Source: Candidatus Magasanikbacteria bacterium RIFOXYC2_FULL_42_28
Lineage (GTDB): Bacteria > Patescibacteriota > Patescibacteriia > Magasanikbacterales > GWA2-37-8
Assembly (NCBI GenBank): GCA_001784435.1
Contig: MFQZ01000003.1
Coordinates: 3,022 to 67,021 of the forward strand
Length of the DNA stretch: 64,000 nt
Reading direction: 5' to 3'
Of the stretch, positions 1 through 64,000 are shown one piece after another. Both the position numbers and the translations under genes were made by a program. The notes beneath the pieces are model-generated. The model was given only the letters and a program-made list of their open reading frames with translations. It did no database searches and was not told the origin of the DNA. The first letter of the stretch is position 1. Every line of letters starts with the position of its first letter.

Positions 1-1930
1 GCGTCTCTACCACCAGCGATGATTTACCGGAACCCGACACACCAGTAACGCATACCAAACGCTCTAACGGAAAACTCACGGTAATATTTTTTAAATTAAA
101 CGCCTTGGCGCCTACGACCGTCAATCGGGAACAATTTTTACCGCAAAAACGTGGCGTCGCTTTTTCCACCACTTTAACTTTGCCGGATAAATACTGACCG
201 GTAAGTGAATCGGGATTATTTTTTACTTTTAAAAATTCCCCCTCGGCCATAATTTTGCCACCATACACCCCGGCGCCCGGACCAACGTCGATTAAATAAT
301 CGGCCGCTCGCATCATCGCCGCATCATGCTCCACGACAATTACCGAATTGCCTAAATCGCGCAAATAACGCAAAGTGGCGATTAATTGCTCATTGTCACG
401 CGGATGCAAACCAACGGACGGTTCATCTAAAATATAAATAACGCCCGAAAGACCGGATGACAACTGGCTCCCGAGACGCACGCGCGTAATTTCACCGCCC
501 GATAGTGTGGTTAAAGACCGATCTAAACTTAAATACCCCAAACCCACTTTACGCAGATTATCCAAACGCGCCAAAAGTTCGGTCCGCAACTGATCGCTGG
601 CCGGCAAACGTTCAATTTTAATTTTACTCAAAACCGCAAATGAATCATCCAAACTTAACGCCGCGATGGTCGCGATATTTTTACCATCAATTTTTACCGC
701 TAATGATTCGCGCCGTAAACGTCGGCCCTGACAATCCGGACAAATTAACTCGCGCATATACTGCTCAATTTCGCGACGAACATAATCAGAACCGGTTTCC
801 AAATGTCGCGCTCTCAAATCCGCCCGCACGCCCACAAAAGTAATTTTTTTACCATCCACAATATACTCATGAGCACCCACGCCGGTCAAAATTAATTTAC
901 GCGTTTTTTCCGGCAATTCAATAAACGGAGTATCCAAAGAAAAATCTTCCGCGAGCGCGGCTGCGACCAATAATTTTTGATAATAAACCTGATTACCGGT
1001 AATACGGGTCCAGGGCTGCACCGCGCCTTGCCCCAAAGTCAAACGGGGGTTAGGTACGATTAAAGCATCATCCACTTCCATCGTAATCCCGAGACCGGTA
1101 CAACGCGAACAAGCGCCATAAGGGCTATTAAAACTAAAATTGCGCACACTGAGTAGCGGATAAATTTTACCACAACGCGGACACAAACCCGAAGTGGAGA
1201 GAGTGATTTTTTCTTTACCGGACAATAACTGCATCACGCCGTTGCCCAATTCCAAAGCCGTCTCAACCGCTGTAACCGGACTCTGCTTTTTGATGTCTTC
1301 AATTTTTCCGGCCACTACCGCCACCTGATAACGTCGGCCGGCGACAAAATCATAATTGGCAAATTCGCGGCATTTGATAATTTTGTCATTAACCGATACT
1401 TCTTCCAAACCGGAACGCTCAATTCTTTCCAATAAAACTTTTTTATCAATTTTGTCGCTATCAATTAAGGGTGCGAGCACCACTACCGCGCCAGCGCGCG
1501 CGTAGCGACGAACCGTCGCGCCAATTTCACCAACCGTCGCTGATTTAGTTTTGAGCCCGCAGTCGGGACAATGCATCTCACCGGCGGACGCGTAAAGCAA
1601 ACGCAAATAATCATAAATTTCCGTGGCGGTGCCAACGGTAGAACGCGGATTTTGCGCAAATACTTTTTGATCAATCGCGATAGTTGGCGACAAGCCGTCA
1701 ATTTTATCCACATCCGGCTTATCACGCACGCCCATAAACTGACGCGCATACGAAGATAAGGACTCGGCATAACGCCTTTGTCCTTCCGCGTAAATAGTAT
1801 CAAACGCCAAAGAAGATTTCCCCGAGCCGGATAAACCGGTTACTACCACCAATTTGTTTTTCGGGATTTTGATGTTTACATTTTTGAGATTATGGACGCG
1901 CGCGCCTTTGATAGTAATTTCTTCTTTCAT
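1..1930 (-). CDS. uvrA: excinuclease ABC subunit A (UvrA), N-terminal ~643 codons; C-terminus continues past the window start
   Basis: Minus-strand translation from the ATG at 1930 reads [54 protein letters not shown], the UvrA N-terminal Walker A. Further in are [11 protein letters not shown]...[17 protein letters not shown]...VIVVEHD and, at the window edge, a second Walker [16 protein letters not shown]. The frame stays open to position 1, so it is absent from the ORF track only because there is no stop in the window. Confidence 0.9.
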
Positions 1931-1941
1931 AACAAAATTTA

Positions 1942-3378
1942 TTAATCAATATCTTCAATATCCGATGCCTCAATATCTATTCTTATACCACCGCCGGATA
2001 AAATCTTTGTCTTATCTATAAAGTATTGTTTGCGACTATCGGTAACATTTTCTTTTTTAGGGCGCCCCAAATCCTTGGCCTTACCCCCGTCTACACCAAC
2101 AAAATGCACTTCATCAAAAGAATCTCCATATTCATCCATCTCTAACATCAACGCAAAACCCCTAACCTTATCCGCTCCGCCACAATCTTTTACCGCATCA
2201 TCAATATCTTCTTTGGTCGTGGCTAATATATAACCGGCGATAGCATTAGAACCGCCCGATACTTTTCTGGCAGTACTATTAACTTGTTGCCACCAAGAAA
2301 CGACGCTGTTATTGTCACAAAATGCCACTAATTCCGATGCGGTAATATCAACCGGTTCATCATCTTCCCAACCATTGCCAATAAGATGCGTCCACCCCAA
2401 CATTTGCCGTCCAGGATCAGTAAACGGTCGGAATGTTCTGTTGTAAGTAATTTTGCCATAGATGGTTCCCTTTTCACATTTATACGTGCCTTTGGTTGCT
2501 GAAAATGGAATACAAATATTATCATCCGCCGCGCACCAATCCCCTTCGCAAGTTTGATAACCACTTTTATCTACCACAAATTTAGTATTGCAGGCCAAAG
2601 TTTGCGTCCGGTTTTTATTATTAGAGAACAGCTCTTTTTCATTAGAAACAATACCCCAATCATAATCAAATCCGCCCAAAGTTTTAAAATCATAAATTTT
2701 CATATCCGTGTTGGATGGCCCTACCAGAGCGAATTTAGAAGTGCTGGTCGGCAACTCCGAACAATATTCCGGCATTAACGTCTGCGACCTAATCATATAC
2801 ACCTGGGGCAAGCGCAAGTTTACCAACGCCGGATTAATAGTATTTAAAATAACATAAGAAAAATAAGCGATCATTAAACCAATCACCGCTCCACCAATGC
2901 GTTTTTTCGCGCTACTAATCATCTCACTGTTCCCGCCCGATGCCACCCATTGCGCCCCGGACAAAATAATCACAAGTACGGCCACAATCCCAGCCAAACC
3001 CACGCCATAATTATAAATAGTGATAATAAATTCACCGATATTTTCAAATTCTTTTTTGCCACCAAAAGAAATACTGGTAACGGTTTTTCCCACCGGCAAA
3101 CATTTGCCCCACAGCGGTTTCCCATCCGGACCGTTTTTGTCACACTTCCCAGCGCTGACACCAGACAACCAACCGGCTTCGGCTGCGGCATCATCCATAA
3201 CGTCATCAATGATATTGGTATTAATCTGCTTGCGCGCTTTCATACAATCCTCTTTCTGCCAACACAGCGGATTTAATTCCGGAATATCACTTTCGGCTCC
3301 GGTTTGGGCACGCGCCGGCGCTGATACAAAACCCAATACCAACCCGGCTAATAAAACCGCTAAAAGAATTTTACGCAT
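1942..3378 (-). CDS. secreted/membrane-anchored cysteine-rich protein of unknown function, possibly with a TrbC/VirB2-pilin-like two-helix membrane module
   Basis: 478-aa ORF with an N-terminal signal peptide ([25 protein letters not shown]), two hydrophobic helices ([21 protein letters not shown] and [21 protein letters not shown]) and a long C-terminal extracellular-looking domain with more than 15 Cys. The immediately upstream gene on the same strand is DsbA-like. Confidence 0.45.
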
Positions 3379-3390
3379 ATAGTATAGTTT

Positions 3391-4134
3391 TTATTGTTTT
3401 TCTAAAAATTTATCCCAAACCGTGAAAGGAATTACCCCCTCCACTTTTTTGCCATTAATAAAAAATGTTGGGGTGCCACGCACACCAGCGGAATAGCCAT
3501 CCACATAATCGCGATTCACTTCGATCTTAATAGTACTTTGACGCAAACACACGGATAATTTGTTATAATCCAAACCAATCTGTCCGGCCACAACCTTGAT
3601 TTGTTCGGTTGACAACACCCCATTTAATTCAGTTTGATGCGCGTAAAACCAATCATGCGCCACCCAATACAGCCCTTGCTCGGACGCGCAATTGGCAATT
3701 TCCGCGAGTTGACCGGCGCCCGGGTGCGTGGACTCAACCGGAAAATCCCGAATAATTAATTTTATTTTATGGCCATACTTTTGTAAAACTTGTTTCATAA
3801 TCGGCAAAGCCGCCGAACAATTGGGGCATTTGAAATCCACAAATTCCACCACGACAATCCCGGCGGTCGGATTACCTAAAAACGGATCGTCAATCGACTC
3901 CACCTGTTCGCGCGTTACCGCATCGGCTCCACCGGCACCAACCGGGCCGGTAAAACCGCCGTAAACTTCCTGAAATAAAATTTCTCCGCGACCATTTTTT
4001 ATTTCAAAATAATAACGCGTGACCAAAATTAAAAAAATAATTGCCACCAAAGCAACCAACACTGCCAGACCGGCCAGCAAAATACCCCCAGTCGTTTGGT
4101 ACCAGCGTAAACGGGAGGAAAGTGGGATAGTCAT
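3391..4134 (-). CDS. membrane-anchored DsbA-family thiol:disulfide oxidoreductase
   Basis: N-terminal TM segment followed by a thioredoxin fold with the CPNC active site (VEFVDFKCPNCSAALP) and the DsbA-typical C-terminal RGTPTFFINGKKV. Confidence 0.75.
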   Translation of the reverse strand: MTIPLSSRLRWYQTTGGILLAGLAVLVALVAIIFLILVTRYYFEIKNGRGEILFQEVYGGFTGPVGAGGADAVTREQVESIDDPFLGNPTAGIVVVEFVDFKCPNCSAALPIMKQVLQKYGHKIKLIIRDFPVESTHPGAGQLAEIANCASEQGLYWVAHDWFYAHQTELNGVLSTEQIKVVAGQIGLDYNKLSVCLRQSTIKIEVNRDYVDGYSAGVRGTPTFFINGKKVEGVIPFTVWDKFLEKQ

Positions 4135-4209
4135 ATAAATTGAAAATATAGAAGTATTTTTAATCTGTTCATATTATACCATAATCTGGAAATAGTCAAA
4201 GGGGGGCAT

Positions 4210-4245
4210 TGACATTTCCCCGTTTTTGTGCTATACTATATGTAC
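4210..4245 (+). promoter_or_regulatory. near-consensus sigma70-type promoter (TTGACA, 17-nt spacer, TATACT) upstream of secG
   Basis: The sequence ttgacatttccccgtttttgtgctatactat has an exact -35 box, a 17-nt spacer and a TATACT -10. It is followed by the hairpin agccctttttgggct plus a T-run, then a second -10-like tataatat just before the secG ATG. Confidence 0.4.
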
Positions 4246-4288
4246 TGATAATTACTTCAGCCCTTTTTGGGCTTTTTCTCTATAATAT

Positions 4289-4507
4289 ATGATTGATACT
4301 ATTTTTAATATCGTCCAGTTGGTTCTGGCGATTTTACTAATCATCGTTATTCTCTTACAACAAAAGGGGGGCGGTTTGGGTGGGGTATTCGGCGGATCTT
4401 CCAATGTGTACAGCACCAAACGGGGCGTGGACAAAATTTTGTATTACGCCACCATTGTTATCGCCATCCTCTTCTTCGCCGGCGCTTTGCTAAAACTGGC
4501 AATTTAA
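4289..4507 (+). CDS. secG: preprotein translocase subunit SecG
   Basis: 72-aa protein with two TM helices and the SecG glycine-rich loop LLQQKGGGLGGVFGGSS. Confidence 0.8.
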   Translation: MIDTIFNIVQLVLAILLIIVILLQQKGGGLGGVFGGSSNVYSTKRGVDKILYYATIVIAILFFAGALLKLAI

Positions 4508-4525
4508 ACGCGCCCGCAATTTAAC

Positions 4526-6478
4526 ATGAACTGGACAAAATTAATCGACCGAGTCAAAACCGCGCTCGCGCGTCGGGGAACAAAAACCGATTTTGACAAA
4601 AAATTGTTCCGCCGTCTGCGACCGCGCGCTATTCCCTCTTGGCCACAATTAAAATATTTAGGCCGATTTTTGCGACCGCTGGAAAAACGTCTGCTCTTTG
4701 GTCTCACCGCTCTCGCCGTCATCGTCACCATGGCCTGGCTGGGAATTTTTGTTATCCGCCACTCCGGTTCCGCGCCTAAAATCGGCGGGGAATACCGCGA
4801 GGCGCTCGTGGGACAACCAAAATATATCAACCCGATTTTTTCCTCCATCAGCGACATTGACTCCGATCTGGTTGCCTTAATTTATTCCGGTTTATTTAAA
4901 TACGACCACAACCAAAAATTAGTAACCGACTTGGCGGAAAAATATACCGCCGGCACGGATTTAAAAACTTACGAAATAACTTTGCGCGCCGGTACTAAAT
5001 GGTCGGACGGAATGCCCATCACAATTAACGACGTTATTTTTACTTTTGAGACAATCCAAAATTTAGAAGTGGGCAGTCCCCTCGCGACCGCTTTTGAAGG
5101 CGTAAAAATTGAAAAAACGGGAGAACGAAGCGTGCGTTTTACTTTAAAAGAACCTTACGTCTATTTCTTAAATAGTTTGACAGTCGGGCTTTTGCCAGAA
5201 CACGTCTGGGCGCAAATTGAACCAGCCGGTCTAAAACTTTCCAAATACAATTTACAACCGGTCGGCTCGGGACAATGGCGCTTTGAAAAAATGACCAAAA
5301 ACGAATCCGGTGAAGTCCAAAATTACACTCTGGTTCCAAGCGTGAATTACTATGGCACGAAACCGTATTTCACGAGTGTGGAATTAAAATTTTTCGTAAA
5401 TTTCCCCGACGCGCTGACGGCTCTAAAAGGCCAACTGGTAGACGGGGTGGCCTTTGTGCCTAATGAACTAAAGGATAAAATTGGCCAACGCAATTATACT
5501 GCTTACCAAATTTTACTACCCCAAATTACCGCTCTGTTTTTCAATCCGGATAAAAAAACCGAATTAAAAGATTCCGATGTGCGCGCGGCGCTCACTTGGG
5601 CCACGCCCCGAGAAAAAATTATCGCGGACGCGCTCGGTGGCAACGCGATTTTGGCCGACTCCCCCCTGCCGACGATATCAGTTGCCCATCGCGCCGGCGT
5701 AAAATATGGTTTTGACCCCAATGAAGCCAATAAAATTTTGGATAAAAAATACAAAAAAATAGAACCGGAAGAATATTTTCGCCTGCGCCATGAAATGGAA
5801 TTAAAAACTTACCAAACCGAAATTGACACCGTGCGCGCCACCAACACCTCCACTCCCGAAATAGTATCAACCACTTTGGAAAAAATAGAAAAAGAAATCG
5901 CGACCAAAGTACGCGCCGAAATGAGCGCCGAACAAACATTCTACCGCGCGAGTGATAATAAAATTCTCCAAATAACAATCGCGGTGGCGGAAAATCCCGA
6001 ATACCTGGCCACGGCCGAAATCATCGCCACGGCTTGGAGAAAAGTTGGTGTCCAAACATCCGTAAAAATTGTTACCACTTATCAAATCAATCGCGAAATA
6101 ATCCGTGACCGCAATTACGACGCTTTAATTTACGGCGAAATCACCGGCGCGGACTACGACCTGTTTCCGTTCTGGCATTCATCCCAAGCCAAATATCCGG
6201 GCTTAAACTTGGCGAACTACAACAATCGCGACGCTGATAAATTACTGGAAACCGCCCGTGCCACCGCGGACGAAACCGAACGAATAAAATTAATTAATAA
6301 ATTCCAAGAAATCGTGGACGTGGGCGCACCGGCCATATTTTTATACACCCCCGCGCACTGGCTCGTCGTTGCCAAAAATATTCAAGGTATAAAAATTAAC
6401 GCCCTGACCAAACCGTCAGATCGCTACGATTATCTGGGGCAGTGGTACACCAAAACAAAGTGGCAATGGAAACCATGA
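4526..6478 (+). CDS. ABC transporter substrate-binding protein, family 5 (oligopeptide/dipeptide/nickel type), with N-terminal membrane anchor
   Basis: 650 aa with an N-terminal TM segment followed by SBP_bac_5-like sequence (KYINPIFSSISDIDSDLVALIYSGLFKYD..., DLFPFWHSSQ, APAIFLYTP). The length and the pattern of conserved motifs fit the OppA/DppA family. Confidence 0.7.
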   Translation: MNWTKLIDRVKTALARRGTKTDFDKKLFRRLRPRAIPSWPQLKYLGRFLRPLEKRLLFGLTALAVIVTMAWLGIFVIRHSGSAPKIGGEYREALVGQPKYINPIFSSISDIDSDLVALIYSGLFKYDHNQKLVTDLAEKYTAGTDLKTYEITLRAGTKWSDGMPITINDVIFTFETIQNLEVGSPLATAFEGVKIEKTGERSVRFTLKEPYVYFLNSLTVGLLPEHVWAQIEPAGLKLSKYNLQPVGSGQWRFEKMTKNESGEVQNYTLVPSVNYYGTKPYFTSVELKFFVNFPDALTALKGQLVDGVAFVPNELKDKIGQRNYTAYQILLPQITALFFNPDKKTELKDSDVRAALTWATPREKIIADALGGNAILADSPLPTISVAHRAGVKYGFDPNEANKILDKKYKKIEPEEYFRLRHEMELKTYQTEIDTVRATNTSTPEIVSTTLEKIEKEIATKVRAEMSAEQTFYRASDNKILQITIAVAENPEYLATAEIIATAWRKVGVQTSVKIVTTYQINREIIRDRNYDALIYGEITGADYDLFPFWHSSQAKYPGLNLANYNNRDADKLLETARATADETERIKLINKFQEIVDVGAPAIFLYTPAHWLVVAKNIQGIKINALTKPSDRYDYLGQWYTKTKWQWKP

Positions 6479-6520
6479 ACCAGATGCTTCGCATCGGTTC
6501 ATGGTAAACCCTAAAATTTT
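6466..6520 (+). terminator. hairpin plus T-tract terminator after the substrate-binding protein gene
   Basis: ccatgaacc-(14 nt)-ggttcatgg gives a 9-bp stem, followed by taaaccctaaaattttttaa. Confidence 0.4.
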
Positions 6521-6524
6521 TTAA

Positions 6525-6606
6525 GGGCATGTGGCGGAACTGGTATACGCGTACGTCTCAGAAGCGTATGGGGTAACCCATGAGAGTTCAAATCTCTCCA
6601 TGCCCA
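6525..6606 (+). tRNA. tRNA-Leu (anticodon CAG)
   Basis: Manually folded. Acceptor GGGCATG/CATGCCC; 3-bp D stem with D loop GAACTGGTATA; anticodon stem TACGT/GCGTA (one G-U pair) with loop CTCAGAA (U33, anticodon CAG, A37); 13-nt variable arm; T arm GAGAG-TTCAAAT-CTCTC; discriminator A; CCA not encoded. Confidence 0.85.
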
Positions 6607-6681
6607 CGACGCTTAGCGTCGTAGTCGGCACGCTTAGCGTGCCACAACGCTAAGTATTATATTCGGGACGCTTAGCGTCCC
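6607..6681. repeat. three tandem copies of a short palindromic hairpin repeat (ACGCTTAGCGT core) directly downstream of tRNA-Leu
   Basis: The copies are gacgcttagcgtc, cacgcttagcgtg and ggacgcttagcgtcc within 75 bp. The same palindrome type (gacgctaagcgtc / ggacgttaagcgtcc) recurs inside a coding region at 19529-19562. Confidence 0.5.
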
Positions 6682-6767
6682 ACGAGCGGCCAAATAATTT
6701 TGGTCGCGGTATTAATTTAACTTCAACCGGGCGACTTTAGTCCCCAACTTTATTCATCAAACATACT

Positions 6768-8537
6768 ATGATCTCGACAACAAACAAAACAATGCCCCAC
6801 TCCCGCCGACCCCAGCCCCGCACCCAGCGTAATTTCCGTCCGTCTTTTCCGCGTTTTCGCGATATTGTCGGCGGTCCGGCTAAATTAAAAGTAATGATCG
6901 TCGGCGGTATGGAAGAAATCGGCCGTAACTGCACATTCCTAGAATATGGCAATGATATTATTATCATTGACCTAGGCCTCCAATTCCCCGAAGAAGACAT
7001 GCCGGGCATTGATTACATTATCCCGAACATTTCTTATTTAAAAGGCAAAGAAAAAAATATCCGCGGTGTCATTATCACGCACGGCCATTATGACCACATC
7101 GGCGGCATCCCCCATATTATTCCGGCCTTGGGCTATCCTCCGATGTACGCTCTACCACTCACTAACGCCATCATCAAAAAACGCCAAGAAGATTACCCAG
7201 GCTTGCGTCCGCTTAATATTAATAATGTTAAATTGGAAGACCATTTGAAATTGGGAATTTTTGACATCGAATTTTTTCATGTCAATCACAATATCCCCGA
7301 TTCCATGGGCATTGTCGTCCACACACCCGACGGCACGATTGTGCACACCGGCGATTGGAAATTTGATTATCAACCGGTGGGCGAACAGCCGGCCAATTTA
7401 CAGCGCATTGCCGAAATCGGCGCCAAAGGTGTTACCGCTTTAATTTCCGATTCCACGAACGCCATGCATCCGGGCCATCAAATTTCTGAAAGTGAAATCG
7501 GCGTTAATTTGGAAACGTTATTAGAAAAAGCCAAAGGGCGCGTTATTATCGGGGTATTTTCTTCACTACTTTCGCGCGTTAAACAATTAATTGAAACTTC
7601 GGAAAAGTTAGGCAAGGTGGTAGCGCTCGGCGGCTTTAGTATGCGTTCCAATGTGGAAATCGCCAAGGCCTTGGGCTACATGAAATTCAGCCCCAAAATT
7701 TTAATTGACATTCGCGAAATAAACAAATACCCGCCAGAAAAAGTGGTGATTGTCTGTACCGGCGCGCAAGGCGAAAAAAACGCCACATTGATGCGCATTG
7801 CCACCGGCGAACACCGCGATGTCCATTTGATGCCGGGCGATACTGTGATATTTTCGTCATCGGTTATTCCGGGTAACGAACGCACGGTACAACGACTGAA
7901 AGACACACTATTTCGCAAAGGCGCCGAGGTCATTCATTACGAAATGATGGACGTGCACGCTGGCGGTCATGCCAAATCCAACGATGTCAAATTGATGTTG
8001 TCTCTCATGAAACCAAAATATTTTATCCCCAACCACGGCAACCATTTTATGTTGCGCTTAAACGGTCGGATCGGTGTGGCGATGGGTATGCCCAAAGAAA
8101 ATGTCTTTATCGCCGATAACGGCCAAGTAATGGAATTTACCAAAGGCGTGGGCGTGCTGACTAAAAATAAAATTGTTTCCGACTATGTGTTTGTGGACGG
8201 CTTGGGTGTGTCAGACGAAACCAATGTGGTGTTGCGCGACCGTCAGGTCTTGGCCGAAGATGGTATGGTTGTCGTAATCGCGACCGTGGATTCTAAAACC
8301 GGTCAACTAATCCAAAACCCCGACATTATCTCACGCGGATTTGTGTTTTTAAAAGAACACAAAGAATTAATTGAGGACTTGCGCAGTCGCGTGCGTAAAA
8401 TTGTGGCCGACTCCGACCCGCTCTCTTGGGCTGATACCAATAATATCCGCAATAAAATTCGCGATTACGTGGGGCAGTTTTTGTTTACAAAAACCGAGAA
8501 ACGGCCAATGGTGTTGCCGGTGGTGATTGAAGTGTAA
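6768..8537 (+). CDS. rnj: ribonuclease J (metallo-beta-lactamase / beta-CASP family)
   Basis: KLKVMIVGGMEEIGRNCTFLEYGNDIIIIDLG followed by the metallo-beta-lactamase motif ITHGHYDHIGGIPHI, at the beta-CASP length of 589 aa. The first ~40 codons are an Arg/Pro-rich extension, and the true start may be an internal Met. Confidence 0.85.
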   Translation: MISTTNKTMPHSRRPQPRTQRNFRPSFPRFRDIVGGPAKLKVMIVGGMEEIGRNCTFLEYGNDIIIIDLGLQFPEEDMPGIDYIIPNISYLKGKEKNIRGVIITHGHYDHIGGIPHIIPALGYPPMYALPLTNAIIKKRQEDYPGLRPLNINNVKLEDHLKLGIFDIEFFHVNHNIPDSMGIVVHTPDGTIVHTGDWKFDYQPVGEQPANLQRIAEIGAKGVTALISDSTNAMHPGHQISESEIGVNLETLLEKAKGRVIIGVFSSLLSRVKQLIETSEKLGKVVALGGFSMRSNVEIAKALGYMKFSPKILIDIREINKYPPEKVVIVCTGAQGEKNATLMRIATGEHRDVHLMPGDTVIFSSSVIPGNERTVQRLKDTLFRKGAEVIHYEMMDVHAGGHAKSNDVKLMLSLMKPKYFIPNHGNHFMLRLNGRIGVAMGMPKENVFIADNGQVMEFTKGVGVLTKNKIVSDYVFVDGLGVSDETNVVLRDRQVLAEDGMVVVIATVDSKTGQLIQNPDIISRGFVFLKEHKELIEDLRSRVRKIVADSDPLSWADTNNIRNKIRDYVGQFLFTKTEKRPMVLPVVIEV

Positions 8538-8544
8538 AAATAAA

Positions 8545-8590
8545 AACATGTAACCAATCAACCTCACTACTTAAGTGAGGTTTTTGTTTG
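8545..8590 (+). terminator. rho-independent terminator after rnj
   Basis: aacctcactacttaagtgaggtttttgtttg: a 7-bp stem (cctcact/agtgagg) followed by a T-run. Confidence 0.5.
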
Positions 8591-8630
8591 CCTAATAAAC
8601 TAAAAAGCGGTATAATATCACAGTCAAAAT

Positions 8631-9008
8631 ATGCTAGAAAGACCAGGGGCGAAAATAATAAACTTAGCCGAAGCTAGACGCAAGCGCGAAAATCCATGCC
8701 CTTGCGAAATTTGTAATATGGAAAAACAGGGATACAAAATGCCCCGGCTGGAAGAAAAAATGGGAGAATTAAAAAATTATTTACGTTTTCACAAACCCAA
8801 CCAAAATTCCGCGTTAATGTCACGCGCTTACGATAAAATGGTAATTTTACCACTAGCCACATTAGCACGCTCCCTACTCAACTGGGAATTAGACGGTAAA
8901 AATATCACGCCGGAATATACATTGGCGCTACTCATGCTAATTAAACAAAAAATTTCCGACGCGCGGGTAAGACACAACGCCAAAATTCCGCCACCGGATA
9001 TGATTTAA
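8631..9008 (+). CDS. hypothetical protein (125 aa)
   Basis: ORF preceded by a -10-like ggtataat; contains CPCEICN; no family recognised. Confidence 0.35.
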   Translation: MLERPGAKIINLAEARRKRENPCPCEICNMEKQGYKMPRLEEKMGELKNYLRFHKPNQNSALMSRAYDKMVILPLATLARSLLNWELDGKNITPEYTLALLMLIKQKISDARVRHNAKIPPPDMI

Positions 9009-9027
9009 AAAAATAATTTGTATATAT

Positions 9028-10056
9028 ATGCCCACCAAAAAACTCACCGTCGCCTTCTACGGCATCTGGCCGGAAATCAAAGACTATGTGCGCGCCAAAA
9101 TGAGTGGCTTCCATACCACCATTCACACCGAACCGATTAGTTTGGAAAATATGAACAAAGACGCGGACGTGATTGCGATTTTTGTGGAGTCGGCGTTGGA
9201 TAAAAAAATGATTCACGCTTTGCCAAAATTAAAAATGATTGCAGCAATGTCAACTGGCTACGATCATGTTGACGCCAAAGCCGCCCAAGCCAAGAAAATT
9301 CCGGTTTGCAATGTCCCCTTTTACGGCGAAAATACCGTGGCCGAACATGCCTTTGCTTTAATTTTGGGCTTAACCCGCAAATTATTTTTATCAACTAAAC
9401 GAGTTAAAGAAGGAGTATATGATTACCATGGTTTGCGTGGCACGGATTTAAAAGGTAAAACTTTAGGCGTTATCGGCACCGGCCACATTGGCGCGCATCT
9501 GATAAAAATGGCTAACGGTTTTGAAATGAATGTTTTAGGATATGACCCCTATCCTAACAAAGAATTGGCTAAAACTTTGGGATTCAAATACGCGACCTTG
9601 GACAAATTACTGGCCAAATCCGACATTGTGAGTTTGCATGTCCCCCTTTTCAAAAATACCTACCATTTAATCAACAAAAAAAATATTAAAAAAATGAAGC
9701 CGGGCGCGTATTTAATTAACACTGCGCGCGGTGCCCTGGTTGATCCGGAGGCACTTGTCTCGGCTTTACAAAGCAAACAATTGGCGGGGGCGGGATTAGA
9801 TGTTTTAGAAGATGAAAATTTTATTCAACACGAAGAAGCGTTAATGGCGAGCGGTTGTAAAGAATGTCAAATAAAAACAAATTTGATGAATAATATTATC
9901 ATTGACCACCCCGATACGATTGTGACTCCGCACAATGCCTTTAATAGCACCGAGGCATTAAAAAGAATTGTTGACGCCACTGTTGAAAATATTCGTTCGT
10001 TTGCGAAGGGTGAAATCATTAATGACGTAACGGCGGCAAAGCCAAAGAAAAAATAA
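9028..10056 (+). CDS. D-isomer-specific 2-hydroxyacid dehydrogenase (NAD-binding; D-lactate / hydroxypyruvate reductase-like)
   Basis: Rossmann motif GVIGTGHIGAHLIKMA, then catalytic-domain hallmarks INTARGALVD, GAGLDVLEDE and TPHNAF, with a short Cys-containing insert (CKECQIK). Confidence 0.8.
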   Translation: MPTKKLTVAFYGIWPEIKDYVRAKMSGFHTTIHTEPISLENMNKDADVIAIFVESALDKKMIHALPKLKMIAAMSTGYDHVDAKAAQAKKIPVCNVPFYGENTVAEHAFALILGLTRKLFLSTKRVKEGVYDYHGLRGTDLKGKTLGVIGTGHIGAHLIKMANGFEMNVLGYDPYPNKELAKTLGFKYATLDKLLAKSDIVSLHVPLFKNTYHLINKKNIKKMKPGAYLINTARGALVDPEALVSALQSKQLAGAGLDVLEDENFIQHEEALMASGCKECQIKTNLMNNIIIDHPDTIVTPHNAFNSTEALKRIVDATVENIRSFAKGEIINDVTAAKPKKK

Positions 10057-10059
10057 ATT

Positions 10060-10745
10060 ATTTACTGTCATCCCGATGAAAATCGGGATCTCTGTCCAAA
10101 AATATAACAAGCAAAAACATCCCGACTAAGTCGGGATGTTTTCATTTTGTCTATAACTATAAGCCGAATTTTGTCCGGCGTCGCTACGCTATGCCGGACA
10201 AGTTCCGTTCCTTTTTACAAAGATACGGGCTTGCCCGAGCGTAGTTCCGACCAAGTCGGAACGAAGCCGGGATAACCATTTATCTAGGCCGACCATTGCT
10301 GGACGACTCAAGCCCGCCTTCGCTAATGCTATGGCGGACAATGCGAACGAACTTTTCCGGGCTTCGCTGCGCTTCGCCCGGTAAACCGTGATATTAATAT
10401 CATTGGGTTTACCCTGCGTAGCGCAGCGAAGCAGGGCTGCTCTTGCGCGCGGATAAGGATTTAGCCGTTTCACCCCCGATCTTATTTCCCCCTGTAATCG
10501 GGATTAAGCCATAATTTTGATAAATCAAAATTTTAGGGTTTGGCTCTTCCGGCAATTTCTCGCCGAAACGTCTCTGCTCGCACCTCGCGGGTTGCCCCGG
10601 GTTGGCGTTACCAACTATCTTTTTTCTCCCGACTTAGTCGGGAGGAGCGTGTTCGGACTTTCCTTCCCGACTAAGTCGGGATGGTTATCCATTATAGACA
10701 CCTATATTATAACACATTTTTGATGTTTTGTCAAGATACCAACCC
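10060..10745. repeat. ~690-bp noncoding stretch made almost entirely of nested palindromic repeat elements (several families)
   Basis: Contains gtcatcccgatgaaaatcgggatctctgtc (10067-10096; an identical copy is at 41375-41404), cccgactaagtcggg palindromes at about 10121, 10628 and 10666, tgtccggcg...gccggacaag, gttccgaccaagtcggaac, and gcttcgctgcgc...gcgtagcgcagcgaagc (shared with 37764-37784). The ORFs predicted here (10189..10473, 10517..10723) are repeat-derived. Confidence 0.6.
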
Positions 10746-10760
10746 TCGATAATGACTAAT

Positions 10761-11387
10761 TTAAGCCAAATTTTCTGCCACACTATACTCTTGCAACGCC
10801 TTTTTAATTTTCTGCTCGCTTACTTCATAACCTGGCAAAAAATAAACTTTCTCGCTATAATTAATATCATTAAAATACGCTAACTGCTCTCTAAAAATTC
10901 TTCCATTAAACTCACCACCAAATATTGCTTTCCCGGCTTTGGTTATTTCTACGACTGAATGATGATCACGAATGATAAAATATAAGTCAACATAATCTTT
11001 CCATTTTGCTCGCCGCCCCAAAGCGTACGCTTTCATCGCGGCCAAAGTAAGCAAATCCGGAAAACGCAGTAACTTGTCAAAATTTTTGCTATAATCAATT
11101 TTGAATGGATATTGAAAAAAAGTCAACTGTACTTGTCCAATAAAAAAAGTAAATTGACCATCTTCGTCCTTATACACCGTTTTTATCTTTCGTCGGCTCT
11201 TAGTAATCGCTTTTCTAATTTTGGCATTATCAAATTTCTCCAAAGAAAACAAATCAAAATCAATTGACTGACGATGGCCAATTTGCAAAGCAATAGCCGT
11301 TCCTCCCACCAAACCAAATTTTTTAGTAAATTTTCCCACTAACGGCAAGAGTTGACGTTGTTCCTCTGATAAAATTTCTGGATGCAT
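10761..11387 (-). CDS. nucleotidyltransferase-family protein, AbiEii/DUF1814-like (putative toxin of a type IV TA module)
   Basis: N-terminal GG...D.D motif LVGGTAIALQIGHRQSIDFDLF, as in AbiEii-like nucleotidyltransferases. 208 aa; immediately follows a small ORF on the same strand. Confidence 0.4.
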   Translation of the reverse strand: MHPEILSEEQRQLLPLVGKFTKKFGLVGGTAIALQIGHRQSIDFDLFSLEKFDNAKIRKAITKSRRKIKTVYKDEDGQFTFFIGQVQLTFFQYPFKIDYSKNFDKLLRFPDLLTLAAMKAYALGRRAKWKDYVDLYFIIRDHHSVVEITKAGKAIFGGEFNGRIFREQLAYFNDINYSEKVYFLPGYEVSEQKIKKALQEYSVAENLA

Positions 11388-11392
11388 AATAT

Positions 11393-11677
11393 TTAGCGGT
11401 GTTTATCAAAATAAAGATTGAAGAAATTAGTTGTTTTTTCATCATAATTCGTCCGCCCCCACTTCTTTGGCTTGGAATCGGCGCGAAAAATTTTCGCGGT
11501 TTTTTCCATCCCTAAAATTTTAATCAATTTTTGCACATCATCCCAATCGCCATAATTCAAAGTGGCTTCCACAATGGACTCAGCCCCGAGGGAGTCATAA
11601 TCCTTCACATACCAAATCAGATATTTTCTTTTTTTAATAAAATCGTGAATTGTCATATAAATATTGGCTATATTCAC
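11393..11677 (-). CDS. hypothetical small protein (94 aa), possible partner/antitoxin of the downstream nucleotidyltransferase
   Basis: Sits 5 nt upstream of 10761..11387 on the same strand; no recognised motif. Confidence 0.3.
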   Translation of the reverse strand: MNIANIYMTIHDFIKKRKYLIWYVKDYDSLGAESIVEATLNYGDWDDVQKLIKILGMEKTAKIFRADSKPKKWGRTNYDEKTTNFFNLYFDKHR

Positions 11678-11986
11678 CTATATTATATCATAATTTGACG
11701 AAAAAATCAATATCATTTCCCCCTCAATCTCTACCGCTCCGCCCTCATATTCCCCCGCGTGCGCCGCTTGTCCTTCATACACCGGCGCCTTCTGATCCAA
11801 ATGTAAATTCAATTCCCAATTTGCGCCGGCGTCTTTAACATATAAATGAAATCGGGGATACAACATCCCCCGCACCGGATGGCGCGCGTAACTTTTCTCG
11901 CCCCGAAACATTTTCAAACCATAGCCACAGCGACGGACAAATTTATCAACGTCGGGGATTTTAGTTTTTAATAATGGAATTTTCAT
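11678..11986 (-). CDS. hypothetical protein (102 aa)
   Basis: ORF only; no family recognised. Confidence 0.3.
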   Translation of the reverse strand: MKIPLLKTKIPDVDKFVRRCGYGLKMFRGEKSYARHPVRGMLYPRFHLYVKDAGANWELNLHLDQKAPVYEGQAAHAGEYEGGAVEIEGEMILIFSSNYDII

Positions 11987-11995
11987 ATTTTTGTT

Positions 11996-12028
11996 GTCAT
12001 TGCGAGCCCAAAGGGGCGTGGCAATCTC
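11996..12028. repeat. palindromic repeat element of the GTCATTGCGAG...GGCAATCTC family
   Basis: gtcattgcgagcccaaaggggcgtggcaatctc. The overlapping spurious ORF translates to ...CHCEPKGAWQSL, the signature peptide of this repeat family. Confidence 0.6.
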
Positions 12029-12039
12029 TATTTCATCTA

Positions 12040-13527
12040 TTATTTTATTTTCCGCACCACTCCCTTATCCGCATCCACCTCCACCATATCGCCGTCTTTA
12101 AAAATTTTAGTGGCATTTTTAAAACTTACCACGCACGGCACACCGAACTCGCGCGCCACCACCGCCGCATGGCAAGTCAAACTCCCCACTTCGGTAACAA
12201 TCGCACCGGCATTTTTCATGGCCGGTAAATAATCCACCATTGTAACCACACTAATCATAATATCGCCCTTTTTTACTTTATAATTATCTTGCGGACCGGC
12301 AACTATTTTCGCTTGACCAACTGTTCGCCCAACGCTGGCACAAATACCTTTGCCACTATTATTTTCTCCAATGTACCCGGTAGTTTTTTCTAAATAAGCA
12401 AATAATTTTTTTGCTTCGGACGTAGTAAATATATATCTTTTTAACATCGCTTTATCATATCCATAACCACAAATTTCCCGCCGATCGCCCAATATTTTTT
12501 CGACATTTAATTCTCCTCGTAACGCTAATACCACCTCATGTTCATACAAAGTGCGCAACTGTTTAACTGATAAAAATAACCGTTTACATATTTCTTTATA
12601 CAACGGCAATACCTGGAAAGTGCAATAACTCATTAAATATTCCGCTTCATTACGCGCGTCCAATGCCAAACTAAAATCTATAAATACTTGCAACTCACGC
12701 TTGGATAAATTATACTTTTTTACAATATTAAAAATATCATTTCTACGTACACGCGTATATTTTTTTAATTCATTAAATTGGCGACTTAGTTCGTCAACAT
12801 CTCGATTTTGCAATTCTACCAACTCTTCTTCGTAATGTTTGGCGCCCCACGGCTCACCATACGCCGCCACCGGCATCCAACCAAAATTCTTGGCCAACCG
12901 CATTGCTGAAATTTTTAATTCATAACCTGATTTAATCTTAATTACCTCACCCAAAACCGCGCGCTTCTCTTTTAAAGTTGTAGAAATTTCATCTGGTTTT
13001 GTTAAAATAAATAACGCCTTAAAATATTCCGGCGAATTGTCCGCCAAACCTTTACTAATTAGAATCTCCCGCATCGGCGAATTCCAATAATCTTCCGCAA
13101 TCCAACCAATTTGATCAAATACGGTAGCGCGATGAACCCAATCCCGATTAGTTTGATACATTTTAATCAATTCCGGTGTAGATAATTTAGCCACCTGCGC
13201 TACACCAACTTTTAGCAAACTTTTCAACAGTTGCGCGCGTAAATTATAGAATTTCAATAATTTCTTTTCAATAAATTTATAATCTTTTTTAGTGCTATTT
13301 TTTATATATTTATTCAACTTTTCAAAAAACCATTCAGGAAAATACGCGTGCTGATAAACATTGTTATTTTCAGCAGTACTAACAATAAGAGTGCCTTTTC
13401 CAAAACCAAAGGTCTTCTTAAAATAGCGCGCTGACTCTGGCCCATGCCAAGCTTCAGTATCCAAAGGATATACACTCCACTTCCCCATTTTCTTCAATTT
13501 TATTTTATAATAATTTTCGTGAGGCAT
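12040..13527 (-). CDS. PEP-utilising-enzyme mobile (phosphohistidine) domain protein (PpsA/PPDK/rifampicin-phosphotransferase-like C-terminus), N-terminal domain unassigned
   Basis: C-terminal ~90 aa match the PEP-utilizers domain (IVTEVGSLTCHAAVVAREFGVPCVVSF). The preceding 400 aa are not recognisable as an ATP-grasp or TIM barrel. Confidence 0.55.
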   Translation of the reverse strand: MPHENYYKIKLKKMGKWSVYPLDTEAWHGPESARYFKKTFGFGKGTLIVSTAENNNVYQHAYFPEWFFEKLNKYIKNSTKKDYKFIEKKLLKFYNLRAQLLKSLLKVGVAQVAKLSTPELIKMYQTNRDWVHRATVFDQIGWIAEDYWNSPMREILISKGLADNSPEYFKALFILTKPDEISTTLKEKRAVLGEVIKIKSGYELKISAMRLAKNFGWMPVAAYGEPWGAKHYEEELVELQNRDVDELSRQFNELKKYTRVRRNDIFNIVKKYNLSKRELQVFIDFSLALDARNEAEYLMSYCTFQVLPLYKEICKRLFLSVKQLRTLYEHEVVLALRGELNVEKILGDRREICGYGYDKAMLKRYIFTTSEAKKLFAYLEKTTGYIGENNSGKGICASVGRTVGQAKIVAGPQDNYKVKKGDIMISVVTMVDYLPAMKNAGAIVTEVGSLTCHAAVVAREFGVPCVVSFKNATKIFKDGDMVEVDADKGVVRKIK

Positions 13528-13639
13528 ACAGACAAATTTACTATTAATCCTATCTTACCAGCAATCCCCACTTTTTTCAATCCTTTAGCATTTGACCCCC
13601 ACACCAATTTGCGGTAAAATGACAGTGCCGACCGACGAA

Positions 13640-13717
13640 TACCCCACCCTCGCCCTCCCCTTTTTATAAAGGGAGGGGAAACCGAGATTGCCGCGTTGTT
13701 TCACTCCTCGCAATGAC
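13640..13717. repeat. palindromic repeats upstream of the sugar transferase gene (ccctcccc...ggggaggg hairpin plus a GAGATTGCC...CTCGCAATGAC element)
   Basis: ccctcgccctcccctttttataaagggaggggaaaccgagattgccgcgttgtttcactcctcgcaatgac. The second part is the reverse-orientation copy of the 11996 element. Confidence 0.55.
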
Positions 13718-13728
13718 AAATAAACCCT

Positions 13729-15147
13729 ATGAAACGCTTTGAACTATTTTTCACTTTTTTACAATTACCGCTGGATTACGCCGCTTTGGTACTCGCCGGA
13801 TTCACGGCCTATACCTTGCGTTTTTCCGATTTCGCCATTTCTATTCGGCCGGTAATTTTTAATTTATCTTGGGAAAAATATTGGCCGCTCGTACTGGCTG
13901 TCTCGGCGCTTTGGGTGATGATTTTTGCGATTTCCGGATTATATAGTGCCGATCCTAACCGTAAATTCGCCGCTGAATTTTCCAAAATAATTTTGGCCTG
14001 CTCCACCGGATTTTCGGCCATCACAATTTACGTTTTTTTTACTTTACAAAAATTTGATTCCCGCTTTTTGGTTTTAGCCGGTTGGATTTTGGCGATGATT
14101 TTTGTGGTATTTGCTCGCATGCTGATGCGCGCTTTTAAAGCCGGCCTGCACTACGGCGGATTTGGCTTACGCTTGGTAGGAATTATTGGTGCCGAAGAAA
14201 TTGCCGAAACCATTGCTTCGGAACTTGATGGGCGCCGCTATTTGGGATACAAAGTCGTAGGAATTTTTCCGCATTTTAATCAAGAGACGTCCAAACGATT
14301 GCTCACCTTAAATCCGGATGAAATTTTATTCACCGACCCCAAAGCACACGAAGCCGATACTTTAAAAGCCATTGATTTTGCCAATGAACATCATTTGACT
14401 TTTAAATATTCCGCTGATCTTTTTTCTACCATTTCCACCAACATGACTGTCTCAACTTTGGCCGGCGTGCCGATAATTGAACTCAAACGCGCGCGTATCA
14501 CGAGTTGGGGTAGAATTATCAAACGCTTAATTGACATCGTTGGCGGGCTGACTTTATTGTTAATTTGCGTTCCGATATATTTAATTATCACCCTCATAAT
14601 TTTAATTGAAACCGGCCGGCCGATAATTTACAAAAATGAACGCGTGGGACAAGAAGGCAAAAAATTTAACGCCTATAAATTCCGATCACTCTATCAGAAA
14701 TTTTGCACTGGAAGGCAGTTTGGCGAAGACGGCCAAATGGCTTTACAAAAAGAACAAGAATTAATTTCCGCGCAAAGTATTAAATCCGGACCGGTTTATA
14801 AAATTCAAGACGACCCGCGCGTGACGCCTTTCGGCCGATTTATTCGTCGTTTTAGTTTGGACGAGATTCCCCAATTTTTAAATGTATTGCTTGGTAATAT
14901 GAGTTTAGTTGGTCCGCGCCCACATCAACCGCGCGAAGTGGCCAAATATGAAAAGCAACAAAAAATTGTCATGGCGGTTAAGCCGGGCATGTCCGGCCTG
15001 GCCCAAGTTTCCGGCCGCAGTAATTTAAGTTTTGAAGATGAAATAAAGTTAGATACTTTTTATTTAGAAAATTGGACGATTTTAATGGATGTGATAATTA
15101 TTTTAAAAACGCCGTTTGTGGTGATTAGACGAAAAGGGGCGTGGTAA
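13729..15147 (+). CDS. polyprenyl-phosphate sugar phosphotransferase (WbaP/bacterial sugar transferase family)
   Basis: N-terminal TM segments, then the C-terminal sugar-transferase domain with [44 protein letters not shown] and [14 protein letters not shown]. Confidence 0.85.
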
Positions 15148-15281
15148 TAAAAATTAAACACTAAATACTAAACCATAAATTCTAAACAAGTTCAAATGTT
15201 CAAAATACAAATTTTAAACACTTTGAATTTTAGATTTTGAAATTGTTTAGAATTTAGGACTTAGAGTTTAGAGTTTCAATT

Positions 15282-16400
15282 ATGCGCGTAGCGCTAGTAC
15301 ACGACTATCTATTCCAAGACGGCGGAGCCGAAAGAGTGCTCCGCGCCCTCCATGAAATTTGGCCCGAGGCGCCGATTTTTGTTTTGTTTCATAATAAAGA
15401 AAAAATCAGTTCATCGGCCGAAACGCGCGAATCATTTTTAGCCAAATTACCGGGCGGACGCACCGCGTTTCAATGGTATCTCCCTTGGATGCCGCTGGCC
15501 ACTGAGCGCCATGATTTATCCGGCTTTGATTTGGTAATTTCTTCGTCCAGTATTTTCGCCAAAGGCATTATCACTTCCCCGGGCACTTTGCATATTTCTT
15601 ACTGCCACACGCCGGCGCGCTTTTTGTGGGCCGATGGCCACGAATATTTATCTGATTTAAAACATTCGCCTTTTGTCAAACTGATTTTACCCGGACTAAT
15701 TCATCGTTTGCGTTTGTGGGACCAAATGAGCACGGCGCGCGTGGACCGCATCGTTGCCAATTCGCACACCGTGCGCAATCGCATTTTAAAATATTATCGA
15801 CGCGACTCGGAAGTGATTTACCCGCCAGTAAATACTAAACTTTTCAAAGCCAGCCCGCTCGTGGAAAATTATTTTGTCGCCGGTGGTCGGCTCGTCCCTT
15901 ACAAACGATTAGATCTGGCCGTCAAGACATTCAATCGCCTTAAACTGCCGTTAAAAATTTTTGGCATTGGGCCGGAATTAACATACTTACAAAAAATCGC
16001 CAAATCCAACATTGAATTTTTAGGAAAAATATCCGAAATGGATAAAGCGAGTTTACTCGCCCACGCCCAAGCGTTTATCCACCCTCAATTGGAGGACTTT
16101 GGCATCACGCCGGTCGAATCAATGGCCGCCGGCCGGCCGGTAATCGCCTATGGCCAAGGTGGAGCCACCGAGACCATCACCCACGGTGAAACCGGTGTCT
16201 TATTTCCCCGCCAAAATTGGGAATCACTTTATCAAGCCGTGCGAGATTTTGACGGCAAGGCCTGGGATAGCGAAAAGTTACACGCCCAAGCGGAAAAATT
16301 TTCTACCGAAGAATTTAAACAAAAAATCAGCCGATACGTGGCTGACTCTTATGATGAATTCAAAAAAGGTTTTAATCAGTGCGAGTTGAAATTAAAATAA
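15282..16400 (+). CDS. glycosyltransferase family 4 (GT-B, glycos_transf_1)
   Basis: MRVALVHDYLFQDGGAERV N-terminus; C-terminal E-x7-E region FIHPQLEDFGITPVESMAAGRPVIAYGQGGATETI. Confidence 0.8.
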   Translation: MRVALVHDYLFQDGGAERVLRALHEIWPEAPIFVLFHNKEKISSSAETRESFLAKLPGGRTAFQWYLPWMPLATERHDLSGFDLVISSSSIFAKGIITSPGTLHISYCHTPARFLWADGHEYLSDLKHSPFVKLILPGLIHRLRLWDQMSTARVDRIVANSHTVRNRILKYYRRDSEVIYPPVNTKLFKASPLVENYFVAGGRLVPYKRLDLAVKTFNRLKLPLKIFGIGPELTYLQKIAKSNIEFLGKISEMDKASLLAHAQAFIHPQLEDFGITPVESMAAGRPVIAYGQGGATETITHGETGVLFPRQNWESLYQAVRDFDGKAWDSEKLHAQAEKFSTEEFKQKISRYVADSYDEFKKGFNQCELKLK

Positions 16401-17681
16401 AATATCTTTCGCCCAATTGATAATGTGATCGCCCGCGTTGGGAAAAATACTAACAACGAGCAACAGTAAACTCACGAGCGACAACCGCACCACCGCTTCC
16501 CAAGTAACCAAATTATACCAAAATTTTTGAAATTTGCTCGGTTCCGGTAGCCCGAGTTTTTTTGTTTTGTTCATGAGTAACGCCACGAACACCAAAATTA
16601 CTGGGAGTAAAATCGCGTTCACCACCTGCGCCGAAACCATAATGTGAAACAACGACAAAAATGGCAACAGCACTATTACCGAAGCGATGCCAATTATTAC
16701 CGCCATCAGTCCATAAAACCACGGGGCTTCTTTCCAGGTGCGATTCATGCCATATTCAAACCCCAAGGCCTCACAAATAGTATAGCTCGTGGTTAATGGC
16801 AAAATAAACGCGCCCAAAAGTGACGCGCAAAAAAATCCAAACCCAAACAAAAACTCGGCCCAGTTGCCCAAAATTGGCCGCAAGGATAAAGCGGCGCTTT
16901 TGGCGCTATCCACCACAATGCCATTATCATACAAAACATTTTTGGTAGTAATTATTATCATCGCCGCGATCAAACAGGTAAAAAACGCGCTCAAAAATAC
17001 TTCCCATTTCTCAATTTTAAAATACTTAGGGCTGACGCCTTTGTCTACGATATAGGACTGAATAAAAAACTGCCCCCACGGCGTGACGGTCGTGCCCATA
17101 ATGCCCAAAAATGCCACAAGATAGGCACTGCCAAAAGAAAAATGCGGCACTGTCAGCGCGCGCCCAACTTCGGCCCAATCCGGTTGCGCCATCACCGCCG
17201 CGAAAACATAAACAACAAAAAATAATGATATCAATAAAAAAAATCTTTCCACTTTTTTAAATGAACCTTTGTACAAAATCCACCAAATTAAAACCGCAAA
17301 AATCGGCACGGTGATAAATTTACTGACGCCAAAAATTTCAAATGAACTCGCGATACCAGCCATTTCCGAAGCCGACACCGCGGTATTGGCGATAAATAAT
17401 GTTAAGAGCGCGAGCACGGTGGCGCGTACGCCGAAATTTTCCCGAATCAATGCCGACAGACCTTTGCCGGTATAAATTCCTAAACGCGCTCCGACGCTTT
17501 GAGTGACGAATAAAGTGATGACATTAAGCGTCAAAACCCATAACAATAGATAACCAAAACGCGAACCGGCGTAAGCGTAGGTGCTAATACCGCCGGCATC
17601 GTTATTAGCCGCGCCCGCGATGAGCCCGGGACCGACAACGCCCAGCGCAATCACAATTTTTGGCCAAAAATTTTTAAACAT
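16392..17681 (-). CDS. NRAMP-family divalent cation transporter, NRMT-like variant (metal-site substitutions typical of NRAMP-related Mg2+ transporters)
   Basis: 429 aa and polytopic. The TM1 motif is GPGLIAGAANNDAGGIS (canonical DPGN replaced by DAGG). The TM6 motif is GIMGTTVTPWGQFF (canonical MPH replaced by TPW). The gene lies 7 nt downstream of an MgtE-N/CBS protein. Confidence 0.65.
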   Translation of the reverse strand: MFKNFWPKIVIALGVVGPGLIAGAANNDAGGISTYAYAGSRFGYLLLWVLTLNVITLFVTQSVGARLGIYTGKGLSALIRENFGVRATVLALLTLFIANTAVSASEMAGIASSFEIFGVSKFITVPIFAVLIWWILYKGSFKKVERFFLLISLFFVVYVFAAVMAQPDWAEVGRALTVPHFSFGSAYLVAFLGIMGTTVTPWGQFFIQSYIVDKGVSPKYFKIEKWEVFLSAFFTCLIAAMIIITTKNVLYDNGIVVDSAKSAALSLRPILGNWAEFLFGFGFFCASLLGAFILPLTTSYTICEALGFEYGMNRTWKEAPWFYGLMAVIIGIASVIVLLPFLSLFHIMVSAQVVNAILLPVILVFVALLMNKTKKLGLPEPSKFQKFWYNLVTWEAVVRLSLVSLLLLVVSIFPNAGDHIINWAKDILF

Positions 17682-17688
17682 AAAATAC

Positions 17689-18972
17689 TTACGCTCTCGG
17701 ACGCATCGTGCGCATCACGTCGTCAATGGTAACCACCCCCAACATCTTGTGATCTTTGTCCAAAACCGCCACGCTAAACAAATTATAGCGCGTCATCATA
17801 TCACAAATATAATTAAGATTATCATCCGGGCTTAGGGTCGGCAAACGCTTCTGTTTTTTGATTACTTCGCGCAATTTTTGTTCCGGTTTTGCCAAAAGCA
17901 AACGCCGCAGCGAAATAGCGCCTCGAAATACGCCTTCGGTATTAATACCATAAATATACAAAATGGAACGAAATCGCGCGGAAAATTTACGAACTTCTTC
18001 CATTGCTTGCGCCACGGTCAAATCTAAACTAACCGGAATATAATCAACGGTCATAAGACCACCCGCCGTATCATCGTCGTGCGCCAATAACTTCTTAACT
18101 GCTTGATGGCGCTCATCTCCTAAAAACGACAAATAAACCGCGGCATCAGATTTAGAAAATGATTGAATCAAATCCACCACTTCATCGGTGGACATATTAT
18201 CTAAAATTTGGCGAATCCGCCCTGGGTCAAAACTTTTTAAAAATTTCTTTTGAGTTTCTTCATCCATTTCTTCCAACACTTTGGCGGCACTACGCGGATC
18301 TAAATAACCAACTAACTTACTACCGCGTTTTAAATGTAAGTCCTCGATAATATCGGCCATATCGGCCGGATGCAAACGATGAAAATTACTGGCCAACGCC
18401 CCGATTTTTAAAGTCCCGCGCACGGGCGAAGCATCGCGCCAATCAATCAAATTGGTTTTAAGTAAATGAAAAACATCTAACCACAAAAGTCCAAGGCGCC
18501 GAAACAATCCGCGCACACTCACATCAATCCCCACCACGCGCATTTTATCGTCCACCACCGCGAAACGCAAATCATTGGCTCGCACCACGCGCGCGCCGTT
18601 GATATCCATAATTTGTTGATCGTAAATATCGTCCACGAGCGAAAGACAACCGGTGGGACGCTCGGTAACGCGCTCTAATTTATCCCAAACCCGACGCAAT
18701 ACCACTCCGGATTTACTAATATGCTCGGTTTCTCCGTAAGGAATATAAAATAATCCTCCGCCTTTTCCGGCAATAACCAAAAATTCCAACGGAGCATATT
18801 CGCCGTCTTGTGATTTAATTAAAATATCTTTTAAGCGACCGACGACTTTTTCCGAAGCATCAGTGACATCGGATTTTAAAATACCGCTAAAATACATCAT
18901 ATTGGCGACATTAAATTTCAGCTTAATTATACCCCCAAAAAACAAAAAAATCAATATGGACAAAACTACCAA
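17689..18972 (-). CDS. MgtE N-terminal domain + CBS-pair cytoplasmic protein lacking the MgtE pore (putative Mg2+-sensing regulatory subunit)
   Basis: Contains the MgtE_N-like region (PADMADIIEDLHLKRGSKLVGYLDPRSAAKVLEEMDEETQKKFLKSF...DEVVDLIQSF) and two CBS motifs (MTVDYIPVSLDLTVAQAMEEVRK...; SVAVLDKDHKMLGVVTIDDVMR). It ends directly after the CBS pair with no TM pore domain. The N-terminus has one hydrophobic segment and a beta-rich region. Confidence 0.7.
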   Translation of the reverse strand: MVVLSILIFLFFGGIIKLKFNVANMMYFSGILKSDVTDASEKVVGRLKDILIKSQDGEYAPLEFLVIAGKGGGLFYIPYGETEHISKSGVVLRRVWDKLERVTERPTGCLSLVDDIYDQQIMDINGARVVRANDLRFAVVDDKMRVVGIDVSVRGLFRRLGLLWLDVFHLLKTNLIDWRDASPVRGTLKIGALASNFHRLHPADMADIIEDLHLKRGSKLVGYLDPRSAAKVLEEMDEETQKKFLKSFDPGRIRQILDNMSTDEVVDLIQSFSKSDAAVYLSFLGDERHQAVKKLLAHDDDTAGGLMTVDYIPVSLDLTVAQAMEEVRKFSARFRSILYIYGINTEGVFRGAISLRRLLLAKPEQKLREVIKKQKRLPTLSPDDNLNYICDMMTRYNLFSVAVLDKDHKMLGVVTIDDVMRTMRPRA

Positions 18973-18980
18973 AAAAAGAT

Positions 18981-20117
18981 ATGATTAAGAAAGAATATAT
19001 GCGAATTGGAATTGACGCGCGGATGTATGGCCCAAAACAAGGCGGACTCGGACGATACATTCAGCAACTAATTTTAAACTTGGAAAAAATTGATAGCGTT
19101 AACGAATACGTAATTTTTTTGCGTAAGGAAAATTGGGATGAATTTACGCCAACCGCGCCGAATTTTACGAAAAAATTAGCCGACATTCATTGGTACGGCT
19201 GGCGCGAACAACTGCTTTTACCAAAAATTTTAAATACTGCCAAAGTAGATTTAATGCATTTCCCCCATTGGAATGTGCCATTTTTTTATCGCCAGCCATT
19301 TGTCGCGACTATTCATGATTTATTGCTACTTCACTATCCCACTCGCGCCGCCAGCACTCTCGGACCGATTTCGTATTTCTTCAAAAATATTGCATTTAAA
19401 TTTATTTTAAACCACACTGCCAAATCTGCCAAACAAATTATTACGCCGTGCGAGTTTGTAAAAAACGATATTGTAAAAACGTTAAAAATAAATCCCGAAA
19501 AAATTGCCGTCACACTTTTAGCGCCGACGCTAAGCGTCGGCCATGGGACGTTAAGCGTCCCGCCCGATAACCTCCCCACCCAACCCTATGTTTTATACGT
19601 TGGCGTGGCCTTCCCCCACAAAAACCTGCCCGGTCTGATTCGCGCTTGGAAAATTTTTACAGAAAAATATGACAACAGTTATCGCTTAGTTTTAGTTGGT
19701 AAGGAAAATTATTTTTACAGACAACTTCAAAATCATCCCCTTGTTAAAGAATTGAAAAACAAACCAATTTTCACCGGCTTTGTGCCGGACGAACAGTTGG
19801 CGCATTTTTATCAAAACGCATCGCTGTATATTTTTCCGTCGCTCTACGAAGGATTTGGTGTGCCACCGCTGGAAGCAATGCAATATAATATTCCGGTCGC
19901 GTCCTCAAACCGCACCTGCCTGCCCGAAATTTTAAAAGACGCGGTGGTATATTTTGATCCGGAAAACTACGAAGCAATAGCCGAAACGATAAAACACGCG
20001 CTCACTGACGAAAATTTACGCAAAAATCTCATAATTAAAGGCCAAAATCTTCTCAAGAATTACTCTTGGGACGCGACTACCAAACAAACGCTCAAAATTT
20101 ACCAAAATTGGGGATAA
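18981..20117 (+). CDS. glycosyltransferase family 4 (GT-B) with an in-frame palindromic-repeat insertion
   Basis: Typical GT4 C-terminus FPSLYEGFGVPPLEAMQYNIPVASSNRTCLPEI. Nucleotides 19529-19562 (gacgctaagcgtcggccatgggacgttaagcgtcc) are two hairpin repeats that translate as PTLSVGHGTLSVP. Confidence 0.8.
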   Translation: MIKKEYMRIGIDARMYGPKQGGLGRYIQQLILNLEKIDSVNEYVIFLRKENWDEFTPTAPNFTKKLADIHWYGWREQLLLPKILNTAKVDLMHFPHWNVPFFYRQPFVATIHDLLLLHYPTRAASTLGPISYFFKNIAFKFILNHTAKSAKQIITPCEFVKNDIVKTLKINPEKIAVTLLAPTLSVGHGTLSVPPDNLPTQPYVLYVGVAFPHKNLPGLIRAWKIFTEKYDNSYRLVLVGKENYFYRQLQNHPLVKELKNKPIFTGFVPDEQLAHFYQNASLYIFPSLYEGFGVPPLEAMQYNIPVASSNRTCLPEILKDAVVYFDPENYEAIAETIKHALTDENLRKNLIIKGQNLLKNYSWDATTKQTLKIYQNWG

Positions 20118-20169
20118 CTTCCTGCCCAAACCAGCAAAAAAATGGTATAATACCGCTGTCAGAAATTCA

Positions 20170-22758
20170 TTGCTTGTCATGAAAAATTCTTCATTTAATA
20201 AAAAATCCGTGCAACGGCGTTGTTGCGGTGTTTGTGGCAAACATGGCCACAACAAATCTACCTGTTCCGGCTTCGCCTTGCGGGCTACGCCGGACAAGTC
20301 CGGCTTTGCTTTACGGGATACGCCGAGCGAGTCGATTTTAGAACCAGCAAAAATCATGCCGGCTAAATATTCTCCGGCTTTGCCAACTCCTAATCGTGGT
20401 ATTGGTTTTTTTGTTCATCATGTCAGTGGCGCGCCTCAAACTTCGGCGCACGTGGTAAATTTAAAAAATACTAAAACTGATGTTTGGGAAAAGGTACAAG
20501 CCATTGCCCCGGAACAAGACACCAATCTTTACCACCACTATCACGAAATTCCGACCGCGCCCCAACCGAACTTTTCCGTTCCTGTTAAAAAAACCATCAT
20601 AATCACCGATGAATTTGATCTGCCGGTATTGCAACAAACCGATGAAACGGTGATAGCGCCAAAACAGTCGCTGATAGAGCAAACAATCGCGTTTGCCCCG
20701 ACTCCCAAAAAACGCGACGTTTTGGCAGCTGATTTAAAAAATTACACTAACGCCAAATTAAATAACCTGCGCGCTAACGTCAAAAATTTAGCCAACAACA
20801 GTTTGTTTTGGAAACGTAGCGCCGCGATTATGACTGCCGTCCTGATTTTTGGCATTGCCCCCATTCCGGCGCAACAATACGCGCGCGGTTTAAAATTTTC
20901 CGTGGCGACCGTAGCCGAAAACAGTTTGGCCGGTTTTTCATCTTTACAAAAATCAGTTACCTCATTATTTTCCGCCAATACCGCCCAAGCTCAAACCGAT
21001 TTGGACAGCGCTCTCACCAGTTTTAATCTGGCCGTAGATACCATGCAAACCAAGCACCGATTTTTACAAACTTTGGCGCGCGCCCTACCGCTTGTCAACA
21101 CCGAATTTGAAAGTCGACAAAATATAATCTTGGCCGGCCAAAACATTGCTTTGGGGAATTCCCATTTACTTTCGGCTTACAACAATAGCAACGCCACCGC
21201 CTCCACCACTTTAACCGACCGCCTGAAAACAATTTCCATTGGCTTAAACTCCGCCCTGCCCAATTATCAATCCGCTTTAGAACTCTTAAAACCGGTCAAA
21301 GAAAATGTTTTACCGGAAGAATATCGCGCTGAATTTAATAAATTCAAGATATTGTTTAGCGCCCTGGTTGGTGATCTAGATAACCTCTCTAAATTAACCG
21401 ATCAGTTACCGGAAATTTTTGGTGGACAAGGATTACGACGCTATTTACTCGTGTTTCAAAATGAACACGAATTACGTCCGACCGGCGGATTTATGGGTAG
21501 TTTCGCCCTGCTGGAAGTAAAAGACGGTCAAATTATAAACATCGATGTCCCACCTAACGGCTCTTACGCCTTGCGTTACACGAGCGATGTATATTTGGAA
21601 CCACCGGCACCCCTACTTTTAATTAACAGCCGTTTTGAATTTCAGGATTCCAATTGGTATCCGGATTTCCCGGCTAACGCGCAAAAAGCGCTTTGGTTCT
21701 TCCGCCACAGCCGTGGTATTACGGCTGACGGCGTGATTGCCATTAACAGCAGTGTATTTGAAAAATTATTAAAAATTATCGGCCCGATTACCGACGATAA
21801 TCGCCAAGTGGTATTAGCGCACGATAGCGCTTTGGGCACGCTCCAAGCGATTGTGGAGACGGGCGCGGAGAAAAAAGAAGGACGCCCCAAACAAATCATC
21901 ACCGATTTAACACCAAAAATAATTGACGCGGTTTTAAAACCAAAGACCGACCAACTGTTGCCAATTTTATCAGGTCTGCAAAATTCTCTGAAAGAAAAGC
22001 AGATCCAAGCATATTTTACGGATGAAAAAGCGCAAAGCGCGATTACCGAATACGGCTGGGGCGGAGAAATTTTGCCAACCGACGGCAATCAGGATTATTT
22101 ATTTGTGGTAAATACCAACATCCACGGTGAAAAAAGCGACGCGCGCATGATCCAAACGGTGAGTCATGAAGCCAAGATTGACGACGTTGGTACCATAACC
22201 AATACCGTCGTCATCACTCGTACTCATACCGGCACACGTGGTGAAAAATTTTATGGCGTCGATAATATTGATTACTTGCGTATATATGTTCCGGCGGAAA
22301 GCGAGCTCGTCAGCGCCCAAGGGTTTACTTGGCCGGAAGAAGAACAATTTTTTGCGCCCACGCCCGGAGCTACTATCGACACCGATTTAATTAAAAAAGA
22401 AAAAGAAATTAAATTTGACCAAAGAAGTGGCACTAGAATTACCGAAGAATTTGGCAAAACCGCTTTTGGCAATTGGCTCATTACTGAACCCGGACAAACC
22501 ACGCAAGCCACTTTTATATATCATTTGCCATTTAAAGTGAACCCAGCGGAAAACGGTGGTTTGGCTAATTATCAACTGATAGTCCAAAAACAAAGCGGTA
22601 TTAACAGCACTTTTGACAGCCAAATTATCACCCCTGATTCAGTAGAACCAAAATGGGCCGACGGTGTGGGTACGATCTTGGCATCCAACGGAGTGCGCGT
22701 GGAACCACTGACGCTTGATACCAACAAAATTTGGAGTTTAGTAATGAAAAAACGCTAA
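20170..22758 (+). CDS. large envelope-associated protein, DUF4012-like, with N-terminal CCHC zinc knuckle and a single TM segment
   Basis: N-terminus CCGVCGKHGHNKSTC (exact C-x2-C-x4-H-x4-C). Tandem GFALR(A/D)TP peptide repeat encoded by a palindromic DNA repeat (20262-20335). TM segment AAIMTAVLIFGIAPI, then an ~600-aa extracytoplasmic domain (RYLLVFQNEHELRPTGGFMGSFALLEV...). Lies inside the glycosylation cluster. Confidence 0.45.
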   Translation: MLVMKNSSFNKKSVQRRCCGVCGKHGHNKSTCSGFALRATPDKSGFALRDTPSESILEPAKIMPAKYSPALPTPNRGIGFFVHHVSGAPQTSAHVVNLKNTKTDVWEKVQAIAPEQDTNLYHHYHEIPTAPQPNFSVPVKKTIIITDEFDLPVLQQTDETVIAPKQSLIEQTIAFAPTPKKRDVLAADLKNYTNAKLNNLRANVKNLANNSLFWKRSAAIMTAVLIFGIAPIPAQQYARGLKFSVATVAENSLAGFSSLQKSVTSLFSANTAQAQTDLDSALTSFNLAVDTMQTKHRFLQTLARALPLVNTEFESRQNIILAGQNIALGNSHLLSAYNNSNATASTTLTDRLKTISIGLNSALPNYQSALELLKPVKENVLPEEYRAEFNKFKILFSALVGDLDNLSKLTDQLPEIFGGQGLRRYLLVFQNEHELRPTGGFMGSFALLEVKDGQIINIDVPPNGSYALRYTSDVYLEPPAPLLLINSRFEFQDSNWYPDFPANAQKALWFFRHSRGITADGVIAINSSVFEKLLKIIGPITDDNRQVVLAHDSALGTLQAIVETGAEKKEGRPKQIITDLTPKIIDAVLKPKTDQLLPILSGLQNSLKEKQIQAYFTDEKAQSAITEYGWGGEILPTDGNQDYLFVVNTNIHGEKSDARMIQTVSHEAKIDDVGTITNTVVITRTHTGTRGEKFYGVDNIDYLRIYVPAESELVSAQGFTWPEEEQFFAPTPGATIDTDLIKKEKEIKFDQRSGTRITEEFGKTAFGNWLITEPGQTTQATFIYHLPFKVNPAENGGLANYQLIVQKQSGINSTFDSQIITPDSVEPKWADGVGTILASNGVRVEPLTLDTNKIWSLVMKKR

Positions 22759-22826
22759 ATCTTAATCTAAAAAATAAGTTCCCGCCACAAGCGGGTCCGC
22801 CTCTGGCGGATAATTATAAAATTTTT

Positions 22827-24695
22827 ATGTCAGACACTCCTGAATTTTCCGTCAAACCGTTGGAAGAGGAAGAAAAACCCAAACGCCGTCGCGCCGTGCC
22901 ACGCCGTAAAACCGTTAAAAAAAGTCCACTGGAAAGCGACTTGGCTATGGCCCGGCATTTGGATGCGATTTACAAAGATGAAAACGGCGACATGCCGGAC
23001 ATGAAAAAAATTGACGTTAAAAAAGGAGGAAAATTTTTCCGCCGGGTATTTGTTTTTCTGATTATGCTGGGACTGCTCGCGGCCGCGGCCTGGGCCGGAT
23101 TTTTTATGATGCCTTCGGCGCAAAAACCGGTGTCTGACCAAGTTACTTTAAAAATTACCGGACCGGAAGACGCGGAGTTGGGTGCGACTACCACTATTAC
23201 CATTACTTACGAAAACAACCAACGCGTAGCCTTGAATAACGTGGTGCTAACTATGCGCTACCCCGAGGGCTTTATGGTACTGGCAAGCGATGTGCCGGCC
23301 GAAAACCCGACTTTCACCGAATGGCAACTAAATTCACTGCCCGCCCGCCAAACAGGCGAGGTGATTATCACCGGCAAAATGTACGGCTCGCCCGATACGG
23401 TGATGGCCTGGCGCGCGTTTTTAAACTACCGCCCGACGAATTTCCAATCCGATCTGCAAACCATGGCCACTTTCGAAAATAAAATTACCCGCTCTCCTTA
23501 CACTCTAAAACTGGCCGGTCCGGATAAAATAGGCGCGGGCAAAGAAGCCAATTTTACCGCCACCTTAGAAAACGCCGGCACCGAATGGCTTAACGGCTTA
23601 ACAGTGGTGCCAATCTTTCCGGCAAATTTCCGCTTGTCTTCGTCCACACCTACTCTTACCAAAACCGCTTGGGTGATAACACCGGGCACGAGCACACAAT
23701 CGGAAATTAAATTCAGCGGACAATTTTCCGAAAACGCTGACCCGCTTGCTAAAATAAAATTACAAGTAATCTGGACGGACGCGGCCGGCGAGCGCCATCT
23801 AATTGCTGAAAATGAATTCGGCGCGGAACTAATCAAAAATTCGCTTTCCGCAAGTTTGGCGGTTAACGGCACTTTAACCAAAGCCGCCAGTTTCCCCGGC
23901 GATATGTTAAACGCCACCATTGTTTTGAAAAATGGCAGTGATAGTGATATGACTAAAATGTCGGTAAAATTAAAATTTGACGCGCCCAGTTATGGCAAAG
24001 TTAGCGTGCTAAATTGGGCGGATTCGGAAGAAAAATTTAATGGCGTAATCAAAGGCACACAAGTGTCTGACACCGTTAGACGCGGGGAAATTGTTTGGGA
24101 TGGCAGTAAAATTCCGGAACTGAAAAAATTAGTTGTTGGCAAAGAAATAACCTGGGACATGCAATTGCCGGTTAAAGATACTAAAACCGCCGACTGGGAA
24201 GCAGTCAAAGAATTTTTGGCCACCGGAGTGGTAGAGGTAACTTTTACGGATAAAAACAATATCACCCAAACACTAACAAGTAATCAAATTGAAATTATTT
24301 TCAATTCCGACCTCAAAGCCGAGGTACGCGACGAAATAAAAACCGGCGCGACCGGCAATGACGAACACGCCATCAGCTGGGTAATAACCAACACCTTGCA
24401 CCCGCTTAAAAATGTTACGTTATCAGCCGACATTTACGGCGACGTAGAAGTAAAATTACCCGCCACCCCACCCGCCGGTAAATTGGATTACGACAGCGTC
24501 GCTAAACATTTAACCTGGACCATTGACGAGATGACGGTTAATACTGATGTGCTCGCCTTGCCGTTCACGGTCGTGCTCAAAACCAAAAATCCCACCCAAA
24601 ATGTGCTCGTTTCCAAAGTGCGCGTGCAGGCGTTAGATAATGTTACCGGTGAACAACTAAATTTGATGGCGGATGAAATTGGGCTGACACAATAA
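22827..24695 (+). CDS. membrane-anchored surface protein with repeated beta-sandwich (DUF11/CARDB-like) domains
   Basis: The ORF track starts at 22731, overlapping the previous gene; the ATG at 22827 (MSDTPEF...) is more plausible. Lys/Arg-rich cytoplasmic tail, TM segment FVFLIMLGLLAAAAWAGFFMM, then repeated ~100-aa modules (VTLKITGPEDAELGATTTITITYENN...; ANFTATLENAGTEWLNGLTVVP...). Confidence 0.45.
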   Translation: MSDTPEFSVKPLEEEEKPKRRRAVPRRKTVKKSPLESDLAMARHLDAIYKDENGDMPDMKKIDVKKGGKFFRRVFVFLIMLGLLAAAAWAGFFMMPSAQKPVSDQVTLKITGPEDAELGATTTITITYENNQRVALNNVVLTMRYPEGFMVLASDVPAENPTFTEWQLNSLPARQTGEVIITGKMYGSPDTVMAWRAFLNYRPTNFQSDLQTMATFENKITRSPYTLKLAGPDKIGAGKEANFTATLENAGTEWLNGLTVVPIFPANFRLSSSTPTLTKTAWVITPGTSTQSEIKFSGQFSENADPLAKIKLQVIWTDAAGERHLIAENEFGAELIKNSLSASLAVNGTLTKAASFPGDMLNATIVLKNGSDSDMTKMSVKLKFDAPSYGKVSVLNWADSEEKFNGVIKGTQVSDTVRRGEIVWDGSKIPELKKLVVGKEITWDMQLPVKDTKTADWEAVKEFLATGVVEVTFTDKNNITQTLTSNQIEIIFNSDLKAEVRDEIKTGATGNDEHAISWVITNTLHPLKNVTLSADIYGDVEVKLPATPPAGKLDYDSVAKHLTWTIDEMTVNTDVLALPFTVVLKTKNPTQNVLVSKVRVQALDNVTGEQLNLMADEIGLTQ

Positions 24696-24708
24696 TCCAT
24701 CAATAACA

Positions 24709-24745
24709 AAAAATTCTCGATCATGCATCGAGAATTTTTTTAATG
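24709..24745. terminator. bidirectional rho-independent terminator between convergent genes
   Basis: aaaaaattctcgatcatgcatcgagaattttttta: A-run, a stem of about 10 bp, then a T-run. Confidence 0.55.
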
Positions 24746-24779
24746 TCAAATTTCCAATTTCTCCGCCAAAGGCGGATCG

Positions 24780-24890
24780 GCCTGTGGTGGACAATGTCAA
24801 ACCAAATCCAAAGTTCAAATTACAAATTTGATATTTTGATTTTGACATTGATTTGACATTGCCCATTTTGATTTTGAAATTTAAGAATTT
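24780..24890. repeat. AT-rich intergenic repeat block containing TTTGACATTGATTTGACATTG (same 21-mer as at ~60267)
   Basis: ttgattttgacattgatttgacattgcccattttgattttgaaa. Related ttttgattttga motifs occur at 15150-15280, 34183-34223 (reverse complement), 37668-37700 and 45180-45213. Confidence 0.45.
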
Positions 24891-25885
24891 TAATAATTCA
24901 AAAAAACACCAACTAAATCTCCCGCCATCCTGTTATCATTCCGCTCTACCCAATTTATCCTCTGATCACGCTTAAACCAAGTCAGCTGCCGTTTGGCATA
25001 ACGCCGTGTATCGCGTTTTAAAATTTCGATCACTTCGTCCAGCGTCATCTCGCCCCGCAAATAATACCCCATCTGCCGATACCCAATTCCGCTCATACTC
25101 GGCAACGCCCATATGTCATTGCGAGCGAAGCGCGGCAATCTCTCACTGTCATCCTGAACTCCATGCGATGCCGCATGGCTATCGTGTTTCAGGATCTCTC
25201 GCACTAACCCCTCCGTCTCCCCCACCAACCCATCTTTTATTTGCTCGTCCACCCGCGCGTTAATCCGTTCATACAATTCTTCTCGCGGCCAATTCAATCC
25301 AATCTGTAAACAATCATACAGCTGTTTACCTTTTTTCTGCTGTTTTACAAACGACTCCCCCGCCAAAGCCACTTCCACCGCCCGCAATACCCGTCGCGGA
25401 TTTTTTAAATCAATTACCTCGGCACTATCTGGGTCTTTGGTACGCAACATTTTTACCATTTCCGTTAATGATAATTTTTCTAATTCTTTTCGCAAAGTTT
25501 TATCCGGCACCACTTTGGGGATATCCAAATTATCAATCACCGCCCAAAAATACAACCCCGTTCCGCCCACCAAAATCGGCAACTTCCCCCGCGCCAAAAT
25601 ATCGTCAATGGCATTGATGGCGTCCGCCTTAAAATCCGCCAAACTATAATCTTGGTCAGGGTCAACGGTATTTATCAGATGGTGTGAGATCCCTTCTACT
25701 ATATATACCCCGTTCCCAGGACTTCCTGGTGGCTTAGCAGTGCCAATGTCCATGTTTTTATATATCTGCCGAGAATCAAAACTCACCACTTCCCCGTTAA
25801 ATTTCTTAGCCAAAAAAATACCAACATCGGTTTTTCCCGAAGCTGTTGGCCCTAAAATGGCAATAATTTTTGGTAATTTGGACAT
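24890..25885 (-). CDS. miaA: tRNA dimethylallyltransferase (MiaA) carrying an in-frame insertion of a palindromic repeat element
   Basis: N-terminal P-loop MSKLPKIIAILGPTASGKTDVGIFLAKKFNGEVVSFDSRQIYKNMDIGTAKP. Near the C-terminus the repeat 25115-25205 translates as ...HGVQDDSERLPRFARNDIWALPSMSGI (LPRFARND is the peptide signature of this repeat). The MiaA sequence resumes afterwards (GYRQMGYYLRGEMTLDEVIE). Confidence 0.85.
   Translation of the reverse strand: MSKLPKIIAILGPTASGKTDVGIFLAKKFNGEVVSFDSRQIYKNMDIGTAKPPGSPGNGVYIVEGISHHLINTVDPDQDYSLADFKADAINAIDDILARGKLPILVGGTGLYFWAVIDNLDIPKVVPDKTLRKELEKLSLTEMVKMLRTKDPDSAEVIDLKNPRRVLRAVEVALAGESFVKQQKKGKQLYDCLQIGLNWPREELYERINARVDEQIKDGLVGETEGLVREILKHDSHAASHGVQDDSERLPRFARNDIWALPSMSGIGYRQMGYYLRGEMTLDEVIEILKRDTRRYAKRQLTWFKRDQRINWVERNDNRMAGDLVGVFLNY
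25115..25205. repeat. composite palindromic repeat element (GTCATTGCGAGCGAAGCGCGGCAATCTC unit + GTCATCC...GGATCTCTC unit) inside miaA
   Basis: gtcattgcgagcgaagcgcggcaatctctcactgtcatcctgaactccatgcgatgccgcatggctatcgtgtttcaggatctctcgc. The same unit types occur in intergenic DNA at 11996, 13684, 10067, 41375 and 45123. Confidence 0.65.
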
Positions 25886-26003
25886 ATTTTACGCTTGCCT
25901 CTTGAGTATTTTGGTGATAATATACTATATATTAAGTTAATAATCAACAGGTTCGCATATACATACGTTAGGCGAAATAATAAATTTTTTTTATACTAAA
26001 CCT

Positions 26004-26459
26004 ATGAAAAAAGAATCATCCCAGCCAGAGCCAACCAAAATTAACCATCACCGGTATGAAATTGATTCTGCCGACTTTATTCCTGCCGGTACTTTCTATG
26101 CAGAGGGTAATGATGAATTAACACGAGAAAGAATTCTAGCAATTCAACTTGTGGAAGAAATAGGCAATCAACTCGCCATTGAACATCCTGAAATTAATGA
26201 AATATACAAAAATCCTTCTCTTCGTTTGATTGATATTGCTTACCAATTTTTCCCAAGAGAATATGTAGATCAATTCCCGGAGGTTTGCAATAAAGCCGTT
26301 GGTTATGCAATCAGACAACTAAATACTGCCGAAGAACAAGCTGAATTAACACGCCAACACAGACAACATATCGCCGCATTAAATTTTAATTTAGGAAGTG
26401 CGGAATTTATTGCGCAGTGTAAAGAAGCGGCAAAAAAAGGCATGAGATGCACGGTGTAG
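26004..26459 (+). CDS. hypothetical protein (151 aa)
   Basis: ORF with a plausible upstream AT-rich promoter; no family recognised. Confidence 0.35.
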   Translation: MKKESSQPEPTKINHHRYEIDSADFIPAGTFYAEGNDELTRERILAIQLVEEIGNQLAIEHPEINEIYKNPSLRLIDIAYQFFPREYVDQFPEVCNKAVGYAIRQLNTAEEQAELTRQHRQHIAALNFNLGSAEFIAQCKEAAKKGMRCTV

Positions 26460-26698
26460 ATACAGAAGCTATGATCCGTGGTCGCGGAAGAGAACCTTGG
26501 AGTTTATCCGAAAAAGTATTGGTTAATGATTTGGTTATAAATCCCAATTTCCAGCATCAAAGCGGTTCCATAAAAGGAACTCCTGACCATAAAAAGATCG
26601 CAGACGAACTGAATCGATTATTTCATGACGATCAAAAAATTAGAACAAGTAATTCGGTTGGCTCTTTAGTTAGTGACATAAGAAGGAAAAAAAGATAA
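26447..26698 (+). CDS. hypothetical protein (83 aa), overlaps the previous ORF by 13 nt
   Basis: ORF only. Confidence 0.3.
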   Translation: MHGVDTEAMIRGRGREPWSLSEKVLVNDLVINPNFQHQSGSIKGTPDHKKIADELNRLFHDDQKIRTSNSVGSLVSDIRRKKR

Positions 26699-26786
26699 AA
26701 ATTAAGGAAGTCGGCGAAACTTCTCATACACGCGACCCAATGGATGGAATTGGCCTTGGACCGCTTTCGCTTTTTTCGGTGTCGTC

Positions 26787-27020
26787 TTGTTTAGCGCCGG
26801 TCTCGCGCATGAACTTGCGGAAAAGTACGCCAAGATGGTGGTAATCGGCGGTTTTGTCTTCGGCGAGATGGTTGCTGGTGGCGTAATAGCAACATTGCGG
26901 TATCTAAACCCAAATGACGATGCGGCGGGAGTTGTTATCATTACCTCCCTTATCTCCGGATTATTTTTTGCGTTTGTGGGATATTTAATTCAGAAATATC
27001 TTGGAAAGAAGCGGAATTGA
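26787..27020 (+). CDS. small hydrophobic protein (about 2 TM)
   Basis: TTG-initiated ORF with two hydrophobic helices. An overlapping antisense ORF (26702..26941) is less plausible. Confidence 0.3.
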   Translation: MFSAGLAHELAEKYAKMVVIGGFVFGEMVAGGVIATLRYLNPNDDAAGVVIITSLISGLFFAFVGYLIQKYLGKKRN

Positions 27021-27063
27021 AATAATATTTTTTAAACAATAGCTTAAATTCTAACAAAAACAT

Positions 27064-27354
27064 ATGGATATCATCATTAGGCACTTAATCTTTTTCTCGG
27101 TCGGCGTTTTTCAGGACATTTTAATTACCTACTACTACCAAACTATCGCCAAGGAATACGCTTGGCGAGCGGCGTTTTTCTCAACGATTGTGACGCTTTT
27201 GAACTTATTAATTTTATACGAAATATTAGCGGGAATTGAAGACCAAATATTTACTATAATTTTGGCCTATGCTGTCGGCAACGGCGTAGGAACGAGTTTG
27301 GTAATTAAAAAACACCAAATCCTAAAACTTTTTTATAAAAAAACCGGACGCTAA
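27064..27354 (+). CDS. small membrane protein (96 aa, 2-3 TM)
   Basis: Hydrophobic ORF only. Confidence 0.35.
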   Translation: MDIIIRHLIFFSVGVFQDILITYYYQTIAKEYAWRAAFFSTIVTLLNLLILYEILAGIEDQIFTIILAYAVGNGVGTSLVIKKHQILKLFYKKTGR

Positions 27355-27366
27355 TTTTAAAATCCC

Positions 27367-27885
27367 ATGAAAAAGCAATATCTCCTTTTGGCCGCGGTCA
27401 CTATCGACGGCAAAATTGCCAAAAACAGCGGACACCTATCCACGCGTTGGACCAGTGACGAAGACAAAAATCATTTACACGCCATTTTGGATAAAAGCGA
27501 TTTGGTTGTCGTCGGCAATAATACTTACAAAACTGCTTACCGACCTTTGCGCCAACGCAATTGCGTGGTGTTTACGCGTTCGGTAAAAACCACTGCCCAA
27601 AAAAATGCCAAATGTTTATACTTAAACCCGAGCGCGGTTGATATAAAAAAATGGCTGGCCCAAAGTCCATACAAAAAAATCGCAATTTTGGGCGGAACCG
27701 CCACTTATAATTTATTTTTAGAAAAAAAATTAATTAGCGATATTTACTTAACCATTGAACCGGTAATTTTTGGTACCGGTTTGGGATTATTTGATACCAA
27801 CTTAAAAAATTTCCAACGGTTTAAACTTTTATCAATAAAAAAATTGAACCGACGCGGTTCAATTCTGCTCCACTACACAGCTTAA
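27367..27885 (+). CDS. dihydrofolate reductase-family protein (RibD C-terminal domain type)
   Basis: LLAAVTIDGKIAKNSG...W.SDEDKNHLHAILDKSDLVVVGNNTYKT...RNCVVFTRS matches the RibD_C / DHFR-like reductase pattern. Confidence 0.6.
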   Translation: MKKQYLLLAAVTIDGKIAKNSGHLSTRWTSDEDKNHLHAILDKSDLVVVGNNTYKTAYRPLRQRNCVVFTRSVKTTAQKNAKCLYLNPSAVDIKKWLAQSPYKKIAILGGTATYNLFLEKKLISDIYLTIEPVIFGTGLGLFDTNLKNFQRFKLLSIKKLNRRGSILLHYTA

Positions 27886-27893
27886 CGCCGTGC

Positions 27894-28367
27894 TTACAAA
27901 TTCACCGCCGCGCAATACGCGCCCGCTAACGCGTCCGCCGCGTCATCGGATTTAATCGGTTTTTTAACGCCCAAAACCATGGCGGCCATTTTTTGCATTT
28001 GGCCTTTTTCCGCTCGACCATAGCCGGTCAGCGCTTGTTTGATTTGTAAAGGCGTATATTCATAAATTTCCAAACCGCAATCCAAAAGCGTCAATAAAAT
28101 TACCCCACGCGCCTGCCCGACATCCAGCGCGGTTTTGGCGTTATTAAAAAAATATAATTTTTCCACGGACGCGAGCGTTGGTTTGTGTTCTTTTACCACT
28201 TCTTTTATTTTATCACGCAATTCTTGCAAACGCGCGATTAAAGATTTTTTAGGCGAAGTTTCCAGACAACCATAAGCAACCGCTTGCCACTGACCGTGGC
28301 CGACCGATTCGATTACGCCATAACCCATGCGACCGAACCCAGGGTCAACACCTAAAATTCTGGTCAT
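27894..28367 (-). CDS. ruvC: crossover junction endodeoxyribonuclease RuvC
   Basis: MTRILGVDPGFGRMGYGVIE...; catalytic Asp/Glu pattern and length (157 aa) typical of RuvC. Confidence 0.85.
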   Translation of the reverse strand: MTRILGVDPGFGRMGYGVIESVGHGQWQAVAYGCLETSPKKSLIARLQELRDKIKEVVKEHKPTLASVEKLYFFNNAKTALDVGQARGVILLTLLDCGLEIYEYTPLQIKQALTGYGRAEKGQMQKMAAMVLGVKKPIKSDDAADALAGAYCAAVNL

Positions 28368-30253
28368 AGTGCTAATTTACCAACTTCAAATTTTTTACCA
28401 TCCAACCGACTATTGGTATTAAACCATTCAAAAAATTTATCACGACGCTCGCCGGACATTAAATAATTTTGGGATTTGACCGAATAAAACGGCATGACAT
28501 AAATATCTTTAACACTCCCGCCGGTGAAAGTCATTCCAACACTAAAACCTTCTTGAGTGTCTTGCGAAAAATATTGATCAAAAATAAAATTTCCGAGTGA
28601 GTAAAATATCGGCGCGCCGTTATATATTTCCATTTCTTGAATTACGTGGGGATGACCGCCGACTACCGCTGTCGCGCCGGCATCGATTAAATCACGCGCC
28701 CATTGCCGTTCGCGCTCATTGGAAATACGGTCATATTCCTGCCCCCAGTGCGGCATCACGACCACATTGGGCGCTTGGGATTTGGCTGTGGCAATGGCCA
28801 ATCTGATTTGACTCCAACTAACTTCGCCTTCGGTAAAATTTATTCCCACCAAAGCCATTTTTTCCGGTAAATTATTGGCCACCCAAATTCCACTGGTGCT
28901 CACGCTATATTCATTACCAAAATATCCCAAATTATTTTGTTCTAAAATTGTTTTGGTAAAATCCACATTCGCCCGCCCCATATCAATGGTGTGATTATTG
29001 GCCAAAGACACAGCTGAAAAATTATAACGCTTTAGCTGCCCCGCGAGCGCCGGATCAAAACGGAAAGCGATGGATTTAGAAGTATTAATACGTTTGATCG
29101 CGAATGGTCCTTCCAAATTGGCGACCGTCAAATCCTGCCCATAAAAAAATCTATTTTCTTGCCCGGTCAAATGTTCAAATACATAGTCCAAACCTTTTTC
29201 TCCCATCGCTTTGGCAACACTGCGGTCCAACATCATATCACCAAAAAATTGGACGGCGATGGCCGGAATGGCAACAGGTTTTCCACCAACGAAATACCCC
29301 ATCACATGCGAAGTGGTTTCGGCCAACTCCGAATTTTTAATAATATCGGCGCTATTGGTATGGTGCGCCAAAGTAAAATTTTGCGCTCCTTTTAGTTCAT
29401 TATATTTCAAAAGCAACCGAATAGAATTTTGGCTGTCAATTTCCATTCGTTCCAGACGATTATAGTCGCCGGTTTCTAAAACATTTATAGACAATTCATC
29501 GTGCCAATTAGAAACAGTAAGTGGAAGATAGTGCGAAAAATCCACCGACGCTAACACTAAAGAATTTTTTGGTAAAATTTTATTTAATAATTCCGCCACC
29601 TTGTCAATCTCTTGAAAATTGCGTTCATTTTTGACAATTATCGGCACGAGTTTGGTGTTTGGCCAAATTTTTTTAACTAAACTCACGAGCGCGCCCACGC
29701 CGTGTTCATTGGCAATGGCCGGATCATCAACCATTACGCCCGCGTCCGCTAATTTTCCAATAATTTTTTGATTGGTTTCTAAAATTCCAAACGGCGTTTG
29801 CCACGGCTCTAACGCCGTAATTATTTTTCCGCGTCCGGTATTAAAATGATTGGGACTGACAATTACCACGACCGCTGGCGTAATTTTTTTACTCACCGCC
29901 TCTAACATTCCAATTTCATAACTGCCAGCGACAAGATGGTGGGGCAAAACGGCGGAAACAGGCGCGGACGACAAATCAGCGATCGGTTGCGAGTATTTAA
30001 ACAAGGTCTCGAACAGGTCCTTATCATTAGGTATGGCCGTGTGAACATTGCCCTTAAGACCTTCGGAGGGCAACTGGATGCCGGTAAGGATGATTTTCGA
30101 TAATCCGGCTTGGTCGTTTTTAAAACGTGGCCCCAACCAAAATCCGGCCAAACCAACGGCAATGCCAATTGTGCCAATTAAAGCCAAAAATATAACTTGT
30201 TTAATACGCATACATCTTAATTTTACGCCTAATTTGGGGAAAATACAATACAA
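28364..30253 (-). CDS. fusion protein: MEMO1/AmmeMemoRadiSam-B-like N-domain + CapA/PgsA-family metallophosphoesterase (poly-gamma-glutamate capsule-synthesis-like)
   Basis: The C-terminal half carries CapA hallmarks (GDMMLDR, SAVSLANNHTIDMG, VVVMPHWGQEY, GGHPHVIQ, SLGNFIFDQ). The N-terminal half carries VLPHHLVAG...VVIVSPNHF. N-terminal TM anchor present. Confidence 0.65.
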   Translation of the reverse strand: MYCIFPKLGVKLRCMRIKQVIFLALIGTIGIAVGLAGFWLGPRFKNDQAGLSKIILTGIQLPSEGLKGNVHTAIPNDKDLFETLFKYSQPIADLSSAPVSAVLPHHLVAGSYEIGMLEAVSKKITPAVVVIVSPNHFNTGRGKIITALEPWQTPFGILETNQKIIGKLADAGVMVDDPAIANEHGVGALVSLVKKIWPNTKLVPIIVKNERNFQEIDKVAELLNKILPKNSLVLASVDFSHYLPLTVSNWHDELSINVLETGDYNRLERMEIDSQNSIRLLLKYNELKGAQNFTLAHHTNSADIIKNSELAETTSHVMGYFVGGKPVAIPAIAVQFFGDMMLDRSVAKAMGEKGLDYVFEHLTGQENRFFYGQDLTVANLEGPFAIKRINTSKSIAFRFDPALAGQLKRYNFSAVSLANNHTIDMGRANVDFTKTILEQNNLGYFGNEYSVSTSGIWVANNLPEKMALVGINFTEGEVSWSQIRLAIATAKSQAPNVVVMPHWGQEYDRISNERERQWARDLIDAGATAVVGGHPHVIQEMEIYNGAPIFYSLGNFIFDQYFSQDTQEGFSVGMTFTGGSVKDIYVMPFYSVKSQNYLMSGERRDKFFEWFNTNSRLDGKKFEVGKLAL

Positions 30254-30261
30254 CCATTAAC

Positions 30262-30300
30262 TAAAACACCCCGACAATTGTCGAGGTGTTCTTTGTTTAG
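30262..30300 (-). terminator. hairpin terminator after rpoC
   Basis: The minus strand reads acacctcgacaattgtcggggtgttttag. The stem is closely similar to the terminator at 45016-45052 (shared GTCGGGGTGT). Confidence 0.4.
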
Positions 30301-30303
30301 ATA

Positions 30304-33300
30304 TTATTTCTTAAACCCTGTCCCCGCCGGAATCAACCGACCAATAATTACATTTTCTTTCAGGCCCTCCAAGTAATCAACTTTACCGGTAATAGCAGAA
30401 TTGATTAATACCTTGGCGGTTTCTTGGAAAGAAGCGGATGATAAGAAGCTTTGGGTGGACAACGACACGCGCGTAATACCCAAAAGCAACTCGCGCGCCA
30501 CCGCCAATTTGCCACCGGCTTTTTTGGCGCTACGATTGGCAAAATCCAATTGGGATTTTTCAATCACTTCGCCCGGCAATAAATCAGTGTCGCCGGCATC
30601 TTCCACATAGGCGCGGCTAAACATTTGCTTGATGAGCAATTCCACGTGCTTGTCATTAACTTTCTGGCCTTGACTGGAATAAATATTTTGCACTTCCTGC
30701 AAGACATAACGTTGCACTGCCGGTCGGCCTTTTAATTCAAATAATTCTTGCAAATAAATACTGCCGTTAGTCAAGGCCTGACCCTTTTCAACAACATCGC
30801 CATCTTTGGCATACAACTTATAACCCAACGGAATAATATATTCGCGAATTTTTGGTCCGTTATAGGAAAGGGTGAGATTATTTTTGACAATCTTCACCTG
30901 ACTTTCAAACTTGGCCGTCACTTCTTCGCCGGTTGATCCGCGCACGATAACGACCGCGTCTTTTGCCACCGTATCGCCATCTTTTACCAGCACTTCATCC
31001 TCGGCCGTATATTTAATTTTGGTTTCATCCATGCCTTCAAAATGGACTTTGGCAATTTTCTGACCGCGGCGGCCTTCGAAAATTTTCTTGCCGGTTGAGG
31101 AAGTGATAATTTTACCATCCGCGTCTTCAATTTCCACTTTACCGGCCACTTCGGACAATACGGCTTTGTGTTTCGGCGGACGATTTTCAAATAATTCTTC
31201 TACGCGTGGCAAACCCTGGGTAATATCGCCACCAGCCACACCACCGGCGTGGAAGGTGCGAAGCGTCAACTGCGTGCCTGGTTCACCCAATGACTGCGCG
31301 GCGATCACACCAACGGCCGTGCCAAATTCCACCGGCACGTTGTGGGCCAAATCATAACCATAACATTGACGACAAACACCTTTGGGTAATTTGCATTGCA
31401 AGACACTACGCACATGCACGGACGGCACTTTTTTATCTTCAATTACGCGCGCGGCTTTGTCAGTGATAACCTCGCCTTTTTTGACAATCACAACGCCATC
31501 GGCTTTGACATCAGTCAAAACATAACGATCCCAAACGCGGTCGGATAATTTTTCACCCATTTCTTTGGATTGTTCCACAGTGAAAATTTCGCCATCAGTG
31601 TCCCCGCAATCTTCTTCTAACACCACCACATCTTGCGCGACATCTACGAGACGTCGAGTTAAATAACCGGCGTTAGCAGTACGCAAGGCCGTATCAGACA
31701 AACCTTTACGCGTACCGTGGGAAGAAATAAAATATTCCAAAACATCAAAACCTTCTTTAAAGTTGCCTTTGACCGGCAATTCAATAATATCACCGCTTGG
31801 TGACACCACCAAACCCTTCATACCGATAACCTGACCTAACTGGCCCCAAGTACCGCGCGCGCCGGAATCAATCATGGCGAACACTGAACTGCTTTTGTCC
31901 AAAGTGGCTTGATTATTGGCGACGATTTTATCTTTAGCGCCGGTCCAAATTTCCAAAATTTTAGCGTGACGTTCGGTCTGGGTTAACAAACCATCACGGT
32001 ATTGTTCTTCACACAAAGTAATTTCCGCGTCCGCGTCTTTCAAAATCGCCGGTTTTTCTTTAATTTCCGGAAAGTCGGCAAAGCCCAACGAGTAGCCGGA
32101 TTTGGTAACATAACGGAAACCGAGATTTTTTAACTCATCCAAATATTTGGCAGTTTCCGGTTGGCCGTAATATTCTAAACAGTAGCGAATAATTTCGGCT
32201 AATTTTTTAACGTTGATGGTTTCGTTGTAATAGCGTAATTTGTCCGGCACGATTTCGTTAAAGAAAACGCGACCGACCGAGGTCTCAATAATCAAACTTT
32301 CGCTGTCCGTAAATTTATTGGCCGAAGCGGTCATACGCACTTTGATTTTTTCATGCAAAGTAATGGCGCGAGATTTGTAGGCCAACTTGGCTTCTTTTTC
32401 CGAACCAAACAATTTAGTCGCGGTACTTTTATCATTAACATTATAATTGGTAAGATAAAAACAACCAAGCGCGATGTCCTGTTTAGGAGTCGTTACCGGC
32501 TGACCGGTCGCGGGTTTTAAAAGATTTTTTTCCGCGGCCATTAAGTTATCGGCTTCCCAACGCGCTTCGGCCGTAAGTGGCAAATGAACCGCCATCTGGT
32601 CACCGTCAAAGTCAGCGTTAAAAGCGGTACAAACTAATGGGTGCAATTGAATGGCTTTGCCTTCAATCAAACGCGGGTGAAAGGCCTGGATACCCAGGCG
32701 GTGCAAAGTAGGAGCGCGATTTAAAAACACGCGCGTGGTTTTGGTTAAATTTTCCAAAATATCCCAAACCTCGTCGTGTTCACTTTCAATATAGCGACCG
32801 GCACTGCGCACATTGTGCGCGAGTTCGCGCTTAATAATTTCACCCATGATAAACGGCTTGAACAATTCCAACGCCATGCGTTTGGGCAAACCACATTCAT
32901 CAATATTCAAAGTCGGACCAACGACGATTACGGAACGGCCGGAATAGTCCACGCGCTTGCCCAATAAATTTTGGCGGAAACGCCCTTGTTTGCCTTTCAA
33001 AATGTCGGCGAGCGAACGCAGTTGGCGTTTTTGACCGGTCGCGGCCAAAACTGTTTTAGAATGACGAGCGTTGTTGTCGATGAGCGCGTCCACCGCTTCT
33101 TGCAACATGCGTTTTTCGTTGCGGCAAATAACTTCCGGCGCGTCTAATTCCAATAACCGACGCAAACGATTGTTGCGGTTAATAACCCGACGATATAAAT
33201 CATTTAAATCCGAAGTGGCAAACCGACCGCCGTCCAAAGCCACCATCGGGCGTAAATCCGGCGGAATCACCGGAATCGCTTTCAAAATTGCCCATTCGGG

Positions 33301-34182
33301 ACGAACACCGTTGACATGTAAACTTTTCAATAATTTTTTACGGCGAATCAACCGTTCCAATTTAGCGCCTTTCGCGCTAATTTGGCTTTCGGTAATTTGT
33401 TTAATGGTTTCTTCCAAATTCACGCGCGCGAGCAAATTATAAACTGCTTCCGCGCCAATACTGGCCTCAAACAAATGACCAAAACGCAAAGACATCTCCT
33501 GATAGCGATTTTCCGAAATCACGCGCATCACTTGTAAGTCCTTCAACTCGCGATCAGCGGCTTGAAAATCTTCATCTAATGCTTCTATTTTTCTCTCGGA
33601 TTCTTTCACGATTTCGTCAATGGCGGCCTTGCCCAATTTTTCATTATTGGCTTTGGCAATTCCTTCTTCGCGCTCGCGGTCAATTTGTTTGCGTTTGGAT
33701 TTATATTCTTGACGCAATTGATCAGATGCTTGCTTTTTTCCTTCTTCATTAACCGAGTTGATAATAAAAGCGGCAAAGTAAACTACTTTTTCTAGCGACT
33801 GCATCGTCAAATCCAAAATCAAACCAATCTTGGACGGCACGGAACGTAAAAACCAAATATGCGTAACCGGCGCGGCCAAATCAATGTGGCCCATGCGTTC
33901 GCGACGCACGAGCGAGGTGGTAACTTCCACGCCACACTTATCGCAAACAATTCCTTTGTAGCGAATTTTTTTGTATTTACCACAATAACATTCCCAATCC
34001 TTGGTCGGGCCAAAAATTTCTTCGGCAAACAAACCGCCTTTTTCCGGTTTTTGCGTACGGTAATTAATTGTTTCCGGTTTGTTAACCTCGCCAAATGACC
34101 AACCCCTAATAACCTCGGGAGAAGCCAAGCGCAGGCGAATGGCGTCAAAGTCAACATGACGGACAGAATCGCGAGTAATCAT
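30304..34182 (-). CDS. rpoC: DNA-directed RNA polymerase subunit beta'
   Basis: 1292 aa; NADFDGDQMAVH catalytic motif, zinc-binding CYCGKYKKIRYKGIVCDKCGVEV, and bridge-helix and trigger-loop regions. Confidence 0.95.
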   Translation of the reverse strand: MITRDSVRHVDFDAIRLRLASPEVIRGWSFGEVNKPETINYRTQKPEKGGLFAEEIFGPTKDWECYCGKYKKIRYKGIVCDKCGVEVTTSLVRRERMGHIDLAAPVTHIWFLRSVPSKIGLILDLTMQSLEKVVYFAAFIINSVNEEGKKQASDQLRQEYKSKRKQIDREREEGIAKANNEKLGKAAIDEIVKESERKIEALDEDFQAADRELKDLQVMRVISENRYQEMSLRFGHLFEASIGAEAVYNLLARVNLEETIKQITESQISAKGAKLERLIRRKKLLKSLHVNGVRPEWAILKAIPVIPPDLRPMVALDGGRFATSDLNDLYRRVINRNNRLRRLLELDAPEVICRNEKRMLQEAVDALIDNNARHSKTVLAATGQKRQLRSLADILKGKQGRFRQNLLGKRVDYSGRSVIVVGPTLNIDECGLPKRMALELFKPFIMGEIIKRELAHNVRSAGRYIESEHDEVWDILENLTKTTRVFLNRAPTLHRLGIQAFHPRLIEGKAIQLHPLVCTAFNADFDGDQMAVHLPLTAEARWEADNLMAAEKNLLKPATGQPVTTPKQDIALGCFYLTNYNVNDKSTATKLFGSEKEAKLAYKSRAITLHEKIKVRMTASANKFTDSESLIIETSVGRVFFNEIVPDKLRYYNETINVKKLAEIIRYCLEYYGQPETAKYLDELKNLGFRYVTKSGYSLGFADFPEIKEKPAILKDADAEITLCEEQYRDGLLTQTERHAKILEIWTGAKDKIVANNQATLDKSSSVFAMIDSGARGTWGQLGQVIGMKGLVVSPSGDIIELPVKGNFKEGFDVLEYFISSHGTRKGLSDTALRTANAGYLTRRLVDVAQDVVVLEEDCGDTDGEIFTVEQSKEMGEKLSDRVWDRYVLTDVKADGVVIVKKGEVITDKAARVIEDKKVPSVHVRSVLQCKLPKGVCRQCYGYDLAHNVPVEFGTAVGVIAAQSLGEPGTQLTLRTFHAGGVAGGDITQGLPRVEELFENRPPKHKAVLSEVAGKVEIEDADGKIITSSTGKKIFEGRRGQKIAKVHFEGMDETKIKYTAEDEVLVKDGDTVAKDAVVIVRGSTGEEVTAKFESQVKIVKNNLTLSYNGPKIREYIIPLGYKLYAKDGDVVEKGQALTNGSIYLQELFELKGRPAVQRYVLQEVQNIYSSQGQKVNDKHVELLIKQMFSRAYVEDAGDTDLLPGEVIEKSQLDFANRSAKKAGGKLAVARELLLGITRVSLSTQSFLSSASFQETAKVLINSAITGKVDYLEGLKENVIIGRLIPAGTGFKK

Positions 34183-34223
34183 ATTAAAATCAAAATTTAA
34201 AAATCAAAAATCAAAATTAACAA

Positions 34224-37200
34224 TTAATCTTTCTTCAATTCTTTATTGGGCACTTCAATCGTGTTACTCGCGACCTCTCCTTCTTCCTTCTTATTTTCCG
34301 CGTCCACTTCAGCCACCGGGCGATATTCGCCGGATTCACTTCTCTTCAACAATTCTACTTCCATACCGAGACCTTTAATTTCACGCACCAAAACATTAAA
34401 AGATTCCGGAATGTTCACGCGCGTGATTGGCTCACCTTTAATAATGGCCTCATACGCTTTGGAACGACCTGGAACATCATCGGATTTAATGGTTAAAATT
34501 TCTTGCAAGGTATGCGCGGCGCCATAGGCCTCCAAAGCCCAAACTTCCATTTCACCAAATCTCTGACCACCAAATTGCGCTTTACCACCCAAAGGTTGCT
34601 GGGTAATCAAACTATATGGACCAATAGAGCGTTGGTGGATTTTATCTTCCACCATGTGGTTCAATTTCAACATGTAGTTGTAACCAACCGTCACTTTATT
34701 ATCAAACGGTTCGCCGGTGCGACCATCGCACAGCGTCATCTGACCATGAGCGGGAAAACCGGCTTTTAACAATTCATTACGAATCTGTTCTTCGGTCAAA
34801 CCATTTAACACCGGTGTCGCCACTTTGTAGCCCAAAGCATTAGCGGCCAAACCAAGATGCGTTTCCAAAATCTGCCCCAAGTTCATACGAGAAATAACGC
34901 CCAAGGGAGACAAAATAATATCAACTGGCGTGCCATCTTCCAAAAACGGCATGTCCGAGCGAGGCACCACGCGTGAAATTACACCTTTGTTACCGTGGCG
35001 ACCGGCCATTTTGTCACCGACCTGAATTTTGCGCATGTCAGCCACTGTCACCTGTACTTGTTTAATTACGCCCGGTTCTAATTTATCACCATTTTCTTCT
35101 GAGAAAATTCGGATGTCAATAACTTTACCGTGTTCGCCATGCTCCAAATACAAAGATGAATCACGCACGTCGCGCGCTTTTTCACCAAAGATGGCGCGCA
35201 ATAATCTTTCTTCCGCGGATAATTCGGTTTCGCCTTTCGGGGTAATTTTACCAACTAAAATATCGCCGGATTTAACTTCGGCGCCTACTCTAACTATACC
35301 CTCACTGTCCAAATTTTTCAACTTCTCTTCGCTGACATTCGGAATGTCATTCGTGATAACTTCCGGACCCAATTTTGTTTCACGAACATCAATAATATAA
35401 TTTTCAATATGAATGGAGGTGAAACGATCGCGTTGCACCAAGCGTTCATTCAAAATAATCGCGTCTTCATAATTGAAACCGTCCCACACCATGTAAGCCA
35501 CTAAAACATTTTGACCCAAAGCCAATTCACCATCCTGAATTGATGGCCCATCGGTCAAGGGCTGGCCTTTTTTCACTTTCTCGCCTACCTCCACGGTCGG
35601 ATGTTGATTGATACAAGTGGCGGCATTGGAACGGTGAAATTTATTTAATTTATAAGTATAAGAATTTCCTTTTTTGCCTTTTAAAATAATTTTGCCACCA
35701 TCCATTTCGGCAATTTCGCCGTCTTCGTCGGCCAAAAACATATGGCCGGAATTGCGCGCCGCGTCTACTTCTACGCCCGTGCCCACAAGCGGCGCATCCG
35801 GAGAAATACACGGCACGGCCTGACGTTGCATGTTGGTGCCCATGAGAGCGCGAGTGGCGTCGTCGTGTTCCAAAAATGGAATACACGCGGTCGCTACGCT
35901 CACAACTTGATAAGAGCAAACATCAACATAATCCAATTCTGAAGTGTTGGAAACGCTCGGCTTGCTGTAAACGCGCGCCGGCACATTACCATCGATAAAA
36001 TATCCTTTTTCATCAACGCGAACTTTCGCGGAAGTGGTAATTACTTTTTCTTCCTTAAAAGCGGAAAGGTATGATACCTCGTTCGTCAAACGCGGTTTTA
36101 CTTTGATAATTTTTTCTTTGGAAGCGGATAATTTTTTAGCAATTTCTTTCGTAATCAAAGTGCCATCTTTCACGCCGGCCGTATCTTCGCGTAAAATTTC
36201 CCCTTCAGTCAATTCCGGTTTGTTATCAACTTGGCGCAAAACTTTGCGGTAAGGGGTTTCAATAAAACCAAACTCATTGATACGAGCGTAGGAAGACAGA
36301 TGGTTCACAAGACCGATGTTCGGACCTTCGGGAGTGGCAATCGGACAGATGCGACCATAGTGAGTGGTGTGCACATCGCGCACTTCAAAGCCAGCTCGAT
36401 CGCGCGATAAACCGCCGGGACCAAGCGCAGACAAGCGACGTTTGTGTTCCAATTCGGACAGCGGATTGTGCTGATCCATGAACTGGGACATTTGCGAACT
36501 CATGAAAAATTCGCGCACCGCCGACACTACCGGCCGGGCGTTCACCAAACGATTCGGTGTCACCTCTTCTATATTATAAGTACTCATCCGGTCTTTGATG
36601 ATGCGCTCCATGCGCGCCAAGCCAACGCGGAAACGATTCTGTACCAGCTCGCCCACCGCGCGCACACGGCGATTGCCCAAGTGATCTACATCATCAGGAT
36701 CTTCTTGCGTAACATTCAAACGGATCACTTCGCTGATTACCGCGGCTAATTTTTCTTTGGACAACACGCGATTTTCTTTTTTGTCATAATCTTCGCTGGA
36801 GCTCGCGATGTCAAATTTATTGTTGAATTTATAAATACCAACGCGACCTAAATCATAACGGTCAAAATTGAAAAACATCGCTTCCACCAAACTCTTGGCG
36901 TTGTCGGCCGTAGCCAAATCGCCCGGACGAATGCGTTTATAAACTTCCACAAAGCCCTCATCGCGATTGGTCGCCAAATCCTTTTTCAAAGTGGCGTCAA
37001 TGTAATCAATTTGCGGATGATTATTTACTTTTTTGAAAAGTTCAATAATTTCTTCGTTGGACTCGCAACCAAAAGCGCGCAAAAGCGAGGTAACCGCGAC
37101 TTTGCGTTTGCGATCTACTTTTACCCAAATAGCGTTGTTTAAATCCGTTTCAATTTCCAGCCACGCGCCACGATTTGGAATAATTTTAGCGCCATAATAA

Positions 37201-37667
37201 TTGCGTCCGCGCACATTTTCCGCGGTGAAAAAAGCGCCGGCACTGCGGATTAGCTGGGACACGACCGCGCGTTCAATGCCGTTCACAATAAACGTACCAC
37301 GGTTGGTCATGATGGGGATATCGCCCAAATAAATTTCTTGCGATTTGCTTACGTTGGTTTTTTTATTTACCAAACGCGCGGTTATGCGCAGGGGCGCTTC
37401 AAAAGTGGTGTTGCGCTCGCGACAAACATCTTCTTCAAAACGCGGTTCATCTAAAAAATAATTTTCAAAATATAATTCCAAGTCGCGACCGGAAAAATCC
37501 GTAATCGGTGAGACCTCATCAAACAATTCTTTAATACCATTTTTTAAAAACCAAGCGTACGAATCAGTTTGAATTTCTATTAAATTTGGTAGCGGCGCGT
37601 AATTTTTTTCATCAGTAAAATATTTGCGCTCGCGAGTTTTAAGAGGTTGGCGTTTGAAGGTAGGCAT
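34224..37667 (-). CDS. rpoB: DNA-directed RNA polymerase subunit beta
   Basis: 1147 aa; conserved rifampicin-cluster region (FFGSSQLSQFMDQ-like: SSQMSQFMDQHNPLSELEHKRRLSALGPGGL) and the C-terminal catalytic region. Confidence 0.95.
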   Translation of the reverse strand: MPTFKRQPLKTRERKYFTDEKNYAPLPNLIEIQTDSYAWFLKNGIKELFDEVSPITDFSGRDLELYFENYFLDEPRFEEDVCRERNTTFEAPLRITARLVNKKTNVSKSQEIYLGDIPIMTNRGTFIVNGIERAVVSQLIRSAGAFFTAENVRGRNYYGAKIIPNRGAWLEIETDLNNAIWVKVDRKRKVAVTSLLRAFGCESNEEIIELFKKVNNHPQIDYIDATLKKDLATNRDEGFVEVYKRIRPGDLATADNAKSLVEAMFFNFDRYDLGRVGIYKFNNKFDIASSSEDYDKKENRVLSKEKLAAVISEVIRLNVTQEDPDDVDHLGNRRVRAVGELVQNRFRVGLARMERIIKDRMSTYNIEEVTPNRLVNARPVVSAVREFFMSSQMSQFMDQHNPLSELEHKRRLSALGPGGLSRDRAGFEVRDVHTTHYGRICPIATPEGPNIGLVNHLSSYARINEFGFIETPYRKVLRQVDNKPELTEGEILREDTAGVKDGTLITKEIAKKLSASKEKIIKVKPRLTNEVSYLSAFKEEKVITTSAKVRVDEKGYFIDGNVPARVYSKPSVSNTSELDYVDVCSYQVVSVATACIPFLEHDDATRALMGTNMQRQAVPCISPDAPLVGTGVEVDAARNSGHMFLADEDGEIAEMDGGKIILKGKKGNSYTYKLNKFHRSNAATCINQHPTVEVGEKVKKGQPLTDGPSIQDGELALGQNVLVAYMVWDGFNYEDAIILNERLVQRDRFTSIHIENYIIDVRETKLGPEVITNDIPNVSEEKLKNLDSEGIVRVGAEVKSGDILVGKITPKGETELSAEERLLRAIFGEKARDVRDSSLYLEHGEHGKVIDIRIFSEENGDKLEPGVIKQVQVTVADMRKIQVGDKMAGRHGNKGVISRVVPRSDMPFLEDGTPVDIILSPLGVISRMNLGQILETHLGLAANALGYKVATPVLNGLTEEQIRNELLKAGFPAHGQMTLCDGRTGEPFDNKVTVGYNYMLKLNHMVEDKIHQRSIGPYSLITQQPLGGKAQFGGQRFGEMEVWALEAYGAAHTLQEILTIKSDDVPGRSKAYEAIIKGEPITRVNIPESFNVLVREIKGLGMEVELLKRSESGEYRPVAEVDAENKKEEGEVASNTIEVPNKELKKD

Positions 37668-37719
37668 AATAAAAATTCAAAATTTAAATATCAAAATGAA
37701 AAATTATTGTAATTGTCGC

Positions 37720-37830
37720 CACGAACTAGTTTACAGGGTGCAACATGTCGCGGAAAGTTTACAGGGCGTAGCGTAGCGAAGCCCTGAAATATAGGTAAAC
37801 CATATTTGCTTCGCTCGCTCGGAATTAAAA
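37720..37830. repeat. palindromic repeats in the rpoB leader/promoter region
   Basis: agtttacagggtg...agtttacagggcgtagcgtagcgaagccctgaaat. The gcgtagcgYagcgaagc core is shared with 10412-10436. A putative rpoB promoter (ttgacatttcttgacaaatagtataaa, minus strand) sits at about 38045-38080, leaving a leader of more than 350 nt. Confidence 0.45.
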
Positions 37831-38103
37831 ATAAATTTTTACTTCTCTCACTCTACTCGCAAATAAAAAAAGGGCCAACAAAATAGGGGCTTTTTGAGTT
37901 TTTCCTTATAAATTGGCCAAAATCCGCAAGGTTGACATGAAGATTATTTTATGTCCTTGCACGCCGCTCTCCCCACCAAACCGATGAGGGAGGGTAGCAT
38001 TTTTTGCTTAATTGAGCGAAAAAACAGCTAATCTTTTCCTCTCAATCAATAGTGAATACATTTTATACTATTTGTCAAGAAATGTCAACTGTGGATAAGT
38101 ATC

Positions 38104-38475
38104 CTATGCATGAGGCAACTTATCAATAATCTTAATAAAATCCTTCTTGTCCACCAAACTGATTTTCCCAGCCAAACGTGCGCGCTCCACCTCTTCTTTC
38201 ATCCGTAAACGCAAACTACGGCCAAAACCAGTGCCAGCAGGCAACAATTTAGCGTGTTTAGTAATTAAATCAACAATAAACTGACGATTGGCCGGCGAAA
38301 TATTAGCAAATGTTTCATGCCGTAAAGCATACATCTGTTCGGCAATTTTGTGTTCAATGCCATAACGCCCGGAACGCAACTGGTTATTGCCGGTTTTAAT
38401 GTTTAGTTTGTAGGGGTCCGGTTTTGGGTCTGCTTTCGGATCTAATTTTGGTTTTGGGGTGCTAAAGGGCCACAT
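38104..38475 (-). CDS. hypothetical protein (123 aa)
   Basis: ORF, last gene of a three-gene minus-strand cluster with MIPS; N-terminal (K/P/D)-rich repeat KLDPKADPKPDP. Confidence 0.35.
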   Translation of the reverse strand: MWPFSTPKPKLDPKADPKPDPYKLNIKTGNNQLRSGRYGIEHKIAEQMYALRHETFANISPANRQFIVDLITKHAKLLPAGTGFGRSLRLRMKEEVERARLAGKISLVDKKDFIKIIDKLPHA

Positions 38476-38479
38476 AAAA

Positions 38480-39535
38480 TTATTTAATACTATTTAAAAT
38501 TTTATCAAAAGCCACGGCGGCCTCCATATCCGACATTTGTTCAGGTGGTGATTTCATTAAAAACGGGCAGACACGGGAGGCTTCTTTTTGCCGGCCGCTA
38601 TCAACTAACAATTTTGCCACGCGAATAGCGTCCACCACCGTGCCGGCACCATTGATACTAATTTCATCTTCGATAACTGAAGTAATAGAAATAGGCGCGC
38701 GCCCGAATATCTCACCTTCAATTTTTAAATTAACAATCTTGTGGCCGGAGGGTTCACCGGTATAGTGAAATGTTACGGTTGGTTTAGCATCATCAGTATC
38801 TAAAAACTTGGTTAGGGCCTCGCGTTTGGATTTTTCTTTGGTTTGCGCGCGATAAAGCAAATTGTAATGGTCGGTATTGCCACCGCGATTCTCTTGTTCG
38901 GATTTAGTAACTTTTATTCCACGCATTTTAAGAAGTGATAATAAAAATCGATTTAACATGGTCGCGCCCAATTGACTCTTGGTATCATCGCCCAAAAGCA
39001 CCAACTTTTTATTTTCAAATTTAGCGCGCCATTTTGGAATCGTTACCAGTGGAGTAGGGATACAATTTATAAAACTACAACCCGCCTCTACGGCGGCTTC
39101 GGCATAAAAATACGTCACTTGGTCACTCCCGGTTGGAGCCAAATTAACCACAATATCGGTTTTGGAATTTTTTAAAATTTTCACGATATTCGCGACCGGC
39201 GATTCACTTTCAATCACAAAAGACCCTTTCATCTCATCAACCACACCGTCCAAGGTCGGCCCACGATGTACTACCGCGTCATATACCAAGGGATCGGCAA
39301 TTTTTTTAGTAACATTGGCACCGGCATAAATCGCCTCATGTAATTTTTTGCCAACTTTACGTTCGTCTACGTCAAAAGCCGCGACAAAATTAATGTCGGC
39401 CACGCGATACTTACCAATCAAAGGATGCGCGAGGCCAGTTATATCCTTTGGATTTTTGGTATAAAAAGCCACACCTTCAACTAACGCTTTGGTAAAACTA
39501 CCTACTCCGATAATCGCGACATTAATTTTTTTCAT
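38480..39535 (-). CDS. myo-inositol-1-phosphate synthase (archaeal/bacterial short type)
   Basis: N-terminal Rossmann KINVAIIGVGSFTKALVEG; overall length (351 aa) and central/C-terminal conservation consistent with the short MIPS form. Confidence 0.7.
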   Translation of the reverse strand: MKKINVAIIGVGSFTKALVEGVAFYTKNPKDITGLAHPLIGKYRVADINFVAAFDVDERKVGKKLHEAIYAGANVTKKIADPLVYDAVVHRGPTLDGVVDEMKGSFVIESESPVANIVKILKNSKTDIVVNLAPTGSDQVTYFYAEAAVEAGCSFINCIPTPLVTIPKWRAKFENKKLVLLGDDTKSQLGATMLNRFLLSLLKMRGIKVTKSEQENRGGNTDHYNLLYRAQTKEKSKREALTKFLDTDDAKPTVTFHYTGEPSGHKIVNLKIEGEIFGRAPISITSVIEDEISINGAGTVVDAIRVAKLLVDSGRQKEASRVCPFLMKSPPEQMSDMEAAVAFDKILNSIK

Positions 39536-39547
39536 AAACCAAAATAA

Positions 39548-40414
39548 TTATTTAATTACTTTTACCACAAAACGGTAATGGTGTTCGGGAACAGTTTTTT
39601 GGTCCCGTCCTAAATCAGTACAATCCACCAACTCCAATCCCTTTTCCGCAAAAACCTTACGCCAACCGTCCGGCGAATTAAAATTATACGGACAATTTAC
39701 CTTATCATGCAAAACACGATTATAAAACCAATCCAAAAATGTCTGCAGTTTGCGGTCTTGTTCCGATGTATAAACCGACTCAATCAAAATAATATTACCG
39801 TTATCATCAGTTACTCTAATGGCTTCGTCTAAAACTTTTTCCGGCTCATCACAATGGTGAAGCACGGTCAATAATAATGTGGTATCAGCAGAATTGTCCG
39901 GCCGAGGCAATTCTGTGCCGTTATATTCTACTAACGGCAAATCTGTCTTGTTGTAATCAATAACATCTAATAAAATTACCTCTTTACCTTGGCGGTCATG
40001 TATGGCCTCACCAACCTTGCCATCGCCAGCACCAACGTCATAAACCACATCACCAACGACAAAATCTTTTATTTGGCCAAATATCTTTTCCGCGCGGTCA
40101 ATTAATTTTTCAGCAATCTTTTCATTTAAACCGGCTTCACTCAATAATAATTTCAGTGACGTTTCTAATTGAACATCATCTGGCGCTTCTTCTCCGATTT
40201 TAATAATTTGTTCAACCAAATCTTGAGATTTATCATCATCAAGCCCTAAATGATCAAATAAATCTATCAAAAGCGAGCAAACATTCCCAACTACTTCTTT
40301 ATCTTTAAAAACATCCTTTGGGGTGTATTTGTTTGAAGGAATTAAATGTTTATATTCAGGACCTGGTTCAACACGTAAACCAGTATCACCGGCAAATGGT
40401 TTGGTTGCAGACAT
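39548..40414 (-). CDS. class I SAM-dependent methyltransferase with N-terminal extension
   Basis: Methyltransferase motif I VVYDVGAGDGKVGEAI and post-I acidic residue (LLDVID). The N-terminal 110 aa are unassigned. Confidence 0.55.
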   Translation of the reverse strand: MSATKPFAGDTGLRVEPGPEYKHLIPSNKYTPKDVFKDKEVVGNVCSLLIDLFDHLGLDDDKSQDLVEQIIKIGEEAPDDVQLETSLKLLLSEAGLNEKIAEKLIDRAEKIFGQIKDFVVGDVVYDVGAGDGKVGEAIHDRQGKEVILLDVIDYNKTDLPLVEYNGTELPRPDNSADTTLLLTVLHHCDEPEKVLDEAIRVTDDNGNIILIESVYTSEQDRKLQTFLDWFYNRVLHDKVNCPYNFNSPDGWRKVFAEKGLELVDCTDLGRDQKTVPEHHYRFVVKVIK

Positions 40415-40518
40415 AAATGAAAAAGGTTAAATTTTACTATATATATACTACCTTATTGGAAGAAAACAATCAACTGGCTCACTAACAAAAAACCGGCCAA
40501 TCGGCGCGGTTTTTTGAT

Positions 40519-40604
40519 TGGTGGTCCGAGTGGGAATCGAACCCACATGCCTTTTGAGCATGACATTTTAAGTGTCACGTGTATACCAGTTCCACCATCG
40601 GACC
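40519..40604 (-). tRNA. tRNA-Leu (anticodon UAA), CCA encoded
   Basis: The reverse complement folds as acceptor GGTCCGA/TCGGACC, D arm GTG-GAACTGGTATA-CAC, anticodon stem TGACA/TGTCA with loop CTTAAAA (anticodon TAA), 14-nt variable arm, T arm GTGGG-TTCGATT-CCCAC, discriminator A, CCA. Confidence 0.85.
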
Positions 40605-40607
40605 ATT

Positions 40608-41081
40608 TTAACCTCTTTTTTTATTTCTACCACGGTGAGTGGATTTTAAACTATGGCAATTTGGACACAAAACTCGTAAATTTTCCAATCGATTGTCGTG
40701 TCTATCTCCATTTATATGATCCAACTCTACCGGGATCCGACCGTCAATTGCTTTTTGCGCCCAACCACATTCTTCGCAAGCCGGTTTTTTTATTTTCACC
40801 GCGAATAATCTCTTCTTTAATTTAAAACTCTGAAAACGACTTCCTGAAACTAAAATACTCTCAAGAGAGAAAAGTGGTTCTCGAGGAACCTTTTTTCCCT
40901 TGCTCCAACCCATACCGGTAAAGTGCGCATTATCCAATTTCAAATCAGCGATATAATTCTTAACCTGCTCATAATTACCGCCCGCTTCGACTAACCCTAA
41001 TTTGCCAATGACCTGCCGAATACTAGTGGAATTTTTTACTGCTTTTTGTAATTGCTCAATTGTCCATTTTCTTTTTCTCAT
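40608..41081 (-). CDS. HNH homing-endonuclease-like protein (phage-type N-terminal DNA-binding module + HNH nuclease)
   Basis: C-terminal HNH motif ELDHINGDRHDNRLENLRVLCPNCHS. The N-terminal module (SIRQVIGKLGLVEAGGNYEQVKNYIADLKLDNAHFTGMGWSKGK) is typical of free-standing phage HNH endonucleases. Its stop is 4 nt from the tRNA-Leu(UAA) 5' end. Confidence 0.7.
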   Translation of the reverse strand: MRKRKWTIEQLQKAVKNSTSIRQVIGKLGLVEAGGNYEQVKNYIADLKLDNAHFTGMGWSKGKKVPREPLFSLESILVSGSRFQSFKLKKRLFAVKIKKPACEECGWAQKAIDGRIPVELDHINGDRHDNRLENLRVLCPNCHSLKSTHRGRNKKRG

Positions 41082-41374
41082 ATGTTACCCATTATAACAT
41101 ATGGTAGACAAATAAGCAATAGCATTCCTTTTGCTCTACCAAAATTCCCTCCACAGAGCTGCGAGTAGATTTGCGTGTTTTAGCTTCAAATAAAATGGCG
41201 AAAGCTCCACTCATAACAAAGAAATGTTAGGAGATGGGAGAGAGAATGCTTTAACTCATCTTATTCGGTTGAGACACCAATTCTATCGCAGCTCAATAGA
41301 GAGAACAGATACCATTGTAGACGATTTAAAAGTTATGTCAAGACACCTTATCTGTTGATAAGTGATTACAAATT

Positions 41375-41477
41375 GTCATCCCGATGAAAATCGGGATCTC
41401 TGTCTCAAACAATGTGTTAAATTGTGAAGATCCCGATTTTCATCGGGATGACAACCCCCACTACGACTCGCAATGAC
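41375..41477. repeat. large inverted-repeat (cruciform-capable) element built from the GTCATCCCGATGAAAATCGGGATC unit
   Basis: gtcatcccgatgaaaatcgggatctctgtc...(30 nt)...gatcccgattttcatcgggatgac forms a perfect 24-bp inverted repeat, then ...ctcgcaatgac. The left arm is identical to 10067-10096. Confidence 0.6.
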
Positions 41478-41479
41478 AA

Positions 41480-42022
41480 TTAAACGATTTCTTCTTCAAT
41501 ACTATTTTTAAAATTCACAAACCGCGCCGTCGCAAATAAATAATCACTCAACCGATTAAGATATTGATAAATTTCTGGACGCAATTTTGTTTCGCGTCCG
41601 AGCGTGACGAGTGCCCGTTCGGCCCGCCGGCAAATCGCGCGCGCCTTATGCAAACTCGCGGACGCTACGCACCCACCCGGTAAAATAAAATTTTTTAATT
41701 CCGGCAACTCACCCCATATTTTATCAATTTCTTTTTCTAATTCCAGAATTTGTGCGCTGTCAATTTTATCCAAACTCGCAGACACATTTTCATTTTGCGT
41801 GGCCGCTAATTCCGATCCGACTTTAAATAAATCCCGCGAAATCTTTCGCAAAAATTCCGCCGGCTCTGACGCGCCCAAAAGTGCCCGCGCCATCCCGAGT
41901 TCGGCGTTCAATTCGTCAATTTCGCCGATTACCATTAAACTAATACAATCCTTGTCGGTGCGCGCGCCGCCGAGGAGAGATGTTTGGCCGGTGTCGCCGG
42001 TTTTGGTGTAGATTTTGGTCAT
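41480..42022 (-). CDS. ATP:cob(I)alamin adenosyltransferase, PduO/MMAB type
   Basis: MTKIYTKTGDTGQTSLLGG N-terminus and overall 180-aa PduO-type fold signature. Confidence 0.8.
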   Translation of the reverse strand: MTKIYTKTGDTGQTSLLGGARTDKDCISLMVIGEIDELNAELGMARALLGASEPAEFLRKISRDLFKVGSELAATQNENVSASLDKIDSAQILELEKEIDKIWGELPELKNFILPGGCVASASLHKARAICRRAERALVTLGRETKLRPEIYQYLNRLSDYLFATARFVNFKNSIEEEIV

Positions 42023-42046
42023 ATACTTATATACTTAAACACATTT

Positions 42047-42778
42047 TTAAACTGCTGGCAACATATCCCAAATTAAATCAAAAACTGATTTAAAAACATC
42101 GGTCATCACCGGCACGGCCACCACTACCGCGAGCGAACTAAGCGCGGGGCTGACAATTAAAATCTTATCATCATAAATATCAATTGTACTGCGAAAATCA
42201 TATTGCGCGGGCAGATATTTCCAGTGGCGCAACAAATTTTTATCTTCTGGATTAATGGCGCCTGATTCCTGCGTGAGCAAAAGACGCGTCTTAATTCTAG
42301 CGCGTCCGCGTCGTTCACGAAAATTGATAAACCAAGAAGTATCTAATCCCTCCCAAGCGGTAGCACTGCCGATAACACAATAAGATTTATTTTTATACTC
42401 TTCCAAAATACCATTATAAAATATTTTTAACTCATCCAGAGTTTCAATAAACTGCAAACCGACGCACGTGGATTCATGTTTGCCGAGCATGGTTAACACC
42501 GGGATAACATTCACGAACGCGTCTAATTTGTTTTGGAATAAAGCCATTAACTTTTGAGGATTCTCCGCGTAATAAAACCGATGATTCTTGCGAAAATAAA
42601 TATTTACAAACCCACGTTGCGCGAGCGTTTGTAAAATCGGATAAACTGTGGTGCGTTTTATGCCAATTTCTCTGGCAATGACGCTGGCCTTAGAGCCACC
42701 CAAACGCGTTAAGGCCAAATATGCCTTAGCCTCAACCTGATCAAGCCCTAAATTTTCCAATATAGCCGCATTTTCCAT
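42047..42778 (-). CDS. TrmB-family transcriptional regulator
   Basis: N-terminal wHTH LGLDQVEAKAYLALTRLGGSKASVIAREIGIKRTTVYPILQTLAQRGFV; about 240 aa. Confidence 0.7.
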   Translation of the reverse strand: MENAAILENLGLDQVEAKAYLALTRLGGSKASVIAREIGIKRTTVYPILQTLAQRGFVNIYFRKNHRFYYAENPQKLMALFQNKLDAFVNVIPVLTMLGKHESTCVGLQFIETLDELKIFYNGILEEYKNKSYCVIGSATAWEGLDTSWFINFRERRGRARIKTRLLLTQESGAINPEDKNLLRHWKYLPAQYDFRSTIDIYDDKILIVSPALSSLAVVVAVPVMTDVFKSVFDLIWDMLPAV

Positions 42779-42946
42779 ACTGTTGATAACTGCTTAATTT
42801 TGTATGTCAAAATTTTACGACATTTTTTATATTTACTTATATTTTATTATATTTAAGCAAAATTGTCAAGTATCATAGTTAAAGATTATTGACATATATC
42901 TATAAATACCCTATGATAACTTGTTCTGTTTAATTGCTAAAACATT

Positions 42947-44305
42947 ATGAATGAACCAATAAATCCGCAAGAATTGTTCTCCGCTGAAATTATTAATTAC
43001 CCGGTGGACACGGAAAAATTAGGAAAAATAAATTATGTAAATCTGGATAACGCCGCCACCACTCCCCCGTTTAAGTGCGTGGAAGAGGGTGTTAAAAAAT
43101 ATCTGGAAAGCTACGGCTCGGTCCATCGTGGTGCAGGCGCTAAATCAATCGTATCCACGGACATTTACGAGCAAAGTCGCGAATATATCAAAACTTTTGT
43201 CAACGCACCTGCTGACTCTTATGTGATGTTTACCGGCAATACCACCGGCGCCATGAATATGGCCGCCTATTTCTTTTCCTTTATACCGGGAAAAATTTTA
43301 GTTTCAGAAATTGAACACAGTTCTTCTTGGTTGCCTTGGATAAAAAGCGAAGGCATAAAATTTGTCGGCAAGGAACGCTTACCGCTTGACGAATTAGAAA
43401 ACATCAATCAAAAAGTACAAAACCGCGGTCGGGAATATGTTTTACAATATCACATTAACGACCAATTTGAATTTGACTTGGAAACAATTGAGGAACAATT
43501 GCGCGAAAACCGCATCAAAGCCCTGGTGCTCACGGCCTCGTCAAATCTGACCGGCTATTGTCCGGATATTAAAAAAATCAGCACACTAACACACCGATAC
43601 GGCGCTTACCTGATAGTGGATGCCTGCCAATATCTGCAACATCACGAATTAGACATGACGGAATTGGGCATTGATTTCTTGGCCGCATCCGGACATAAAT
43701 TTTACGCTCCTTACGGCGGTGGATTCTTGATCGGCCCCAAAAAGTTTTTAGATAAATTTTTGCCTTATCAAATTGGCGGTGGTAATTTGCCATACATCAC
43801 GGACGGCGACGAATTTATTCGTTATCAAAATGTGCAAGCCCACGACCCGGGCACCCCTAACGCCGTTGGGGCAATCGCAATGGATCTAGCTTTAAAACAA
43901 CTACGCGAGTTAGGTTTTAATAATATCATCGCGCACGAACGGCATTTGACTCGCAAGGCATTTGAATACATGGCACAAAATCCAGCCATAAAACTATACA
44001 CGAACGACACTCACCTCAACACCGTAATCCCGTTCAATGCCATCGGACAATCAGCGACGGCGATCGCGGAAAAATTGAACAAACAATATGGCATCGGCGT
44101 GCGCGCCGGCAGTTTTTGTGTATACCACGTAGTCAGAAAATTATTAAAAATTGAGAACGAAAGTCAAATTGTGGCCGAAGTCAAAAACGGCAATACTGAT
44201 AATATTCCCGCTCTTGTCCGAATCTCTTTCGGGTTAGGCAATAACGAGGAAGATGTTGATCGATTGATTATGGCACTAAACGAATTAACCCAATCAAATA
44301 AATAA
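42947..44305 (+). CDS. aminotransferase class V-fold PLP-dependent enzyme (cysteine desulfurase/SufS-like)
   Basis: NLDNAATTPP near the N-terminus and a PLP-lysine region (AASGHKFYAPYGGGFL); 452 aa. Confidence 0.65.
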   Translation: MNEPINPQELFSAEIINYPVDTEKLGKINYVNLDNAATTPPFKCVEEGVKKYLESYGSVHRGAGAKSIVSTDIYEQSREYIKTFVNAPADSYVMFTGNTTGAMNMAAYFFSFIPGKILVSEIEHSSSWLPWIKSEGIKFVGKERLPLDELENINQKVQNRGREYVLQYHINDQFEFDLETIEEQLRENRIKALVLTASSNLTGYCPDIKKISTLTHRYGAYLIVDACQYLQHHELDMTELGIDFLAASGHKFYAPYGGGFLIGPKKFLDKFLPYQIGGGNLPYITDGDEFIRYQNVQAHDPGTPNAVGAIAMDLALKQLRELGFNNIIAHERHLTRKAFEYMAQNPAIKLYTNDTHLNTVIPFNAIGQSATAIAEKLNKQYGIGVRAGSFCVYHVVRKLLKIENESQIVAEVKNGNTDNIPALVRISFGLGNNEEDVDRLIMALNELTQSNK

Positions 44306-44309
44306 CACT

Positions 44310-45011
44310 ATGAAAAAAAGCCAATTTACGACAATCAAACCAACAGAATTAAACTATGAAAAATACGCTACTGAAAAATATGATGATGAAATCAAGAAAG
44401 TAATTCCCGGGTATAAAAAAATTCACCAAACCATTTATCAATACACACGAAAAATAAACAAAAAAACTACCAGCCACGTGCTCGACCTGGGCTGCGGTAC
44501 CGGCATCACCAGCGCGGTTATTCGACGCGCTCTCCCGACCGCTTATTTTGATTTAATTGATTTTTCTAGACAAATGCTGTCTGGAGCGAAAAGAAAATTG
44601 GGTAAAAACAGAGTCCGCTATTATTTAGGTGATTTGGCATTGTTTAAACCAAAAATAAAATATGACATTACCACTACTGTCATCGGATTGCATCATCAAA
44701 ATGATCGTGGCAAACAAAAAATATTTAAAATGACCTATAATAATCTTAACGGTGGTGGTATTTTTATTTATAGTGACTTGATGACATACCAAAATCTTAA
44801 TACAGCCGCTTATAACTCGGCCCGACATATCAGTCACCTGACAAAGAATTCAAAAAGTAAAAAGATGCTTACGGAGTGGGCTTACCACCATTTGTATTTA
44901 AACAAACTTACCACCGTTGAGCAACAAATAAGCTGGCTTAAAAAAACCGGCTTTAAAATAATTAAACGGCAGGATTTCTTTAATACGGTATTACTGATAT
45001 GTAGGAAATAA
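44310..45011 (+). CDS. class I SAM-dependent methyltransferase
   Basis: Motif I HVLDLGCGTGITSAVI; 5 nt downstream of the aminotransferase (likely an operon). Confidence 0.6.
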   Translation: MKKSQFTTIKPTELNYEKYATEKYDDEIKKVIPGYKKIHQTIYQYTRKINKKTTSHVLDLGCGTGITSAVIRRALPTAYFDLIDFSRQMLSGAKRKLGKNRVRYYLGDLALFKPKIKYDITTTVIGLHHQNDRGKQKIFKMTYNNLNGGGIFIYSDLMTYQNLNTAAYNSARHISHLTKNSKSKKMLTEWAYHHLYLNKLTTVEQQISWLKKTGFKIIKRQDFFNTVLLICRK

Positions 45012-45015
45012 AACA

Positions 45016-45052
45016 CCCTGACAAAATTTTGTCGGGGTGTTTTTTTGTGAAA
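45016..45052 (+). terminator. rho-independent terminator
   Basis: acaccctgacaaaattttgtcggggtgtttttttg: a 10-bp stem with one G-U pair, then T7. Confidence 0.55.
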
Positions 45053-45104
45053 CGAATTTTAGAGATTAAACTAGCGTTAAGGGATTCCTCCGCTCGCTAC
45101 GGCT

Positions 45105-45172
45105 CGGTCGGAATGACAGCGAGAGATTGCTTCCCGCCAGAGGCGGGCAGGCGTCTGCTTCTCGCAATGACA
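45105..45172. repeat. palindromic repeat element (GAGATTGC...CTCGCAATGAC family, reverse orientation) with internal cccgccagaggcgggc hairpin
   Basis: ggaatgacagcgagagattgcttcccgccagaggcgggcaggcgtctgcttctcgcaatgac. Confidence 0.6.
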
Positions 45173-45213
45173 ATCGCTAATTTTGATTTTTGATATTTAA
45201 TTTTTGATATTTT

Positions 45214-48200
45214 TTAACTGCACCCCGTCGTACTCCCACAATTCAAACACTTGTAACAACTTCCACTCCGAATAGTCATGTGCCCACAAGTTCCACACGG
45301 AGGCGCGTCGCCCATCATATTAGACAGCATCGCGTCGACGGCGGTAGTTTTTTTGCTGGCCGATGGCATTTTTGGCAAACTCATTTGGGCTTCGGCAATT
45401 TCTACTTGCTCGGATTCTTTTTTAACTAAACTGTCTGGCGTTTCCAATTCTAACGATGTCTGCGCCGTCGCCTCTTGGGCAATATGCGCCAACTGTTGAG
45501 CGCGGTTGCGTTGGATGCCGGTGGGTTTGACTTGGACAAAATCCGTTCGGCCTAAATATTCCATTCCGATGACGCGGAAAATAAAATCAATAATGGAAGT
45601 GGAAAATTTAACATTGGGGTGATCAGTCATGCCCGATGGCTCAAAGCGCGTAAAAGTAAATTTATCTACATATTCTTCTAGTGGCACGCCATATTGCAAA
45701 CCGGTAGAAATGGAAATGGCGAATAAATTTAACAAACTGCGGAACGACGCACCCTCTTTATACATATCGATAAACACCTCGCCTAATTTGCCGTCCGGGA
45801 ATTCGCCGGTGCGTAGGAATAGTTTTTGACCGCCAACTTTGGCTTTAATAGTCATACCACTGCGTTTGTAAGGCAACTTGCGTTGTTCGCCGTGGATGTA
45901 AACATGTTTGCCGTTGGAGGTGCCATCGTGGGCGTAATTTATTTGCATGTCTTCGGCATCAACGGCTTGTTGCCAATCGCCGTTGGCGAGTGCTCCCACC
46001 CCCTCTGCTTCTCCCCCTCGGGCAGGGGGAGACACCGCGACCGCGCCACCAACTACCGGGGCAACTTTCTCTTCAATTTTTTCTTCTTTTTTGCTTTCGG
46101 TTTTTTTGCTTTTGGCCGAAAGCGGTTGTGATAATTTACAACCGTCGCGATAAATTGCGTTGCATTTTAAGCCCAATTTCCACGAGGCCATGTAAGCGAT
46201 TTTGATATCCTCTACCGTCGCTTCGTTCGGCATATTAATTGTTTTGGAAATTGAACCGCACAAAAACGGTTGCACCGCGGCCATCATCCGGATATGACCA
46301 AGATAATGAATATAGCGCTGGCCTTTTTTGCCGTTCTTGTTGGCAGTATCAAACACCGCATAATGTTCCGAGCGTAAATGGGGCGCACCTTCAATCGTCA
46401 TCGCTCCGCAGACAAATTCGTTCGCTTCGGACACCTGTTCATCAGTAAATCCAAGCGCTTTTAACAAATTAAAATTGGGGTCATTGTATTGTTCGCTCGT
46501 GTAGCCCAATCGTTTTAGACATTCCTCTCCCAAAGTCCAAACATTAAATACAAAACCCATTTCAAACGCACCGAGCAAGGTCTTTTCAATTTTGGCAATA
46601 TCTTCATCAACAAAACCTTTAACTTTTAAACTTTCGGAGTTGATGTGCGGACAATTTTTTAGAGTGGCGCGGCCTTTTAGATAATCAGCAATGTCGTCAA
46701 TTTGTTTCTGATTATAACCCAAAGTTTTAAGCGCCATCGGGACGCTCTCATTCACAATTTTGAAATATCCGCCACCGGCTAATTTTTTAAATTTCACGAG
46801 CGCGAAATCCGGCTCCACGCCGGTGGTGGAACAATCCATCACAAGACCAATCGTTCCGGTCGGAGCCAGCAAAGTGGTTTGAGCGTTACGATAACCATAA
46901 CGCTCACCCATTTCTAACGCTTCATTCCACAAATTGCGCGCGGCCACGAGCAAATACGCGGGCGCAAATTCTTCAGAAATTCCAACCGGCTTAACAGCCA
47001 AAGATTCATATTCGTCATCAGAGGCGTTAAACGCGGCCCGACGATGATTGCGAATCACACGCAGCATTTCGGCGCGATTATGTTTGAATTTTGGAAATGG
47101 TCCTAAATTTTTCGCCATTTCGGCCGAGGTAATATATGATTGTGCGCCCATGATGGCCGTGACGGAACCGGCAAAAGCCAGGGCCTCGGGTGAGTCATAA
47201 GGAATACCAGCGGTCATAAGTACCGAACCAATATTGGCATAACCCAATCCCAAAGTGCGAAAATCATAACTACCTTGCGCAATTTCTTTACTGGGGAATT
47301 GTGCCATTAAAACACTTGTTTCCAAAACTACAGTCCAAAGACGCGTGGCATATTTAAAACCTTCAATATCAAAACTCGCGGTCTCGCTGTCATAAAAATG
47401 GGCAAGGTTAATAGAGGCGAGATTACAGGCAGTGTTGTCGATGAACATGTATTCACTGCAAGGATTACTCGCGTTAATCCGACCGGAATTCGGACAGGTG
47501 TGCCATTCATTAATGGTAGTATCATACTGCAACCCCGGATCGGCACATGACCAAGCCGAAGTGGCGATTTGTTCCCAAAGTGAGCGCGCGGGCAAAGTTT
47601 TACAAACCTTACCGCCGGTACGCCATTTTAAATTCCAGTCCGCGCCGGTTTCTACTGCTTCTAAATATTCTTGCGTAACGCGCACAGAGTTGTTGGAATT
47701 TTGACCGGACACAGTGTTATACGCTTCGCCTTCATAATGTGAATCATAGCCGGCCGCGACCATGGCCGCAACTTTCTTTTCTTCATTAACTTTCCAAATA
47801 ATAAATTCTTCAATATCCGGATGATCAACATCTAAAATTACCATTTTCGCCGCACGCCGAGTGGTACCGCCGGATTTAATCCCACCGGCCGCACGATCGC
47901 CGATTTTAAGCCAGCTCATTAAGCCCGATGATGTGCCACCACCGGATAACGGCTCGCCCCGTCCACGCAAAGCGGAAAAATTCGTGCCGGTACCGGAGCC
48001 ATATTTAAACAACCGCGCCTCGCGCACCCATAAATCCATAATACCACCTTCGTTGACCAAATCGTCGTTAACGGATTGGATAAAACAGGCGTGCGGTTGC
48101 GGATGAGTATAAGAATCTTCCGAACGAGTTAATACGCCGGTGTCAGGATTAATATAATAATGTCCTTGTGATGGCCCGTTAATTCCATACGCCCATTGCA

Positions 48201-48702
48201 AACCGGTATTAAACCATTGCGGAGAATTTGGCGCGGCCATTTGGTTGATTATCATGTAAACGAGCTCGTCGTAAAATACAACCGCGTCCTCGGCACTGGC
48301 AAAGTAACCATATTTTTCCGCCCAATATCGCCAAGTACCGGCCAAACGGTGCGCCACTTGCTTAACGCTGTTTTCAGGACCAAGCATGGGGGTCCCGTCA
48401 GCGTTCAACTTTGGCGCACCGTCCGCATCATACTGCAGAACGCCGGCTTTACGAAAATATTTTTGCGCCAAAATATCCGTGGCCACTTGCGACCACGTTT
48501 TTGGCACCTCTACATCGTTCATTTCAAAAATTATCTTACCGGTTGACTCGCGAATTACAGACGAACGCAGTTCGTACTGGAACATATCGTACGGACTCAC
48601 CCCGTTTTTAGTAAAATGCCGTTCAAATTTCAGGCCATTTTCCGGTGAATATTTATAATCAGAATCAACTTTAAAAATTTTAGTGGCGACAGCGGTGTTC
48701 AT
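45214..48702 (-). CDS. nrdJ: adenosylcobalamin-dependent (class II) ribonucleoside-triphosphate/diphosphate reductase
   Basis: Long RNR alpha-type ORF. The ORF track extends to 48759, but the ATG at 48702 (MNTAVATKIF...) is the likely start. It has class II RNR core motifs and a C-terminal Cys-rich Zn ribbon CGTCGHMTIRSGSCYKCLNCGSTTGC. The window also encodes a PduO cobalamin adenosyltransferase. An in-frame GC-rich palindrome (tctccccctcgggcagggggaga) lies at 46005-46030. Confidence 0.8.
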   Translation of the reverse strand: MNTAVATKIFKVDSDYKYSPENGLKFERHFTKNGVSPYDMFQYELRSSVIRESTGKIIFEMNDVEVPKTWSQVATDILAQKYFRKAGVLQYDADGAPKLNADGTPMLGPENSVKQVAHRLAGTWRYWAEKYGYFASAEDAVVFYDELVYMIINQMAAPNSPQWFNTGLQWAYGINGPSQGHYYINPDTGVLTRSEDSYTHPQPHACFIQSVNDDLVNEGGIMDLWVREARLFKYGSGTGTNFSALRGRGEPLSGGGTSSGLMSWLKIGDRAAGGIKSGGTTRRAAKMVILDVDHPDIEEFIIWKVNEEKKVAAMVAAGYDSHYEGEAYNTVSGQNSNNSVRVTQEYLEAVETGADWNLKWRTGGKVCKTLPARSLWEQIATSAWSCADPGLQYDTTINEWHTCPNSGRINASNPCSEYMFIDNTACNLASINLAHFYDSETASFDIEGFKYATRLWTVVLETSVLMAQFPSKEIAQGSYDFRTLGLGYANIGSVLMTAGIPYDSPEALAFAGSVTAIMGAQSYITSAEMAKNLGPFPKFKHNRAEMLRVIRNHRRAAFNASDDEYESLAVKPVGISEEFAPAYLLVAARNLWNEALEMGERYGYRNAQTTLLAPTGTIGLVMDCSTTGVEPDFALVKFKKLAGGGYFKIVNESVPMALKTLGYNQKQIDDIADYLKGRATLKNCPHINSESLKVKGFVDEDIAKIEKTLLGAFEMGFVFNVWTLGEECLKRLGYTSEQYNDPNFNLLKALGFTDEQVSEANEFVCGAMTIEGAPHLRSEHYAVFDTANKNGKKGQRYIHYLGHIRMMAAVQPFLCGSISKTINMPNEATVEDIKIAYMASWKLGLKCNAIYRDGCKLSQPLSAKSKKTESKKEEKIEEKVAPVVGGAVAVSPPARGGEAEGVGALANGDWQQAVDAEDMQINYAHDGTSNGKHVYIHGEQRKLPYKRSGMTIKAKVGGQKLFLRTGEFPDGKLGEVFIDMYKEGASFRSLLNLFAISISTGLQYGVPLEEYVDKFTFTRFEPSGMTDHPNVKFSTSIIDFIFRVIGMEYLGRTDFVQVKPTGIQRNRAQQLAHIAQEATAQTSLELETPDSLVKKESEQVEIAEAQMSLPKMPSASKKTTAVDAMLSNMMGDAPPCGTCGHMTIRSGSCYKCLNCGSTTGCS

Positions 48703-48755
48703 ATTGTTATAATTATGGGTGAAACCCTGTAATTTGTTATTTAAATTGATTTGAA

Positions 48756-48771
48756 ACACTATATGTAGTGT
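48756..48771. promoter_or_regulatory. NrdR-box-like palindrome in the nrdJ 5' region
   Basis: acactatatgtagtgt matches the NrdR box consensus acaCwAtATaTwGtgt. On the minus strand it lies between an extended -10 (tgatataat, plus 48791-48799) and the nrdJ start. Confidence 0.4.
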
Positions 48772-48937
48772 TTAAGTTCAAGGCCTATACATTATATCAC
48801 ACTCCGTCAAGAGCGACCAAATGACGACAAAAACCTTACAGTTGAGAGAAAAAAACCAACAAAAAATTTTGTTTGTAAAAGTTATCCACACCCCTCCGTC
48901 CCGACTGTGTCGGGACTACGGCGGTACAAGTCACTAA

Positions 48938-50008
48938 CTAACGCCACAACCAACACTCGCTCGCTACCTTTTGCTTTAACTTTCGCGAATTGCCATGACT
49001 GATAAGCCCTAAATACGATTGGACAACAGTATCTTTCGTAGTTAGGCGAATTTTTCGCAACATTCTCTGTTTTGTTTTAGTTCGAATAACACGATGGTCA
49101 AAGAAATTCACCCAACCAAGAAAATCAACACCGGAAGACACGGTTTTTATAAAAACTTTATCCGGATGCAAGGTAAGTTTTAAATTTGATTGTAAAAATT
49201 CTTGTATTTTTGGCATTGCCGCCTCCAACCGAAATTTATCACGCGAAAGAAAAATAAAATCATCGGCATACCGCGCGTAATAATGAGATTTTAGCCGGTG
49301 CTTTACCCATTGATCAAATTTATTTAAATAAATATTGGCGAATAACTGTGAGGTAAGATTGCCGAGAGGTAAGCCGACGCCAGATAATGATTCTGTGTGG
49401 AAACTGTTAATAATATTCTGCAACAGTCGAAGTATATTTTGATCAGGAATATAGCTACGCAATATTGTCAGTAATATTTCGTGATTAATACTCGCAAAAA
49501 ATTTCCTAATATCACATTTCAACACCCAACAAGTACGGTTATGATTTTTACTCACTCGAAACACCAAATTTCTAAAACTATTTACCGCCTTATGCGTCCC
49601 TTTATTATCACGGCAGGAAAAAGATCCGGCAATAAAAGTTTTATCAAAAAATGGATATAAAATCCGATAAACAGCGTGGTGGAGTAGCCGATCGCGCACG
49701 CTTGCCTTATGAATATGCCGTCGTTTGGGATCGTTAATAAAAAAACTTTTATAACCGCCGTGTTGATAAACGCGATTGACTAAATCTTCGTGAAGTTCTA
49801 CAATATTATCCATTAAGCGACTCTCAAACTCCACAACATCAATTTTCTTTTTCTTGTCAATTATAAATTCCTCCCACGCTAAACATAAATTTTCGTGGGA
49901 AATAATATTTTCATAACTATGACTCAATTGAATTTTCCCGCCGACACGGCAATTAAGCCCCCCCCCCCAGCAAAGCCGTACTGAAATTCCCATTTTGACT
50001 GAACTCAA
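48938..50008 (-). CDS. diversity-generating retroelement (DGR) reverse transcriptase
   Basis: RT motifs including YARYADDFIF (YxDD box) and the DGR-specific motif-4 sequence GVGLPLGNLTSQLFANIYLN (I/LGxxxSQ). 356 aa (or 351 from the ATG at 49993; the ORF track uses a TTG start). Adjacent TR/VR pair and Avd gene. Confidence 0.85.
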   Translation of the reverse strand: MSSVKMGISVRLCWGGGLNCRVGGKIQLSHSYENIISHENLCLAWEEFIIDKKKKIDVVEFESRLMDNIVELHEDLVNRVYQHGGYKSFFINDPKRRHIHKASVRDRLLHHAVYRILYPFFDKTFIAGSFSCRDNKGTHKAVNSFRNLVFRVSKNHNRTCWVLKCDIRKFFASINHEILLTILRSYIPDQNILRLLQNIINSFHTESLSGVGLPLGNLTSQLFANIYLNKFDQWVKHRLKSHYYARYADDFIFLSRDKFRLEAAMPKIQEFLQSNLKLTLHPDKVFIKTVSSGVDFLGWVNFFDHRVIRTKTKQRMLRKIRLTTKDTVVQSYLGLISHGNSRKLKQKVASECWLWR

Positions 50009-50330
50009 GATTTGTTATTTGTTGTGGCATAGTTTTTTAATTGATCTCCCGCGTTTGACGCGCTACACGCTCGGCGTAAAAATAGATAATTTATTTACCG
50101 AACTACTGGGGATAACGATTGCCGCGCAATATACCAAACGAACTGATAAATTAGAATTTTTAGAAGAATTGAATAGAAAATTTGATAACTTAAAATATTT
50201 TATCACTATTCTCTGGGAAGCAAAAGGGTTAAGTGCCGGAAAATATGCGCAACTATCTCAAAAACTCACACGCATCGGCCAAATGCTCGGCGGTTGGATT
50301 GCGCTTTTAAAAAGAAACTCTCCCAACTAA
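49995..50330 (+). CDS. Avd-like DGR accessory variability determinant (four-helix-bundle family), encoded on the strand opposite to the RT and TR
   Basis: 111 aa. The C-terminus LTRIGQMLGGWIALLKRN resembles the Bordetella Avd C-terminus (...GRILGSWIARVNRKG). The size and helical character fit the 23S-rRNA-IVS/Avd family. The start overlaps the RT start divergently. Confidence 0.6.
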   Translation: MTELKICYLLWHSFLIDLPRLTRYTLGVKIDNLFTELLGITIAAQYTKRTDKLEFLEELNRKFDNLKYFITILWEAKGLSAGKYAQLSQKLTRIGQMLGGWIALLKRNSPN

Positions 50331-50353
50331 ATTGGGAGAGAACGAGGATATTA

Positions 50354-50471
50354 GCTGAGGAAGCCGAACAGGTAGTTCCGATTCCAGTTGCCCTTGACCG
50401 TGTTGAGGTTCAGGTTGCGCCAGTCGGAATTGCCGTTGAGGTAGAGCACGTTGCCGTCCCGCGCGGAGCCG
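50354..50471 (-). repeat. DGR template repeat (TR), 118 bp, sense strand = minus
   Basis: 118/118 alignable with 50827-50944. All 14 mismatches are at positions where this copy has A on the minus strand. The minus-strand reading is ...GNVLYLNGNSDWRNLNLNTVKGNWNRNYLFGFLS, built on AAC/AAT codons. Confidence 0.8.
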
Positions 50472-50820
50472 CCTACAAATATACAAAATAACTTCTGTAA
50501 CACCGCCCCTTGAATACTCTTGGGGTTGAATCGAATTTGGAAACTTTATTTCCCTACTATTTTGTACCGAGTATCTTCATTTTTAGGGTATACCGGTAGC
50601 ACACTAACTGGCAACATATCGCCAATTATTCCGGCCGATCGGTGTATCCAGAGTTCAACCGCCCAAAGCCGTAGCCGTGGACTGTTTCGTTTACTATCCG
50701 GATATAGTATACCACAAAAAGGAAGAGCGCGCACCGAGAACCGATGCGCGCGCGAGGTGAAACGAAGGGACCGAGCGACCAAGGAACAAACAAAGTTCCA
50801 AGGCACCCAGGATCCCAGCG

Positions 50821-51399
50821 CTACTCGCTGAGGAAGCCGAACAGGAAGCGCCGACGCCAGCGGCCCTTGACCGTGTCGAGGTACAGGCCGCGCCAGTCGG
50901 AATCGCCGTAGAGGTAGAGCACGCTGCCGTCCCGCGCGGAGCCGAGCTCCACGATCGGTGCGTTCCTCTGCTCATCGGGGTGTTGCACCCCGATGGCCAA
51001 GAGGTGCTTGGGCAGGATGGGCGGCTTGGCGTTCTCCTTCCCCCAAGCCAGCATCTCCTCGCGGAACGGATCCCTGTCAAACTGCACCAAGATCACGCTC
51101 GCCGGCTTGGCGAGGCCAACTTCATCATTCGCAAACTGCCGAACGATGTTGTCGTCGGTGCCGTCGTACTTGCCGATCTTGATTGCCTCGGCAACCGACG
51201 ACACCTTGTACGGCTGGAGGACGAGCGTCCTCACAACCGTACCGATGAGCGGCGACGGCGGGGTGAGAGCCGGCCGTGTGACATCTTCCACGACGAGCTT
51301 GCGCTCACCGCGAAAAATGGCGCGGGCTACATCTGCGCCTCCCAACATGTTGAGGAGCGCTTCAGTTTCGCCCCTCCTCCAATCATCATACTTTCCCAT
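50821..51399 (-). CDS. DGR target protein (192 aa, unknown fold) with C-terminal variable region
   Basis: The minus-strand ORF contains the VR in frame. The ATG at 51399 is preceded by a strong SD ggaaggagctcgtcATG; the ORF track's longer 50821..51558 version lacks such a signal. The region is GC-rich (about 60% or more) relative to the rest of the window. Confidence 0.6.
   Translation of the reverse strand: MGKYDDWRRGETEALLNMLGGADVARAIFRGERKLVVEDVTRPALTPPSPLIGTVVRTLVLQPYKVSSVAEAIKIGKYDGTDDNIVRQFANDEVGLAKPASVILVQFDRDPFREEMLAWGKENAKPPILPKHLLAIGVQHPDEQRNAPIVELGSARDGSVLYLYGDSDWRGLYLDTVKGRWRRRFLFGFLSE
50827..50944 (-). repeat. DGR variable repeat (VR) at the 3' end of the target gene
   Basis: Same 118 bp as the TR, but with N at 14 TR-adenine positions. 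It encodes the C-terminal ...GSVLYLYGDSDWRGLYLDTVKGRWRRRFLFGFLSE of the target protein and ends 3 codons before the stop. Confidence 0.8.
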
Positions 51400-51637
51400 G
51401 ACGAGCTCCTTCCGAGTTGAAAACCCGAAAAGTGTTTTGCCTCTGCCCGAGGCCCAGGTCTCTCTCTGCATGAGAAGAGCTTTTGTGCCACTTACAAATA
51501 AATATAGGTAAACCATATTTACTCCTTGGTTCGAAAATGGAACGAAAGCACGGCTCATGATTGTTTAATTTTAACACTAAATCATACCTTAAAATAATGA
51601 TTTTGTCAATGTTTGTGTACCACGACCTCTTCATCAC

Positions 51638-51666
51638 TTGACATATTTTGATATTTAGTGTAAAAT
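51638..51666 (+). promoter_or_regulatory. sigma70-type promoter for the AbiEi/AbiEii operon
   Basis: TTGACA (51638-51643), 17-nt spacer, TAAAAT (51661-51666). Confidence 0.4.
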
Positions 51667-51704
51667 ATATACATAAAGTCATTAAATCTTATGACCTACG
51701 CTAT

Positions 51705-52490
51705 ATGAAACAAACTATACTTTCTGCTAAACAAAGCGAACTGCTCGAAAATCTGATTGGTGAATATGGCTTGATTGTCACTTCTGGTCAGATTATTAAG
51801 ATTGCTAAAAATAACTGGGATTACAAACAAGCCAAAAATCTAATAACAAAACTTGTCAAAGACGGCTGGCTCATCCGTATCAAACGAGGTCTGTATACTA
51901 TTTCCGAATTAACCGGCCGAGGATTTTTGTCGCTCTCATCCTATACGGTGGCCAATCTCTTGGTCAAGGATTCATACGTTTCTTTTGCATCCGCATTGCA
52001 ATATCATAATATGTTTGATCAGCTCATGAAAAAAACTACCTCTGTCAGTTTAAAAATGTACAAAACTACCACACTTAATAACATGGAATATGATTTTGTA
52101 AAAACCAAAAAACAATTATTTTTTGGTTTTGAAGAGATCGTGTTTTATAATAAAACAGTACGAATTGCCACAGCGGAAAAAGCGCTAATTGATATGGTCC
52201 ATTTTCACAAAAGTAAATTGATGATTGATGTGGTGATTGAAAAAATTATTAATCACAAACACGATCTGGATTTTAATCGTTTTAACGAATACCTATCTAA
52301 ATTTTCCGGCACTACCATTAAAATATTTGGCCTTATTTTTGATTTTCTAAATATTGATTCCAGTAAATTATACAAAATTGTGAAACATAAGCGCGGCACT
52401 AACTGGATGTTAGTCGGCGACAAAAAATTCGATGCCAAATGGAGAATATACTATGACGAATTCTTTGATCAATATAATGAAAAAACTTAA
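51705..52490 (+). CDS. type IV toxin-antitoxin system antitoxin AbiEi (wHTH transcriptional regulator)
   Basis: N-terminal AbiEi_4-like wHTH (LSAKQSELLENLIGEYGLIVTSGQIIKIAKNNWDYKQAKNLITKLVKDGWLIRIKRGLYTIS). It immediately precedes an AbiEii gene. The ORF track's 51648 start is a TTG inside the promoter; the ATG at 51705 is preferred. Confidence 0.7.
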   Translation: MKQTILSAKQSELLENLIGEYGLIVTSGQIIKIAKNNWDYKQAKNLITKLVKDGWLIRIKRGLYTISELTGRGFLSLSSYTVANLLVKDSYVSFASALQYHNMFDQLMKKTTSVSLKMYKTTTLNNMEYDFVKTKKQLFFGFEEIVFYNKTVRIATAEKALIDMVHFHKSKLMIDVVIEKIINHKHDLDFNRFNEYLSKFSGTTIKIFGLIFDFLNIDSSKLYKIVKHKRGTNWMLVGDKKFDAKWRIYYDEFFDQYNEKT

Positions 52491-52500
52491 TTTTTAAAAT

Positions 52501-53259
52501 ATGATTACTCGCCAACAATTAGAAATTATTAACCGAAAAACTTTGAAATATCCTTTGCATATTGCGGAAAAAGATTATTTTCTCACATTGGTTCTCCAAA
52601 TTATTACCCAATCCACCCTCCAAGATACTCTTATTTTCAAAGGTGGTACCGCTCTACACCATACCTACTTGGAACAACATCGTTTTTCCGAGGACTTGGA
52701 TTTTTCCGCCAACCAAAAACCGGTAGAATTGGAAGAATTGCGAAATATTTTTAGTGGTATTGACTATTTGAATATTAAAAAAGATTATCTCTCTGGCGCG
52801 ACTGTAAAAATTGAAAAATTGCAATACACCGGCCCTTTAATTCAGCCCAATTCTTTGAAAGTGGAAATAGATTTTTTGCAAAATGTTTTGCTTCCTCCTC
52901 AAACCCTAAAATACAACAACGTCTGGAATATAGATTTTGAGGTAAAGGTAATGAACATCAAGGAAATCTGCGCTGAAAAAATTCGCGCCACGAACGATCG
53001 CGCTCGTTATCGCGATTTTTATGATTTATTTCTTATTTTAGAAAAATATCAACTTGATTTAAACGAAATCGCCAGATATATAAAACAAAAAGAAATTAGA
53101 AAGCCGTTGACAAAAAACAACATAAAAAATAACTGGGCAATGATTGGTGCACAAAAAGAAATTGAAATGAGCCAAATATATTATTCTCGAATGATTGAGG
53201 ATGGGGAGATAATGGCCATGATTGAAACTCTGCCATTTACCAAGATTACAAAAATATAA
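52501..53259 (+). CDS. type IV toxin-antitoxin system toxin AbiEii (DUF1814 nucleotidyltransferase)
   Basis: Hallmark FKGGTALHHTYLEQHRFSEDLDF (GG...S.D.D NTase motif) and C-terminal ICAEKIRATNDRARYRDFYDLFLI. Confidence 0.8.
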   Translation: MITRQQLEIINRKTLKYPLHIAEKDYFLTLVLQIITQSTLQDTLIFKGGTALHHTYLEQHRFSEDLDFSANQKPVELEELRNIFSGIDYLNIKKDYLSGATVKIEKLQYTGPLIQPNSLKVEIDFLQNVLLPPQTLKYNNVWNIDFEVKVMNIKEICAEKIRATNDRARYRDFYDLFLILEKYQLDLNEIARYIKQKEIRKPLTKNNIKNNWAMIGAQKEIEMSQIYYSRMIEDGEIMAMIETLPFTKITKI

Positions 53260-53301
53260 TAGTTTGACCAACGCCCGCAATTATACTACAATACAGTCAC
53301 T

Positions 53302-54339
53302 ATGGAAGAAGAAAATCAAAGTGAAGACGAGCGTTTAACCGCGCCTGACGAAAATCCGGAAGAAGCGGTGTTTGACAACACCTTGCGCCCCAAGCAATTG
53401 GGCGATTTTGTCGGCCAAAATCAGATTAAACAAAATTTAATGATTGCGATTGAGGCGGCCAAACAGCGCGGGGATTCTTTGGAGCATATTATGTTGTATG
53501 GCAACCCCGGCCTTGGCAAAACCACGCTCGCGCATATCATTGCCAAAGAAATGGGGGCAAATATTCGTGTCGCCGCCGGCCCGACTCTGGAAAAAGTTGG
53601 TGATCTCGCCGCGATTTTATCAAATTTACAAAAAGGCGATGTTTTGTTTATCGACGAAATTCATCGCTTGAATAAAACTATTGCCGAAGTACTATATCCG
53701 GCACTGGAAGATTTTGCTTTAGATATTATTATCGGCCAAGGTCCGGCCGCGCGCACTTTGCGGATGCCGATTGCGCCGTTTACTATGATTGGCGCTACCA
53801 CAAAATTAAGTTTATTACCTGGACCATTACGCGATCGTTTTGGTCACGTGTTTCACTTGAATTTTTACGAGCCCGAAGATATTAAAAAAATCGTTCACCG
53901 CAATGCCGGTATTTTAAATATGTCAGTAGAACAACCAGCGACGGATTTAATTTCTGCTCGCGCGCGCCGAACACCACGCATAGCAAACCGATTATTAAAA
54001 CGCGTGCGTGATTTCGCGCAAGTTCATTTTAGCAGCAAACCGGTGAATCACAATATTGCCAAATCCGCGATGGATGTTTTGGCAATTGATGAATTTGGCT
54101 TAGACGATGTTGACCGCGCCCTACTCACACTTTTAATTGAAAAATTTAATGGCGGGCCAACCGGATTAAATACTTTGGCCGCCGCGATTTCCGAAGAAAT
54201 GGATACAATCGAAACTGTCTACGAACCGTTTTTATTACAAATCGGATTTTTAGAACGCACGCCACGCGGACGACGGGCTACTAAGGCGGCGTATGATCAT
54301 TTAGGATTTAAATATTTGGAGAATTCAACATTATTGTAA
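53302..54339 (+). CDS. ruvB: Holliday junction branch-migration ATPase RuvB
   Basis: LRPKQLGDFVGQNQIKQNL, Walker A LYGNPGLGKTTLAHIIA, Walker B VLFIDEIHRL, sensor and arginine-finger regions, and the C-terminal winged helix. Confidence 0.9.
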   Translation: MEEENQSEDERLTAPDENPEEAVFDNTLRPKQLGDFVGQNQIKQNLMIAIEAAKQRGDSLEHIMLYGNPGLGKTTLAHIIAKEMGANIRVAAGPTLEKVGDLAAILSNLQKGDVLFIDEIHRLNKTIAEVLYPALEDFALDIIIGQGPAARTLRMPIAPFTMIGATTKLSLLPGPLRDRFGHVFHLNFYEPEDIKKIVHRNAGILNMSVEQPATDLISARARRTPRIANRLLKRVRDFAQVHFSSKPVNHNIAKSAMDVLAIDEFGLDDVDRALLTLLIEKFNGGPTGLNTLAAAISEEMDTIETVYEPFLLQIGFLERTPRGRRATKAAYDHLGFKYLENSTLL

Positions 54340-54390
54340 AAATATATTACCAAGTGATTAACATTAATTAATAATTCTTGAAAAACCACT

Positions 54391-55146
54391 ATGCCCAACC
54401 ATACCAATCTAGACAAAATGGGTACAGAATTAGGAACAGTAGATTTTTCTGTTGACGATCACGATGATAACCAGACCAAACAAGTAGACCTCGGCGACAT
54501 TGGAGACATAAGTACAGTTGAGTTAAATCTACCACACACACAACCATTATCTGAACAAGAAGAACGACGCATAGTAGACGTTGATTTCATTTTTGAACAC
54601 CAGGGGAAAAAATGGAAAGGAAACATACGGTACGAAAGACAAAGATGGGAAGACGGAATTATATTGGACTTCACTATTGATACTTTAACAAATGAGCGGG
54701 CTTTGTGTTTTCAAACATCGATCTTACCGGAAGGGGCAATAAAATCAAGTACAAGACAGAACAGTACACAATATAAACATCTACTGCCTATTTCACGATT
54801 TGTCGCCCCCGAATACCGCCACCAAGGTTTAGGTGAACTAGGATTCAAATATATAGAAAAAACTGTTAAACGGCTCGGCGAGCTACACCCCGATTTTAAA
54901 GTAGGGGCTATCGATCTTGATACATCACTTGCGTCTGTTGCCAAATTACTTTTGAGCCCGAATTTTTTAAGAAAAAACGGCTTTGAAAAATTTGCCAATG
55001 AACACCGAGATATGGGATACGTGCTTGGTGATGAAGAAAATATTGAAAATCTAAAAGCTGTTTTGGAGGAGGGTGTGGAGGCGTTTGCTGACCGCAAAGG
55101 ACAAAAAAGTGCGGCATACGTACACTTAGTTAAAAAAATATTATGA
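54391..55146 (+). CDS. hypothetical protein with a GNAT-like acetyl-CoA-binding motif
   Basis: FVAPEYRHQGLGELGFKYIEKTVKRLG resembles GNAT motif A (R/Q-x-x-G-x-G/A); the rest is unassigned. Confidence 0.35.
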   Translation: MPNHTNLDKMGTELGTVDFSVDDHDDNQTKQVDLGDIGDISTVELNLPHTQPLSEQEERRIVDVDFIFEHQGKKWKGNIRYERQRWEDGIILDFTIDTLTNERALCFQTSILPEGAIKSSTRQNSTQYKHLLPISRFVAPEYRHQGLGELGFKYIEKTVKRLGELHPDFKVGAIDLDTSLASVAKLLLSPNFLRKNGFEKFANEHRDMGYVLGDEENIENLKAVLEEGVEAFADRKGQKSAAYVHLVKKIL

Positions 55147-55406
55147 TCACCGCCCCACTCTATTCACTATTACTTATATATTTAGCATTTTTAATTTTAT
55201 TTGCCATTTTATCAATCGTCAATCTCTCTCATTTGGCACACACCGGCGCCCTAACTTTTGTAAGTTTTATGGTGACGGCCATCATGGGGATAGTGGTGAT
55301 ATTAATTTTTTTCGGCACTTGGTTTTTACTAAAAGATATTGATTGGCAAACTCCACTGACAATTTGGAACAGTGGTTGGTTTGGCGCGACTACCGATGTA
55401 TATTAA
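55143..55406 (+). CDS. small membrane protein (87 aa, 2 TM)
   Basis: Hydrophobic ORF overlapping the upstream stop by 4 nt. Confidence 0.3.
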   Translation: MITAPLYSLLLIYLAFLILFAILSIVNLSHLAHTGALTFVSFMVTAIMGIVVILIFFGTWFLLKDIDWQTPLTIWNSGWFGATTDVY

Positions 55407-55953
55407 CCATATGAACCTACGCAGTTTTATCCATCAAAAATCTTACGAAAAAATTGTTCGCACGGTGCGTCGGCATCCGCTTACTTTTGTGCCGTATATT
55501 TTAACTTTTGCCGTGCTCGCCAGTGTCCCAATAATTGTTTGGTGGCTTTTAAATAACGCTTTTTCCGCTATTGCCGGCAATCAAACTATTTACATTTTGG
55601 CGGTGCTGTTCGGTAGTATGTATTATTTGTCATTATGTTTATTTTTCTATTCCTATTTTACGACGTTTTATTTGGATATGTGGATTATAACCAACGACCG
55701 CTTTATTGATGTGCGTCAAATCAGTTTGTTCGCCCGTTCGGTATCGGAAACGGATTTATACCAAATTCAAGATGTTACTTCCGAAGTCATCGGCCTGTTC
55801 GCCACTATTTTTCACTACGGTGATATCACTATTCAAACCGCGAGCGCCGTGCCCAAATTTATTATCCGCGATGCCAAAAATCCCCACGAGTTGCGCCAAC
55901 TGATTTTGGATTTGGCGACGGAGGATAAAAAGTTTCATAATCAAACTACTTAA
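55372..55953 (+). CDS. membrane protein (193 aa, ~3 TM) of unknown function
   Basis: Hydrophobic N-terminal half and soluble C-terminal half; ORF only. Confidence 0.35.
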   Translation: MVGLARLPMYINHMNLRSFIHQKSYEKIVRTVRRHPLTFVPYILTFAVLASVPIIVWWLLNNAFSAIAGNQTIYILAVLFGSMYYLSLCLFFYSYFTTFYLDMWIITNDRFIDVRQISLFARSVSETDLYQIQDVTSEVIGLFATIFHYGDITIQTASAVPKFIIRDAKNPHELRQLILDLATEDKKFHNQTT

Positions 55954-56010
55954 AACACAAATACAAAAAAATCCTAAACAAAATCTGGATATTTTTTAAT
56001 ATCTAATTTT

Positions 56011-56361
56011 TTACTCCTGACCCCACAACAAATAAAAACGCTTTCTAAAAGAATCAGCAACTTTTTTATCACTTAATTTAATGAAAGTCCTATCATCAGG
56101 CAAACTAATCAAAATTTTATTTTCATATATCAAAAAAACTGCTGGCGTCGTAACACTGTCTTTAAAATACTTAACCTGTGTGTGGTTAATATATCTTAAA
56201 CGCTCGCCAATATCCTGAGCAATATTATGTAAAAATATTTTAGCTTTAATTCCCTTCTCTGCTCTTTTTTTATGAAAATTTACAATAAATTTTGAAAATT
56301 CTAAATCAAAATTAAAAATCCCCATTACCAAAAGCTCATCACCGTATTTTAAAATTTCCAA
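56011..56361 (-). CDS. hypothetical protein (116 aa)
   Basis: ORF only. Confidence 0.3.
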   Translation of the reverse strand: MEILKYGDELLVMGIFNFDLEFSKFIVNFHKKRAEKGIKAKIFLHNIAQDIGERLRYINHTQVKYFKDSVTTPAVFLIYENKILISLPDDRTFIKLSDKKVADSFRKRFYLLWGQE

Positions 56362-56448
56362 AATATTACCAAAGGCCTTTTCAAACCCTTCAGATCCGCT
56401 ATAGATAACAATGAAATAGATGGCGCTTTTATCATCGCAACTTTAGCC

Positions 56449-57939
56449 ATGCAATTAAACGCTGTTGATCATTTAGATTTGAAAACATTACTGCTGGGTC
56501 ACCGTGAAGGATTGGGATTGGTAGTAAATAAAAATATTGTCAAAAGTGCTGACTTGGTCGGTAAAACAATCGCTGTCCCGCACGAATTGTCTACTCATCA
56601 CATTTTGCTAAAAAAATTCCTGGCAAAAGAGGGTTTAAACAGCACACAGGTCAAAATCAAACAAGTTGACCCGCCAGATTTTGTTAGACAGTTGTCAAAA
56701 AAACAAATTGATGGTTATTTTGGTTCCGAACCATTTGGTTCTCAAGCCGAAGAACAATTTATCGGCAAAATTTTTAAACTTTCTAAAGACATTCAAAAAA
56801 ACCACATTGACTGCGTGCTGGCGATTGACAACGAGTGGGTAAAAAATAACGAAACGGCTACGCAGGAATTTGTTCAAAGTTTGGTAAAAGCCGGCCAATT
56901 AATCCACAACAAACCAATTAAGGCCAGCGAAATTGGCGCAAAATTTTTAAACCAATCCCAAAAGGTTATTTACAATGTATTGGCGCCTAAAAAAAGTCAT
57001 TTGACTGCCTGGGATTTGGCGCCTATTTCAGACGAATTTGTCGAACTGCAATCTTGGGGTAAAAAATTACATATTTTAAAATCAGTAATTGACATTGATT
57101 CCTTTGTAGAACCAAAATTTGCTAAAATAGCTTACACTGAATTAGCTGAAAAAAAAGCAACCAAAAAAAATACAATAGAAATATTAAAAAAAGTTTTCTA
57201 TCCGACAGCGTCGTTTGTATTTATCTTTGGCTTATGGGAAATATTGTCCCGTCTGGGCGTTTTTGCAAACAACATTATGCCCGCTCCCTCGGAAATTTGG
57301 GTAGCACTGAAAGATGTGGCACGTTCTGGGGTTTTAGCGCAAAATGCTTGGGCCAGTTTGTATAGAGTTTTTGCCGGATTTTTGATAGCGACCACATTGG
57401 CCATTCCGATGGGCCTTATTATTGGCAGTAAAAAATATTTACACACCACTTTTAACCCACTGATTCAAATCATCCGTACAATTTCTCCAATTTCATGGAT
57501 ACCGCTCGCGATCTTATGGTTCGGCATTGGCAACCAGCCAGCTATTTTTATCATATTTATTACTGCATTTTTTCCAATTCTGTTGTCCACAATGTTGGCG
57601 GTAAAAAACGTTGATCCAATATTAATAAAAGTAGCAGAAAACTTTGGCGCGACCGGTAATAAATTACTATTTAAAATAATCCTGCCTGCCATATTCCCTT
57701 ATATCATTATTGGGCTGCGCGTAAGTTTGGGGATTGCTTGGGTGATAGTGGTGGCGGCCGAAATGGTCGGCATGACTTCTGGGTTAGGGTATATGATTTT
57801 AGACGCCAGAAATTTTTTACGCACCGATTTAATTATTGCCGGCATGTTAGTGATTGGTCTAATCGGTTTTGCATTAGATTCTATGCTGGAATACTTTGAA
57901 AAACGTGCCAAAGCCGCTTGGGGACTTAAACAACAATAA
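56449..57939 (+). CDS. ABC importer fusion: NitT/TauT-family (SsuA/NMT1-like) substrate-binding domain + permease domain; binding domain appears N-terminally truncated (no signal peptide)
   Basis: N-terminal ~240 aa SBP-like (GKTIAVPHELSTHHILLKKFLAKEGL..., GYFGSEPFGSQAE). C-terminal 6-TM permease with the EAA-type loop (VAENFGATGNKLLFKIILPAIFPYIIIGLRVSLGIAWVIVVAAEMVG). No ATG is available upstream in frame before a stop at 56350. Confidence 0.65.
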   Translation: MQLNAVDHLDLKTLLLGHREGLGLVVNKNIVKSADLVGKTIAVPHELSTHHILLKKFLAKEGLNSTQVKIKQVDPPDFVRQLSKKQIDGYFGSEPFGSQAEEQFIGKIFKLSKDIQKNHIDCVLAIDNEWVKNNETATQEFVQSLVKAGQLIHNKPIKASEIGAKFLNQSQKVIYNVLAPKKSHLTAWDLAPISDEFVELQSWGKKLHILKSVIDIDSFVEPKFAKIAYTELAEKKATKKNTIEILKKVFYPTASFVFIFGLWEILSRLGVFANNIMPAPSEIWVALKDVARSGVLAQNAWASLYRVFAGFLIATTLAIPMGLIIGSKKYLHTTFNPLIQIIRTISPISWIPLAILWFGIGNQPAIFIIFITAFFPILLSTMLAVKNVDPILIKVAENFGATGNKLLFKIILPAIFPYIIIGLRVSLGIAWVIVVAAEMVGMTSGLGYMILDARNFLRTDLIIAGMLVIGLIGFALDSMLEYFEKRAKAAWGLKQQ

Positions 57940-57941
57940 AT

Positions 57942-58694
57942 ATGTCACTGATCCAAATACAAAACGTCAATAAACTTTATACCGGTGCCATCAAACAAGA
58001 CGAAAATTACGCGCTGGATATGGTTAACTTTGATATTAAACCGGGAGAATTTTTTTGCGTGCTTGGTCCTTCGGGTTGTGGCAAAACCACTCTACTCAAT
58101 ATCATGGCCGGATTTGAGAAACCAACTAATGGCAAAATTATTATCAACGGCTCCGAGGTTACTGGCCCATCCCCTAAAAATATCGTAGTATTTCAAGAAT
58201 ATGGCCTATTCCCTTGGAAAACAGTAGAAAAAAATATTGAATTTCCTTTAAATTTAAATAAAACAAATGAAGAAACCAAAAGTAAAATCATCAAAGAAAT
58301 TTTAGAATTGGTAAATTTAAGCGACTTTGCTAATAAAACACCAGCAGAATTATCAGGTGGTATGAAACAAAGGGTGGCTTTGGCGCGCGCGTTAGTGGTC
58401 CAACCAGAAATACTGTTTATGGATGAGCCCTTTGCTGCGCTGGACGAAATGACTAGAATAAAATTAGAACGAGAATTGCTAAAAATCTGGAAAGGAAGAA
58501 AAATAACAGTGGTGTTTGTTACCCACAACATAGACAGTGCTATTACTCTTGGCGACAGAATAGCAGTGATGACTCCTTGCCCCGGGAAAATCAAAAATAT
58601 CCTTGATGTTAATCTTAAACGCCCTCGGGATATTACTTCCAATGAATTTGAAAATCTCAAAAAAGAAATTTTGGTAGAATTTGATATCCAATAA
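57942..58694 (+). CDS. ABC transporter ATP-binding protein (NitT/TauT family)
   Basis: Walker A LGPSGCGKTTLLN, signature LSGGMKQRVALARAL, Walker B ILFMDEPFAALD. Confidence 0.85.
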   Translation: MSLIQIQNVNKLYTGAIKQDENYALDMVNFDIKPGEFFCVLGPSGCGKTTLLNIMAGFEKPTNGKIIINGSEVTGPSPKNIVVFQEYGLFPWKTVEKNIEFPLNLNKTNEETKSKIIKEILELVNLSDFANKTPAELSGGMKQRVALARALVVQPEILFMDEPFAALDEMTRIKLERELLKIWKGRKITVVFVTHNIDSAITLGDRIAVMTPCPGKIKNILDVNLKRPRDITSNEFENLKKEILVEFDIQ

Positions 58695-58754
58695 ATATTT
58701 AAATATCATCCAAATTAAAAATACCCCGAGCGGGATATTTTTTTGTTTTTAAAC

Positions 58755-59111
58755 TTATACCAATCCAACCGCCGGCAAAACTTTTTTTAGCTTGTCAAAA
58801 TTATCATTATGTCGTTTAACATCGCGCGCCATAAAGGTAATTTCTTCATCTTTCTTTCGATAATAACCGGCAATTTCATCAAATGTCTTCATTACTTTTG
58901 AAAAATCACTTTTGGTCATCATGTTTTGTTCAATCCGATCAAGTCGTTCAGTGTGATCAACAACAGTACGAGCAATGATATCTAATTGGCAGTCATGATC
59001 GTCCAACCGCTTATTCATCGCCTCAAATTGGGCATCGTGCTCAATTAATTTTTTATTCAACACCACAAATTGGGCATCGTGCTCCGTAAGTTTTTCCATT
59101 ACTTCATCCAT
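58755..59111 (-). CDS. hypothetical coiled-coil protein (118 aa) with repeated EHDAQF heptads
   Basis: LTEHDAQFVVLNKKLIEHDAQFEAMNKRLDDHDCQLD; no family recognised. Confidence 0.35.
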   Translation of the reverse strand: MDEVMEKLTEHDAQFVVLNKKLIEHDAQFEAMNKRLDDHDCQLDIIARTVVDHTERLDRIEQNMMTKSDFSKVMKTFDEIAGYYRKKDEEITFMARDVKRHNDNFDKLKKVLPAVGLV

Positions 59112-59158
59112 AAAAAATTTTTAGACACTTTAATTATACGCCCTTAACAATCGCCCTG

Positions 59159-60148
59159 TCAATACACCTTCTCCACCGCCACCCCCGTATAATAATATTG
59201 TAAAATTTGTAAATAATCCCAGCCATCGCGTTTGGCTCGCGCGCGCGCGTCATAGCAACTCATCCCGACGCCGTGGCCGTATTTCTTTTTGCCTTTGTCA
59301 TAAATCGCCACGACCGGTTGGAGCCACGGCTTATCAATTCCACCCCAAACCTGTTTGGATGTCTTGGTTATACCATTGGAATTGGCAAAATAGGGCGCGG
59401 TAACGGTCCGGCCGTTGTAAGTGACCATCTGCCCATAAGTATCAGTCGCCGCTTGCGCCACTTTGGGCATACTCATTTCCGAATTATACCCCAAATACAA
59501 TTGATCCACGGTCGTAGCATAAACATCAAAAAAACTTTTTGATACGGGCACGCTCCGATCAATATTTATAAACCCATAACTACGCGCGGCAACAAGCAAC
59601 GCTTTGATATATTCAATCGGGTCGTTGTTGCCGGTCTCGCCGATGCCAGCGACATATTGCTCCAACGGCAATTCATTTACTACCCAGGGCATTTTGCTTT
59701 TGGGCGAATAAATATATTCCAAAGTGCCCCGATAAGCATTGAAATTGGTTTTGCCTTTATACGCGAGCGTTCTTTTGTATTCTAAAATTGTAAAATATCC
59801 GGCCGGATCTAACGGCACTAACCGAATCGGATCAGTAGTATCCAAATCAATTTCCGCGGTTTTAATAAAATACGCGCCTTTTTTATACGACAAGGTTGTA
59901 GTCGCGCCCGGCATCAATACACCGACTAAAACCTCTCCCAAATATATTTGATGAGTATAATCAGACACAAACTGCACCGGCAAAGCGGATTTAAATAATC
60001 CAACGCGAATATTTGGTTCGGGCGACAAGGCCGTGCTGTAGCCGGTAAACGGGTCAATTTCAGCGACTACTACCTGCTCAGCCCAAGCGGTCTTGGTTAA
60101 AATCAAAGAAAAGGCCAGTAAAAGTAAGATTGGATAAATTTTTTTCAT
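59159..60148 (-). CDS. SpoIID/LytB domain protein (cell-wall amidase enhancer family), secreted
   Basis: Signal peptide MKKIYPILLLLAFSLILTKTAWA; C-terminal SpoIID-like conserved block (YFANSNGITKTSKQVWGG...KYGHGVGMSCYDARARAKRDGWDYLQILQYYYTG). Confidence 0.7.
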   Translation of the reverse strand: MKKIYPILLLLAFSLILTKTAWAEQVVVAEIDPFTGYSTALSPEPNIRVGLFKSALPVQFVSDYTHQIYLGEVLVGVLMPGATTTLSYKKGAYFIKTAEIDLDTTDPIRLVPLDPAGYFTILEYKRTLAYKGKTNFNAYRGTLEYIYSPKSKMPWVVNELPLEQYVAGIGETGNNDPIEYIKALLVAARSYGFINIDRSVPVSKSFFDVYATTVDQLYLGYNSEMSMPKVAQAATDTYGQMVTYNGRTVTAPYFANSNGITKTSKQVWGGIDKPWLQPVVAIYDKGKKKYGHGVGMSCYDARARAKRDGWDYLQILQYYYTGVAVEKVY

Positions 60149-60179
60149 AGGTGAATATTATACCACATTTTGATAATGT

Positions 60180-60305
60180 TGTTAATATCAAATTGTTAAT
60201 TTCAAAATCCAAATTTCCAATTTCCAATCAAATCCAAAATTCTAATATCAAATTTTACATTTTGGCTTTGACATTGATTTGACATTGGAAATTGGAAATT
60301 TGACA
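60180..60305. repeat. AT-rich divergent-promoter region containing the TTTGACATTGATTTGACATTG repeat and (GGAAATT)2
   Basis: ggctttgacattgatttgacattggaaattggaaatttgacatt. The 21-mer is identical to 24841-24861; TTGACA is reiterated three times. Confidence 0.45.
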
Positions 60306-60386
60306 TTAATCGACTACAATTTACACATAAATAATTGCAAATTTAGTGATATTTAGATATACTTAATGCAAAGTTAACTATTACCA

Positions 60387-61826
60387 ATGTCCCTCATCCG
60401 CCAAATCGCCTACAACACCGGCGTACAAATTTCCGGCAAACTTTTGAGCACCGCGCTTGGCATCGCGGCAATTATGATTATGACGCGCACGCTCGGGGCT
60501 GAACAATTCGGCTGGTACGCCACGGCCACCGGTTTTTTACAATTTGTCGGATTATTTTCGGATTTTGGATTCACCGTGACCACTTCCAATATGCTGTCCG
60601 AGCCCCGCTTTGACAAAACCCGCTTGCTCAATACTATTTTTTCTTGGCGCCTCCTCACCGCTCTAATTTTCAACGGCCTGGCGCCGTTTATTTTTTTATT
60701 TTTGCCCTATCCGGCCGAATTAAAATACGCCGTCTTCACCCTCTCACTATCTTTTTTTGCCATTGCTTTAAGCCAAATATTTTTCGGATATTACCAGGCC
60801 AAGCTTCGCGCCGGCACGCTCGTCGTTGGCGAAATTTTTGGTCGCACGGCGCTCGTTATCGGCACCGCGCTCGTGGCTTATTTTGGTCTGGGACTAATGC
60901 CAATTATCTGGCTCATCAGCGGGGCCGCGATTTTAAATTTAATTTATTTGTGGTCAAACGCCCCGGCCGTGCGCTTATGTTTTGATCGTGAAATTTCGCG
61001 CGCCCTTTATACCAAAATTTGGCCCAATGCCAGCGCGGTTTTGTTAAATTCTTTTTATCTTCAAGGCGATCGCGTTATTTTGCCAATGTTTGTCGCACAA
61101 ACCACGGTGGGATTATACAGCGCGGCCTATCGCGTTTTAGATATCATTATCCAAATTTCCGCCCTGACCATGGGACTGCTTATGCCTCTTATCACCACGG
61201 CCTATATGAGTGGCGATCGCTTGGAATTTCAAAAACGCTGTAACTTGTCGCTTAATTTAACCGCGCTCATCACCCTACCGATGCTAGCCGGTGGCATGGC
61301 TCTGGCCGAACCAATTATGCGTTTTGTCGGTGGCGCGGAATTTGGCGCTTCCGGACCAATTTTACGCGTTTTAATGTTAGCGGTATTCGGAGTATGTTTA
61401 GGAATGGTATTTGGCCATATCAATTTAGCGATTAATCGCCAACGTCAAGCCCTGTGGATTTATGGCTCGGACGCGCTCCTAAGTATTATTGGTTATTTTA
61501 TTTTTATACCGCGCTACGGCATCACCGGCGCGCTGACTGTCACCATATTTTCCCAAATTTACGCCGGCATTTTACTAATGGCGCTCGCCTATCGCGCCGG
61601 CAAATTATCTTTAAATTTTTTACCGCTGACAAAAATAATTTTGGCGAGCGCACTTATGGCCGGCGCGCTCTATTTTACCCCACCCTATAATTTAGCAATA
61701 AAAATTTTAATCGGCATCGCGGTCTATGGTGCCTCGGTCGTGGCGCTCGAAATTATCTCTTGGGAAACCGTCAAAGCAATTTTGGCCAAATCACCAGTTG
61801 TCATTAAACCGGCAAATGAGGTATAA
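60387..61826 (+). CDS. polysaccharide biosynthesis / oligosaccharide flippase family protein (Wzx/MurJ-like MOP superfamily)
   Basis: 479 aa with about 12-14 TM. N-terminus MSLIRQIAYNTGVQISGKLLSTALGIAAIMIMTRTLGAEQFG, typical of the polysaccharide_synt family. Confidence 0.65.
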   Translation: MSLIRQIAYNTGVQISGKLLSTALGIAAIMIMTRTLGAEQFGWYATATGFLQFVGLFSDFGFTVTTSNMLSEPRFDKTRLLNTIFSWRLLTALIFNGLAPFIFLFLPYPAELKYAVFTLSLSFFAIALSQIFFGYYQAKLRAGTLVVGEIFGRTALVIGTALVAYFGLGLMPIIWLISGAAILNLIYLWSNAPAVRLCFDREISRALYTKIWPNASAVLLNSFYLQGDRVILPMFVAQTTVGLYSAAYRVLDIIIQISALTMGLLMPLITTAYMSGDRLEFQKRCNLSLNLTALITLPMLAGGMALAEPIMRFVGGAEFGASGPILRVLMLAVFGVCLGMVFGHINLAINRQRQALWIYGSDALLSIIGYFIFIPRYGITGALTVTIFSQIYAGILLMALAYRAGKLSLNFLPLTKIILASALMAGALYFTPPYNLAIKILIGIAVYGASVVALEIISWETVKAILAKSPVVIKPANEV

Positions 61827-61905
61827 TAGTGATGCGAAATTAACTAATTCACTAATTTCTAATTCGCTAATTATCCACTACATTAATAAACTTTAAAACT
61901 AACAT

Positions 61906-62955
61906 ATGGACTTTTCTAAAATTCGCAACTATCTTTTTTTGGGGTCGCTTCTTATCGTCACATTATTATTTTTAAATCTCTTGCGACCATTCGCCTATGT
62001 AATTTTTTGGGCGGCGGTATTGGCCGCGATGTCTTATCCGGTTTATAAAAAAGTCAATGCGCGTTTGGCTCATCCGGATTTAAGCGCGATTATCACTCTA
62101 TCTTTAATTTTAATAGTCATCATTGTTCCGGTATTAATGATTGGCTCACTGCTAGTAACTCAATCAGTCAACACTTACGCCACCTTTAGCAACGACGGCC
62201 GAATTGGCACTTGGATTTCCGATGTTGCCAATTGGTTACGCGATAACCCCCTCACGGCCTCGCTAAATGTAGACGACGCTTTTTGGACCGAAAAATTTTC
62301 GAGCGCCGCCCAAAGTATCACTGGTTGGTTGTTTAATTTCGCCCGACAATTAACGCAGGACTCATTTAAATTTTTTGGGCTGTTTGCTATCATGGCCTAT
62401 ACTTTATTTTTCCTAATTCGGGATGGTGAAAAAATGTTAAAAAAATTAATGCACTTATGTCCGCTCGGTGATAAATATGAAGAAAAACTTTACGCTAAAT
62501 TTGTGGCCACGGCCGGCGCCACTATCCGAGGCAATTTAACGGTGGCAGTAATTCAAGGCGCGCTCGGCGGAATACTTTTTGCCGTAACCGGCATACCGGC
62601 ACCGCTCGTGTGGGGAGTAATTATGACTTTGCTCGCGATGATCCCGGGCATCGGCACTTTCTTGGTTTGGTTACCGGTCGGAGTGGTGATGTTGATTTTA
62701 GGCAATGTTTGGGAGGGCGTGCTTATCATCACATTGGGGGCACTCGTAATTAGCACCATTGATAATTTCCTGCGACCGGTTTTAGTCGGTAAAACCATTT
62801 CTTTGCACCCCTTAACAATCTTCTTTTCCACTTTGGGCGGAATTATCGTGTTTGGCCCCTCGGGCTTCATCATCGGCCCCATTATCGCCTCGCTCGCCGT
62901 GGCGTTTTGGGATATGTATGAGGATTATTATCGGAGTGAATTAGAAAATAATTAA
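61906..62955 (+). CDS. AI-2E family transporter (UPF0118/PerM-like)
   Basis: 349 aa with 7-8 TM; C-terminal conserved region LRPVLVGKTISLHPLTIFFSTLGGIIVFGPSGFIIGPII. Confidence 0.7.
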   Translation: MDFSKIRNYLFLGSLLIVTLLFLNLLRPFAYVIFWAAVLAAMSYPVYKKVNARLAHPDLSAIITLSLILIVIIVPVLMIGSLLVTQSVNTYATFSNDGRIGTWISDVANWLRDNPLTASLNVDDAFWTEKFSSAAQSITGWLFNFARQLTQDSFKFFGLFAIMAYTLFFLIRDGEKMLKKLMHLCPLGDKYEEKLYAKFVATAGATIRGNLTVAVIQGALGGILFAVTGIPAPLVWGVIMTLLAMIPGIGTFLVWLPVGVVMLILGNVWEGVLIITLGALVISTIDNFLRPVLVGKTISLHPLTIFFSTLGGIIVFGPSGFIIGPIIASLAVAFWDMYEDYYRSELENN

Positions 62956-63020
62956 AATATTGTATTATTTAAACAAAATATCCCGACTTAACCGGGATAT
63001 TTTGTTATCAGGGGTCGGGT

Positions 63021-63797
63021 TTATTTAGCATTTTGCCAAGCCAACTCAAACGTAATTTTTAAAAAATCCGCGAAGGTTTGACTCTGAATTTCAAAAGCGA
63101 CATTTTCGGTTGGCTTAGACAACATCACAATCACTTTGTCGTCAAAAATATTTATTTCCCCGGCCGTGGAAAAGCGCGCGTCCGGTTCAAGCCAACGATA
63201 CTCGGTGACGGCTCGTAAGTTTTTATTTCCTTTATATGTTTTGTTATACCACGCAAGCGCAATATCACTTTTAATTGCTAACACTTTTTCTTTGATTTTT
63301 AATTTGGTCCGCTCACGGGACTGGCGCGCCCCAACCTCATCAAACATTTCGGCATAATTTTTTAAATTCAAAATTGAATACACCTCGCTTTTTGCAGTCA
63401 ACACGTGTAAATATAAATTTATCATCTCTTCTTTGCCCTGCCCAAATTTTACCATCGGCTTTAAATCTGATTTAAACAAGGCCTGCAAATCGGGAAAAAC
63501 CGATCCTAATTCTCTTAGACGAAACTCGGCCTGTTGTCTTTTATTTTCCAAATATTGACGTAAATGATAAGGCGGTTCAGCGGTATATATTTTGGTCTTA
63601 CCGGTTAATGCCCGATTAGCAACTCCGCGCAGACACAAACGCTCTAAAATATCATAACCGGTGGTACGATTTAATTTAGCCGCTTTGCTTATATCAGTTA
63701 CTGCGCCCTTGCCTAATTCTAAAAGAGCCACATAAACCTTGGCTTCGTTGGGTAGCAGGCCTAATTTTTCTAAACGCTCATTTAATGATAATTCCAT
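63021..63797 (-). CDS. TrmB-family transcriptional regulator (second copy)
   Basis: N-terminal wHTH LGLLPNEAKVYVALLELGKGAVTDISKAAKLNRTTGYDILERLCLRGV. Paralogue of 42047..42778. Confidence 0.7.
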   Translation of the reverse strand: MELSLNERLEKLGLLPNEAKVYVALLELGKGAVTDISKAAKLNRTTGYDILERLCLRGVANRALTGKTKIYTAEPPYHLRQYLENKRQQAEFRLRELGSVFPDLQALFKSDLKPMVKFGQGKEEMINLYLHVLTAKSEVYSILNLKNYAEMFDEVGARQSRERTKLKIKEKVLAIKSDIALAWYNKTYKGNKNLRAVTEYRWLEPDARFSTAGEINIFDDKVIVMLSKPTENVAFEIQSQTFADFLKITFELAWQNAK

Positions 63798-64000
63798 ATA
63801 TGTTTATAATAGCATATTAATTAGAATATGTCAAGATACGCCGACATTTTTTAATATATTTATATATTTTGCTTTATTTTAGCCAAATTTTGTATATTTT
63901 ATTATTGGTTAGTATTGACAATAATATAGATATACATTATAATAGCTCATCTTGCTACAAAAATAACGCGCGGTGGATAACTGACCAAAACACATATTTA

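Follow-up and report, generated by a model that had tools for sequence, protein, structure and literature searches.

A candidate Mg2+ uptake operon from a CPR bacterium pairs an NRMT-clade transporter with a pore-less MgtE-like protein

We analysed a 64,000-nucleotide stretch of DNA from Candidatus Magasanikbacteria bacterium RIFOXYC2_FULL_42_28 (hereafter, the window) and found two tightly linked minus-strand ORFs, in which the gene of a partner protein made up in part of MgtE_N and a CBS pair lies upstream of the gene of an NRAMP-fold transporter. The reading that we favour, with somewhat more confidence than doubt, is that this is an NRMT uptake operon for Mg2+, and probably also for Mn2+, in which the partner acts as an Mg2+-responsive feedback restraint on the carrier. 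The operon is an ordinary CPR example of a pairing known since 2014 and found almost throughout the NRMT clade. The original prediction had regarded the architecture as undescribed, which does not hold: Shin et al. (2014, PLoS Genet 10:e1004429, PMC4072509) reported that most NrmT genes adjoin a gene for an MgtE N-terminal cytoplasmic domain, named these pairs 'mgtE-nramp operons', and speculated that the MgtE-like fragment serves in cytoplasmic feedback regulation or as a metal chaperone.

Gene layout and the metal site of the transporter

The partner gene (17689..18900, minus strand) encodes a soluble protein of 403 aa in which a PRC-barrel module precedes MgtE_N and the CBS pair, and the NRMT-clade transporter gene (16392..17681, minus strand) encodes a 429-aa protein with a Pfam Nramp domain and EleNRMT homology. 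Direct reading of the sequence placed the partner stop codon TAA at 17691-17689 and the transporter ATG at 17681, leaving a spacer of 7 nt (17682..17688, minus strand), as predicted. This spacing suggests a bicistronic operon, and the two genes are probably translationally coupled. At its 3′ end, the transporter gene overlaps a convergent glycosyltransferase gene by 9 nt.

Both predicted ORFs are real, and only the extent of the upstream one needs correction. It had been given as 427 aa from a TTG start at 18972 (17689..18972, minus strand); we instead take the ATG at 18900, most likely the true start, because a promoter-like site lies inside the TTG-extended ORF, gene callers give the 403-aa form on identical public contigs, and homologues align from residue 1 of this form. 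The promoter-like site (TTGATT-17-TATAAT, 18926..18954, minus strand), a consensus match only, was found by a consensus scan with 10/12 matches. It lies upstream of the ATG at 18900 and would give a leader of only ~25 nt, which leaves no room for an M-box riboswitch. No M-box or other Rfam element was found over the operon: the Rfam search gave no match at 16200-19400 even at E ≤ 1, nor was there a match across the whole window at the gathering score.

Its sequence places the transporter firmly within the NRMT clade. It matched Pfam Nramp (PF01566) with an E-value of 4.6e-85, residues 32-377 covering profile positions 1-351 of 357, and phmmer aligned it to EleNRMT (7qia) with an E-value of 1.3e-102 over residues 8-409, the identity being 44% in a two-sequence alignment. 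The next PDB entry, 10ky ('Divalent metal cation transporter'), scored E 7e-20, and the MntH-type NRAMPs DraNramp, ScaDMT and EcoDMT ranged from 1e-12 to 1e-15.

The TM1 motif DAGG (17589..17600, minus strand) carries D28 and G31, which correspond to EleNRMT D55 and G58, and the TM6 motif GTTVTPW (17076..17096, minus strand) carries T197, which corresponds to T224; T200 occupies the canonical NRAMP Met position and W202 the His position. In the HMMER alignment, DAGG/GTTVTPW matched DPGN/GATVMPH of DraNramp and DAGG/GTTIAPW of EleNRMT column for column, indicating that the two segments are, by homology, the stretches of TM1 and TM6 that form the metal site, in agreement with the original prediction. 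Compared with canonical NRAMPs, the site has Gly for Asn, Thr for Ala, Thr for Met and Trp for His. The prediction had correctly named the Asn-to-Gly and Met-to-Thr replacements as NRMT-type, but its set was incomplete. The Ala-to-Thr change went unmentioned there, and it is at this position (EleNRMT T224) that the residue matters experimentally for Mg2+. All four residues probed by mutagenesis for their role in EleNRMT transport are kept (D28=D55, G31=G58, T197=T224 and Q352=Q379, with a numbering offset of 27), and the site (DAGG, TTVT) fits the published NRMT motif DxxG-TxxA/T (PMC8806188). Among 81 surveyed NRMTs, 79 carry DAGG, and their TM6 motifs, taken from the alignment, are TxxT in 45, TxxA in 34 and TxxS in 2. 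By homology to EleNRMT, the protein is expected to be an H+-uncoupled Mg2+/Mn2+ carrier.

The partner protein and its PRC-barrel module

Pfam searches of the partner identified MgtE_N (E 2.6e-23), the CBS pair (E 2.4e-15) and, weakly, a PRC barrel. The MgtE cytoplasmic module (17689..18375, minus strand) comprises MgtE_N at aa 176-277, the CBS pair at aa ~280-399 and the stop codon, so that the C-terminus falls 3 residues past CBS2. The match to the full-length mgtE model of NCBIfam, TIGR00400, was confined to profile positions 19-250 of 450 and, at 149 bits, stayed below the curated cut-off of 232.75, indicating that the partner holds no MgtE pore domain. On these profile matches, the partner is not an MgtE channel, being without the five-helix membrane domain, the pore Asp (D432) and the plug helix; the predicted lack of a pore is thus borne out.

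The partner is also not a frameshifted or truncated MgtE, the case that the original prediction had named as one that would refute it: its family is kept full-length at ~403 aa in more than 1000 proteins, the best 120 of which span the full query at about 392-425 aa, and 3′ of the partner gene there is no ORF for an MgtE membrane domain, the next gene being the NRMT gene. Its current annotation in the sources is 'CBS domain-containing protein' or 'magnesium transporter'.

Structural comparison, for which the partner and its N-domain were modelled, gave the same picture of the C-terminal part. In a phmmer search of the PDB, residues ~170-400 matched 2yvy with an E-value of 2e-32. The AF2 model of the partner has a mean pLDDT of 84, and Foldseek superposed its C-terminal 237 residues on the MgtE cytosolic crystal structures 8gpv, 2yvy and 2oux with target TM values of 0.81-0.90 and rmsd of 2.1-2.7 Å.

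About 40% of the partner, aa 1-165 (18406..18900, minus strand), is an N-terminal PRC-barrel module that the original prediction had missed. PF05239 was matched by 76/81 family members, with a best E-value of 4.9e-12; the window partner itself scored 19.8-21.1 bits, just under the cut-off of 21.2. Among the PDB matches listed by Foldseek for the N-domain model, nearly all were PRC-barrel proteins, including CdpB1/B2 (8qzo), MTH1859 (1pm3, target TM 0.77), reaction-centre H and RimM. An HMM built from this N-terminal region matched all 72 uncut partners from other phyla (72/72). In the model the first barrel is confident, and the second, beta-rich half appears PRC-like with less confidence (pLDDT about 60-75). 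At one locus (L056), a PRC, MgtE_N and CBS module is covalently fused to an MgtE pore, which indicates that the module serves as a transporter regulatory domain.

We then compared the Mg2+ ligands of MgtE with the partner family. The window partner keeps the Mg4 (D91/D247, here D239/D394) and Mg6 (D95, here D243) positions, and so do the partners of other phyla (D91 and D247 in 70/72 each, D95 in 71/72). Mutation of Mg4 or Mg6 abolishes the Mg2+-dependent closure of MgtE, whose cytosolic domain is an Mg2+ sensor of millimolar affinity (PMC5882242). The Mg5 position (MgtE D226/D250) reads N373/R397 in the window and the Mg7 position (MgtE E59) reads K207, whereas in other phyla the E59 position is acidic in 70/72 and the D250 position in 68/72. 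These charge reversals at Mg7 (K207) and Mg5 (R397) are shared by the CPR clade, which is also without the basic C-terminal tail seen in other phyla. Given the reversed charges and the missing tail, sensing and docking in CPR may differ or be weakened.

Conservation of the pair and the proposed role of the partner

The neighbourhood survey that accompanied the original prediction as a proposed check supported the pairing. In 77/80 NRMT loci (96%), sampled from Bacillota, Chloroflexota, Patescibacteria, methanogenic Archaea, Nitrospirae, Smithella and others, the partner gene is the immediate upstream neighbour and has the same orientation, and an NRMT gene lies directly downstream in 62/70 metagenome partner loci (89%). 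Wherever the pair is adjacent, the gene order is constant and the spacers are short. Three NRMTs are without a partner, and 8/70 partner genes (about 11%) are orphans with no adjacent NRMT. Pairing of these eight with another transporter class was considered and set aside: among the ORFs listed 3′ of them there is no obvious transporter, the raw translations look unrelated, and several lie on the opposite strand, so that the eight appear to be true orphans. No natural partner-NRMT fusion was found in about 150 loci. This conservation across phyla is consistent with a functional two-protein module.

An M-box Mg2+ riboswitch lies 5′ of the partner gene in 6/6 sampled Bacillota operons, all with TxxT-type carriers, and is absent from 7/7 sampled operons of other phyla. 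The 2014 paper also includes NrmT members without an M-box, so that it is a feature of many members and not a defining one (PMC4072509). In Bacillota, M-box control is thus an additional layer over the same operon, one that this CPR lineage does not have.

In the feedback reading that we favour, the carrier, with its enlarged DxxG/TxxT site, would let Mg2+, still largely hydrated, pass down the membrane potential with no coupling to protons, as homology to EleNRMT suggests. Mg2+ in the cytoplasm would bind to the companion at the conserved N-domain/CBS clamp sites equivalent to Mg4 and Mg6 and bring about a conformational change like that of the MgtE cytosolic domain; in its Mg2+-bound form, the companion would attach to the carrier from the cytoplasmic side and hold back transport, with the PRC-barrel module as the best candidate for the docking element. 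The outcome would be feedback control over an otherwise uncoupled carrier. Counting for an uptake operon under feedback are the EleNRMT homology, the site motif, the adjacency, the Mg4/Mg6 ligands, the superposition on MgtE and the Bacillota M-boxes, together with three published results: the rescue of B. subtilis by the C. acetobutylicum NrmT (PMC4072509), the transport of Mg2+ and Mn2+ by EleNRMT without H+ coupling (PMC8806188) and the need for Mg4 and Mg6 in MgtE closure (PMC5882242). Counting against feedback are the absence of fusions, the missing gating elements of MgtE described below, the 8/70 orphan partners, the CPR charge reversals at Mg5/Mg7 with the missing tail, and two further published results: co-expression of the A. 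capsulatum partner with its transporter, mainly an Mn2+ importer, left rescue of B. subtilis unchanged (PMC4072509), and EleNRMT transports Mg2+ in proteoliposomes on its own (PMC8806188).

How such a restraint might work can be given only tentatively. Gating of MgtE involves the plug helix together with Mg2/Mg3, the sites at the interface between CBS pair and membrane domain, and the partner is without these elements because it ends 3 residues after CBS2. It is conceivable, although we would not count on it, that the PRC, MgtE_N and CBS protein is a detachable Mg2+-sensing gate acting in trans. It would sit on the cytoplasmic side of the NRMT through its PRC barrels, much as reaction-centre H caps its membrane partners with a PRC barrel, and at high Mg2+ closure of the Mg4/Mg6 clamp would block the inner vestibule.

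A different possibility is that the NRMT is not the target of the partner, which would instead be an Mg2+-responsive regulator of something else, for example of gene expression or of another PRC-bound protein, and that the two genes share only an Mg2+ regulon. The orphan partner genes, the three NRMTs without a partner and the null A. capsulatum co-expression would fit this, as would the variety of binding partners among PRC-barrel proteins (RimM, CdpB). However, the 96%/89% adjacency, the fixed order and the very short spacers in Bacteria and Archaea typify subunits of one complex, Pfam-type profile searches detected no DNA-binding domain in the partner, and the fusion at L056 joins the same module to an MgtE pore. 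We therefore consider a target other than the carrier unlikely.

It is slightly less likely still that the partner senses an adenine nucleotide such as ATP, or another CBS ligand, so that carrier activity would follow energy status rather more than Mg2+ itself. Adenosine compounds are common ligands of CBS pairs, and that of MgtE binds ATP, which tunes the Mg2+ sensitivity of the channel (PMC5529423). The phosphate-contacting residues Y170 and R187 of MgtE are retained as Y315 and R332 in the window, and in 69/72 and 61/72 partners elsewhere. However, F227 of MgtE, which stacks on the adenine and is essential for ATP binding, is Leu in 81/81 CPR members and 62/72 others, and the N203 and D188 positions are not conserved among partners.

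The alternative put forward by Shin et al. (PMC4072509), a cytoplasmic metal chaperone or buffer that takes Mg2+/Mn2+ from the inner vestibule of the carrier and passes it on without gating, could draw on the conserved acidic Mg-ligand positions, on transport by CA_C0685, CA_C3329 and EleNRMT without the partner and on the Mn2+-oriented A. capsulatum pair, but it seems the least probable of these, since Mg2+, free at millimolar concentration, has no need of a chaperone, the MgtE cytosolic domain is itself a sensor in the millimolar range (PMC5882242), and no such role is known for MgtE_N/CBS modules.

Significance and comparison with known systems

For annotation, the pair is best named an NRMT-type Mg2+/Mn2+ transporter with an MgtE-like regulatory partner. 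The survey sharpens a twelve-year-old question, namely what role the companion plays when the carrier can work in vitro on its own. In Bacteria as in Archaea, the companion is nearly always present, and it invariably includes a PRC-barrel module and keeps exactly the Mg4 and Mg6 ligands. The literature searched held no discussion of the PRC module, the Mg4/Mg6 conservation or the CPR losses (M-box, tail, Mg5/Mg7). These points leave the classification unchanged, the architecture being already known. The stripped-down CPR companion may be well suited, as a minimal system, to reconstitution and cryo-EM. If gating in trans were true, a portable regulatory cassette would be common to two unrelated Mg2+ transporter folds, with the CPR version as a minimal form without tail, Mg5/Mg7 sites and riboswitch.

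Compared with canonical NRAMP/MntH proteins (DraNramp, ScaDMT, EcoDMT), the window carrier has the same LeuT-type fold with a metal site in the unwound TM1/TM6, but DPGN is replaced by DAGG and A-x-x-M-P-H by T-x-x-T-P-W, so that it is without the soft Met that excludes Mg2+/Ca2+ and without the His linked to H+ coupling. With EleNRMT of Eggerthella lenta (7QIA/7QIC/7QJI/7QJJ; Ramanadane et al. 2022, eLife 11:e74589) it shares an identical TM1 segment, NDAGGISTY, Thr at the Ala position, P-W after the site and the equivalents of D55/G58/T224/Q379. The two differ in TM6, which is TxxT in the window and TxxA in EleNRMT; both forms are in the published consensus and about equally common (45 vs 34/81).

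The partner shares the sequence and fold (target TM 0.81) of the N-domain and CBS pair of T. thermophilus MgtE (2YVX/2ZY9; cytosolic 2YVY). Unlike MgtE, it is without the plug helix, the transmembrane pore and the Mg1-Mg3 sites, adds the N-terminal PRC-barrel module, has Leu for the ATP-stacking Phe, and is a separate polypeptide beside an unrelated LeuT-fold carrier.

The closest systems are the NrmT operons of Shin et al. (CA_C0685/CA_C3329; Acp2976-Acp2977), in which the C. acetobutylicum NrmT rescues Mg2+-transport-deficient B. subtilis (PMC4072509). The window operon has the same pair, in the same order and with a transporter of the same clade, and the regulatory hypothesis was already published for them. 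What sets the window copy apart is its origin in Patescibacteria/CPR, the absence of an M-box, and its clade, whose partners have neither a basic C-terminal tail nor acidic residues at Mg5 and Mg7.

Organization of the gene pair and its flanks

The region 16392-18972 of the window holds two minus-strand ORFs. The downstream ORF (16392..17681) encodes the carrier, a full-length Nramp family protein of 429 aa (PF01566, E 4.6e-85), and the upstream ORF as listed (17689..18972, TTG start) encodes its partner; 7 nt separate the partner's stop codon (17691-17689) from the ATG of the carrier ORF. The true start of the partner gene is most likely the ATG at 18900, giving 403 aa, because the TTG extension leaves just 8 nt before a divergent glycosyltransferase gene and because a promoter-like TTGATT-17-TATAAT falls inside the extension. 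Moreover, 403 aa is the product given by gene callers on identical public contigs, and homologues align from residue 1 onward with the consensus MxYLS, both of which support this start. Partner and carrier form a bicistronic operon, bounded upstream by the divergent GT4 gene, while the carrier overlaps a convergent GT gene by 9 nt at its 3' end.

Cell-envelope glycosylation genes surround the operon at 18981-20117, 15282-16400 and 13729-15147, all on the plus strand. Pfam annotation of L001, the public contig identical to the window, identified them as two GT4 glycosyltransferases and a Bac_transf/CoA_binding_3 sugar transferase, none with an evident functional tie to Mg2+ transport. A large DUF4012 protein (20170-22758, plus strand; the gene call on L001 gives 859 aa) precedes a 654-aa protein (22731-24695, plus strand) whose sole match was a faint CLIPPER hit; both are probably CPR surface proteins. 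Two small ORFs precede a gene for a 208-aa AbiEii toxin-family protein (PF08843; L001:12295-12921, expected at about 10760-11390 of the window, minus strand), which is a few kb away from the operon and may represent a type IV toxin-antitoxin or abortive-infection module.

Identity of the carrier and domain content of the partner

The carrier is a bona fide NRMT, as judged by its sequence. Its best match among all PDB sequences was EleNRMT, the Eggerthella lenta NRMT (7QIA and related entries; E 1.3e-102, residues 8-409), followed by 10ky (E 7e-20) and by MntH-type NRAMPs at 1e-15 or weaker. The entries 10ky/10le are a recent deposition named 'Divalent metal cation transporter' (416 aa) that is closer to the carrier than the MntH-type NRAMPs are and reads DPGN and AVVMPH where the site segments align. 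In TM1, NDAGGISTY of the window aligned with NDAGGISTY of EleNRMT and MDPGNFAT of the canonical DraNramp; in TM6, GTTVTPW aligned with GTTIAPW and GATVMPH, respectively. The DAGG and TPW segments are therefore homologous to the TM1 and TM6 metal sites, as the original prediction held, and their coordinates were verified. EleNRMT and the window carrier share the His-to-Trp change after the site, and all four residues mutated in EleNRMT (D55, G58, T224 and Q379) are conserved in the window (D28, G31, T197 and Q352). The window carrier has the T variant of the published DxxG-TxxA/T signature (PMC8806188). This variant is ordinary: of the 81 NRMTs from the window and 80 species loci, 79 had DAGG in TM1, and TM6 was TxxT in 45, TxxA in 34 and TxxS in 2. 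Transport by EleNRMT extends to Mg2+ and Mn2+, excludes Ca2+ and is not coupled to H+ (PMC8806188). Because of the close homology and the conserved site residues, we infer uncoupled Mg2+/Mn2+ uptake for the window carrier.

Pfam identified MgtE_N (E 2.6e-23), two CBS domains (E 2.4e-15) and a weak N-terminal PRC-barrel match in the upstream ORF. The NCBIfam full-length mgtE equivalog was matched at profile positions 19-250 of 450 alone (149 bits against a cut-off of 232.75), indicating that the pore half is absent, in agreement with the predicted poreless MgtE_N and CBS protein. A broken MgtE gene was ruled out, given an intact and conserved family of more than 1000 homologues. The best 120 of these, mostly from Patescibacteria (Magasanikbacteria, Buchananbacteria and Jacksonbacteria), span the query essentially in full at about 392-425 aa, and many carry a precomputed PRC, MgtE_N and CBS annotation.

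In an AlphaFold2 model of the partner (81 sequences; mean pLDDT 84), the C-terminal ~237 residues superposed on the MgtE cytosolic-domain crystal structures 8gpv, 2yvy and 2oux (target-normalised TM-score 0.81-0.90, rmsd 2.1-2.7 A), and the N-terminal ~165 residues were beta-rich. As with the MgtE cytosolic domain, the partner is probably dimeric. Pfam PRC was found in 76 of 81 partner-family members (best E 4.9e-12). Almost all matches shown by Foldseek for a separate N-domain model were PRC-barrel proteins, including CdpB1/B2, MTH1859 (target TM 0.77, 32% identity), reaction-centre H subunits and RimM. The first barrel is predicted confidently; the second half appears PRC-like and is modelled less well.

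Conservation of the pairing and of the partner's ligand sites

Scanning a single genome for each species with an NRMT alignment gave 458 species with a relative, and we searched the best 80 of these loci with HMMs built from this family. These 80 span Bacillota, Chloroflexota, Patescibacteria, Methanotrichaceae, Methanosarcinales, Methanocellaceae, Nitrospirae, Smithella and Acidobacteriota. The partner lay directly upstream on the same strand at 77/80 NRMT loci, and an NRMT came next on the same strand at 62 of the 70 partner loci with at least 400 nt available downstream. Roughly 130 syntenic pairs were collected in all, and Pelosinus, Desulfosporosinus and Clostridium are among the tractable hosts that carry the operon. 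Adjacent pairs at the surveyed loci kept one gene order with short spacers, no partner-NRMT fusion was seen at any of them, and every uncut partner (72/72) carried the N-terminal PRC module. No partner was found within 5 kb of the NRMT at L019, L068 and L074, even with relaxed thresholds. The partnerless NRMT-like gene of L074 (4875-6206; Pyrinomonadaceae, Acidobacteriota) has a deviant site, DASG / TxxTPF. At the 8 partner loci lacking an NRMT, the downstream genes, among those listed, looked unrelated in raw translation. That the partner regulates something other than the NRMT is an unlikely reading beside this synteny.

The PRC, MgtE_N and CBS module also occurs in a ~594-aa gene of a Ktedonobacterales MAG (L056:1676-3514, plus strand; CAYOEZ010000157.1), immediately upstream of the same genome's partner-NRMT pair. 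Its translation, judged by eye, has an apparent C-terminal MgtE-like membrane domain. This suggests that the module can also be built into a channel as its cytosolic domain and that full-length 'PRC-MgtE' channels exist, from which the free partner may have evolved or into which it may have been absorbed.

An M-box riboswitch was found upstream of the partner gene in 6/6 sampled Bacillota operons, every one with a TxxT-type carrier. Five had a single M-box, and the Pelosinus MAG L004 had tandem aptamers (3001-3178 and 3319-3490, plus strand; 163 and 161 bits). The M-box was absent from all 7 loci sampled in Patescibacteria, Chloroflexota, Archaea and Smithella, and also from the window.

We mapped the ligands of T. 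thermophilus MgtE (PMC5882242) onto 72 partners from other phyla and onto the window and CPR clade. At Mg4, D91 and D247 are each kept by 70 of the 72 and retained in the window (D239 and D394), as is D95 of Mg6 (71/72; window D243). E59 of Mg7 is acidic in 70/72 of the other phyla and is K207 in the window and K, R, Q or H across the CPR clade. At Mg5, D250 is acidic in 68/72 and is R397 in the window (Arg in 79/81 of the CPR clade), and D226 is not conserved (D in 10/72; window N373). The plug-helix region with E258 and D259 (Mg2 and Mg3) is absent from the window protein, which stops 3 residues past CBS2; the alignment of other-phyla partners to MgtE reaches E253. Partners from other phyla (C-termini of L004-L081) end in a basic/aromatic, clade-specific tail of 13-25 residues, for example PTAWKKRLPRFYQ in Chloroflexota, PERGKLDTYSWFALTKTAGRGR in Pelosinus and PEDLRKRMPWNYHKLRRVRG in Methanothrix-type archaea. 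Such tails could serve to bind the membrane or the carrier. They are absent from the CPR proteins: in the three from Patescibacteria the C-terminus comes right after CBS2.

The ATP ligands of MgtE include Y170, R187 and the essential, adenine-stacking F227 (PMC5529423). The Y170 and R187 positions are retained in the partner family, as a nucleotide sensor would have them, but F227 is replaced by Leu in 81/81 CPR members and 62/72 others, which counts against MgtE-like ATP binding and leaves a sensing role for nucleotides rather improbable.

Role of the partner and relation to described NrmT operons

We infer that the partner is most plausibly a Mg2+-responsive regulatory subunit, a functional reading for which the original prediction was reasonable. 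It would work through the N/CBS clamp sites that are conserved (Mg4 and Mg6), and the PRC barrels are candidates for its docking element. Synteny, Mg ligand conservation and Mg2+ riboswitch co-regulation in Bacillota argue for this role, as does physiology, since a Mg2+ carrier that is uncoupled and driven by the membrane potential needs to be held in check. For MgtE itself, the delta-N form is known to cause Mg2+, Co2+ or Ni2+ hypersensitivity. Against it stand the autonomy of the carrier in vitro, the missing plug helix, the CPR clade's lack of the tail and of two acidic sites, and a null co-expression result: for the A. capsulatum pair, the one tested, the partner did not improve rescue, and the transporter acted mainly as a Mn2+ importer (PMC4072509).

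The architecture had been put forward as undescribed, a claim refuted by earlier literature. Looking at the gene neighbourhoods of the NrmT group, Shin et al. 2014 (PMC4072509) noted a gene for an MgtE-like fragment beside most NrmT genes and speculated that the fragment is a cytoplasmic feedback regulator or metal chaperone. A chaperone or buffer seems a rather improbable role, the feedback alternative being close to the regulatory subunit preferred here. The EleNRMT paper of 2022 (PMC8806188) is silent on the partner, and our literature search returned no later paper on its function or on a PRC-barrel together with MgtE. The papers searched made no mention of the universal PRC-barrel module, the selective Mg4/Mg6 conservation or the minimal CPR variant, which lacks both M-box and tail. 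The window locus is best supported as a standard NrmT operon, a CPR member of this known kind.

What the first reader, a model, noticed from the sequence alone, without database searches (positions are those of the whole stretch)
25115..25205. Palindromic repeat element inserted in-frame into miaA
A ~90-bp composite palindromic element (GTCATTGCGAGCGAAGCGCGGCAATCTC plus GTCATCC...GGATCTCTC) interrupts the MiaA coding sequence without breaking the frame, adding about 30 residues (...SERLPRFARNDIWALPSMSGI...). The same element family is scattered through intergenic DNA in the window (11996, 13684, 10067, 41375, 45123). This recalls Rickettsia palindromic elements and Neisseria Correia-like MITEs that colonise ORFs. 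Either MiaA tolerates the insert in a surface loop or the gene is compromised.
Basis: seen in the sequence. Interest (0 to 1): 0.55.

Follow-up and report, generated by a model that had tools for sequence, protein, structure and literature searches.

The report
Selfish hairpin repeats inside miaA
Two small hairpin-forming repeats of a family found in many bacteria sit in frame in a loop of the tRNA-modifying enzyme MiaA of a Candidate Phyla Radiation bacterium. The enzyme looks intact, so this is a new example of a phenomenon already known from Rickettsia.

Summary
miaA (24890-25885, minus strand, 331 aa) carries two head-to-tail hairpin units on the plus strand: unit A at 25114-25142 and unit B at 25147-25198. 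Read antisense, they give an open 31-residue segment (228-258). That position holds 5-6 residues in 108 of the 120 closest homologues and 3-7 residues in 90 non-CPR MiaA genes.

Both units have the same signature: a TGTC tag, a stem starting with AT, then AT-CTC. This signature occurs 10 times in the window against 0.32 expected. The other good copies are all intergenic. It matches the published CGTC/TGTC-tagged REP superfamily, which includes Rickettsia RPE-4/RPE-6 and Neisseria dRS3/NTS. Exact unit A and the unit B stem also recur in unrelated public contigs.

The insert lies in a low-confidence loop of a model that otherwise fits E. coli MiaA. Conserved residues and branch length look normal, so tolerance is favoured over gene damage. 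At least seven CPR lineages carry different hairpin inserts in this same loop, and a second loop is also often hit.

How the element moves was not shown. No Ssn-type or RAYT-type gene is in the window. Verdict: a real feature and a new member of a known kind.

The parts
24890..25885 (-). miaA coding sequence (tRNA dimethylallyltransferase), 331 aa, intact
   Evidence: ORF list. Pfam IPPT E=3.8e-73. A 100% match to a Candidatus Magasanikbacteria MAG protein. The model fits E. coli MiaA 3foz_A with TM 0.80/0.86.
25112..25204 (-). Extra 31-codon segment, MiaA residues 228-258: VREILKHDSHAASHGVQDDSERLPRFARNDI. Orthologues have 5-6 residues here.
   Evidence: Alignments. phmmer against PDB chains splits the match at residues 227/262. 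Residues 239-256 have pLDDT below 50 and lie between helices 220-239 and 267-276.
25114..25142 (+). Unit A: TGTC tag, ATTGC..GCAAT stem with an inner GCG/CGC pairing, CTC tail. Read antisense it encodes (E)RLPRFARND.
   Evidence: The exact unit was seen 3 times among 183 copies of this subfamily in unrelated IMG/VR contigs, and its nearest variants are the commonest form there.
25147..25198 (+). Unit B: TGTC tag, 8-bp stem ATCCTGAA/TTCAGGAT (25151-25158 and 25188-25195), 29-nt loop, CTC tail. Read antisense it encodes EILKHDSHAASHGVQDD.
   Evidence: The same tag, stem and tail occur 41 times in 30 IMG/VR stretches, there with a 5-nt loop CTTGT or CTCGT. Unit B is therefore a canonical unit with 24 extra bases in its loop.
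25161..25178 (+). Small nested hairpin CCATGCG-ATGC-CGCATGG inside the loop of unit B
   Evidence: the repeat finder pair I4. Unique in the window. Similar expanded loops with an inner hairpin occur at 45123-45172 and in L076.
10066..10092 (+). Intergenic family copy TGTC-ATCCCGAT-GAAA-ATCGGGAT-CTC: 8-bp stem, 4-nt loop
   Evidence: family D16.
11995..12028 (+). Intergenic copy of the unit A subfamily (TGTCATTGCGAG...GGCAATCTC)
13684..13718 (-). Intergenic copy of the unit A subfamily. It abuts a C-rich hairpin of a second family at 13640-13680.
41374..41476 (.). Intergenic cluster. Two inverted copies, tails facing each other (41374-41400 on +, 41427-41453 on -), plus a truncated unit A-type head at 41462-41476 on -.
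45081..45172 (-). Intergenic head-to-tail dimer (45123-45172 and 45081-45118) with the same architecture and junction (..GCAATCTCTCGC-TGTCAT..) as the miaA insert

Best explanation
The insert is a head-to-tail dimer of small non-autonomous hairpin repeats. They belong to the CGTC/TGTC-tagged REP superfamily, the kind that includes Rickettsia RPE-4/RPE-6 and Neisseria dRS3/NTS.

The dimer landed in the short variable loop of MiaA that precedes the conserved LPSMSGIGY motif. It survives because three conditions hold (shown). The reading frame is kept. The antisense frame that is read has no stop codon. That frame encodes a hydrophilic, probably disordered peptide in a loop that accepts insertions. 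MiaA therefore remains a working enzyme with a 25-26 residue decoration.

The following steps are inferred, not shown. The unit is mobilised in trans as a single-stranded DNA hairpin. The conserved tag and the C after the stem are the recognition points. The enzyme is one like the Ssn GIY-YIG single-strand nucleases that bind and cut NTS hairpins in Neisseria, and it is encoded elsewhere in the genome or was supplied transiently. The loop of unit B later acquired 24 more bases containing a hairpin.

Purifying selection then removes most coding insertions. What remains is copies in intergenic DNA and in a few permissive protein loops.
For: (1) The insert is derived. This site holds 5-6 aa in 108 of 120 close homologues and 3-7 aa in 90 non-CPR loci. 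PDB homologues have about 8 aa there.

(2) Family identity. The TGTC-AT..AT-C signature occurs 10 times in the window against 0.32 expected. The features match the published description: a CGTC tag that is often TGTC, stems that begin with AT, and a 3-nt tail. Exact unit A and the unit B stem recur in unrelated public contigs.

(3) Relatives carry canonical units at the same site, encoding LDSRLRGNDN and VDSRFRGNDN. R. conorii CGTC-1 encodes DSRFRGND.

(4) Seventeen different stems stay fully paired: 223 of 245 hits, against 122 when partners are permuted.

(5) Tolerance. Insert residues 239-256 have pLDDT below 50 in a model with mean pLDDT 84.5 that fits E. coli MiaA-tRNA at TM 0.80/0.86. 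The window MiaA keeps 113 of 118 highly conserved columns, 95.8% against a family median of 96.6%. Its branch length (0.101) equals that of its sisters (0.100 and 0.105).

(6) The frame used is the only open antisense frame and the most hydrophilic of the six (mean Kyte-Doolittle -0.99).

(7) Twelve of 120 homologues, in at least 7 clades, carry different inserts in this loop. In the closest three genes the flanks align but the inserts are unrelated.

(8) Five of the six loci with these units lie in the 14% of the window that is non-coding.

(9) A protein partner is known for this hairpin type: SsnA binds and cuts NTS as single-stranded DNA, and the NTS-ssnA-NTS arrangement resembles an insertion sequence. 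In my own viral loci, 97-aa GIY-YIG genes lie next to such hairpins.
Against: No transposase, RAYT or Ssn/GIY-YIG gene was found among 49 window ORFs or by tblastn, so mobilisation is unproven.

The window's own units fail the published SRM search pattern. Unit A has an interrupted 5+3 bp stem and unit B a 29-nt loop, both outside the published 8-9 bp stem and 4-5 nt loop.

No empty-site allele or same-species relative was found. The time of insertion and any polymorphism are therefore unknown.

The hairpin folding energy is not significant.

Activity and expression of this MiaA are untested. The distance from the loop to the tRNA was not measured.

The 85-nt repeat DNA is not a multiple of 3. 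A few ancestral loop codons must have been lost or overwritten.
Confidence: 0.82

Rival explanations
1. The gene is compromised. The insertion has inactivated MiaA and the open frame is a young pseudogene that has not yet decayed.
For: The insert lies immediately before the highly conserved LPSMSGIGY motif. The hairpin stems are still perfect, which is compatible with a recent event. No functional data exist.
Against: The frame is open along the full length. The protein keeps 95.8% of highly conserved columns, within the family range, and its branch is not longer than its sisters'. Eleven other lineages keep inserts of 9-38 aa in the same loop in otherwise conserved proteins. The model folds as MiaA.
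Confidence: 0.08
2. The extra segment is an ancestral, functional part of MiaA in this lineage rather than a mobile repeat.
For: The two closest relatives, P0002 and P0003, also have extra residues at this site.
Against: Their inserts differ in length and sequence while the flanks align. 108 of 120 homologues and all 90 non-CPR genes lack any insert. The DNA is a copy of a repeat found in intergenic DNA and in unrelated contigs.
Confidence: 0.02
3. The hairpins have been co-opted. Either they act as an RNA or DNA signal inside miaA (mRNA stability, pausing, or a target for an Ssn-like nuclease that limits recombination), or the peptide has a new role.
For: In Neisseria, NTS hairpins modulate transformation through SsnA. 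REPs are proposed to act as RNA elements. The stems are intact, and the same loop is hit repeatedly.
Against: Inserts at the site differ in family, length and sequence between lineages, which fits tolerance better than a shared function. There is no terminator-like feature in the insert and no Rfam match. No Ssn gene was found here. The peptide is predicted to be disordered.
Confidence: 0.06
4. Assembly or binning artefact: repeat-induced mis-assembly placed repeat DNA inside miaA.
For: The source is a metagenome-assembled genome, and short repeats can mislead assemblers.
Against: The units are only 29 and 52 nt, shorter than a sequencing read, and the junctions keep the frame. Independent assemblies from other samples show hairpin inserts in the same loop.
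Confidence: 0.02

Closest known systems
CGTC-tagged REPs, including Rickettsia conorii RPE-4/RPE-6 (Di Nocera et al. 2013, PMC3733652; Ogata et al. 2000, cited from memory)
   Same: A 5' unpaired C/TGTC tag, stems that begin with AT, a short 3' tail and many dispersed copies. Some copies are inserted in frame in genes for known proteins, often as dimers that add 20-30 aa. Inserts at this site in relatives encode the same peptides as in Rickettsia, for example DSRFRGND.
   Different: The host is a CPR bacterium (Magasanikbacteria), a group not covered in that survey, and MiaA is not among the listed target genes. The window units have a CTC tail instead of CCA. Their stems and loops are non-canonical: A has a 5+3 bp stem and B a 29-nt loop. 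The arrangement is head-to-tail rather than the prevalent head-to-head.
Neisseria dRS3 / NTS and Ssn-related motifs (Chenal et al. 2025, PMC11893778)
   Same: The same hairpin architecture, with the consensus CGTCAT-stem-loop-stem-ATC. Orientation is given by the upstream tag, and the C after the stem is conserved. Units in the relatives L001, L071 and L073 match the published SRM pattern.
   Different: The window's units do not match the SRM pattern. No ssn gene lies nearby. [quoted passage not shown]
GTAG-tagged REP/BIME elements with RAYT transposases (E. coli, Pseudomonas)
   Same: Short dispersed hairpins arranged in arrays, occasionally intragenic, thought to be mobilised as single-stranded hairpins.
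   Different: There is no GTAG tag, and no Y1/HUH transposase was detected in the window.
Neisseria Correia elements (NEMIS) and other MITEs
   Same: Small, non-autonomous and abundant, and they can lie in or next to genes.
   Different: Correia elements are 100-155 bp with ~26-bp terminal inverted repeats and a TA duplication (from memory). Here the outer arms are only 14 nt and 79% complementary. The element is two independent hairpins.

Membership tests
CGTC/TGTC-tagged REP superfamily (Di Nocera 2013) | Unpaired 5' tetranucleotide tag CGTC, or its TGTC/CCTC variants | tested here: met
   TGTC precedes the stem in all 9 good window copies, including both miaA units. The definition is quoted.
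CGTC/TGTC-tagged REP superfamily (Di Nocera 2013) | Stem begins with complementary A and T at positions 1 and 2 | tested here: met
   All 9 copies read TGTC-AT...AT-C.
CGTC/TGTC-tagged REP superfamily (Di Nocera 2013) | Stem of 8-9 bp and loop of 4-5 nt | tested here: inconclusive
   Met by 10066, 41374 and 41427 (8 bp, GAAA loop). Unit B has the 8-bp stem but a 29-nt loop, whereas its relatives elsewhere have 5-nt loops. Unit A has a 5-bp stem plus an inner 3-bp stem.
CGTC/TGTC-tagged REP superfamily (Di Nocera 2013) | Short unpaired 3' tail, consensus CCA | tested here: inconclusive
   A 3-nt tail is present. It is CTC in 7 window copies. It is CCA in L001, L071 and L076 and in 116 of 147 viral copies.
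CGTC/TGTC-tagged REP superfamily (Di Nocera 2013) | Multi-copy and dispersed, mostly intergenic | tested here: met
   Ten signature hits against 0.32 expected. Five of six loci are intergenic.
Rickettsia palindromic elements (in-frame RPE) | Inserted in frame in a gene for a known protein and absent from orthologues | tested here: met
Rickettsia palindromic elements (in-frame RPE) | Insertion at a surface or loop position compatible with the fold | tested here: met
   A low-pLDDT loop between two helices, with the rest of the model fitting E. coli MiaA. The distance to the tRNA was not measured.
Rickettsia palindromic elements (in-frame RPE) | Sequence homology to an RPE consensus | tested here: inconclusive
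   Relatives' inserts encode the CGTC-1 (RPE-6) peptide DSRFRGND. The window's own units share only the tag, stem-start and tail signature.
Ssn-related motif (SRM/NTS, Chenal 2025) | Match to the pattern HGTCWYN(0-2)YYVSBRHN(0-5)WNVSBRGN(0-2)RNCYNB | tested here: not met
   Units A, B and 10066 do not match. The units in L001, L071 and L073 do.
Ssn-related motif (SRM/NTS, Chenal 2025) | Genomic association with an ssn gene (about 94-aa GIY-YIG, cd10448) | tested here: not met
   No GIY-YIG gene was found in 49 ORFs, by a motif screen or by tblastn in the window and the CPR loci. The rest of the genome could not be searched.
Ssn-related motif (SRM/NTS, Chenal 2025) | Bound and cut as single-stranded DNA by the cognate Ssn | not testable with these tools
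   Needs biochemistry.
GTAG REP / RAYT system | GTAG tag and an associated Y1 (HUH) transposase | tested here: not met
   The tag is TGTC. No Y1_Tnp hit in the window.
Correia-type MITE | Terminal inverted repeats of about 26 bp flanking a 100-155 bp element with a target duplication | tested here: not met
   The outer arms are only 14 nt and 79% complementary. No duplication is seen at the junctions.

The most novel reading that the evidence does not exclude
In CPR bacteria, tagged hairpin repeats may be an active and general source of loop-length variation in essential proteins. Two MiaA loops have been colonised independently many times: at least 7 clades at this site, and about a quarter of homologues at a second site. 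Other genes in this window carry in-frame hairpin dimers. Hairpin loops themselves receive nested insertions. Together these would imply ongoing insertion directed at single-stranded hairpins, driven by an enzyme not yet identified in CPR, since no Ssn or RAYT gene lies nearby.
Probability: 0.3. Interest if true: 0.55.

Novelty: new member of a known kind. Interest (0 to 1): 0.38.

Why it matters
This extends the 'selfish DNA inside protein-coding genes' phenomenon, known from Rickettsia and a few other bacteria, to the Candidate Phyla Radiation and to MiaA.

The same two loops of one enzyme are hit again and again by different hairpin families. That gives a natural map of insertion-tolerant positions in MiaA.

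It is also a practical warning. CPR proteins can carry repeat-derived segments that inflate their length, split domain matches and seed spurious homology between unrelated proteins.

The link to the recently described Ssn single-strand nucleases gives a testable candidate for how such hairpins are recognised.

Tried and rejected
- Exact or near-exact search for the two quoted motifs in the window found only the miaA copy. The family had to be defined by its signature.
- Rfam gave no relevant match.
- Folding energies were not significantly better than shuffled sequence.
- Genome and metagenome scans for close MiaA relatives returned no same-species locus or empty-site allele. Presence/absence polymorphism could not be tested.
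- Literature searches by DNA string, by peptide strings and by CPR plus REP terms found nothing on CPR.
- I suspected an antisense orientation bias of intragenic copies. CPR loci gave 8 antisense and 2 sense, and single or tandem units were all antisense. The large viral set did not support it: 46 sense and 33 antisense, with crude ORF calls. I dropped it as a general claim.
- A transposase, RAYT or Ssn gene in the window: none found.
- A review of i6A enzymes did not say whether this loop touches the tRNA.
- No terminator-like site lies inside the insert.

Full report
**What is there**

The region lies inside the only long ORF that crosses it: 24890-25885 on the minus strand, 331 aa. This ORF is a tRNA dimethylallyltransferase, MiaA (Pfam IPPT, E=3.8e-73). 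It is identical to a protein of a Candidatus Magasanikbacteria metagenome-assembled genome, a member of the Candidate Phyla Radiation.

On the plus strand the insert is two head-to-tail units.
- Unit A, 25114-25142: TGTC-ATTGC-GAGCGAAGCGCG-GCAAT-CTC.
- Unit B, 25147-25198: TGTC-ATCCTGAA-(29 nt)-TTCAGGAT-CTC.
- The loop of unit B holds a second small hairpin, CCATGCG/CGCATGG.

Read on the minus strand, the two units give EILKHDSHAASHGVQDD-SE-RLPRFARND with no stop codon. The segment that has no counterpart in orthologues is residues 228-258 (25112-25204).

**Is it more than chance, and is it a repeat family?**

The shared feature is a signature: a TGTC tag, a stem whose first two bases are AT, and AT followed by C (usually CTC) after the stem.
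- The signature occurs 10 times in 64 kb, against a mean of 0.32 and a maximum of 3 in 300 first-order Markov resamples.
- Nine of these are convincing. Two are in miaA.
- The locus at 45081-45172 is a head-to-tail dimer with the same junction as in miaA.
- The folding energy of the region is not unusual, so I do not rely on thermodynamics.

**Which family?**

Di Nocera et al. [quoted passage not shown] The superfamily includes Rickettsia conorii RPE-4 and RPE-6 and Neisseria dRS3.
- The window copies at 10066, 41374 and 41427 (TGTC-ATCCCGAT-GAAA-ATCGGGAT-CTC) fit this description exactly, apart from the tail.
- Copies in related CPR loci fit it fully. L001, for example, has TGTC-ATCCCCGC-AACA-GCGGGGAT-CCA.
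- Scans of public viral contigs show that the miaA units belong to cosmopolitan subfamilies.
  - TGTCATTGCGAG...GCAATC gave 183 copies. Three are identical to unit A, and its one- or two-base variants are the commonest form.
  - TGTCATCCTGAA...TTCAGGATC gave 41 copies, with a 5-nt loop CTTGT or CTCGT and a CTC(T) tail.
- Unit B is therefore a canonical unit whose CTCGT loop has gained 24 bases.
- I also searched for hits with the tag, a GNAR loop and the 3' ATC, without requiring any pairing. Of 245 hits, 223 are fully complementary, with 17 different stems. When partners are permuted the figure is 122. The sample is biased by how the loci were collected, but stems outside the search patterns are also paired.

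**Is the insert derived?**

Yes.
- Between L227 and W259 the 120 closest homologues have 5-6 residues in 108 cases.
- All 90 non-CPR MiaA genes fetched have 3-7 residues there.
- phmmer against solved structures breaks the alignment at residues 227/262, where Bacillus halodurans MiaA has 8 residues.

Twelve homologues do have inserts here, of 9-38 aa. They fall in at least seven clades of a neighbour-joining tree and differ in sequence.

At the DNA level these inserts are also hairpin repeats.
- L071 carries the reverse complement of GTCATTCCCGCGCAAGCGGGAATC, encoding LDSRLRGNDN.
- L072 carries GTCATCCCCGCGAAGGCGGGGATC.
- L073 carries two tandem units, one of which encodes VDSRFRGNDN.
- L001 and L074 carry a different, C-rich hairpin family.

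The R. conorii CGTC-1 elements listed in the paper's supplement encode DSRFRGND, SFPRKRES and VIPAKAGI. These are the same peptides. In the three closest genes (window, L001, L071) the flanks align while the inserts are unrelated in length and sequence.

A second loop, after GTAKP, is extended in about 28 of the 120 homologues by the same kinds of peptide, but not in the window's gene.

**Is MiaA damaged?**

The evidence says no.
- An AlphaFold model built on 32 sequences has mean pLDDT 84.5.
- Only residues 239-256 and 262-265 fall below pLDDT 50. They lie between helices 220-239 and 267-276.
- The model superposes best on E. coli MiaA bound to tRNA (3foz_A, TM 0.80/0.86, rmsd 3.8).
- The protein keeps 113 of 118 columns that are at least 90% conserved in the other 119 homologues. 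That is 95.8%, against a family median of 96.6% and a 10th percentile of 94.1%.
- Its terminal branch (0.101) equals those of its sisters (0.100 and 0.105).
- Of the six frames across A+B, three are open. The one used is the only open antisense frame and the most hydrophilic (mean Kyte-Doolittle -0.99).

I could not measure how far the loop lies from the tRNA, and there are no activity data.

**How it probably works**

Shown:
- It is a dimer of tagged hairpin repeats.
- It is in frame and sits in a loop that many lineages have had extended.
- The gene is under normal constraint.
- Copies elsewhere in the window are almost all in the 14% of the sequence that is non-coding. That is what purifying selection on random insertions would leave.

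Inferred:
- Mobilisation happens in trans through a single-stranded hairpin intermediate.
- Chenal et al. (PMC11893778) showed that the Neisseria NTS, CGTCATTCCCGCGMAVGCGGGAATCYRG, is bound and cut only as single-stranded DNA by SsnA, a 94-aa GIY-YIG protein.
- In that work the three bases upstream of the palindrome and the C after it are critical, the loop is dispensable and can be extended, and NTS-ssnA-NTS resembles an insertion sequence.
- This matches what is conserved here (tag, AT, C) and what varies (loops).
- In my viral loci, five 97-aa GIY-YIG genes (Pfam PF01541, E about 1e-15) lie next to such hairpins.

Limits on this inference:
- The window and the CPR loci contain no Ssn, RAYT or other transposase.
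- The window's units fail the published SRM search pattern, whereas the units in L001, L071 and L073 pass it.
- The enzyme in this organism is therefore unknown.

**Comparison and novelty**

Intragenic REPs and RPEs are established.
- R. bellii has 526 RPEs, 53 of them in genes.
- Di Nocera et al. note that more than half of intragenic inserts are dimers adding 20-30 aa, and that different REPs sit at about the same site in Xanthomonas recB.

What is new here is the host group, the target protein and the extent of recurrent colonisation. CPR genomes were not available to that survey. MiaA is absent from the paper's supplementary files held as text, which include the target list. Two loops of one enzyme have been colonised repeatedly. 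I found no paper that describes such repeats in CPR. I therefore class the finding as a new member of a known kind, of moderate interest.

**Caveats**

- The homologue set is the top 120 hits of one search. Clade counts come from a simple distance tree.
- IMG/VR contigs may include cellular DNA.
- Orientation bias was not upheld.
- No close relative with an empty site exists in the databases searched.

Noticed in passing
window 48938-51558: A diversity-generating retroelement. It has a reverse transcriptase ORF at 48938-50008 (-) (RVT_1, E=5e-27). A 123-nt template repeat lies at 50349-50471, and a variable repeat at 50822-50944 lies at the 3' end of ORF 50821-51558 (-). Fifteen of the 16 mismatches are at T on the plus strand of the template copy, which is A on the coding strand.
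   Followed up: partly
window 19522-19559, in glycosyltransferase gene 18981-20117 (+): A dimer of a different hairpin family (GCCGACGCTAAGCGTCGGC / GGACGTTAAGCGTCC) lies in frame. It encodes APTLSVGHGTLSVP in the linker between the two GT domains. Intergenic copies of the family lie at 6604-6679.
   Followed up: partly
window 46010-46032, in ribonucleotide reductase gene 45214-48759 (-): An in-frame G/C hairpin TCTCCCCCTCGGGCAGGGGGAGA encodes ..VSPPARGGE.. in a low-complexity linker between the barrel and TSCPD domains.
   Followed up: no
window 13640-13680; L001 2725-2770; L074: A second, C-rich hairpin family (CCCACCCTCGCCCTCCCC-loop-GGGAGGGG) abuts the TGTC unit at 13684. The same type fills MiaA site 2 in P0002 (DPTLALPFLKREG) and P0012 (HPSLPSPQRGED), and site 1 in P0003.
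   Followed up: partly
MiaA homologues, loop after GTAKP (window residues 53-67; window 25685-25729): This is a second insertion hot spot. About 28 of 120 CPR homologues carry 4-44 extra residues rich in repeat peptides (SQNDK, IPAFAGMT, ARNDN, RGNDN). The window's gene has none.
   Followed up: partly
L076 2103-2180; L003 10965-11016: Inverted pairs of TGTC/CGTC hairpins lie in frame in other CPR genes. One is in a radical-SAM/UPF0004 (MiaB-like) gene next to miaA in L076. The other is in a DUF4012 protein in L003.
   Followed up: partly
L164 2951-3378; L125 935-1263; L175; L163; L202: Single-domain GIY-YIG genes of about 97 aa (PF01541, E about 1e-15) lie next to CGTC-type hairpins in IMG/VR contigs. 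L125 has a hairpin 11 nt upstream, and L164 has hairpins on both sides of the gene. This matches the published NTS-ssn-NTS arrangement.
   Followed up: partly
window 24792-24881 and 60218-60307: An AT-rich 90-nt repeat (TTGACATTGATTTGACATTG...) lies just downstream of miaA and has a 79% copy 35 kb away. Shorter relatives lie at several other intergenic sites (families D1, D2 and D5).
   Followed up: no
window 10116-10140, 10626-10686, 48898-48916, 62978-63000: Another small hairpin family (TCCCGAC-TAAG-TCGGGA) has at least 5 intergenic copies, often followed by T-rich sequence, so it may act as a terminator.
   Followed up: no
window 40608-41081 (-); 10761-11387 (-); 51648-53259 (+): An HNH endonuclease ORF lies about 300 nt from the hairpin cluster at 41374-41476. 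An AbiEii toxin gene lies at 10761-11387 (-). An AbiEi/AbiEii pair lies at 51648-53259 (+).
   Followed up: no

Follow-up and report, generated by a model that had tools for sequence, protein, structure and literature searches.

A diversity-generating retroelement with a Candidate Phyla Radiation layout and putative control elements in a Candidatus Magasanikbacteria genome

Results

[quoted passage not shown] All the parts that the original prediction had assigned to such an element were located (Table 1). We consider it very probable that the locus is a chromosomal DGR with the layout specific to Candidate Phyla Radiation (CPR) bacteria, carried in a Candidatus Magasanikbacteria genome (name of the source protein: Candidatus Magasanikbacteria bacterium RIFOXYC2_FULL_42_...). 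As determined from the open reading frame (ORF) map and Pfam matches, the gene order is target/VR, TR, avd (opposite strand) and RT, with avd on the plus strand, a point absent from the original prediction, and RT, TR and VR on the minus strand, such that avd and the RT gene are divergently transcribed.

Table 1. Features of the retroelement locus (window positions)
Feature	Position	Strand	Remarks
RT	48938..49993	-	351 aa as annotated; conserved core from near TTG 49927
C11 homopolymer (G11 on RT strand)	49958..49968	.	avd/RT 5' junction
avd (accessory variability determinant)	49995..50330	+	111 aa from TTG 49995; Pfam bAvd
TR 3' flank	50309..50353	-	TAA stop, conserved pyrimidine stretch, stem-loop, U-run; terminator-like
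TR	50354..50471	-	26 adenines, 9 AAY codons
Structured 228-nt leader of TR RNA	50472..50699	-	alignment A3, 11 loci
Extended -10 promoter element TGgTATACT for TR RNA	50706..50714	-	putative function
Intrinsic terminator of target gene	50717..50751	-	11-bp stem and T-run; position conserved (alignment A2)
Imperfect GC-rich inverted repeat	50767..50816	-	hairpin-/cruciform-capable; 10-13 nt past VR; flanks conserved
Target gene	50821..51399	-	192 aa; 47-aa N-terminal module and predicted C-type-lectin-like domain
VR	50827..50944	-	last 39 sense codons of target; 14/14 mismatches at TR adenines
Invariant VR 3' end	50827..50845	-	CCTGTTCGGCTTCCTCAGC; putative IMH-like boundary of information transfer; identical in TR
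Structured 5'UTR of target mRNA	51400..51497	-	alignment A4, 11 loci, RNAalifold
Target promoter TTGACA-17-TATGAT	51581..51609	-	11/12 matches; putative function

The repeat pair carries the clearest record of mutagenesis. On the minus strand, TR (50471..50354) and VR (50944..50827) form a gapless 118-nt alignment with 14 mismatches, each of them at an adenine of TR (A to G in eight cases, A to T and A to C in three each), exactly as had been predicted. TR has 26 adenines, 12 of them unchanged, and none of its 92 other bases is altered; the approximate totals given before (27 and 91) were thus each off by one, while the counts of 14 changed adenines and no other changed base stood. Mismatches at non-adenine positions, which had been named in advance as refuting evidence, were absent from our realignment. 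None of the 14 changes affects a third codon position, and each of the nine AAY codons is altered, giving the translations GGSARDGNVLYLNGNSDWRNLNLNTVKGNWNRNYLFGFLS for TR and LGSARDGSVLYLYGDSDWRGLYLDTVKGRWRRRFLFGFLSE for VR, each ending at a stop and both identical to those reported originally. The expected placement of VR as the last ~40 codons of a minus-strand ORF also held, the exact figure being 39 sense codons. TR itself is non-coding, the sole ORF across it being a mechanical 50-aa ORF, and there is no second VR in the 64-kb window. These TR/VR differences prove past mutagenic homing.

The homology between the two repeats ends directly after ...CTCAGC, at the close of a 19-nt identical segment, where TR continues with TAA (stop) and VR with GAG. 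In nearly every related locus, the TR base after the invariant segment differs from the G of VR and is usually a T belonging to a TAG or TAA stop, opposite the GAG codon of VR. The inverted repeat past VR (50816-50767) folds as DNA with -11.9 kcal/mol (z -2.76). Its topology recurs in single-sequence folds of seven other loci, and the consensus structure of this region is weak (RNAalifold on a MAFFT alignment). The 3' segment and the inverted repeat probably act as an IMH-like boundary, a putative role that we assign from their position and conservation.

The RT was found as predicted in the minus-strand ORF 48938-50008 with its YADD motif, although the signature motif reads LPLGNLTSQ and not IGNLTSQ, a minor slip in the original reading. 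It matches Pfam RVT_1 (5e-27), and its best solved relative is 8ub7_A (E 1.5e-38), followed by a group II intron RT (3.6e-23) and a retron RT (7e-6). The residue numbers K29, F66, R74, I76, D138, I181, G182 and Q187 of 8ub7_A equal the published numbers of the Bordetella RT (bRT), with which this structure is probably identical, and the bRT residues F66, R74, I76, D138, G182, Q187 and D215/216 are conserved in the alignment with our RT. More than 8000 relatives were found, nearly all from Patescibacteria, the closest ones included. Phage RTs are 35-38% identical, and some of these phages are known to carry DGRs. The usual start codon of the RT, ATG (MKIQL), is GGG in this genome. Avd is recognised by Pfam bAvd (8.9e-13, 49.1 bits versus a cut-off of 40) and by NCBIfam DivGenRetAVD (1.5e-17, 63.8 bits, below the 80-bit cut-off), and has no sequence match in the PDB.

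Two readings in which the locus is no DGR can be weighed against these data. The two 118-nt copies might be ordinary diverged duplicates with a coincidental adenine bias, for which the existence of a repeat speaks and nothing further. The chance of 14 out of 14 mismatches falling on adenines is 1.9e-11 (hypergeometric), the changes are confined to codon positions 1 and 2 with every AAY codon hit, eight other loci independently show the adenine-only pattern, and an RT of the DGR type and Avd adjoin the repeats. We regard this explanation as vanishingly improbable, and the repeat statistics together with the other loci already refute it. Equally hard to credit is an RT that belongs to a group II intron, a retron, a DRT or an Abi-type system together with the AbiE pair, and that merely lies beside the repeats. 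In its favour, the best NCBIfam match is a group II intron RT/maturase, though at 157 bits against a 300-bit cut-off, with no DGR-RT family among the NCBIfam matches, and 250 nt separate the target gene from AbiEi/AbiEii (Pfam). Yet the E-value of the best solved relative, the Bordetella DGR enzyme, is better by 15 orders of magnitude, the RT carries the LGNLTSQ signature, a maturase or endonuclease extension is absent (328-351 aa), Rfam identifies neither an intron nor a retron RNA nor any further RNA family, and at the syntenic locus L025 the AbiE pair is missing and the target directly adjoins ruvB. Structure match, Rfam and synteny already contradict this second reading.

DGRs of CPR bacteria were reportedly first surveyed by Paul et al. 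in 2017 (Nat Microbiol). The cassette layout had been taken for undescribed at the outset. It is not, because the order target, TR, reversed avd and RT corresponds to architecture B3, which has the core order TR - (avd, reverse strand) - RT and was reported for 90% of CPR DGRs (Wu et al. 2018, NAR 46:11, PMC5758913); both this core order and a CPR genome are found here. The element itself is therefore ordinary, with a layout already typical of CPR bacteria. The gene order is matched in L001, L005, L007 and L031-L033, and layout and adenine-only mismatches are common to 8-9 related loci, with 14-18 such mismatches per locus in L001, L004, L005, L006, L007, L008, L014 and L021. CPR DGRs of this type (B3; 'DGR clade 2' of Roux et al. 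[quoted passage not shown] The supplements of Roux et al. 2021 (PMC8144416) hold no entry for the source genome.

The target gene starts at ATG 51399, since all homologues begin with MxKY, and the columns that vary in the family alignment fall on the AAY codon positions of TR. Nine AAY codons give a theoretical repertoire of ~4e10 variants, and all adenines up to 2e15. Neither Pfam nor NCBIfam contains a model of the family, and no relative of the target is present in the viral collection. A fold search with the target model returned a resemblance to a divergent C-type lectin fold, which suggests that the VR-bearing domain may be divergent C-type-lectin-like. CPR (clade 2) targets were described as typically lacking recognisable domains and as probable new C-type-lectin variants (Roux et al. 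2021, PMC8144416), so that the target, put forward as undescribed, is new in lacking a family model and belongs to a kind of CPR target that is already covered. The 47-aa N-terminal helical module is common to otherwise unrelated variable proteins and probably serves as a docking module that brings the variable domain to a shared partner. P0078, a 3460-aa adhesin with 13 profile matches, was rejected, the matches being a repeat artefact. DGR-linked target genes are strikingly GC-rich, the present one having a GC content of 63% and a GC3 of 0.77.

Upstream of the target, TTGACA and a -10 box are conserved in the alignment of related loci. The 5'UTR forms 16 pairs, five of them with compensatory changes (RNAalifold, alignment A4), and its last hairpin (~51432-51408) pairs with part of the Shine-Dalgarno sequence GGAAGGAG (51413-51406). 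Such a 5'UTR would sequester the ribosome-binding site, and translation of the target would then be gated.

TR has expression signals of its own. The motif TG.TATA(C/A)T is conserved in nine loci (alignment A2) and is followed by the leader, in which 94.6% of cells are paired compared with 38-47% when the partners are slid (alignment A3), and 22 pairs show double changes compared with 3-10 when slid; the observed value was not reached in any of 500 shuffles. Leader and target 5'UTR, like every other part of the locus, have no Rfam match, and the viral collection contains no copy of the leader. On the 3' side, a terminator scan found a stem-loop of 9-10 bp (50340-50318) followed by a U-run (50317-50309), and the stem-loop covaries across 11 loci. 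Its position matches that of the 9-bp 'Avd-binding stem-loop' of other DGRs (Handa et al., bioRxiv 10.1101/2023.10.23.563531). TR would thus be carried in its own transcript of ~390 nt, with ends, priming site and leader role read from sequence features. Possible priming by pairing of the leader with the 3' end of TR (CUAG/CUAA) was inspected by eye and proved inconsistent across loci.

At the avd/RT junction lies the sole G/C run of at least 7 nt in the window. A frame scan showed that a longer avd frame from ATG 49919 requires a C-run of 10 or 13, and the assembled C11 leaves this frame out of register; on the RT side, an upstream ATG is kept in two of three frames. A G9-12 run occupies the identical place in nine distinct loci, and all 39 long-called RT homologues have GG(G) at the matching position. 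Tract length varies between related loci, with the reading frame on in some and off in others. Since the assembled tract shifts the long avd frame, it may act through slipped-strand phase variation or through transcriptional slippage to turn the expression of Avd (possibly also RT) on and off, by which CPR bacteria would gate hypermutation stochastically. This idea we advance tentatively, as less likely than not. In the consensus of this strain the switch would then stand at OFF, which would account for the lack of change in VR (see below), and the 228-nt TR leader and the Shine-Dalgarno-sequestering 5'UTR would fit the same picture. The searched literature contained no relevant report linking DGRs to homopolymers or phase variation.

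The original prediction also held that the VR is being hypervariabilised in this population. This was not borne out, as over 6.1-6.4 kb, VR included, the window shows 100% identity to both other assemblies of the strain, ENA ERZ27254852 and Logan SRR3989339. For the homologue P0013, 9-11 contigs from at least three assemblies carry one VR sequence. A noisy cluster member differs at one VR site. A search of JGI metagenomes with a 97-nt TR pattern (A replaced by N) returned no other VR copies of the strain, and a shorter family pattern returned only other family members and chance matches (Streptomyces, gut contigs). The element might accordingly be a DGR that is now silent or decaying, in which the TR/VR differences record past homing only. 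The invariance of VR in the strain assemblies, with the whole 6 kb around it, and in P0013 fits this reading, as do the out-of-register ATG-initiated avd frame at the assembled C11 and the replacement of the conserved RT start codon by GGG. Against it, neither the RT ORF, which keeps all catalytic and DGR-signature residues, nor the Avd core is disrupted, and the 118 nt without a single non-adenine TR/VR difference indicate no drift since the last homing. Moreover, the assemblies may share one data set, a consensus hides minor variants, and a reversible switch in its OFF state would show up as an out-of-frame tract. We judge silence or decay to be less likely than not.

Discussion

Taking the locus as a DGR of the CPR class, its working can be sketched as follows. 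TR would be transcribed from its extended -10 promoter into an RNA of ~390 nt, made up of the 228-nt structured leader, the 118-nt TR and a 45-nt tail with the 9-10-bp stem-loop and U-run. Bound to this RNA, RT and Avd would reverse-transcribe TR with misincorporation opposite adenines, and the resulting cDNA would replace VR. The invariant CCTGTTCGGCTTCCTCAGC would set the 3' limit of replacement, so that the TR stop codon would never be transferred, and the conserved inverted repeat 3' of VR would probably assist.

The prototype DGR of Bordetella phage BPP-1 (mtd-avd-TR-brt) shares with this locus the adenine-specific TR-to-VR transfer, an RT with (I/L)GxxxSQ and YxDD motifs and the conserved bRT residues, the Avd accessory protein, an invariant IMH-like 3' end with an inverted repeat beyond it, and a VR at the C-terminus of a protein with a C-type lectin fold, which is a predicted fold here. 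In BPP-1, avd lies upstream of TR on the shared strand, whereas here it lies downstream and antisense. The essential RNA of BPP-1 includes 20 nt of avd and a 140-nt spacer downstream of TR; in contrast, ~45 nt follow TR here, and a long conserved structured RNA precedes it. The TR RNA of the CPR class would use a 228-nt 5' leader instead of the Bordetella 3' spacer. The BPP-1 element resides in a phage and diversifies a tail-fibre tip, whereas the present one resides in a chromosome and targets a free-standing 192-aa protein. The nanoarchaeal AvpA (PMC5006420), an example of the small stand-alone variable proteins of 'dark matter' DGRs, and Treponema denticola TvpA (PDB 2y3c) have a single small globular C-type-lectin-like domain, as predicted for the target, with variable residues near the C-terminus, but show no detectable sequence similarity to the target, which has the extra 47-aa N-terminal helical module. 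In AvpA 46 residues follow VR, whereas here VR lies at the very C-terminus.

Poly-G/C tracts within genes and divergent promoters of Neisseria, Haemophilus and Campylobacter form contingency loci. Like these, the tract described here is a run of 9-12 G/C nucleotides that keeps its position in the 5' coding/promoter region of a divergent gene pair, with length variation between related loci and on/off frames. It differs in being known from consensus sequences and not from length variants within a population, and in that it would control a mutagenesis machine and not a surface antigen.

The element adds a well-resolved example to the CPR DGR class, and its value in that respect is modest. A promoter-to-terminator TR transcript with a covarying leader, the G9-12 tract, the structured target 5'UTR and the GC3 anomaly were not found described in the searched papers. 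The covarying 5' leader is a candidate for how CPR DGRs without a Bordetella-type 3' spacer assemble and prime their template RNA, the conserved length-variable G/C tract is a candidate ON/OFF switch for the question whether diversification is regulated, and the conserved 5'UTR that masks the ribosome-binding site is a candidate answer to whether target translation is regulated. The docking partner of the N-terminal module could reveal the purpose of these small cytoplasmic-looking binders. The comparative anatomy of the locus thereby makes three questions of DGR control testable, namely template RNA assembly and priming, regulation of diversification, and target translation.

A complete DGR with adenine-specific transfer into the target gene

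[quoted passage not shown] As predicted, the TR and VR align without gaps over 118 nt with 14 mismatches, and at all 14 the TR carries an A (A to G at 8, A to T at 3, A to C at 3), an outcome with a probability of 1.9e-11 if the mismatches were placed at random. None of the other 92 TR bases is changed; the adenine bias is thus as described, and only the number of TR adenines had to be corrected, from about 27 to 26. The changes are confined to codon positions 1 or 2 and alter 9 of the 9 AAY codons of the TR, and the translations proposed for both repeats matched ours exactly. Adenine-specific transfer from TR to VR has therefore taken place at some past time.

Homology between the repeats stops past ...CTCAGC, after which the TR continues with TAA, a stop codon, and the target gene with GAG-TAG. 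The 19 nt at the 3' end common to both repeats are invariant and mark the 3' limit of transfer, since the TR stop codon immediately beyond never enters the gene. An imperfect inverted repeat begins 10-13 nt past the VR (z -2.76), and seven other loci show one of like topology; the Bordetella prototype likewise has an inverted repeat downstream of its VR (PMC5758913). In theory, the AAY codons alone allow 3.8e10 variants and all adenines together 2e15. No additional VR was found within the 64-kb window.

The absence of any non-adenine difference between TR and VR argues that the last homing event was recent on an evolutionary scale. The further claim that the target is currently being hypervaried in the population overreached. 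In two more assemblies of this strain (ENA ERZ27254852 and Logan SRR3989339), the sequence across 6.1-6.4 kb, VR included, agrees with the window at 100% identity. One noisy cluster member departs at one VR site, and the homologue P0013 shows a single VR in 9-11 contigs. Because consensus sequences hide minor variants and assemblies may share data, we regard this VR identity as neutral, not negative, with respect to present activity.

Features of the DGR locus and its surroundings
Feature	Position	Strand	Description
AbiEi/AbiEii pair	51648-53259	plus	antitoxin/nucleotidyltransferase toxin; GC 29-36%; between target and ruvB
Predicted target promoter	51609-51581	minus	TTGACA-17-TATGAT; from sequence
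Target 5'UTR	51400-51497	minus	three hairpins
Target gene	50821-51399	minus	192 aa; start ATG 51399, as in all homologues
N-terminal module	51259-51399	minus	47 aa, two helices, MGKYxDWTxGExEALLNxxGGxDxARAVLRGERKL; also in P0074, P0092, P0141, P0113, P0135, P0070
VR	50944-50827	minus	118 nt
Inverted repeat	50816-50767		imperfect
Predicted target terminator	50751-50727	minus	with T-run; from sequence
Extended -10 element	50714-50706	minus	TGgTATACT; conserved, right behind target terminator; from comparison
Leader	50472-50699	minus	228 nt, strongly conserved, non-coding; several covarying helices
TR	50471-50354	minus	118 nt
TR 3' flank	50340-50309 (stem-loop and U-run)	minus	conserved pyrimidine stretch, then 9-10 bp stem-loop and U-run; from comparison
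avd	49995-50330	plus	opposed to all other DGR parts
C11 run	49958-49968		G11 on the RT strand
RT	48938-49993	minus

Reverse transcriptase and Avd

The RT matched Pfam RVT_1 (5e-27), and its best solved relative was 8ub7_A (E 1.5e-38), compared with 3.6e-23 at best for group II intron RTs and 7e-6 or worse for retron RTs; a literature search for the PDB code 8ub7 found no paper. The DGR signature motif is there, albeit as LGNLTSQ and not IGNLTSQ as first read. More than 8000 relatives were found, the closest (58-78% identity) in Magasanikbacteria, Uhrbacteria, Parcubacteria and other Patescibacteria. When phage genomes were searched with tblastn, the RT matched 175 records at 35-38% identity across nearly its full length, among them known DGR carriers: Vibrio phage VP585, ANMV-1, Bordetella phages, and Bacteroides and Faecalibacterium phages. 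Residues K29, F66, R74, I76, D138, I181, G182 and Q187 in 8ub7_A numbering are those of the Bordetella phage bRT (Handa et al., bioRxiv 10.1101/2023.10.23.563531), and all are kept in the window RT except I181, which is L.

Avd is likewise present, and its plus-strand orientation is a small correction. It passes the Pfam bAvd threshold and scores 1.5e-17 against NCBIfam DivGenRetAVD, under that model's cut-off.

The locus belongs to a known CPR class

We compared the window with related loci for which DNA was available, namely L001, L004 (=L002, L003), L005, L006 (=L009, L010), L007, L008, L014, L021 and L026. In all of them the target and its VR are followed by a 355-427-nt spacer and the TR, and wherever the contig extends, avd (on the opposite strand) and then RT come after the TR. 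Each related locus has 14-18 mismatches, all at adenines once the base next to the common 3' end is set aside. This TR-(avd)-RT order is architecture B3 of Wu et al. 2018, so that the cassette layout, thought to be undescribed, is not new. [quoted passage not shown] A Patescibacteria-restricted DGR clade has been described whose targets mostly lack a recognisable domain and probably contain new C-type-lectin variants (Roux et al. 2021, PMC8144416).

Two loci showed deviating arrangements. At 1559-2568, L003 encodes a second target of 163 aa whose VR is of another type, ending ...FRVLRRKSA; behind it come a further copy of the leader and a TR that differs. The same genome contains a family member as well, so that a single RT may serve both template RNAs. 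At ~2285-2843 of L016, a Hainich groundwater contig, the 'VR' of a family target equals a TR, with every AAC codon unchanged, and has a TR-type 3' flank behind it. This reflects either chimeric assembly across the repeat or a VR/TR recombination in which the spacer was lost.

A predicted structured TR RNA

The -10 element behind the target terminator and the stem-loop with U-run after the TR suggest that the TR is made as a discrete RNA, which appears to be ~390 nt long (50699 to 50309). Judging from these signals, the target would be transcribed from its own promoter and stopped at its own terminator, and the TR would be transcribed separately as leader, TR and stem-loop tail. Across 11 distinct loci, 94.6% of the proposed positions are paired, versus 38-47% in controls with the partners shifted by 1-3 columns, and compensatory double changes affect 22 pairs versus 3-10 in those controls; 0 of 500 shuffles reached the observed values. 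The covarying helices sit in the leader and the 3' stem-loop, none inside the TR. No Rfam family matched the leader; that of the Uhrbacteria locus L033 (~4300-4560) is partly similar to it.

The RNA essential to the Bordetella element includes 20 nt before the TR and 140 nt behind it (Handa et al., bioRxiv 10.1101/2023.10.23.563531), whereas here only about 45 nt follow the TR and the long structured part lies upstream. The 3' stem-loop fits the first RNA element described for other DGRs, the Avd-binding stem-loop; no counterpart of the second element or of the priming site was recognised.

A homopolymer at the avd/RT junction

The C11 run is the sole G/C homopolymer of at least 7 nt in the 64-kb window. 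All nine distinct loci that extend this far have a G-run of 9-12 nt at the head-to-head junction of avd and RT, one of them an Uhrbacteria locus whose target differs. Besides the window, L001, L005, L006/L010, L007, L008, L009, L014, L021 and L033 carry the run at this position, which is conserved across Magasanikbacteria and Uhrbacteria. The fetched loci contain no further G/C run of at least 8, and three contigs terminate in or beside the run. Among the 120 closest RT clusters, GG or GGG(G) lies 20-28 residues ahead of the ENL motif in all 39 with a sufficiently long ORF (GGG or more in 31/39).

On the avd strand the run sits between a conserved ATG (49919 in the window) and the Avd core. 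In the window, only a run of 10 or 13 would join this ATG to the Avd frame, and the assembled length is 11; L001, L005, L021 and L033 (4/7) have the long frame in register, which L007, L014 and the window do not. The pattern resembles a contingency locus or transcriptional-slippage site, and the run is a candidate switch, by phase variation or slippage, for the diversifier itself. Alternatively, it could be the spacer element of overlapping divergent promoters, or the length differences could be noise in assembled run lengths. Avd may be made whatever the run length, because the short form from TTG 49995 spans positions 17-105 of the 107-position Pfam profile. Our literature search for DGRs and homopolymer tracts found no paper linking the two.

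The RT start ATG (MKIQL.H), kept in most relatives, is GGG in the window (49925-49940) and in L005 and missing in L033. With this conserved ATG lost, the RT must begin at the TTG three codons on or else use an ATG that precedes the G-run.

The target protein and its expression

The target matches, at full identity, a hypothetical protein from the CPR bacterium Candidatus Magasanikbacteria bacterium RIFOXYC2_FULL_42_... and has no match in Pfam or NCBIfam. Its homologues form seventeen 90%-identity clusters (45-65% identity), in whose alignment the variable columns coincide exactly with the AAY positions, and a profile search for the family returned 1200 representatives at E<=1e-3. AlphaFold2, run on the 17-sequence alignment, gave a mean pLDDT of 85.5, with residues 50-192 around 90 or above and the first ~45 modelled as two helices at lower confidence. 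Foldseek with this model returned nothing significant (top match a Bd2740 domain, E 0.15); with moderate confidence, we consider the modelled domain a divergent C-type-lectin fold.

Over residues 1-47 the target shares 66% identity with the N-terminus of P0074, a protein otherwise unrelated, and the same module begins several more small proteins with differing VR-like C-termini. The reverse is seen in P0070, which in its C-terminal domain shares 58% identity with the second target of L003, whose N-terminus differs. The module has therefore been shuffled among variable proteins, which suggests that it serves a common docking function.

The target has a GC3 of 0.72-0.92 in ten DGR-linked loci, against 0.33-0.46 for RT, avd, RNR, ruvB and abiEii. 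P0017 (L028 920-1507; L028/L029), the sole homologue without an adjoining DGR, has a GC3 of 0.43; behind its gene come a terminator and then an FtsH-like gene. The syntenic locus L025 lacks the AbiE pair, which is therefore no part of the DGR.

The last ~90 nt of the 5'UTR before the start codon are conserved in 11 loci, with covarying hairpins, and had no match in Rfam. Part of the Shine-Dalgarno sequence is paired within the last hairpin, so that the 5'UTR may be a translational control element. The interest of this DGR would lie chiefly in such conserved regulatory and RNA features exposed by locus comparison, which are so far candidates.

Follow-up and report, generated by a model that had tools for sequence, protein, structure and literature searches.

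The locus described here raises the question of how a DGR is arranged and expressed when its avd gene lies on the strand opposite to the one that carries the TR and the RT. The initial annotation had taken this arrangement to be unusual and had explained it either by a peculiar regulation or by separate TR and RT transcripts. In the window, that is the whole 64-kb stretch of DNA that was analysed, region 48938-51558 is a complete DGR. The RT ORF (minus strand, 48938-50008) matches RVT_1 with an E-value of 5e-27 and is that of a DGR-type RT, located near the TR, intact and carrying YADD and LGNLTSQ. A protein from the CPR bacterium Candidatus Magasanikbacteria RIFOXYC2_FULL_42 is 100% identical to it, and over 8000 relatives were found in the protein collection, thousands of them in CPR. 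The target gene is a 245-aa ORF of the minus strand (51558..50821), the GC-rich portion of which begins near ATG 51399 on the same strand and for which no Pfam family was found above cut-off. The 3' end of this gene contains the VR (50944..50827, minus strand, 118 nt), which ends 6 nt from the stop codon and is 87% identical to the TR, the two repeats being offset by 473 nt. All 14 core mismatches between the repeats are observed at adenines of the copy at 50471..50354 when read on the minus strand; this copy is hence the TR, with the minus strand as its sense, adenine-bearing strand.

[quoted passage not shown] This ORF matches the Pfam family PF22296 (bAvd) with a score of 49.1 bits against a cut-off of 40 (E = 8.9e-13). 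Since HMMER, using the Avd profile against the PDB sequences, gave no match at E ≤ 0.01 and a chance Dps match alone at E ≤ 10, the PDB was searched by fold. The AlphaFold model, obtained with an alignment of 31 relatives (pLDDT 92.7), predicts a bundle of four helices like that of S23 proteins and of Bordetella Avd. Its best PDB matches are S23-family bundles, and it matches both Bordetella Avd (4dwl; TM 0.84-0.87, rmsd 1.6 Å) and the DGR ribonucleoprotein 8ub7. The Pfam match together with the Avd fold rules out a spurious ORF, and the plus-strand ORF is a genuine Avd gene diverging from the RT, in agreement with the Avd-like character first ascribed to it. An exact-protein look-up of the 111-aa Avd returned no record. 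A profile built from the relatives detected no second Avd on either strand of the whole 64-kb window, which contains one RT and one Avd homologue in total, and this rules out a second, co-directional avd on the minus strand. Because the search for such a gene and the search for an Avd or four-helix match both came out in its favour, the observation that avd lies opposite to the RT and the TR stands. In the Avd family, such a protein would form a pentamer that binds the RT and the DGR RNA.

The orientation of avd could be peculiar to this genome, either as a rearrangement, a misassembly or a spurious ORF, and would then point to a truly unusual regulation. All that speaks for such a reading is that the models from Bordetella, Legionella and Treponema are arranged differently, and the survey of relatives goes against it. 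From genome and metagenome collections, 108 loci were collected via the RT, and avd orientation was counted in those that include the RT N-terminus together with 400 nt or more of upstream sequence (n = 68, window included). An Avd homologue was found directly upstream of the RT and on the opposite strand in 68/68 of these loci, which come from independent assemblies. Furthermore, among 51 non-redundant loci, 42 have a TR directly next to the avd 3' end, with mismatches that are A-biased when read in the RT sense, and nearly all of those 42 have their VR another 230-430 nt upstream of the TR. The VR-TR gap of ~ 350 nt, whose length is conserved, belongs to the layout common to all relatives examined. 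The same layout has been published as architecture B3, which the main text of Wu et al. 2018 (NAR 46:11; PMC5758913) gives as TR-(avd)-RT, with parentheses for the reverse strand, and which represents 90% of its CPR DGR set (Fig. 5). In the window as well, the TR is upstream of the RT on the same strand, with the reversed avd between them and no other accessory gene. Compared with B3 as described in that main text, the order and orientation of target/VR, TR, reversed avd and RT are identical, with no difference at all in gene order, and the host is likewise a CPR bacterium in which Avd is the sole accessory gene. The 68/68 census and the published B3 refute a rearrangement or misassembly specific to this genome, and taking also the Pfam match and fold of the ORF into account, we hold the genome-specific reading to be close to impossible. 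The arrangement is thus not the unusual one it had been thought to be: the window cassette is an ordinary CPR-type DGR with the known architecture TR-(avd)-RT, and its inverted avd is no anomaly, being the already known, normal layout for CPR. As such it adds nothing new and is a textbook example of that layout. CPR DGRs are reportedly also the subject of Paul et al. 2017. [quoted passage not shown]

The VR-TR gap was aligned for 40 non-redundant loci and base pairs were predicted using RNAalifold. On the minus strand this gap displays, in this order, a terminator-like GC-rich hairpin with a T-run after the target gene (50751..50717), an extended -10 promoter-like element, TGgTATACT (TGGTATACT, 50714..50706), for a putative leader-TR RNA, and the structured leader of this RNA, of ~ 225 nt (50698..50472). 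A terminator-like site after the VR was observed in 20/40 relatives compared to 0/40 on the other strand, and TGnTAnnnT is found at one aligned position in 30 of the 40 loci, with the key positions being A in 40/40 and T in 39/40. The predicted leader has five main helices, which together hold 37 base pairs and are given here in minus-strand coordinates: H1 (50682..50661), H2 (50628..50605), the long-range H3 (50567-50556 with 50492-50481), H4, which is a short stem-loop (50553..50539), and H5, a stem-loop with a conserved loop (50526..50505). Compensatory changes across the 40 loci are seen for 33 of these pairs. For H3, the 3' strand of which stops ~ 10 nt short of the TR, 97.5% of cells are paired and 10/12 pairs are compensatory. 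An independent count over the leader pairs showed 96.0% of cells paired and 458 double-change cells, compared to 37-51% and 64-107 respectively with the 3' partners slid, and the leader values were reached by 0/500 shuffles. In addition, the covariance model R1, which represents the leader 3' domain, has a single match in the window (50604..50478, 122.5 bits, E = 5e-28) and matches 10 held-out loci, always on the RT-sense strand and upstream of avd. No Rfam family was found in 48500-52000 at E ≤ 1; hence the leader is not among the RT-1..19 motifs. The predicted helical structure of the leader is well supported.

On its other side, the TR is followed by a short, conserved linker (AAUAUCCUCGUU, 50352..50341, minus strand) and by a hairpin, CTCTCCCAA-TTTAG-TTGGGAGAG with TTTCTTTTT (50340..50305, minus strand), which is terminator-like and/or a stem-loop of the Avd-binding type. 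As in Bordetella, a stem-loop is located right 3' of the TR, and a hairpin is present there in most loci, with stems whose sequence varies among loci while the pairing is kept. On the TR-sense strand, 33/42 relatives show the hairpin together with a T-run compared to 4/42 on the other strand, and a clear T-run is absent after the hairpin in 9/42. In the window, the 3' arm and the T-run are antisense to the last codons of avd (K R N S P N stop). Given that in some relatives the hairpin is entirely comprised between the TR and avd, it cannot be explained as a side effect of the avd coding sequence. The TR itself had been placed antisense in the avd 3' region, which is only partly the case: the TR has no overlap with avd and ends ~ 24 nt beyond the avd stop, while the antisense relationship does apply to the post-TR hairpin and T-run, over the last ~ 7 codons of avd. 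From the TR end into the anti-avd stretch, RNAalifold gave no conserved pairs, in an alignment in which MAFFT misaligned the hairpin region. We infer that the TR is part of an autonomous non-coding RNA gene of ~ 390 nt on the minus strand. The hairpin and U-run are a candidate terminator of this RNA; the hairpin could also serve Avd-binding alone, transcription then continuing into the anti-avd stretch.

A further helix, H0, is proposed to form between the leader strand AAUGAAGAUACU (50581..50570, minus strand), which sits 2 nt 5' of the H3 5' strand, and the post-TR linker as its 3' strand. In a register-free assay of duplex energy, leaders paired with their own post-TR region at a mean of -8.55 kcal/mol compared to -5.98 kcal/mol with those of other loci, a difference reached in 0/5000 permutations, and six other leader segments used as controls displayed no own-versus-cross difference. 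Moreover, a subgroup with wholly different sequences keeps strong H0 duplexes, for instance 12 bp in locus L018. In the fixed alignment, H0 is weaker than the other helices, with 69% of cells paired, double changes in 9/12 pairs and a conserved U.C mismatch. One contiguous leader strand would therewith pair with both TR flanks, through H0 on the 3' side and H3 on the 5' side, and this strand continues into the H4 stem-loop, an A-rich single strand and the H5 stem-loop.

These features can be compared with the DGR of the Bordetella phage BPP-1 (mtd-avd-TR-brt), the RNA of which consists of 20 nt of avd, the TR and a 140-nt Sp. According to Handa et al. (bioRxiv 10.1101/2023.10.23.563531), Sp 3-33 forms the Avd-binding stem-loop directly 3' of the TR. 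Sp 53-56 and the TR 3' end make the template:primer duplex, and the adjacent Sp 59-70 makes the 'cPRT Stop' with the part of avd that immediately precedes the TR. After these come a short stem-loop, adenosines, the 'thumb ring', which is single-stranded, and a stem-loop that binds the RT. The window shares with BPP-1 the A-specific mutagenesis signature, the Avd fold and the stem-loop directly 3' of the TR. It also shares the duplexes just 5' of the TR and at the TR 3' end, predicted to be formed by one contiguous strand, after which come a short stem-loop, adenosines, a single strand and another stem-loop. [quoted passage not shown] The Sp-like module, with the strand that pairs both TR flanks, is 5' of the TR instead of 3', and the RNA appears to have a promoter and a terminator of its own. 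No similarity between the window and the BPP-1 DGR RNA was detected in sequence or in Rfam (RT-10).

Since the leader strand follows the order of Sp 53-139 but is joined to the 5' side of the TR, the DGR RNA can be read as a circular permutation, and looks circularly permuted relative to that of Bordetella. By analogy, the leader helices may have the primer, stop and RT-binding functions of Sp, so that the leader would supply from the 5' side of the TR the elements which the Bordetella Sp gives from the 3' side. An Sp-like module located 5' of the TR may free the TR-RT interval, and avd could for this reason sit there inverted. The survey of other DGRs by Handa et al. took 40 nt upstream and 100 nt downstream of the TR, and a 225-nt leader would be invisible to it, given that only 40 nt upstream were covered. 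The conserved leader is thus a concrete and testable answer to the question raised by the B3 layout, and defines an RNA of ~ 390 nt for reconstituting a CPR DGR.

On the avd-sense strand, a promoter-like TTGACT-17-TACAAT (49776..49804, plus strand; hexamers at 49776-49781 and 49799-49804) is a candidate avd promoter located within the RT coding sequence. TTGAC(T/C)-17-TACAAT is present on this strand in 21/21 loci with the RT motif DNIVEL. The synonymous choice at the two RT Val codons that form the hexamers is fixed, with GTA in 21/21 (background 31%, p = 2e-11) and, for the other Val codon, the rare GTC in 16/18 (background 14%, p = 2e-12). There is hence good evidence for a near-consensus avd promoter inside the RT coding sequence, the predicted transcript of which would run antisense to that sequence over its initial ~ 115 nt. 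As regards the RT, no convincing conserved promoter was found inside avd in the window, which displays a weak CAAAAT only, and the RT promoter-like TTGTAA-17-TAAAAT inside avd is restricted to one subgroup of relatives. This leaves read-through from the TR unit as a live alternative.

In such a case, one long minus-strand transcript would comprise the leader, the TR, the anti-avd stretch and the RT. The TR hairpin would be only a protein-binding stem-loop or a leaky terminator, the RT would be translated from that RNA, and avd expression would compete with the RT by antisense or transcriptional interference. The absence of a strong RT promoter fits this proposal, as do the nine loci of 42 devoid of a good T-run and the fact that the stem-loop just 3' of the TR in Handa et al. 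is Avd-binding and not a terminator. However, the T-run follows the hairpin in the other 33 loci, including ones whose hairpin is outside avd, and the anti-avd RNA has no conserved structure. Furthermore, the main text of Wu et al. 2018 (PMC5758913) states that co-transcription of TR and RT is not obligatory and that components on different strands need at least two transcription units. We therefore regard a single long transcript as unlikely, and the best explanation, to which we give a probability of about 0.75, is a known B3 CPR DGR with separate TR, avd and RT units and an autonomous leader-TR RNA.

The separate TR and RT transcripts that the initial annotation had put forward as one of its two options are thereby favoured, in view of the conserved promoter, the post-TR hairpin with its U-run and the avd promoter; we infer such separate transcripts rather than one avd-TR-RT transcript as in the Bordetella phage, the promoters and the terminator of the leader-TR unit being read from sequence. 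With these separate units, the leader-TR RNA would start after the extended -10 element (50714-50706) and comprise the ~ 225-nt leader, the TR, the linker and the hairpin with its U-run, ending inside the antisense of the last avd codons. The avd gene would be transcribed on the other strand from its own promoter in the RT coding sequence, the RT would represent a further transcription unit, and the RT-Avd complex would act in trans on the leader-TR RNA. The inverted-avd layout would work because the template sits in a small RNA gene of its own.

The start codons of avd and RT had been placed 2-15 nt apart. This spacing applies only to starts called mechanically or in the annotation (avd TTG 49995; RT ATG 49993 or TTG 50008) and is probably an annotation artefact, as comparison with relatives places the conserved RT N-terminus at TTG 49927. 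RT relatives are mostly 329-334 aa long and start with MKIQL(V/S)H(T/S)Y or at the Leu of this motif, the codon of which is TTG in 31/36 (background 28%, p = 4e-13). Given that the ATG of the motif is missing from the window, the RT probably starts at TTG 49927, which yields a protein of 329 aa (48938..49927, minus strand). The annotated alternative, ATG 49993 (351 aa), is in frame solely via a G11 run. Moreover, the conserved RT His codon is CAT in 38/40 loci and reads ATG on the opposite strand. In relatives this ATG is the start of a long Avd form, M(T/A/S)QLNF...PPP...(E/D)(I/L)PIL, which is found in about one third of database Avds, the others having gene-caller starts in helix 1. In the window the corresponding ATG (49919..49921, plus strand) is out of the avd frame (+1) because of a C11 homopolymer (49958..49968, plus strand; G11 in the RT sense) between the 5' ends of RT and avd. 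Indeed, the frame of ATG 49919 stops after 21 codons, while a C10 tract would yield an Avd of 136 aa.

An out-of-frame ATG of the long Avd form would also be expected from a decaying, inactive DGR whose avd is frameshifted at the C11 tract and whose gene order is no longer relevant. Yet the RT is intact with its YADD and LGNLTSQ, the 14 VR changes are A-specific with no other decay, the ORF from TTG 49995 spans nearly the whole Avd domain, and all RNA elements of the window score as well as those of the relatives. Decay of the cassette is in our view improbable. As for the tract, G8-G13 is observed at the same place in most relatives, with (GA)n in two loci, and the tract length differs in three independent pairs whose 200-nt flanks are 97.5-100% identical, a polymorphism which exact-protein look-ups are unable to reveal. 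The upstream avd ATG opens an in-frame ORF in 8/8 loci lacking a long tract, compared to 11/32 of those that have one. The overall frame split of 19:13:8 is not significantly different from uniform, this test being informative only when split by tract presence. Two readings agree with these data: a frame switch prone to slippage, or noise in the homopolymer together with a downstream TTG that can serve as start codon.

Contingency genes of Neisseria and Haemophilus carry homopolymeric tracts near the 5' end of their ORF or in divergent promoters. Like these phase-variable genes, the window and its relatives have a G/C run (8-13 nt) in a constant position, within the 5' part of the avd ORF or the divergent control region; its length differs between near-identical sequences, and the reading frame becomes random in loci with a long tract only. 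In this family, the length differences could be assembly noise, and the downstream TTG may make the avd frame irrelevant. No DGR phase switch has been reported in the literature searched, and the main text of Wu et al. 2018 (PMC5758913) describes neither the leader RNA nor the promoters nor a homopolymer tract. The permuted leader RNA, the embedded avd promoter and the tract appear undescribed in the literature searched. A combined proposal, which we put forward tentatively and rate below even odds, is that the TR RNA would be a free-standing, circularly permuted gene with its Sp-like module 5' of the TR, and that the G/C tract would act as a slippage switch for the long-Avd frame, turning diversification on or off. 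Were the tract to prove such a switch, this would be a first indication of phase variation in DGR activity itself.

On the minus strand, a conserved structured RNA of ~ 225 nt (50472-50698) lies directly 5' of the TR. Five covarying helices were found in this leader RNA, and its CM gives a single match across the window, while no Rfam family was found for it. A segment of the leader (50570-50581) is predicted to form a long-range pairing, on the same strand, with the linker that follows the TR (50341-50352). This pairing adjoins H3, a long-range helix (50567-50556 with 50492-50481) that closes 5' of the TR. By analogy with the TR RNA of phage BPP-1, in which the spacer is located 3' of the TR, the presence of the leader/linker pairing beside H3 suggests that the RNA may be a circular permutation of the DGR RNA of Bordetella. 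In a subgroup of the relative loci (L001, L013, L016, L017, L018, L030 and L042), the leader and post-TR segments are strongly divergent in sequence (…CACCCC / CUGAUGGUG…) and, despite this divergence, the complementarity between them is kept. In the same subgroup, the hairpin that follows the TR is located wholly within the interval between the TR and avd.

On the plus strand, a near-consensus promoter (TTGACT-17-TACAAT, 49776-49804) is predicted inside the RT coding sequence, pointing to avd, and the relatives keep its sequence through fixed synonymous Val codons in the RT. A C11/G11 homopolymer (49958-49968) lies between the avd and RT 5' ends. It is conserved as a G8 to G13 tract in most relatives and is replaced by (GA)n in two of them (L027 and L091). 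Its length is unequal within the near-identical sequence pairs L025/L082, L023/L080 and L004/L040.

Conservation at the nucleotide level is also observed at 49919-49930, which holds the palindrome CAATTG and the RT His codon. An RT start at TTG 49927 and a long-form avd start at ATG 49919, complementary to this codon, would give a 9-nt head-to-head overlap of the two ORFs; in the window, the long-form ATG is out of frame. On the three contigs that carry the Avd protein P0128 (L109-L111), the long form is in frame and the RT is called at 292 aa only, because gene callers avoid the overlap with the long Avd form. The lengths that public annotations give for the RT and Avd of this DGR family are therefore unreliable.

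The target gene and the TR are much richer in GC than the remaining cassette and the genome, with 60-65% in the 50650-51400 region of the window versus 36-40% elsewhere. Among the relatives (L001-L091), the family mean GC is 0.56 for the target body, 0.66 for the VR and 0.55 for the TR, and 0.37 for both avd and the RT. Immediately beside the target gene, on the plus strand, lies a type IV toxin-antitoxin pair (51648-53259) made up of an AbiEii toxin and an AbiEi-like antitoxin, and divergent promoter-like sites are found at 51581-51666. Elsewhere in the window, an element of 45 nt that includes the hairpin CCCGAT-GAAA-ATCGGG occurs in two copies (10057-10101 and 41365-41409), which are 87% identical and 31 kb apart.
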